A DNA stretch of 24,625 nucleotides, taken from IMG/VR virus record IMGVR_UViG_2534681649_000014, one strand, 5' to 3'. Position numbers and translations under genes: made by a program. The notes under the pieces are model-generated. The model saw only the letters and a program-made list of their open reading frames with translations, made no database searches and was not told the origin of the DNA. Positions 1-24,625 of this stretch are shown here, piece by piece. The stretch comes from a virus (lineage: Duplodnaviria > Heunggongvirae > Uroviricota > Caudoviricetes). Positions within the stretch are counted from its first letter, which is position 1. Every line of letters starts with the position of its first letter.

Positions 1-147
1 AAAACCGTGCAGAAGTGGAACTGGCCACACTCACGTGGGTGGACTGGTATAATAATCGACGATTGCTGGAAAGGCTGGGCCACATCCCTCCGGCAGAAGC
101 AGAAAAAGCTTATTATGCTTCCATCGGAAACGATGATCTGGCAGCCT
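1..147 (+). pseudogene. IS3-family transposase OrfB, 3-prime terminal fragment (cut by window start)
   Basis: Reading frame 3 from position 3 translates to [48 protein letters not shown] then stop at 145-147. This is the characteristic C-terminal tail of IS3-family (rve-domain) transposases. It is in a different frame from the downstream IS66-like ORF. Confidence 0.55.
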
Positions 148-1038
148 GAGTTCACAGATAAAACACTCTCCAGGAAACCCGGGGCGGTTCAGTATGACGT
201 CCTGCGCCAGTATGTGCTGATGCCCGGTAAAGTTCATGCGGATGATATCCCCGTTCCGGTCCAGGAGCCGGGCAGTGGTAAAACAAGAACTGCCCGGCTG
301 TGGGTCTATGTCCGTGATGACCGTAACGCCGGTTCACAGATGCCCCCGGCGGTCTGGTTCGCGTACAGCCCGGACCGGAAAGGTATCCATCCACAGAATC
401 ACCTGGCTGGTTACAGCGGTGTGCTTCAGGCAGATGCTTACGGTGGTTACCGGGCGTTATACGAATCCGGCAGAATAACGGAAGCCGCGTGTATGGCCCA
501 TGCCCGGAGAAAAATCCACGATGTGCATGCAAGAGTGCCAACCGACATCACCACGGAAGCCCTGCAGCGTATCGGTGAACTGTATACCATCGAGGCAGAA
601 GTCCGGGGATGTTCAGCAGAACAGCGTCTGGCGGCAAGAAAAGCAAGAGCCGCGCCACTGATGCAGTCACTGTATGACCGGATACAGCAACAGATGAAAA
701 CACTGTCGCGTCACTCGGATACGGCAAAAGCGTTCGCATACCTACTGAAACAGTGGAAGGCCCTGAACGTGTACTGCAGTAATGGCTGGGTGGAAATCGA
801 CAACAACATCGCAGAGAACGCCTTACGGGGAGTGGCCGTAGGCCGGAAAAACTGGCTCTTCGCGGGTTCCGACAGCGGTGGCGAACATGCGGTGGTGTTG
901 TACTCGCTGATCGGCACATGCCGTCTGAACAATGTAGAGCCAGAAAAATGGCTGCGTTACGTTATTGAGCATCTCCAGGACTGGCCGGCAAACCGGGTAC
1001 GCGATCTGTTGCCCTGGAATGAGGTGTACTGGCAATAG
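148..1038 (+). pseudogene. IS66-family transposase TnpC, N-terminally truncated remnant
   Basis: The translation (…[73 protein letters not shown]…[31 protein letters not shown]…) matches my memory of the central and C-terminal part of IS66-family TnpC. The N-terminal third and the tnpA/tnpB genes are absent, and the upstream sequence is IS3-derived. The exact junction is uncertain, somewhere in 150-230. Confidence 0.65.
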
Positions 1039-1062
1039 CGGACACTACCATTTGTTCTTTTT

Positions 1063-1881
1063 TTAATCAGCCATCTGATGATATTTTTCCCTGAAGGCTG
1101 CCGGGGAGATATTCCCCAGACGAGAGTGACGACGCTGACGATTGTAGAAAATCTCAATGTATTCCCGTATTACTGAGATGGCTTCATCCCGGTTATTAAA
1201 ACGATAGTGGCTCAGGCTCTCATTTTTCAGCGTTCCCCAGAAGCTTTCCATCGGAGCGTTGTCGTAACAGTGACCTTTACGCGACATTGATGTTTTCAGA
1301 CCAGACTGCTCCTGTATGACCCGGTAATCGTATGCGCAGTACTGTGAACCTCGATCAGAGTGGTGGATTAGCCCGGCAGGTGGGCGCTGGCTCCTGAGCG
1401 CCATAAACAGGGCTTTACCTGTCAGCTCTTTTGTCATGCGCTCTCCCATGGCGTAGCCGACAATTTCGCACGTATAAACATCTTTGATGCCAGCGAGGTA
1501 CAACCATCCCTCCTGTGTGGCAACATACGTCAGGTCCGCCACCCAGACCTGATTTGGTGCTGTAGGAGCGAACGTCTGGTTCAGCAGATTTGGCGCAACT
1601 GGCAGATTGTGGTTCGGGTTCGTAGTCGCTCTGAACTTGCGTTTCTGCTTACAGCGTAGCCTTAGCTCCTTACGAAGACGTGCCAGTCGGTCACGACCAA
1701 CGATGATGCCATTCTCTGCCAGCTCCGTCTGGAGCCGCCGGGTTCCATATGTTTCGCGAGTGCGGATATGTGCCACCTTAATCTCCAGTTTTAGCCGCTC
1801 ATCACTTTGTTTTCTGTCTGAGGGTTCATGCTGTACCCAGTTGTAATAACCGCTCCTGGATACACCAAATACCTGACACAT
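1063..1881 (-). CDS. IS3-family transposase OrfB (DDE integrase-like catalytic subunit), expressed as OrfAB by -1 frameshifting
   Basis: 272-aa ORF with DDE/rve-type motifs (…VWVADLTYV…HHSDRGSQYCA…HCYDNAPMESFWGTLKNE…). It lies in the -1 frame relative to orfA, with a slippery site at 1961-1967. Confidence 0.8.
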   Translation of the reverse strand: MCQVFGVSRSGYYNWVQHEPSDRKQSDERLKLEIKVAHIRTRETYGTRRLQTELAENGIIVGRDRLARLRKELRLRCKQKRKFRATTNPNHNLPVAPNLLNQTFAPTAPNQVWVADLTYVATQEGWLYLAGIKDVYTCEIVGYAMGERMTKELTGKALFMALRSQRPPAGLIHHSDRGSQYCAYDYRVIQEQSGLKTSMSRKGHCYDNAPMESFWGTLKNESLSHYRFNNRDEAISVIREYIEIFYNRQRRHSRLGNISPAAFREKYHQMAD

Positions 1882-1930
1882 CGCTTCAATGGGAAATTGT
1901 TGTCGCCATTGTTCGATTAACGCGTATTTT

Positions 1931-2218
1931 TCAGCGACTCCTGTGCAAAATACGCTGTTGCTTTTTTAATATATCTCGCTCAAGGCGAGCTTCATTTAAC
2001 GCCTTACGCAGTTGCAGAATTTCAGATTCCAGTTCAGCCACCGTGCGGGAACCAGGAGTACCGAGCCCTTTTCTGGCGGCGGTAACCCATTGTCCTAAAG
2101 TGCCTTCAGGAAGGGATAATCGGGAAGCGCCTTCACTGATCGAAAGTTGATTTTCAAGAACCGTTCTGACAGCTTCGGCTTTGAACTCTTTAGAGTAACG
2201 TTGGTTTTTTCTGCTCAT
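1931..2218 (-). CDS. IS3-family transposase OrfA (helix-turn-helix subunit)
   Basis: 95-aa ORF beginning MSRKNQRYSKEFKAEAVRTVLENQLSISEGASRLSLPEGTLGQWV, an HTH-type IS3 OrfA. A leucine-zipper-like region precedes the frameshift site. Confidence 0.8.
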   Translation of the reverse strand: MSRKNQRYSKEFKAEAVRTVLENQLSISEGASRLSLPEGTLGQWVTAARKGLGTPGSRTVAELESEILQLRKALNEARLERDILKKQQRILHRSR

Positions 2219-2851
2219 TATTAGCTCCTTCTGATGCCATTCTATTTCAGGAAGGAGTGTCCGTTAAACTCAGGCTACCTCAGACAGTCCTGTTCTCCCA
2301 AATATCATGGTATTGATACGGGAGATTATGCCGTACAGGTACGACACGTTATGTCGTGCCAAAGGGGAGTGGATAGAAAAAATGGCGAAGATGCGAAAAG
2401 TTGATTAATGCATTGAAAAAAAATGAATTAATAATGAACTTGGGTAAAAGCGCCATCAAAATACGACACGACCTGTCGTATTTTGTGTTAGCCGGGAAAA
2501 GATATCTGCTACTTACTAAAATGATTTAGTGCTGAAAATATTTATAAGCCAATAAATAGACAGGTATTACGGAGTAACGCCCAGGCTATTTTAACGAGCC
2601 TGCTGTTTTATTGGCTCAAAAAACATATCCCATAGATGATCAGCCATACCCGCGTTAGTGAGCAAGGTATCCCTTGAGTAGCCAGGGCTGAAGACGCCCA
2701 TTGATGGGCGAAAACCAAGGTTCTGGCCGTTAAAGCGGCTATGTCGTTAAACACATCACCACCATATGCCATCCGGCTCACTTCGTCGGCCAAATTAGTG
2801 TGATATTCTTTCCAGAATTTCTGTTGTATCCACAACATAAGGCGATGATTG

Positions 2852-5800
2852 ATGGAGCAGTCTCTCAATTTTGAAATGTTGCGCAGCCAGTGGCCGGAAC
2901 TGGCAGAACTCGCATGTATGGCAGAGCGCTATGTTCACTCCGATCCGGAAAGCTGCCTGGTTAAGCTGCGCAACTACACCGAATTGATGGTGCGCTGGTT
3001 GTATCGTCAGGAGCGGTTGCCGGAAGGTATTAAGGCTAATCTTTACGATTTAATGAACGCTGATGTCTTTACCAGCATGATGCCGGAAGCCATCATCATG
3101 AAAATGGATGCGCTGCGTATCCATGGCAACCGTGCCGCGCACGGCGGACGTATCAAAGCTAAAGATACTTACTGGCTGCTCAAAGAAGCGTATTTGTTGG
3201 GAATTTGGCTGTATGTTCGCTACGCCCACGGTAATGTTGATGACTGCCCCAAATTTACACTCCCTCCATTAACACAATCTTCAGGTCGTGCAGATGAAAA
3301 ACGTCTGGAAGATGCAATCAAGGCTCAGGATGAAAGCCGTGAGCGCGAACTGGCGCTACAACGCGCACTACAGCAAGAACAGGAAAAGGCCGAACACCTC
3401 ACTCAACGCCTGAATGAAGCCAGAGCGCGTAACCAGCATGTTGCCGATATTCTCTCTATTGATGAAGCGGAAACCCGCCGTCGCCTGATTGACTCTCGCT
3501 TACTTGCAGCCGACTGGAATGTAGGGGAAGAACTTAAAAACACGGATCAAGTCACACAAGAACATCCAGTCAAAGAGCAACCCACCACCTCTGGTGACGG
3601 TTATGCAGACTATGTCTTGTGGGATGAGGCACACAAACCGTTGGCGGTGGTGGAAGCAAAAAAAACCAGCGTCAATGCCGAGCAAGGACGAATTCAGGCC
3701 CGGCTGTATGCAGACTGGCTGGAAAAAGAATACGGTCAGCGTCCGGTCATCTTCTACACCAACGGCTATGATATCTGGCTGTGGGATGACCATAAAACTC
3801 ATGGTTATCCCCCGCGTCGGGTGTTTGGCTTCTACAGCAAGGAAAGCCTGCAATATCTTATTCAGCAGCGTGAAACCCGTCTGCCGCTGAACAGAGTGCC
3901 ACACGTAAAAGATAACGAAGGTAAGGCCGTTGCCGGACGTTTGTACCAGCTCGAAACCATTGCCCGCGTCAGTGAACGGTTTACCAACAAGTACCGACAA
4001 TCGTTAATTGTTCAGGCTACGGGTACAGGCAAAACCCGCGTGGCAATTGCACTAAGCAAACTGATGATTGATGCCCGCTGGGTAAAACGCGTCCTGTTTC
4101 TTTGCGACCGTAAAGAACTGCGTAAACAGGCGGCAAATGCCTTTAATCAATTCACCAATGAGCCGCTGTATGTGGTCGGGAAATCGAAAAAAGCAGACAG
4201 GCAGAATGCCAGAATCTACATCGCTACCTATCCCGGTATGATGAAAATCATGGACCATTTCGATGTCGGTTATTTCGATTTGATCATCGCCGATGAATCC
4301 CACCGCTCTATCTACAACGTCTACGGCGATCTGTTTAAGTATTTTGATGCCCTCCAGATTGGCCTGACGGCCACGCCAATTGACATGGTGAGTAAAACCA
4401 CTTTCGGCCTGTTTGGTTGTGAAGGACGTATTCCTACCGCCAACTACAGCCTGGAAGATGCCATCGCCGATAACAATCTGGTTCCCTATGAGGTTGTCAC
4501 ACACACAACAGAATTCCTGCGCGAAGGTATCAAACGGGAGAAATTAAGCGACGCACAAATCCGCGAGCTGGAAGAACAAGGCATAGATCCCAATACGCTG
4601 GAGTTTGATGGCAAGGCGCTGGATGAGGCGATCTACAACAAAGACACCAACCGCTATATCCTGCGTAACCTGATGGAAAATGGCCTGAAAGATCGGGACG
4701 GCCAGTTGCCTGGTAAAACCATCATTTTCGCCCGTAACCACAAACACGCGCTGCTGTTGAATGAATTGTTCGACGATATGTACCCACAGTTTGCCGGGCG
4801 CTTCTGCCAGGTCATCGACAACTACGATCCCCGCGCCGAGCAACTGATTGATGATTTTAAAGGGCTGGATGAAAGCACCAACAAAGAGCTGACCATCGCT
4901 ATCTCCGTTGACATGCTCGATACCGGTATTGATGTCCCGGAAATTGTGAATCTGGTCTTTGCCAAACCGGTCAAATCAAAAGTGAAGTTCTGGCAGATGA
5001 TTGGCCGTGGTACGCGCCTCTGTCCGGGGTTGTACGGTTACGACGATAACGGCAAACCGCTGGATAAACAGAAATTCCGCATTTTCGATCACTGGGGCAA
5101 TTTTGAGTATCACGAGCTGCATACCGAAGAGGCGGAAGTCACAGCGACAAAATCGCTTGCGCAAAAACGCTTCGAAGCGTGGGTTATGCTGGGGGCCGCT
5201 GCGCAGCGTAAATTCGACAAACAGGCGGTGGATTTAGTTGCTCACCAGCTTCGCGAGCAAATCAACGCACTGGATGAAAAGTCGATTGCCGTACAGGAAA
5301 AATGGCAGCAGAAAGCGCAGTACAGTGATGAAAAGGTGCTGCGCCAGCTTTCTCCGAAAACACAGCAGGATCTGCTATCTGTTCTGGCCCCGTTGATGCA
5401 GTGGCTGGACGTGCGCGGGCAAAGCGATGCCATACGCTTTGATATGGATATTCTGGCGGCGCAAACTGCCCGTTATACCAACCCGGAAGAGCTGGATGTT
5501 CTCTGGCCGATCATCGTCGAAAAAGTGGAGCGCCTGCCGCCGCATTTGGCGCAGGTGCAGCAACAGGGACAACGAATCAATCAGCTTCGTAATTTAAGCT
5601 GGTGGAAGCAGGCCAGCCTGGAAGAGCTGGAGGATATTCGCATTCATTTGCGCGGTATCATGCACCTGATGGAAAAAGACGCGACGCCTAAATTTGGTTC
5701 GATACAGGTGGATATTACCGAAGATGCGAACCTGATCCAGACGGAGACCCGCAAAACTAATATCCGCTCGATTGATTTCAAACTCTATCGCCAGCAGGTT

Positions 5801-6265
5801 CAGGGGGCGCTGGAGCCGCTGTTCCAGCAAAACCCGGTTCTGAAGAAAATCCGCAACGGCGAGCCAGTCACGCAAAACGAGCTGGATGAGCTGGCGAAGC
5901 TGGTGCTGATCCAGAACCCCAACGTTGATATTCGTGCGTTGAAAGAGTTTTATCCGCAGGCAACCGCCAGCCTGGATAAACTTTTGCGTACCATCATCGG
6001 GATGGACAGCGACGCGGTGGAAGTGCGTTTTGCCCAGTTCGCCGCTGATAACAGCCTGACCAGCCAACAACTGCGCTTCCTGTCATTGCTGAAAAACCAC
6101 ATTCGCGATTACGGCACCATTGAAATGCGGCAGCTCTTTGAACAGCCTTTTACGCATATCCACAACGAAGGCGTTACCGGTGTGTTCCCTGATATAGCGC
6201 AAATCGCCCGCCTGCAAAAGATAGTCGAAGAGCTGGGTGTTGTGACCGACGCAGCGACGGTATAA
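2852..6265 (+). CDS. hsdR: Type I restriction enzyme R subunit (HsdR)
   Basis: About 1137 aa. It has a PD-(D/E)xK-like nuclease motif (DYVLWDEAHKPLAVVEAKK), helicase motif I (QATGTGKT) and motif II (IIADESH). It is followed by hsdM and hsdS. The start could be TTG at 2849 or ATG at 2852. Confidence 0.9.
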   Translation: MEQSLNFEMLRSQWPELAELACMAERYVHSDPESCLVKLRNYTELMVRWLYRQERLPEGIKANLYDLMNADVFTSMMPEAIIMKMDALRIHGNRAAHGGRIKAKDTYWLLKEAYLLGIWLYVRYAHGNVDDCPKFTLPPLTQSSGRADEKRLEDAIKAQDESRERELALQRALQQEQEKAEHLTQRLNEARARNQHVADILSIDEAETRRRLIDSRLLAADWNVGEELKNTDQVTQEHPVKEQPTTSGDGYADYVLWDEAHKPLAVVEAKKTSVNAEQGRIQARLYADWLEKEYGQRPVIFYTNGYDIWLWDDHKTHGYPPRRVFGFYSKESLQYLIQQRETRLPLNRVPHVKDNEGKAVAGRLYQLETIARVSERFTNKYRQSLIVQATGTGKTRVAIALSKLMIDARWVKRVLFLCDRKELRKQAANAFNQFTNEPLYVVGKSKKADRQNARIYIATYPGMMKIMDHFDVGYFDLIIADESHRSIYNVYGDLFKYFDALQIGLTATPIDMVSKTTFGLFGCEGRIPTANYSLEDAIADNNLVPYEVVTHTTEFLREGIKREKLSDAQIRELEEQGIDPNTLEFDGKALDEAIYNKDTNRYILRNLMENGLKDRDGQLPGKTIIFARNHKHALLLNELFDDMYPQFAGRFCQVIDNYDPRAEQLIDDFKGLDESTNKELTIAISVDMLDTGIDVPEIVNLVFAKPVKSKVKFWQMIGRGTRLCPGLYGYDDNGKPLDKQKFRIFDHWGNFEYHELHTEEAEVTATKSLAQKRFEAWVMLGAAAQRKFDKQAVDLVAHQLREQINALDEKSIAVQEKWQQKAQYSDEKVLRQLSPKTQQDLLSVLAPLMQWLDVRGQSDAIRFDMDILAAQTARYTNPEELDVLWPIIVEKVERLPPHLAQVQQQGQRINQLRNLSWWKQASLEELEDIRIHLRGIMHLMEKDATPKFGSIQVDITEDANLIQTETRKTNIRSIDFKLYRQQVQGALEPLFQQNPVLKKIRNGEPVTQNELDELAKLVLIQNPNVDIRALKEFYPQATASLDKLLRTIIGMDSDAVEVRFAQFAADNSLTSQQLRFLSLLKNHIRDYGTIEMRQLFEQPFTHIHNEGVTGVFPDIAQIARLQKIVEELGVVTDAATV

Positions 6266-6278
6266 TACACGCATGACA

Positions 6279-6304
6279 AGCCCCGGCAGCGGGGCTTTTG
6301 TATT
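6279..6304 (+). terminator. Putative rho-independent terminator between hsdR and hsdM
   Basis: GC-rich hairpin AAGCCCCG-GCAG-CGGGGCTT followed by TTTTGTATTT. Confidence 0.45.
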
Positions 6305-6328
6305 TAAAACAGGATATAAACGCTAACA

Positions 6329-7963
6329 ATGATTACTGGCGACTTAAAAAGTAAAATCGACGGACTATGGGAAGATTTCTGGGTGGGTGGTATCACCAAC
6401 CCGCTGACCGTAATCGAACAGATCACCTATCTGATGTATTCCCGGATGCTGGATACCCAGGAACAACGCGACGAAAAGCGTAAACAAATCGCGGGTATTG
6501 ATTTTAAACCGCGTTTTGCGCCAGAACAGCAGGAGTTCCGTTTCAGTCACTATAGCAACCTTGGCTCGGATGAGATGATGGAAGTGGTGCGCGATGGCGT
6601 ATTCCAGCATTTCCGTCAGCTCGGCCAGGCCGATGCTTCGAAGGTGACGCTGCTGGGCAACTTTATGAAAGATGCTCGTCTGGAGATTGTTAAGCCGTCA
6701 TTGCTGACCAAAGCGGTTGAGGTAATCAAAAACCTGCCATTGGATCGCGGCGACACCAAAGGCGACCTTTACGAATACCTGTTAAGCAAGCTGACAACTG
6801 CCGGAATCAACGGACAGTTCCGCACACCGCGCCACATTATCCGCACGATGGTTGAAATGATGGAGCCGAACCCGGCCCGCGGCGAGACGATTTGCGATCC
6901 CGCCTGTGGCACCGGTGGTTTTCTGGCAACCAGCTATGAATATCTGCTGGAGAAGTACAGCTCGCTGGAATCCATTCATACTGAGATTGGCACCAACGAA
7001 CGTGGCGAGCTGGAAGAGCAAAAAATCTTTACCGGCGATCTGCTGACACCGTGGCGTAACCATGTGGATAACAACATGTTCCACGGTTACGACTTTGACA
7101 CCACAATGCTACGTATCGCCGCCATGAACCTGATTATGCACGGCGTGGATGCGCCTGATATCCACTATCAGGACACAATGAGCCAGAGTTTCAGCACAAA
7201 CTTCCCGCAGGCCAGTAAAAACGCCTTCAACCTGATTCTGGCGAACCCGCCGTTTACCGGTTCACTGGACGAGGAAGATATCGACTCCACGCTGTCGGCA
7301 ATGGTGAAAACCAAAAAAACCGAACTACTGTTCCTGGCGCGTATTCTGCAAATGCTGAAAGTGGGCGGGCGCAGTGCCACTATCGTGCCGCAGGGCGTGC
7401 TGTTTGGCTCTAGCAAGGCGCACCAGTCACTTCGCAAAACGCTGGTGGAAGATAACCAACTGGAAACGGTGATCAATCTGCCTTCTGGTGTATTTAAACC
7501 TTACGCTGGCGTGGCGACGGCGATCCTGATCTTTACCAAAGGCGGTCAAACGGATGAGGTCTGGTTCTACGATCTACAAAATGACGGCTACAGCCTGGAT
7601 GATAAGCGCAACCCGATAAAAGACAACGATCTGCCGCATCTGCTGGCAAGCTGGAAGCATTACCGTACTTTACGCGGGCTACCGGTTGATAACTTTATGG
7701 GTAAGAAGTTAGCCTCGTTGCTTAAACAGCAGTACCCGGAAGGGATTAATGCTGGCGTTGATTTTAAAGATCGCACGCAGGCGGCGTTTGTTGTACCGAA
7801 AGCGGATATTGCTGCGCAGAAATACGATCTATCCATCAACCGTTATAAAGAAGTCGTGTATCAGGCGGAGGAATATGAAGATCCGAAGGTGATATTGAAG
7901 CGGTTAAAGGATCTGGAAAAAGAGATTCTGGCGGATTTGGATGAGCTGGAGGGGATGCTGTGA
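6329..7963 (+). CDS. hsdM: Type I restriction-modification system M subunit (N6-adenine DNA methyltransferase HsdM)
   Basis: 544 aa. SAM-binding motif I ([12 protein letters not shown]) and catalytic motif IV NPPF ([11 protein letters not shown]). Sits between hsdR and hsdS. Confidence 0.9.
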
Positions 7964-9042
7964 GTTCGGCGATGGTGAAGTTAGGGGATGTTATTAATGT
8001 TCACTACGGAAAAGCATTAAAAGCTGATCAGCGTGTATCGAATGGAAGTGTCCATGTGTTTGGTAGTTCAGGAATTGTCGGCAACCACGATAAAACGCTT
8101 TGCAGCTATCCCACGATAATTATTGGCCGCAAAGGCAGCGTTGGTGCTATTACCTGGGCTCCAAGCGGAGGCTGGATCATTGATACTGCTTATTACGTTG
8201 AGATCAAAGATAATAATAAGTTAGATCTCCGATACTTGTTTTATATTCTGAGCGGAATTGATCTCACTAAGAAAACGATTACCACAAGTATTCCTGGATT
8301 AAATAGAGACGATCTCTATGATACATTTATTAAATTACCACCTTTTGAAGAGCAGAAACGAATTGTGGATCTTCTCGATAAAGCTGAGGGTATACGCCAA
8401 AAACGTGAGCAATCCATCAAACTGGCTGATGATTTTTTGCGTGCTACGTTTGCTACAATGTATGGGAATCCTATTACAAACCCCAAAAAATGGCCTGTCC
8501 ATCTTATGGGAGAAATTATTGAATTTAAAGGTGGAAATCAACCACCTAAAAGTGATTTTATTTTTGAACCTAAACAGGGTTATATTAGATTAGTACAAAT
8601 TAGAGATTTTAAATCCGATAAATATGCGACGTACATTCCGCAAGAAAAAGCAAAACGTATTTTCGAAGTTGATGATGTTATGATTGCTCGTTATGGGCCA
8701 CCTGTGTTTCAAATACTTAGAGGTTTATCCGGCAGCTACAATGTAGCTTTAATGAAAGCTTCACCCAAAGAAAATATTAGGAAGGGGTTTATATTCTATC
8801 TTCTACAACTTCCGGAATATCATGATGTTGTTGTAAAAAACTCTGAAAGAACAGCAGGACAAACCGGTGTAAATCTTGAACTATTAAACAAATTCAATGT
8901 TCCCCTCCCACCTATATACTATCAAGATGAGATATTAGATAGATTAGCTAGAATTGAAAAATTTAAAGAAAAAATAGAAATATCATTAAATCATTTAGAA
9001 ATACAATTTTTATCACTACAGAAGAGATTAATAGGTTTTTAA
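7960..9042 (+). CDS. hsdS: Type I restriction-modification system specificity subunit (HsdS)
   Basis: 360-aa ORF whose GTG start overlaps the hsdM stop (GTGA). Markedly lower GC than hsdR/hsdM, as expected for target-recognition domains. It has two repeated halves (…LPPFEEQKRIVDLLDKAEGIRQKREQ… and …NVPLPPIYYQDEILDRLARIEKFKEK…) consistent with conserved HsdS spacer regions. An alternative ATG start is at 7972. Confidence 0.8.
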   Translation: MSSAMVKLGDVINVHYGKALKADQRVSNGSVHVFGSSGIVGNHDKTLCSYPTIIIGRKGSVGAITWAPSGGWIIDTAYYVEIKDNNKLDLRYLFYILSGIDLTKKTITTSIPGLNRDDLYDTFIKLPPFEEQKRIVDLLDKAEGIRQKREQSIKLADDFLRATFATMYGNPITNPKKWPVHLMGEIIEFKGGNQPPKSDFIFEPKQGYIRLVQIRDFKSDKYATYIPQEKAKRIFEVDDVMIARYGPPVFQILRGLSGSYNVALMKASPKENIRKGFIFYLLQLPEYHDVVVKNSERTAGQTGVNLELLNKFNVPLPPIYYQDEILDRLARIEKFKEKIEISLNHLEIQFLSLQKRLIGF

Positions 9043-9101
9043 ATCCTTAGTATCGAAATAAACATTAATTAATTATATTAAATTAAGATATTTTAGGAAA
9101 T

Positions 9102-9134
9102 TAAGGCGTCACTCTTAGGTAACGCCTTTTTTTA
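9102..9134. terminator. Putative bidirectional terminator between convergent hsdS and the downstream minus-strand gene fragment
   Basis: Hairpin AAGGCGT-(loop)-ACGCCTT followed by TTTTTTTAC. Confidence 0.45.
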
Positions 9135-9166
9135 CTATCTCGCCCCCTAAGAAGGTTATATCTTAC

Positions 9167-9935
9167 TTAATACCTGTGACTATTTTTGATATAATCATAA
9201 ATACACACTAATTTGCAAAAATTACTTGACAACACCTGAGTATTCATAGCTTCATCTATATGTTTTTTCAATATTTTGAGAAGCTCTCCCATATCGCGCT
9301 TGATTAATCCAGGCTCCATATAAGGCATCATTCTTAAAAAGAAACTGAAATCATAAGCAAGATATAACTCATTGACCCCCACCTTGACCTCAGGAACGGT
9401 TTCAGAGCGTCGTTTATCCCATCCTTGAGACTGAAAACTAATAGGAGTGATATTTAATCGTGATAAAACGCCACCTGAGAGTTCTGTTTCATTAATTATA
9501 CTCCCATCAGGATTAATTAATTTAGCGTGATTTAAGAAGTGAAAAATAGGAATGCGCGCATTGCCTTTGCATATATTTGGCAAAACATCATTAACAACAC
9601 ATCCCCAATCATAATATCCATTTTCAAATACAACCTCTCGGATGAGATCTACACGCTCCAGTCCAACCAATCCTTTAGTTGCCATCGATTCCGATTTTTT
9701 TACCATCGAAATAGCACCATATCCCACAACAAACTCAGTTGTACTGACCCCTTCTTCAATTTTCTCTGAATCCCTCACATATAATTTTCCTTTCGGATCA
9801 TCAGTTAAGACCAACTCATAAAGTTCATCTTTTATCATTCGGAATAAATGTGCTGGAATCCTTTTTTTAGTTTCACTCAGCACCTCAAATATTTCTTTAT
9901 AGGATGGTGCCTGAACATATTTTACCGGGATTTTT
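9167..9935 (-). pseudogene. Low-GC gene fragment (C-terminal portion) abutting IS1; possibly the distal part of the IS1-disrupted SIR2-like gene
   Basis: The ORF 9167-9949 has its predicted start codon inside the IS1 terminal repeat, so the native N-terminus is missing. Host-encoded sequence begins at 9935. AT-rich. No recognisable catalytic motif. Confidence 0.45.
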
Positions 9936-9950
9936 GGTAATGACTCCAAC

Positions 9951-10454
9951 TTACTGATAGTGTTTTATGTTCAGATAATGCCCGATGACCTTGTCATGCA
10001 GCTCCACCGATTTTGAGAACGACAGTGACTTCCGTCCCAGCCTTGCCAGATGTTGTCTCAGATTCAGATTATGTCGCTCAATGCGCTGAGTGTAACGCTT
10101 GCTGATAACGTGCAGCTTTCCCTTCAGGCGTGATTCATACAGCGGCCAGCCATCCGTCATCCATACCACGACCTCAAAGGCCGACAGCAGGCTCAGAAGA
10201 CGCTCCAGTGTGGCCAGAGTGCGTTCACCGAAGACGTGCGCCACAACCGTCCTCCGTATCCTGTCATACGCGTAAAACAGCCAGCGCTGACGTGATTTAG
10301 CACCGACGTAGCCCCACTGTTCGTCCATTTCAGCGCAGACAATCACATCACTGCCCGGTTGTATGCGCGAGGTTACCGACTGCGGCCTGAGTTTTTTAAG
10401 TGACGTAAAACCGTGTTGAGGCCAACGCCCATAATGCGTGCACTGGCGCGACAT
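9951..10454 (-). CDS. insB: IS1 transposase InsB (frame expressed as InsAB fusion)
   Basis: 167-aa ORF (…[72 protein letters not shown]) matching IS1 InsB. Confidence 0.85.
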
Positions 10455-10648
10455 CCGACGCCATTCATGGCCATATCAATGATTTTCTGGTGCGTACCGG
10501 GCTGAGAGGCGGTGTAAGTGAACTGTAGTTGCCATGTTTTACGGCAATGAGAGCAGAGATAGCGCTGATGTCCGGCAGTGCTTTTGCCGTTACGCACCAC
10601 GCCTTCAGTAGCGGAGCAGGAAGGACATCTGATGGAAATGGAAGCCAC
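10373..10648 (-). CDS. insA: IS1 InsA (transposition inhibitor / N-terminal part of transposase)
   Basis: 91-aa [45 protein letters not shown]…, zinc-finger InsA of IS1. Confidence 0.85.
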
Positions 10649-19187: not shown

Positions 19188-19684
19188 TTTACTGCCCGTC
19201 GTGTGGACATGTTGCTCACACCCGTCGCGCACATTTCATGGACGATGGCACCAAGATAATGATTGCACAGTGCCGGAATATTTATTGCTCTGCGACATTT
19301 GAAGCGAGTGAAAGCTTTTTCTCTGACTGTAAAGATTCAGGAATGGAATACATTTCAGGCAAACAGAGATACCGCGATTCACTGACGTCAGCCTCCGGCA
19401 GTATGAAACGCCCGAAAAGAATGCTTGTTACCGGATATTGTTGTCGGAGATGTAAAGGCCTTGCACTGTCAAGAACATCGCGGCGTCTGTCTCAGGAAGT
19501 CACCGAGCGTTTTTATGTGTGCACGGATCCGGGCTGTGGTCTGGTGTTTAAAACGCTTCAGACCATCAACCGTTTTATTGTCCGCCCGGTCACGCCGGAC
19601 GAACTGGCAGAAAGCCTGCATGAAAAACAGGAACTGCCGCCAGTACGCTTAAAAACACAATCATATTCGCTGCGTCTGGAATGA
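19184..19684 (+). CDS. delta: P4 Delta-like late gene transactivator (tandem Ogr-type zinc-finger protein)
   Basis: 166 aa, the same length as P4 delta. Two Ogr-like Cys motifs (CPSCGH…CRNIYC and CCRRCKG…CTDPGCG). Confidence 0.85.
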   Translation: MIYCPSCGHVAHTRRAHFMDDGTKIMIAQCRNIYCSATFEASESFFSDCKDSGMEYISGKQRYRDSLTSASGSMKRPKRMLVTGYCCRRCKGLALSRTSRRLSQEVTERFYVCTDPGCGLVFKTLQTINRFIVRPVTPDELAESLHEKQELPPVRLKTQSYSLRLE

Positions 19685-19757
19685 GGGCTGCCGGTTAACA
19701 CCGGCCGTCGCCGCACACCGTATTTTTATTCTTCAGCATGATGAGAAAGAGATAACG

Positions 19758-20330
19758 ATGGAAAGCACAGCCTTACAGCAGGTCTTTGACACCTGTCAGA
19801 ATAACAAAGCAGCATGGCTGCAACGCAAAAATGAGCTGGCTGCGGCCGAACAGGAATATCTGCGGCTTCTGTCCGGGGAAGGCAGAAACGTCAGTCGCCT
19901 GGACGAATTACGCAATATTATCGAAGTCAGAAAATGGCAGGTGAATCAGGCTGCCGGTCGTTATATTCGTTCGCATGAAGCCGTTCAGCACATCAGCATC
20001 CGCGACCGGCTGAATGATTTTATGCAGCAGCACGGCACAGCACTGGCGGCGGCACTGGCACCGGAGCTGATGGGCTACAGTGAGCTGACGGCCATTGCCC
20101 GAAACTGTGCCATACAGCGTGCCACAGATGCCCTGCGTGAAGCCCTTCTGTCCTGGCTTGCGAAGGGGGAAAAAATTAATTATTCCGCACAGGATAGTGA
20201 CATTTTAACGACCATCGGATTCAGGCCTGACGCGACTTCGGTGGATGACAGCCGTGAAAAATTCACCCCTGCGCAGAACATGATTTTTTCGCGTAAAAGT
20301 GCGCAACTGGCATCACGTCAGTCTGTGTAA
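19758..20330 (+). CDS. psu: P4 Psu-like polarity suppression (Rho antagonist / capsid decoration) protein
   Basis: 190 aa, the same length as P4 Psu. Third gene after sid and delta. Confidence 0.8.
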   Translation: MESTALQQVFDTCQNNKAAWLQRKNELAAAEQEYLRLLSGEGRNVSRLDELRNIIEVRKWQVNQAAGRYIRSHEAVQHISIRDRLNDFMQQHGTALAAALAPELMGYSELTAIARNCAIQRATDALREALLSWLAKGEKINYSAQDSDILTTIGFRPDATSVDDSREKFTPAQNMIFSRKSAQLASRQSV

Positions 20331-20360
20331 AATTCCCCGAAAATCCGCCCGTTTTTACTG

Positions 20361-20397
20361 AAAAAAGCCATGCATCGATAAGGTGCATGGCTTTGCA
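20361..20397 (+). terminator. Putative terminator hairpin downstream of psu
   Basis: A-run, then stem GCCATGCA (20367-20374) pairing with TGCATGGC (20384-20391), then TTTGCATGCGTTTT. Confidence 0.4.
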
Positions 20398-20494
20398 TGC
20401 GTTTTCCTGCCTCATTTTCTGCAGACCGCGCCATTCCCGGCGCAGCCTGAGCGTGACTGTGCAACTGCATTAAAACCGCCCTGCAAAGCGGGCG

Positions 20495-20513
20495 GGCGTG
20501 GCGGGGAGAGCAT
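20495..20513. other. cos-like site (P2/P4-type cohesive end sequence)
   Basis: GGCGTGGCGGGGAGAGCAT matches the 19-nt P2/P4 cohesive end as I recall it (GGCGAGGCGGGGAAAGCAC) at 16 of 19 positions. It sits between psu and the hotspot cassette, where cos lies in P4. Confidence 0.45.
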
Positions 20514-20727
20514 TGCGCGCCATGCCGTGAGGATAATTATTTTATTAATATTCAGCTCATGACGTCTGTAATTGGGAAGAAGTGAAAAATGCTCATGTAA
20601 CTTATGAATATTTAACGTTAAACCGATCAAATTCTAGGGTGAAAACATTGCCCGCACGAAGTCAATGGGGTTATGCTTAATTTTTGATCATGATACATAT
20701 CCCAAGATAAGAAGCTAAGGAAAGAGC

Positions 20728-21807
20728 ATGAATGTAGGGCATCTCAATTTCTTCAAGGTTAATAAGTGCGGTTTATACAAGGTAAATGATGACAATACCT
20801 ATGGTTTAGAACTTAGCGAAACATTTGACCTCATACAGGATTGGGTGGGAACTAAATCTCTTGCACTCACGATACCATGGGATCCAAAAGAAAAACCAAA
20901 CAGTTCAAAGTGTTATTGCAAGGATATTTATAAGGATGAAAATACTGGTGATTTCTTAGTCATGTTATGGAAATCTGATACTGATAGTACGGGCTCTTTA
21001 TTAGGAGCTAGTGAAGACGGTGAAATCGGAAGCTCATCGGTGGTTAAATATACTAATAGCTACAGAGGGAAAAAAGTTATCTGGGGGCGGCCATGCTTTT
21101 ATTGGGTTATACCTGAACTTGAAACTATAGTATCCATTAAATTCGACCATTCTGTTTGTGATTCTGAACTATTTCAAGACTATGTACACTCATCTATTAC
21201 TAATAGAGTTAAACATAGCAAAAGGGTTAAAAATAAAACCGAGAAAGGTTATATAAGGCTATCTAATACCGATGACGAAGACTTATATAAATATATGTAC
21301 AGGTTTGATATGAAGCTCAGAAGCTTAGAAACCACTCATACTGAGTTAGGTAAACTAATACCAAAAATAACACACATAGTTCGCAGGGAAACTATTATTA
21401 TAAATCCAAATGATGCACGAGCTGATTGGTTAAAGACCTTTAGCACTCTCGTTCCATTTGTGTCCGGAAAGAAAAATGCCAAAACAAGACAAATTGAAAT
21501 AAAAGCAGAAGCAAAACCATCCTTGAATGAAGTTCAAGAAATCATTGAAAAGTATTCGGCTGAGGATAGAGAAAAACGTCTTTGGGACAATGTTGGATTT
21601 GCTACAGACAAGGGTATAACTTGGGTGGATAAATATAGAATGCGTGATATTCTCAATGTCCCTTCTGACGACTATTCAACATATTCCGCCGCATATATTT
21701 ACGAACAAATATCACACAAAAGAAAAGAATTTATTTCCCCTATATTAAAAGAATTAAAAGCATTACAATCTCAACCAAGAATAAAGAAAGCATCTGGAGA
21801 GGATTGA
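20728..21807 (+). CDS. Hypothetical protein, gene 1 of low-GC cassette in the P4 psu-int hotspot (359 aa)
   Basis: Long ORF with an AAGGAAAG RBS 5-6 nt upstream of the ATG. Strongly AT-rich relative to flanking P4 core genes. Lys/Asp/Glu-rich and soluble-looking. No motif I can assign. Confidence 0.7.
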   Translation: MNVGHLNFFKVNKCGLYKVNDDNTYGLELSETFDLIQDWVGTKSLALTIPWDPKEKPNSSKCYCKDIYKDENTGDFLVMLWKSDTDSTGSLLGASEDGEIGSSSVVKYTNSYRGKKVIWGRPCFYWVIPELETIVSIKFDHSVCDSELFQDYVHSSITNRVKHSKRVKNKTEKGYIRLSNTDDEDLYKYMYRFDMKLRSLETTHTELGKLIPKITHIVRRETIIINPNDARADWLKTFSTLVPFVSGKKNAKTRQIEIKAEAKPSLNEVQEIIEKYSAEDREKRLWDNVGFATDKGITWVDKYRMRDILNVPSDDYSTYSAAYIYEQISHKRKEFISPILKELKALQSQPRIKKASGED

Positions 21808-21810
21808 ATA

Positions 21811-22344
21811 TTGAAAGCTATAGCAGGCATAGCCAAATACACATGGATATACATGGCGATATTCATTATATCGCTGATGATTATTTCGTCATCCGATATT
21901 AACTATGTGTATAACGATTTTGCCAACTATTGCACTCTTCTCGTATCAGTTTCTGGAATGGTTTTTACTATTATGGGAATTTGGTTAGCGTTTCTTTACC
22001 CAAATGCTTTGCAGCGTATTGTGAACCCCAAAACTATAGAAACCGTTGATTTCACCGAACAACTGGAAGATACAAGAAGATTAGAAGCAATAGTTGGAAG
22101 TGTTCTAAAATCATCTTTCGTTATGATTACTTTACTTGTTGTATACTTAGTTAAACTAGTGTTTTTCAAAAGTCATCTTTATTTAGAGAGCCAAGATGTA
22201 ATAAAAAACACATCTTTAGCATTAATTATTGCTATTTCGTACATGCAGATTGAGGCAGTAATTAGCGTAATACTTGCAAATGTTATGTTTATCAATGATT
22301 TACATAACAAGCGAGAGCAAAGAGACATTGATGATCAAGTATGA
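21811..22344 (+). CDS. Hypothetical small integral membrane protein (about 4 predicted TM helices), gene 2 of hotspot cassette
   Basis: 177 aa from a TTG start at 21811, with a GGAGAGG RBS and 3 nt after the gene-1 stop. An alternative ATG is at 21853. Four hydrophobic segments (WIYMAIFIISLMIISS, LLVSVSGMVFTIMGIWLAFLY, SSFVMITLLVVYLVKLVFF, LALIIAISYMQIEAVISVILANVMFI). Confidence 0.6.
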   Translation: MKAIAGIAKYTWIYMAIFIISLMIISSSDINYVYNDFANYCTLLVSVSGMVFTIMGIWLAFLYPNALQRIVNPKTIETVDFTEQLEDTRRLEAIVGSVLKSSFVMITLLVVYLVKLVFFKSHLYLESQDVIKNTSLALIIAISYMQIEAVISVILANVMFINDLHNKREQRDIDDQV

Positions 22345-22351
22345 GGGAAAA

Positions 22352-23305
22352 ATGAAAAAGAATATACGTGTTATACCTAAAAATATTCATAGCAAGTTAA
22401 GAAGGCTTGGTAATACAGTTGTTGCTGGCACTTCTATTGCATTTACGGAAAACCAATTAAAAAGTGGAGCATTAGAGCACCTTGGAATATATTTTGATAA
22501 TGGTGTTAATGCTTATGAGACGTCGGTCATACCAGATCCATTGCAGGGTAAATATTCACTTAAAAATGTTTTTGGTGAAGAAATTGTCAGAAAAGACCTC
22601 CCAAAAGAAACTCATTACACTGAAATTGAGTCACCTAACTGGGGTGATAGCTCTAATGGTACACATACTGTTAGATTACCTTACGAGAAATATCCCAGAG
22701 ACATTATACCACCAACACTCATAGCCATTGAAATTAATCACAAACAGCCCTCGGACAGCCATTTCATATTTAACTTCAGAGTAACTAGAATTTTAGACAA
22801 ACAATCAAATAAGTTTGATGATGAATTATTATTTGATTTAAATCTTCTTCAAGAAAATCTTGGTAAATGTGGAATTGAGGATGCTGATAAACCCATATCG
22901 ACTTATGCTGATACACTTATAGTCTCATGGGAAATATTTCCACCAGGTAGTAAAGAAGAAACTTTAGCAAGAATTTTTAGAGGTAAAAATATCACTTCCG
23001 ACAAGAAAAATGTCGCTGAAAATAGATATGACTTCTTCATGAGTCTTGAACCTAAAAAAATCGTCACAGGAAACAGCACGTTCAGTAATTATATTGGAGC
23101 TATGCTGGAGGACGATTTGGTTGTATTTGAAAACATAGAATATGGTAATGCTATATATATCCTCTATGATAACTGGGATGATATCAGCAAGCTATCTCGA
23201 ATTGACTTATTATCAGGAAGAGCAGGAAGTAATTTCGATAGAATAATCCATAGTGGCAATTGGAAAGATGAAGTACGAAAAAAAGTTGCTGCTGGAAGAT
23301 TATGA
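22352..23305 (+). CDS. Hypothetical protein, gene 3 of hotspot cassette (317 aa)
   Basis: ATG at 22352 is 7 nt after the gene-2 stop, with a GAGGG RBS. The ORF-track start at 22274 overlaps gene 2 and is probably an extension. AT-rich. No recognisable motif. Confidence 0.7.
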   Translation: MKKNIRVIPKNIHSKLRRLGNTVVAGTSIAFTENQLKSGALEHLGIYFDNGVNAYETSVIPDPLQGKYSLKNVFGEEIVRKDLPKETHYTEIESPNWGDSSNGTHTVRLPYEKYPRDIIPPTLIAIEINHKQPSDSHFIFNFRVTRILDKQSNKFDDELLFDLNLLQENLGKCGIEDADKPISTYADTLIVSWEIFPPGSKEETLARIFRGKNITSDKKNVAENRYDFFMSLEPKKIVTGNSTFSNYIGAMLEDDLVVFENIEYGNAIYILYDNWDDISKLSRIDLLSGRAGSNFDRIIHSGNWKDEVRKKVAAGRL

Positions 23306-23322
23306 TCAAAGTGTTTAATACA

Positions 23323-23355
23323 GAAATAAACGCCTATATATTATAGGCGTTTATT
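23323..23355. terminator. Bidirectional rho-independent terminator between convergent cassette gene 3 and int
   Basis: Near-perfect palindrome AAATAAACGCCTATA-TAT-TATAGGCGTTTATTT with A/T runs on both sides. Confidence 0.55.
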
Positions 23356-23359
23356 TTCA

Positions 23360-24625
23360 CTATCGACTTTTGTTTATTTTAGCAAAATCATAAGGTGTTA
23401 TTGTTTTGCCCTTATTTGCTTGGAGATAATCAGCCCACCATTGAACCATCAATCGACGTTCATCCAAATGTTCAGAGGTGTGAATATAAGCAGCACGTAC
23501 ATTATTACGCTCTGAATGGCTCAACTGTCGTTCTATAGCATCTTCACTCCATAATCCGGACTCGCCCAACGCACCACGGGCCATCGTTCTAAACCCGTGC
23601 CCGCAAACTTCGGTTTTCGTGTCATAGCCCATCGCACGCAATGCGCTATTTACCGTGTTTTCGCTCATAACCTTAGTTGCGTCATGATCACCCGGAAAAA
23701 GCAGCTCTTTATCTCCACTAATCTGCTTTAACTGGTTTAGCAAAATCATCGCCTGCCGACTAAGCTGAACGATATGCTCCTCTTTCATCTTCATGCCACG
23801 GTACGAGTAACGCACACCTTTAATTTCTTCTCGTTTTGCAGGTACTCGCCAGAGAGATTTATCGAAGTCGAACTCATCCCAACGCGCGAAACGTAACTCA
23901 CTGGAACGCACAAAAGTTAGTAAGGAAAGCTCAACCGCGATCCGCGTCATTACACGGCCACGATATGCAGCAAGACGAGCAAGAAACTCAGGGAACCGGC
24001 TGGAGGGCAAAGCGGGGTAATGTCGCGCTTTGGTTGTCGATAGCGCACCGGCCATATCACTGGCTGGATTTGAGTCGATGTAATCGTTCTGTACTGCATA
24101 ACGCATAATAGCCGTGACACGCTGCTGAAGGCGCTGTGCAACGTCATGCTTACCACTGGCATCAACTTTTTTAATCGGGGCTAATAGGTGGCTAGTTTTG
24201 AGCTGACGGATGTCAGATGAACCAATATGAGGAAAGATATAAAGCTCAAGATAACGTAGAACGCGTGATCGGTGATCTTCACTCCAGCGCTTATTACTAG
24301 CATGCCATTCACGAGCGATAGTTTCGAAAGAATATGCCCCCGAATTCTCGGCCTGAGCTTCTTTCTGTTCGGCTTTTGGATCAATGCCCTGCGCTAACAG
24401 CTTTTTAGCTTGATCGCGCTTTGCTCTTGCCTGAGCAAGCGTCACAGTAGGCCAAACACCAAACGCGAGACGATCCTCTTTTTTGTCAGAGGGACGTCTG
24501 TATTTCATGCGCCAGTATTTGGAACCTTTGGCCGAAACCTCAAGATACAAACCACCACCATCGGCCATTTTGTAGGTTTTGTCTTTTGGCTTTGCGGTCT
24601 CGACCTGTCTGGCGTTGAGCTTCAT
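23360..24625 (-). CDS. int: P4-family tyrosine integrase of the P4-like satellite element (start codon at the last base of the window)
   Basis: 421 aa. N-terminus MKLNARQVETAKPKDKTYKMADGGGLYLEVSAKGSKYWRMKY and C-terminus …CGHGFRTMARG…VRAAYIH…, similar to but distinct from the integrase at 11481-12749. The tRNA target is expected just beyond the window. Confidence 0.9.
   Translation of the reverse strand: MKLNARQVETAKPKDKTYKMADGGGLYLEVSAKGSKYWRMKYRRPSDKKEDRLAFGVWPTVTLAQARAKRDQAKKLLAQGIDPKAEQKEAQAENSGAYSFETIAREWHASNKRWSEDHRSRVLRYLELYIFPHIGSSDIRQLKTSHLLAPIKKVDASGKHDVAQRLQQRVTAIMRYAVQNDYIDSNPASDMAGALSTTKARHYPALPSSRFPEFLARLAAYRGRVMTRIAVELSLLTFVRSSELRFARWDEFDFDKSLWRVPAKREEIKGVRYSYRGMKMKEEHIVQLSRQAMILLNQLKQISGDKELLFPGDHDATKVMSENTVNSALRAMGYDTKTEVCGHGFRTMARGALGESGLWSEDAIERQLSHSERNNVRAAYIHTSEHLDERRLMVQWWADYLQANKGKTITPYDFAKINKSR

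Follow-up and report, generated by a model that had tools for sequence, protein, structure and literature searches.

The hsdR, hsdM and hsdS genes occupying positions 2852–9042 of the 24,625-nucleotide stretch of viral DNA analysed here (IMGVR_UViG_2534681649_000014; hereafter, the window) very probably constitute, when the locus is read as a whole, a classical three-gene Type I restriction-modification system, intact and ordinary. It is carried as cargo by an integrase island at the leuX hotspot of a Shigella-type genome, with a P4-like satellite alongside. Judged from sequence distances, the system belongs to a gammaproteobacterial family, allied to types IA and IB, that is large and catalogued but has no name.

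Gene integrity and domain architecture

All three genes are encoded on the plus strand. The restriction subunit gene, hsdR, is an intact open reading frame from an ATG at 2852 to a stop at 6265 (1137 aa); hsdM, which encodes the N6-adenine methyltransferase subunit, spans 6329–7963 (544 aa); and hsdS, for the specificity subunit, runs from a GTG at 7960 to a stop at 9042 (360 aa), with its start overlapping the hsdM stop by 4 nt and a GGAGG located 7 nt 5' of the GTG. Pfam, NCBIfam and PADLOC agree in recognizing the R, M and S subunits of a Type I system in the products, and no frameshift or internal stop was found in any of the genes. Thus, separate HsdR, HsdM and HsdS subunits are encoded together in three adjacent, intact frames, as befits a Type I system. 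A preliminary description of the locus had considered the three genes complete and syntenic and HsdR to be about 1137 aa long; these statements hold, with coordinates and sizes exact, all catalytic motifs present and a measured HsdR length of 1137 aa. The 63-bp gap between hsdR and hsdM contains a terminator-like GC hairpin on the plus strand (6278–6297), with an 8-bp stem that includes 6 GC pairs and is followed by the T-run TTGTATTT, which makes it a candidate terminator; a search for a consensus hsdM promoter 3' of this hairpin found none.

HsdR matches the PADLOC REase_I model PDLC03047 over its full length (909 bits) and contains regions matching the Pfam families DUF4145, HSDR_N, ResIII, Helicase_C and EcoEI_R_C. 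The protein begins with a HEPN-fold domain of the DUF4145 family (residues 1–135; 2852–3256, plus strand, like all the segments that follow), which is the "N-terminal extension" of the preliminary description. Next comes an E/K/R/Q-rich charged linker (residues 136–200; 3257–3451) that is probably helical, is poorly conserved and aligns with a longer equivalent in EcoKI. The PD-(D/E)xK nuclease domain (residues 201–330; 3452–3841; Pfam HSDR_N), the SF2 DEAD-box translocase (residues 364–727; 3941–5032; Pfam ResIII, SWI2_SNF2 and Helicase_C) and an EcoEI_R_C C-terminal domain (residues 980–1122; 5789–6217; PF08463, 75 bits) complete the architecture, so that the nuclease and the motor typical of a Type I restriction subunit are joined in one chain. 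The motifs of both are intact, namely D253 and E268-A-K270 in the nuclease and GTGKT391 (motif I), DESH481 (II) and QMIGRGTR715 (VI) in the motor, and their residues are invariant among homologues, those of the nuclease in 119 sequences and in EcoKI. The translocase also matches the HsdR fragment in PDB 3h1t (E = 8e-30). The nuclease motif had been thought to lie some 130 residues from the N-terminus, but the count is ~252, with the first ~130 forming the additional domain and residues 140–200 the charged linker.

HsdM consists of the Pfam domains HsdM_N and N6_Mtase (204 bits), scores 640 bits against the PADLOC MTase_I model and is similar to chain A of PDB 5ybb (E = 1e-48). It contains both motif I (DPACGTG190) and motif IV (NPPF306) of N6-adenine methyltransferases. 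HsdS yields two Pfam Methylase_S matches as well as relatives among the HsdS structures in the PDB, and aligns with the PADLOC Specificity_I model PDLC03061 over 360 of 360 positions (754 bits). By analogy with what is known of the family, HsdS would read a bipartite DNA target through its two target-recognition domains (TRDs), and an M2S1 complex would methylate one adenine per half-site. Where a target is unmodified, R2M2S1 would be expected to reel in DNA with the SF2 motor of HsdR, after which the PD-(D/E)xK nuclease would cut at a distance.

Placement among the Type I families and the HEPN domain of HsdR

Several features could be taken to place this system in the EcoKI (IA) or the EcoAI (IB) family: the gene order and the EcoEI_R_C tail are common to both, the N-terminal DUF4145 domain is common to IA, and the best NCBIfam match of HsdR is PRK11448. 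Such an assignment is nevertheless extremely improbable. Identity to the IA and IB subunits is only 26–29% (HsdR, 26% to both EcoKI and IB; HsdM, 28% to EcoKI and 29% to IB), which is approximately the distance between IA and IB themselves. The PRK11448 score is 335 bits against a cut-off of 729, and NF046051, the EcoAI/FtnUII equivalog, gives 232 bits against 550. The PADLOC clusters are distinct as well, with PDLC03047 for the present HsdR, 03042 for IA and 03049 for IB. Accordingly, the high identity and PRK11448 equivalog score that we used as a proxy for complementation with EcoKI are both lacking, and so are the equivalog score and the HsdR of ~810 aa, devoid of an N-terminal extension, that characterize IB.

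Despite this distance, the resemblance to EcoKI is extensive. In both systems, hsdR is followed by a gap and then by overlapping hsdM and hsdS genes, and the two HsdR proteins share the same succession of DUF4145/HEPN domain, linker, PD-(D/E)xK nuclease, SF2 motor and EcoEI_R_C, align from residue 1 and conserve the R/G/N/H signature of the HEPN domain. EcoKI differs in having a longer linker, with 297 residues ahead of the nuclease motif (the nuclease D is at 298, versus 253 here), and in its location in the immigration control region rather than at leuX. The preliminary description had excluded an EcoKI-like, type IA enzyme on account of the N-terminal extension; the exclusion stands on the identities (26–28%) and the PRK11448 score, but the reason given for it does not, as EcoKI HsdR has the DUF4145 domain too, within an even longer stretch. 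The extension sets HsdR apart from type IB, not IA. The IB reference, from E. coli O157:H7 FRIK2455, shares the gene order and homologous nuclease, motor and EcoEI_R_C parts, but its 810-aa HsdR lacks the HEPN domain and linker, and its alignment starts only at residue 199 of the present HsdR (26% identity over residues 199–723).

With EcoR124I (IC), the ID-like system of E. coli ATCC 25922 and KpnBI (IE), the likeness is that of Type I systems with R, M and S subunits. The IC family has the gene order hsdM-hsdS-hsdR, versus R-M-S here; TIGR00348 gives 69 bits against a cut-off of 285, and the match to EcoR124I HsdR (PDB 2w00) is local, confined to the surroundings of the helicase motifs (E = 1.5e-7). 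The HsdM of KpnBI is reportedly ~877 aa long (hsdM, 2631 bp), compared with 544 aa here, and the long PADLOC MTase_I models (810–932 aa) score at most 122 bits with our HsdM. The ATCC 25922 system has the order M-S-R and bears no meaningful resemblance to the present one, with just a 47-residue local match in HsdR and 21% identity in HsdM. This reference, located in the immigration control region, is not a named ID sequence and was typed as ID by elimination, because a review gives only IA, IB and ID for that region (PMC12707154).

Because the present HsdR falls short of every HsdR equivalog cut-off, PGAP gives it no more specific name than "DEAD/DEAH box helicase family protein", which leaves an annotation gap in a family that counts thousands of members.

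The assignment of HsdR residues 1–135 to DUF4145 (PF13643) is based on a score of 33.8 bits against a gathering cut-off of 23.1 and on a four-helix HEPN fold. DUF4145 has previously been placed in the HEPN superfamily, and fusions to restriction endonucleases and SF2 helicases have been reported (PMC3710099). The Arg...His pair of the domain consists of R89 and H97, both of which are found unchanged in EcoKI and in all 119 sequences compared. Their spacing equals that of R146 and H154 in RAZR (PD-T7-4), which belongs to the same Pfam family, adopts the HEPN fold and has its conserved Arg and His likewise eight positions apart. RAZR, however, is a small protein with a zinc finger and a C-terminal HEPN domain that is activated by phage ring proteins, whereas the domain described here stands at the N-terminus of a restriction subunit of 1137 aa and is not known to act as an RNase. 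The correspondence with the catalytic Arg and His of RAZR, an RNase, suggests, by analogy, that the HsdR domain, and that of EcoKI-like enzymes generally, might itself cleave RNA or else serve as a second, regulated effector or sensor, which would be compatible with an otherwise ordinary Type I system. Should this be so, DNA restriction by IA-like Type I enzymes would be linked to a response that is RNA-directed or abortive. We consider the idea quite unlikely. HEPN RNases act through a dimeric composite site, and no sign of pairing between HsdR HEPN domains was seen here; many members of the HEPN superfamily are binding modules without catalytic activity, and conservation of these residues alone cannot tell catalysis from a structural or regulatory role. 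In the literature searched, moreover, no report of RNase activity of EcoKI was found. Why an invariant HEPN domain is kept in EcoKI-like HsdR is a wider question that the present system shares equally with EcoKI.

Exchange of target-recognition domains in HsdS

The four parts of hsdS, all on the plus strand, are TRD1 (7960–8334), a central conserved helix (8335–8469), TRD2 (8470–8919) and a C-terminal helix (8920–9039). The preliminary description had noted that the gene is far more AT-rich than its neighbours and had attributed this to exchanged TRDs, and both points are confirmed. The GC content is 0.357 in hsdS, versus 0.510 in hsdR and 0.509 in hsdM (36% vs 51%), and within hsdS it amounts to 0.40 in TRD1, 0.35 in TRD2 and 0.20 in the C-terminal helix. 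When HsdS was aligned with related alleles, as had been proposed, the TRDs could be defined and modular replacement was visible: the central region is invariant and both TRDs are variable across the alleles, as is the case for a two-TRD specificity subunit. The HsdS of E. coli strain 317 has the same TRD2 and a different TRD1, and that of E. coli PapRG-04-4 has the same TRD1 and a different TRD2, so that TRD swapping among E. coli alleles is observed directly; also in line with exchange, the dS of hsdS in the comparison with E. coli D2 is one third of that of hsdR and hsdM. The gene is a low-GC mosaic, with its TRDs exchanged through recombination within the conserved central part. HsdS had also been called short, and the length of 360 aa is exact but not exceptional, being the lowest among five alleles sampled (360–392 aa). 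These natural TRD1-only and TRD2-only swaps would permit quick assignment of the half-sites from methylomes.

Island context, maintenance and distribution

Upstream of the operon lie a fragment of an IS66-family transposase gene (7–1038, plus strand; Pfam DDE_Tnp_IS66, matching from profile position 57, and in NCBIfam from 140 of 387) and an apparently intact IS3-family, IS600-like element (approximately 1017–2283, minus strand; orfA 1931–2218, orfB 1063–1881; IS3 transposase in Pfam and NCBIfam), the boundaries of which were set by matches to E. coli records. This flank had been described as IS debris, which is correct for the IS66 fragment but not for the IS600-like element. Downstream, a SIR2-family gene on the minus strand is split into a C-terminal remnant (9167–9936; PADLOC candidate PDC-S25, 153 bits) and an N-terminal remnant (10705–11117; PDC-S25, 128 bits) by a 768-bp IS1 (9937–10704, minus strand) with terminal inverted repeats and an IS1 transposase recognized by Pfam and NCBIfam; no target-site duplication was present in the flanking sequences read. 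This is the IS1-disrupted gene that the preliminary description had correctly placed on this side. Both remnants can be aligned with the SIR2 gene of E. coli D2 (529 aa), compared with which 435 bp, including the catalytic core, are missing.

Beyond the SIR2 gene, the island encodes a P4-type tyrosine integrase (11481–12827, minus strand; Pfam Arm-DNA-bind_3, Phage_int_M and Phage_integrase), and 14 nt identical to the 3' end of tRNA-Leu (leuX) follow at 12955–12968 (strand not assigned). This match, which came from a blastn-short search of the leuX region of E. coli EC16 and is weak alone (E = 0.02), is taken as a putative att remnant separating the island from the P4-like satellite. E. coli EC16 has the same tandem arrangement, in which the tRNA-Leu follows a P4-type integrase; the corresponding tRNA-Leu is outside the window, past its end. 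The integrase, the leuX remnant and the collinearity with EC16 mark a leuX-anchored integrative defence island of hotspot 37, an array of P4-type integrase islands next to tRNA-Leu that carry Type I systems along with other defence genes, from which the present island differs in being additionally split by IS600-like, IS66 and IS1 elements. Type I systems have been reported in 17% of hotspot 37 loci (PMC12707154). The earlier view of the operon as mobile cargo is thereby upheld and made specific.

Given these surroundings, the operon might be a silent or decaying remnant, with frames intact but with genes that are unexpressed or no longer restrict. Shigella genomes are rich in IS elements and gather IS damage, and much of the island cargo in them falls silent or decays. 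Here, IS600-like and IS66 sequences lie upstream, the nearest ending 569 bp from hsdR; the adjacent SIR2 gene has been destroyed by IS1 and the 435-bp deletion; no consensus promoter was detected near hsdM; and hsdR is a pseudogene in the relative PapRG-04-4, so the system does decay. We nonetheless regard this as unlikely. All three frames and all motifs are intact, the 569-bp region upstream of hsdR is fully kept and collinear with E. coli EC16, and identical proteins, catalogued as "MULTISPECIES [Shigella]", recur on 290–561 contigs. The dN/dS ratios relative to E. coli D2 (hsdR, 0.039; hsdM, 0.023; hsdS, 0.14) are far below 1, indicative of strong purifying selection, although they reflect past history and not the present state.

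The intact Type I system is already known: it is routine defence cargo, catalogued before, of a hotspot that has been well described. Its practical importance is modest; for DNA entering these Shigella and E. coli strains, it adds another barrier. The block is found in 479 of 5426 complete E. coli genomes, where it is annotated as Type I M and S subunits. HsdR has 7543 homologues at E ≤ 1e-10; among the 120 of these that were listed, nearly all are ~1130–1190 aa long and all but a few contain DUF4145.

Integrity and distribution of the hsd operon

The three hsd reading frames lie where the preliminary description had placed them and encode a genuine Type I restriction-modification (R-M) system, intact and of an ordinary kind, on a known hotspot. 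hsdR runs from an ATG at 2852 to a stop at 6265 (1137 aa), hsdM spans 6329-7963 (544 aa), and hsdS extends from a GTG at 7960 to a stop at 9042 (360 aa), with a 4-nt overlap between the hsdM stop and the hsdS start and a GGAGG sequence 7 nt upstream of the latter. Domain matches and catalytic motifs confirm the assignments: HsdR contains the Pfam domains DUF4145, HSDR_N, ResIII, Helicase_C and EcoEI_R_C together with all of the catalytic signatures (D253, E268-A-K270, GTGKT391, DESH481 and QMIGRGTR715), HsdM combines HsdM_N and N6_Mtase with DPACGTG190 and NPPF306, and HsdS comprises two Methylase_S stretches. The REBASE-derived PADLOC profiles are matched end to end, REase_I by HsdR (909 bits) and MTase_I by HsdM (640 bits), and HsdS matches Specificity_I over 360/360 positions (754 bits). 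A MADS-type system was ruled out by the MAD2 equivalog, which scored 118 bits where 720 are required.

Compared with the Escherichia coli D2 locus, dN/dS is 0.04 for hsdR, 0.02 for hsdM and 0.14 for hsdS, which indicates purifying selection. Decay is seen in a relative, E. coli PapRG-04-4, where hsdR (4251-7664 of that locus) has an internal stop and a second DEAD/DEAH helicase gene follows hsdS; the hsdS of our type IB reference, E. coli O157:H7 FRIK2455, is frameshifted (6282-8035 of that locus). By virtue of Type I class membership, an M2S1 complex would be expected to methylate one adenine per half-site of a bipartite target, and R2M2S1 to translocate DNA from unmodified sites and cut it at a distance. 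Between hsdR and hsdM, which are 63 bp apart, lies a strong terminator-like hairpin (6278-6297; 8-bp stem with six GC pairs, and a T-run), with only 32 nt separating it from the hsdM start; hsdR and hsdMS may accordingly be under separate control, as in types IA and IB. No consensus sigma-70 promoter was found downstream of this hairpin, before hsdM. An RNA element inside the operon was also considered and rejected, as Rfam matched nothing but the P4 RNAs C4 and isrK, at 17.3-17.6 kb.

The system is already known: hundreds of genomes carry it in annotated form. Of 5426 complete E. coli genomes, 479 contain the 6.6-kb R-M block at 95-99% identity (391 of them with at least 80% coverage). A SIR2 gene usually follows it, and its three genes bear the annotations 'DEAD/DEAH box helicase family protein', 'type I restriction-modification system subunit M' and 'restriction endonuclease subunit S'. 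Proteins identical to all three of the window are listed under 'MULTISPECIES [Shigella]' and occur on 290-561 contigs, which places the window in a Shigella-type genome. At 90% identity, HsdR falls in a cluster of 2685 members, which include E. coli W, Salmonella, Citrobacter, Klebsiella and Enterobacter. A full-length query, which was needed because the N-terminal 139 residues alone retrieved mostly fragments, returned 7543 HsdR homologues at E<=1e-10; among the 120 listed, from Vibrio, Shewanella, Pseudoalteromonas, Aeromonas, Photobacterium and others, nearly all have about 1130-1190 aa and all but a few contain DUF4145.

Family assignment and the N-terminal module of HsdR

The formal criterion for a Type I family is subunit exchange (PMC12707154), for which sequence served here as a proxy. 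The window HsdR and HsdM are 26% and 28% identical to those of EcoKI (type IA), and 26% and 29% identical to those of the EcoAI-family system of O157:H7 (type IB). Since IA and IB are themselves 27% (HsdR) and 29% (HsdM) identical, the distance of the window family from either type equals that between the two types. All NCBIfam equivalog cut-offs were missed (PRK11448, 335 against 729; EcoAI, 232 against 550; TIGR00348, 69 against 285), and the PADLOC REase_I clusters differ for all four systems compared, namely IA (03042), IB (03049), an ID-like reference (03040) and the window HsdR (03047). That reference, which lies in the immigration control region of ATCC 25922 and has the gene order M-S-R, was assigned to type ID by elimination, because only IA, IB and ID are listed at this region (PMC12707154). 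With the window HsdR this ID-by-elimination system shares a local match of 47 residues only, and the match of EcoR124I (type IC) is confined to the surroundings of the helicase motifs. The HsdM of KpnBI (type IE) has about 877 aa, compared with 544 aa in the window. On the basis of the identities, the missed cut-offs and the separate clusters, the window system is, at the level of sequence, an unnamed, well-populated family in the IA/IB branch. In RefSeq/PGAP, the window-type HsdR (2852-6265 in the window, and in the loci L001, from E. coli D2, L003 and L005) scores under every NCBIfam HsdR equivalog cut-off and is therefore given no more than the label 'DEAD/DEAH box helicase family protein', an annotation gap that affects an HsdR family with thousands of members.

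The preliminary description had set the enzyme apart from type IA, a conclusion that the low identity upholds, although the architectural reason given for it fails. The extension ahead of the nuclease motif, put at about 130 residues, actually measures 252, and consists in large part of a HEPN domain (DUF4145, residues 1-135) followed by a charged linker (136-200). The argument that such an extension is foreign to EcoKI is inverted: EcoKI HsdR aligns with the window protein from residue 1, has a DUF4145 match and the same invariant residues, and bears its nuclease motif still deeper, at residue 298, whereas the type IB HsdR (810 aa) is without the N-terminal module, its alignment starting only at residue 199 of the window protein. 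The extension thus separates the window HsdR from type IB, not from type IA.

Across 119 aligned HsdR sequences (the window protein and 118 homologues, 51-99% identity), residues E25, D31, P32, K38, R40, E44, R89, G92, N93 and H97 of the HEPN region are invariant, as strictly as the nuclease residues D253, E268 and K270. The HEPN-plus-linker module (window 2852-3481, HsdR residues 1-210) matches the PADLOC candidate PDC-M16A, a 930-aa profile, with 137 bits, and at E<=0.001 it is found, invariably at the N-terminus, in 1218 representative clusters. It also precedes the RecD/PIF1-type SF1 helicase domains of proteins with about 700-960 aa, some of which have C-terminal TBP-TOTE domains, and a Schlafen-type helicase protein likewise carries it at the N-terminus. 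The DUF4145 domain of RAZR has been proven to act as an RNase, with R146 and H154 as its catalytic residues (PMC13017515), and their R-x7-H spacing is that of R89 and H97 in the window HsdR. No function for the HsdR HEPN domain was found in the literature searched on Type I enzymes. By analogy with RAZR and with the other helicase proteins that carry the module, an RNase or regulatory role is conceivable, though in our judgment improbable; it would, if true, be a finding on EcoKI-like enzymes generally and not on the window locus.

Target recognition and allele exchange in HsdS

The G+C content of hsdS (0.357) is well below that of hsdR and hsdM (0.51), in agreement with the preliminary description, which had taken the AT-richness as consistent with exchanged target-recognition domains (TRDs). 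An alignment of five HsdS alleles of the window family demonstrates such exchange directly. Relative to the window allele, that of E. coli 317 differs in TRD1 and is identical in the central region and TRD2, that of PapRG-04-4 has an identical TRD1 and a different TRD2, and in that of EC16 both TRDs differ; the central segment LDKA..IRQKREQ.IKLADDFLRATF is invariant in all five. The window protein, earlier called short, does stand at the lower end of these alleles, but within a range of 360-392 aa its 360 aa are no anomaly. Against E. coli D2, dS is 0.156 for hsdR, 0.171 for hsdM and 0.049 for hsdS, about one third as much, which points to a more recent shared history of the hsdS allele and suggests that it may have moved between backgrounds later than the rest of the operon. 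Phase-variable hsdS of the inverton or shufflon kind was rejected, as 2200-13200 contains neither inverted hsdS repeats nor a spare hsdS copy. EcoKI was the sole characterised S subunit compared with the window HsdS, and its TRD2 is too weakly similar (21% identity) for half-site prediction; as the published Shigella and E. coli literature searched also held nothing usable on a recognition sequence or methylome for this system, the target could not be predicted.

Island flanks and the adjoining satellite

To the left of hsdR, the IS debris reported earlier is borne out by an IS66 transposase fragment (7-1038) and not by the IS3-family, IS600-like element (about 1017-2283), which is apparently intact; the 569-bp region upstream of hsdR is kept in full and is collinear with E. 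coli EC16. The IS1-disrupted gene noted on the other flank is a SIR2-family gene (9167-11117; SIR2_2 domain, PADLOC candidate PDC-S25; 529 aa in E. coli D2), convergent with hsdS and interrupted by a 768-bp IS1 (9937-10704). Comparison with D2 replaces a simple insertion by insertion plus deletion: the IS1 has no target-site duplication, and 435 bp spanning the SIR2 core, adjoining the IS1, are missing, so that the gene is dead. Further to the right, a P4-type integrase occupies 11481-12827 and is followed by 14 nt (12955-12968) that match the tRNA-Leu 3' end, and in EC16 the same tandem arrangement ends at tRNA-Leu (leuX). leuX is E. coli defence hotspot 37, with defence genes in 97% of isolates and Type I systems in 17% (2025 review, PMC12707154). 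The flanks, the collinearity with EC16 and the hotspot thus confirm the earlier view of the operon as island-borne mobile cargo.

Beyond the tRNA-Leu match stands a complete P4-like satellite, with primase, C4 and isrK RNAs, sid, delta, psu and low-GC hotspot cargo, whose integrase runs past the window end. P4 hotspots are known reservoirs of anti-phage systems (PMC9122126). The cargo between psu and int (20728-23305; G+C 0.32-0.37) includes ORFs matching the PADLOC candidates PDC-M18A (20728-21807, 132 bits) and PDC-M18B (21811-22344, 54 bits) and one of 343 aa (22274-23305) with no Pfam or PADLOC match. The P4 immunity RNAs are intact (17291-17576; C4 antisense RNA 74.9 bits, isrK 69.7 bits, a1/b1 targets), which is consistent with a functional P4-like satellite beside the island.

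Follow-up and report, generated by a model that had tools for sequence, protein, structure and literature searches.

The window, the whole 24,625-nucleotide stretch of viral DNA that was analysed, carries a P4-like satellite, which was confirmed by its core genes and by the C4/isrK immunity RNAs. The P4 immunity RNAs (the C4 antisense RNA, isrK and the a1b1 targets) were located on the minus strand at positions 17291–17576, as Rfam gathering-score matches of 74.9, 69.7 and 49.5 bits, and near-identical RefSeq loci have psu, delta, sid, alpha and an Icd-like gene annotated as the P4 core. Positions 12899–24625 are collinear with RefSeq NZ_CP104117, and the remainder of the window is not. On its left, the hotspot is bordered by the core gene psu (polarity suppression; 19758–20330, plus strand), a 190-aa ORF annotated as 'phage polarity suppression protein' at a near-identical RefSeq locus. 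It is followed by a P4-type cos-like site, the 19-mer GGCGTGGCGGGGAGAGCAT (20495–20513), a few bases beyond which the variable cargo starts. This 19-mer recurs unchanged as the cos-proximal sequence in pFR90, a clone of a Klebsiella P4-like element (Rousset et al.), and agrees with P4 at 16 of 19 positions, differing at 3 of 19. The right border is formed by int (23360–24625, minus strand), a 421-aa ORF for a P4-type tyrosine integrase, which in related genomes is annotated as a tyrosine recombinase and followed by tRNA-Leu.

Three genes, all on the plus strand, lie between cos and int. Gene 1 (20728–21807) starts with ATG behind an AAGGA ribosome-binding site (RBS) and encodes a soluble protein of 359 aa; gene 2 (21811–22344) starts with TTG behind the RBS GGAGAGGA and encodes a membrane protein of 177 aa; and gene 3 (22352–23305) starts with ATG behind GAGGGA and encodes a soluble protein of 317 aa. 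The TGA of gene 1 and the TTG of gene 2 are 3 nt apart, and variants of gene 2 have an ATG start at the position matching 21808 of the window. The stop of gene 2 is separated by 7 nt from the ATG of gene 3, the RBS of which overlaps the gene 2 stop codon. For gene 3, a start at 22352 is backed by the N-terminus MKKNIRKIP, conserved in 48 homologues, while RefSeq/PGAP places it at 22295 instead. Purifying selection acts on all three genes: comparison with an 89 % identical copy gave dN/dS values of 0.06, 0.13 and 0.09 for genes 1, 2 and 3, respectively (0.09–0.15 overall for gene 3). Each gene also has hundreds of homologues, and all three are real.

GC content over positions 20501–23500 was 0.32–0.37, as compared with 0.51–0.61 in the P4 core, and of 5,426 complete E. 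coli genomes only 7 contained the cassette, as against many more with matches to the P4 core. Both its location and its variable, compositionally distinct content identify the cassette as cargo of the P4 psu-int hotspot, a site experimentally shown to house anti-phage systems and whose cargo is variable and dispensable for the P4 life cycle. The original prediction of three tightly packed, low-GC, co-directional genes, horizontally acquired by a P4-like satellite at its psu-cos-int hotspot, was thus borne out by the ORFs, the 3 and 7 nt gaps, the GC contrast, the core genes and the immunity RNAs. The proposed boundaries fared unevenly. The bidirectional terminator that separates gene 3 from int (23323–23355) is a strong hairpin with a perfect 15-bp stem flanked by A and T runs, and it folds at −20.1 kcal/mol (z = −7.2). 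On the other side, the AT-rich leader (20521–20727, plus strand) had been described as promoter-like, but a consensus scan of the plus strand of its 207 nt found no sigma-70-like site, and a promoter there is presumed. The leader (20521–20727) also lacks a LexA box, on which ground SOS control of the P4 cassette was rejected, and an Rfam search of leader and cassette found no structured-RNA match.

The cassette is already catalogued and therefore not new, contrary to the original prediction of a candidate novel defence system. Rousset et al. (2022) list it among the P4 hotspot cargoes as 'System 4', with 169 loci described as 'RexA + 4TM', and the exact proteins appear in their Table S1 as WP_001100521, WP_032149796 and the sequence of gene 3, the third being an 'occasional' member. 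The same authors independently noted weak RexA homology and comment that System 4 'might be a distant homolog of RexAB'. Domainator likewise gives its cluster 4 the System 4 label. Genes 1 and 2 are also catalogued in PADLOC as PDC-M18, one of the PDC systems, which are unpublished, unvalidated candidates: gene 1 matched PDC-M18A at 6.3e-39 over residues 5–336 of 359, and gene 2 matched PDC-M18B at 3e-15 over residues 9–175 of 177. In PHROGs, genes 1 and 2 matched 24371 and 37654, respectively. The original claim that the proteins could not be placed in any known family consequently holds for gene 3 but is wrong for genes 1 and 2. A literature search using the protein accessions returned no papers. 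The only System 4 relative tested is pFR81, the two genes of which are 29 and 36 % identical to genes 1 and 2; it was among the systems without validated activity against a panel of eight phages (Rousset et al., 2022).

[quoted passage not shown] Gene 2 displays four hydrophobic segments by hydropathy (approximately residues 7–31, 40–63, 91–124 and 135–161), in agreement with the four transmembrane helices originally predicted. At the level of sequence, RexA homology of gene 1 was rejected: neither gene 1 nor any of 54 homologues matched RexA (Pfam PF15969) at E ≤ 1, and hhalign gave the gene 1 family 0.5 % against lambda RexA and 0.25 % against a 24-sequence RexA alignment. A short motif is common to gene 1 (H216-IVRRETI) and RexA (H150-FIGRTTV) and is not significant. 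Homology between gene 2 and RexB was likewise rejected, with 0.7 % by hhalign and no match in the Pfam scan, the likeness being one of topology. Since sequence ties the pair to neither RexA nor RexB, the analogy rests on predicted fold, topology and gene context, by which we consider genes 1 and 2 a candidate RexA/RexB-like system.

The gene context comes from relatives of the pair, which occurs adjacent and without gene 3 in P4-like elements of Yersinia and Serratia, in Pseudomonas, in Pseudoalteromonas and in phages. In Vibrio phage PE002, a CI repressor gene is followed by a gene 1 homologue (44.5 % identity) and then by a gene 2 homologue (37 %), and Pseudomonas phage Ps59 has a similar arrangement. 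These temperate-phage pairs are co-directional with the repressor gene and directly downstream of it, which is the layout of lambda cI-rexA-rexB; unlike them, the P4 copy is not within a prophage repressor operon. The position of such pairs beside repressors in prophage immunity regions also fits a function that is not primarily anti-phage, in which a RexA-like DNA binder and its membrane partner (and gene 3) would tune the lysis-lysogeny decision of satellite or helper, or host physiology. RexA itself has a second, RexB-independent role in the bistable lysis-lysogeny switch of lambda and binds CI and Cro, and the lack of protection from pFR81 points in the same direction. However, the Pseudoalteromonas pair lies between restriction-like helicases in a chromosomal defence island with no prophage switch nearby, the Vibrio phage pair adjoins Septu and a type IV restriction enzyme, P4 immunity is based on the C4 RNA and not on CI and Cro, and the P4 life cycle can do without its variable hotspot cargo. 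We consequently regard this explanation as improbable.

Gene 3 belongs to a separate and widespread family. Its 552 homologues and 1,677 representative clusters (50 % identity) are highly conserved, approximately 320 aa in length, and spread over Patescibacteria, Planctomycetes, Acidobacteria, Actinobacteria, Proteobacteria and Bacteroidota. Gene 3 and 46 divergent relatives had no match in Pfam, NCBIfam, PHROGs or PADLOC, and a comparison of gene 3 with PDB sequence profiles gave nothing convincing. Its AF2 model (pLDDT 84.8) had no convincing fold match, including in a Foldseek search against viral structures. Residues Y247, E260, N266, Y269, R283 and H300 of gene 3 are invariant. Outside the Enterobacteriaceae, none of approximately 25 contexts examined showed co-occurrence with genes 1 and 2, and the gene was often solitary. 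Homologues adjoin Shedu, Septu, PDC-M36A, DUF4238, GajB-like helicases and a KAP NTPase, as well as type I and type III restriction-modification genes, and about half of the loci have no recognizable defence neighbour. In at least five independent loci the homologue directly follows a LexA/S24 repressor; sometimes a small protein of approximately 70 aa is encoded between repressor and homologue, and locus L036 is of a type in which S24 repressor, small protein, gene 3 homologue and Shedu come in this order.

Genes 1 and 2 on the one hand and gene 3 on the other are thus distributed separately, making gene 3 separable from the pair and leaving the claim of one autonomous three-gene system unsupported. 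Within enterobacterial P4 elements the trio does hold together. The order of the three genes, the conservation of which had been proposed as a check, is documented in three divergent P4-like elements, namely L002 (89 % nucleotide identity across the cassette), L042 from Klebsiella, and L044, in which gene 3 is 77 % identical at the protein level and 74 % at the nucleotide level. Frameshifts were observed in some copies, affecting gene 2 in L042 and gene 1 in a further locus, L048. Because the translation of gene 3 is closely coupled to that of gene 2 and every enterobacterial copy seen retains it, gene 3 may be functionally integrated and not independent. The trio would then form a single three-component system, in which the Rex-like pair needs gene 3 as its sensor, regulator or effector. 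Consistent with this are the 7-nt spacing with the gene 3 RBS lying over the gene 2 stop, the lack of any detected internal terminator or promoter separating gene 2 from gene 3, and the fact that all enterobacterial P4 copies examined have kept the trio, down to the 74 % nucleotide identity of the L044 gene 3 and on different P4 backbones. The family's occurrence beside many different defence genes is also what promiscuous accessory components would show. Nevertheless, the pairs that lack gene 3 in Yersinia, Serratia, Pseudomonas, Pseudoalteromonas and phages, the homologues of gene 3 without the pair in all non-enterobacterial loci examined, the 'occasional' status that Rousset et al. give to gene 3 in System 4, and the Klebsiella copy, in which gene 3 is intact despite a frameshifted gene 2, all argue for separation, and we judge an integrated system to be rather unlikely.

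Taken together, these results lead us to favour, by a little better than an even chance, a reading of the cassette as mobile P4 psu-int cargo in which one operon combines two modules, a Rex-like exclusion or abortive-infection pair and an independent gene 3. The established P4 defence hotspot, the PDC-M18A/B matches, the four transmembrane segments, as in RexB, and purifying selection speak for it; pFR81 without validated activity, the frameshifted copies L042 and L048, and the missing sequence link to RexA and RexB count against it. The first module would comprise a cytoplasmic gene 1 protein with the RexA/RdgC fold, acting as the putative sensor, and a small four-helix inner-membrane partner from gene 2, the putative effector. 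By analogy with lambda RexA/RexB, the gene 1 protein would sense an infecting phage. The signal is probably phage DNA or a protein-DNA intermediate, because RexA is a dimeric, non-specific DNA-binding protein. On contact with the gene 1 protein, the gene 2 protein would dissipate the membrane potential and so halt the growth of both cell and phage, by which sister cells and the satellite may be protected. The second module would be gene 3, a mobile gene of defence islands that behaves independently and joined the pair in Enterobacteriaceae; it most likely encodes a second, separately acting anti-phage protein.

A further-reaching proposal for gene 3 is put forward tentatively, as we would give it clearly less than an even chance: that it founds a new and widespread family active against phages or in phage conflict, with a fold not described before, held by LexA/cI-like S24 repressors in many mobile elements and released on DNA damage or infection. 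Such a gene could be recruited beside diverse systems and would add a second, mechanistically new layer of immunity to the P4 cassette.

P4 satellites occur in a large proportion of E. coli, and the cargo of their hotspot shapes which phages can infect a strain. If our interpretation of genes 1 and 2 is correct, it would widen the classical lambda Rex paradigm to take in a family related by structure but not by sequence, with members in the satellites, prophage immunity regions and defence islands of many Proteobacteria, and it would provide a second tractable system for the Rex mechanism, which is debated even in lambda. Gene 3 leads to a large family without database annotation that keeps genomic company typical of immune genes. 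Its function, once shown, would annotate thousands of proteins, and it could reveal a new effector or sensor fold together with a link between LexA-type repressors and defence.

Several named systems invite comparison with the cassette. Kiwa, to which the original prediction had likened genes 2 and 3, shares with them a small multi-transmembrane protein followed by a soluble protein of approximately 315 aa, and it also occurs in P4 hotspots. This likeness is superficial. Neither gene 2 nor gene 3 matched KwaA or KwaB in PADLOC or DUF4868 in Pfam at E ≤ 1, none of the 46 divergent gene 3 relatives did so, and gene 2, as a PDC-M18B protein, has gene 1 as its conserved partner; Kiwa was thereby refuted at the level of family membership, and we see next to no chance that genes 2 and 3 form a KwaA/KwaB-like pair.

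P4 gop-beta-cII is likewise a set of three non-essential cargo genes at the same cos-int locus, and gop encodes a small membrane protein. No pair of proteins shows sequence similarity: BLASTP of genes 1–3 against the three P4 proteins gave nothing better than E = 7.5. The three genes are thus not gop/beta/cII, and they are not housekeeping genes either. The behaviour of gop and beta as a toxin-antitoxin pair in the same position raises the alternative that the cassette stabilizes the satellite by addiction and has no part in phage sensing, the toxin being either the membrane protein or gene 3. Small membrane proteins such as that of gene 2 are common toxins, and the frequent location of gene 3 homologues behind LexA-like repressors is as expected for a product that needs silencing. 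Set against this are the lack of gop/beta/cII similarity and of any toxin-antitoxin family match in Pfam, NCBIfam or PADLOC, and the sizes of 359, 177 and 317 aa together with strong conservation across phyla, which are atypical of simple pairs. We consider an addiction module a very improbable explanation, and it would not exclude defence, because gop-beta-cII itself proved to be anti-phage.

For the Rex-like reading of genes 1 and 2, the closest parallels to be weighed are RexA proteins themselves. [quoted passage not shown] With lambda RexAB itself, the cassette shares a first gene immediately followed by a gene for a small protein with four transmembrane segments, and the homologous pairs of temperate phages lie just 3′ of the repressor gene, as rexAB does after cI. 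It differs in the length of gene 1, which exceeds RexA by 80 aa, in a long charged loop that separates TM2 from TM3 in gene 2, in having a third gene, and in location, this copy residing in a P4 satellite hotspot and not in a prophage immunity region. Relative to PDC-M18/System 4, the window holds the rarer three-gene subtype, while the cloned representative pFR81 has two genes at the 29 and 36 % identity given above; in other respects the correspondence is direct, as genes 1 and 2 match the PDC-M18A/B models and the exact proteins are found in the same hotspot.

On balance, we lean towards reading the cassette as an operon of two modules, a Rex-like pair (genes 1 and 2) and an independently mobile gene 3. 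The ORF call placed all three genes on the plus strand where they had been predicted, gene 1 at 20728–21807 (359 aa), gene 2 at 21811–22344 (177 aa, TTG start) and gene 3 at 22352–23305 (317 aa), each preceded by a Shine–Dalgarno sequence and separated by 3 nt (genes 1 and 2) and 7 nt (genes 2 and 3). The original prediction of a three-gene cassette was accurate, as were its low GC content (0.32–0.37 compared with 0.51–0.61 in the flanks), the cos-like site at 20495–20513, which is a 19-mer P4-type cos sequence, and the strong terminator hairpin at 23323–23355 (−20.1 kcal/mol, z −7.2), while a consensus scan of the 207-nt leader, described as promoter-like, found no promoter consensus. The dN/dS values of genes 1, 2 and 3 against an 89 %-identical copy were 0.06, 0.13 and 0.09, respectively, indicating that they are not chance ORFs. 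Since the equivalent MKKNIRKIP N-terminus opens 48 homologues, the true start of gene 3 is the ATG at 22352; the RefSeq annotation begins at an ATG further upstream, giving an overlap with gene 2. Diverged copies have an ATG as the gene 2 start, directly abutting the gene 1 stop (TGAATG), and in the window (21805–21813) this position holds ATA, followed by the TTG, reflecting start-codon turnover. Gene 2 appears frameshifted in a Klebsiella P4-like copy (L042, 4459–4860) and gene 1 in an IMG/VR copy (L048, 3378–4456), both with gene 3 intact; either the pair is decaying there or the shifts are sequencing errors.

The element carrying the cassette is a P4-like satellite. Near-identical RefSeq loci are annotated with the alpha primase-helicase, an epsilon-like derepression gene, an Icd-like gene, sid, delta, psu and int, and related RefSeq loci have a tRNA-Leu beyond int. 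Rfam gathering-score matches to the C4 antisense RNA (the P4 immunity factor), isrK and a1b1 target sites at 17291–17576 (minus strand) were found, and the RNA-based immunity region appears intact. The cassette was present in 7 of 5,426 complete E. coli genomes, every time between psu and int, and the trio occupied the same place in a Klebsiella P4-like element, in a metagenomic contig whose gene 3 is only 77 % identical, and in three IMG/VR satellites. Both the placement in the P4 hotspot and the conserved synteny of the trio were borne out.

To the left of the satellite the sequence is mosaic, and none of the complete E. coli genomes in the collection is collinear with it (best coverage 65 %). 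It carries an IS66-family transposase (7–1038), an IS3-family integrase-core ORF (1063–1881, minus strand) and, at 2849–9042 (plus strand), an hsdR-hsdM-hsdS operon encoding a complete type I restriction-modification system; its HsdR (1,138 aa) combines DUF4145 at the N-terminus with an EcoEI_R_C end, and hsdS lies in a low-GC stretch (0.31–0.41). Two low-GC minus-strand ORFs without a Pfam match (9167–9949, 260 aa; 10677–11117, 146 aa) lie either side of an IS1 transposase (9951–10454, minus strand). A second P4-type tyrosine integrase (11481–12827, minus strand; Arm-DNA-bind_3, Phage_int_M and Phage_integrase) lies immediately beyond the satellite at its alpha end, suggesting tandem or remnant integrative elements at the site. 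In the closest complete genome (NZ_CP104117, locus L001, 18454–28724), which extends past the right end of the window, the P4 int is followed by another integrase and a second small element, and not by tRNA-Leu; this second element encodes an AbiTii-domain protein, HNH endonucleases, a capsid protein and a DEAD-box helicase, and therefore appears to be another satellite-like island arranged in tandem.

Searches of Pfam, NCBIfam, PHROGs and PADLOC gave no match to gene 3, nor did any of its 46 divergent relatives have one, and sequence profiles found nothing in the PDB. We recovered 552 homologues, those of Enterobacteria sharing approximately 50 % identity with those of Patescibacteria or Thermodesulfobacteriota, and 1,677 clusters in a representative library; the best 150 matches were nearly all full-length (~320 aa), with no extra domains. 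The family is large and strongly conserved. Its most conserved polar residues (R225, Y247, E260, N266, Y269, R283 and H300) are concentrated in the C-terminal half, suggesting a putative binding or catalytic site.

Genes 1 or 2 were found in none of the approximately 25 non-enterobacterial gene 3 contexts, and gene 3 in none of the non-enterobacterial gene 1–2 loci; gene 3 is a separable add-on to the pair. The main rival reading, that it is an integral third component of the system, is unlikely: its tight coupling in the cassette and its retention through divergence speak for that reading, its separate phyletic distribution against it. The gene immediately preceding the gene 3 homologue encoded a LexA/cI-like S24 repressor in at least five independent loci, with a ~70-aa protein between them in two. 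PDC-M36A-like genes adjoined gene 3 homologues in two loci, and Septu, DUF4238, GajB-like helicases, a type III methylase, a large helicase, DUF6119, a KAP NTPase and, in L029, a putative type I restriction-modification HsdR (by N-terminal sequence only) were also among the neighbours; about half of the loci had no obvious defence neighbour. We recognize the family as a large unannotated group associated with defence islands and LexA-like repressors, and gene 3, as the second module, is probably an additional anti-phage protein. It may also represent a new defence family, which would be the more valuable outcome.

Several individual loci deserve description. The triad of LexA-like S24 repressor, 69–70-aa protein and gene 3 homologue occurs in L003 (5156–6975), where the small protein is Myb/SANT-like by eye, and in L036 (3136–4981), where it has a weak DUF3892 match, Shedu (SduA_C) lies directly downstream and a divergent ParB-methylase gene upstream. 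The PADLOC PDC-M36A-like gene (~500 aa) adjoins the homologue in the unrelated genomes of Vampirovibrio and Anaerolineae (L025, 4438–6966; L029, 5941–8444), co-directionally in one, where 16 nt separate the two genes, and convergently in the other, a possible recurrent association. A metagenome contig (ERZ27298490 k141_256353; L006, 27–7002) carries two paralogues (323 and 333 aa) in one island, the first after an S24 repressor and with an AAA_15/AAA_21 ATPase between them; close by are DUF2188, pEK499_p136, a LexA-S24-DNA-methylase fusion and a MazG-like gene. In L018, too, DUF2188 is directly upstream of the homologue.

The cassette had been proposed as novel; as a candidate system it is not new. 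The psu–int locus is an established hotspot of anti-phage systems, and the exact gene 1 and gene 2 proteins, plus a third protein, appear in at least 13 entries of Table S1A, with the gene 1/2 proteins grouped in Table S1B as System 4 (169 loci) (Rousset et al., 2022). The pair corresponds to the PADLOC candidate PDC-M18, a label also given to the P4 hotspot cluster in the Domainator paper. For System 4 the cloned representative was pFR81 ('RexA + 4TM'), derived from E. coli IAI75; it is present only in Table S2B, which lists additional tested systems, not validated ones (Rousset et al., 2022). Since pFR81 contains two genes, which share just 29 and 36 % identity with genes 1 and 2, its negative result bears only weakly on the variant in the window.

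Sequence comparison gave no link between gene 1 and RexA: neither it nor 54 homologues matched Pfam RexA, and hhalign of its family against lambda RexA and a 24-member RexA alignment gave a probability of <1 %. Gene 2 has four hydrophobic segments, as RexB does, although the two are not related in sequence. Whatever goes further than the structure of the genes, their family and fold assignments and their genomic associations is inference; on this reading, the first module would comprise a Rex-like sensor and a membrane effector that abort infection by collapsing membrane energetics. It is improbable that the pair or cassette would act in the developmental switch of the satellite or its helper, as RexA does, and slightly more so that the cassette is a stabilization or toxin–antitoxin module; the suggested likeness to Kiwa did not hold and can be excluded with near certainty.

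Conservation of the Rex-like pair as a unit of two genes extends to P4-like elements of Serratia and Yersinia, to Pseudomonas and to a defence island of Pseudoalteromonas. In the P2/186-like Vibrio phage 10N.222.45.E8_PE002 (PQ189285, L045), homologues of genes 1 and 2 (44.5 and 37 % identity) come straight after a 186-type CI repressor gene, in the same direction, and are followed by Septu and a type IV restriction enzyme. Pair, Septu (PtuA/PtuB) and restriction enzyme are stacked within 2441–10448, forming a compact prophage defence hotspot. Pseudomonas phage Ps59 has the pair within the repressor operon, upstream of lysis genes. Taken together, our results add evidence that the cassette is composite, fold-level support from the predicted fold for the Rex hypothesis, and homologous pairs holding the rexAB position in unrelated temperate phages. 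This gene order is the most telling evidence: because the phage homologues follow the repressor as in the cI-rexA-rexB arrangement of lambda, gene 2 has four segments and the pair is conserved, we regard it as probably working like Rex, without assigning it to the RexA or RexB families.
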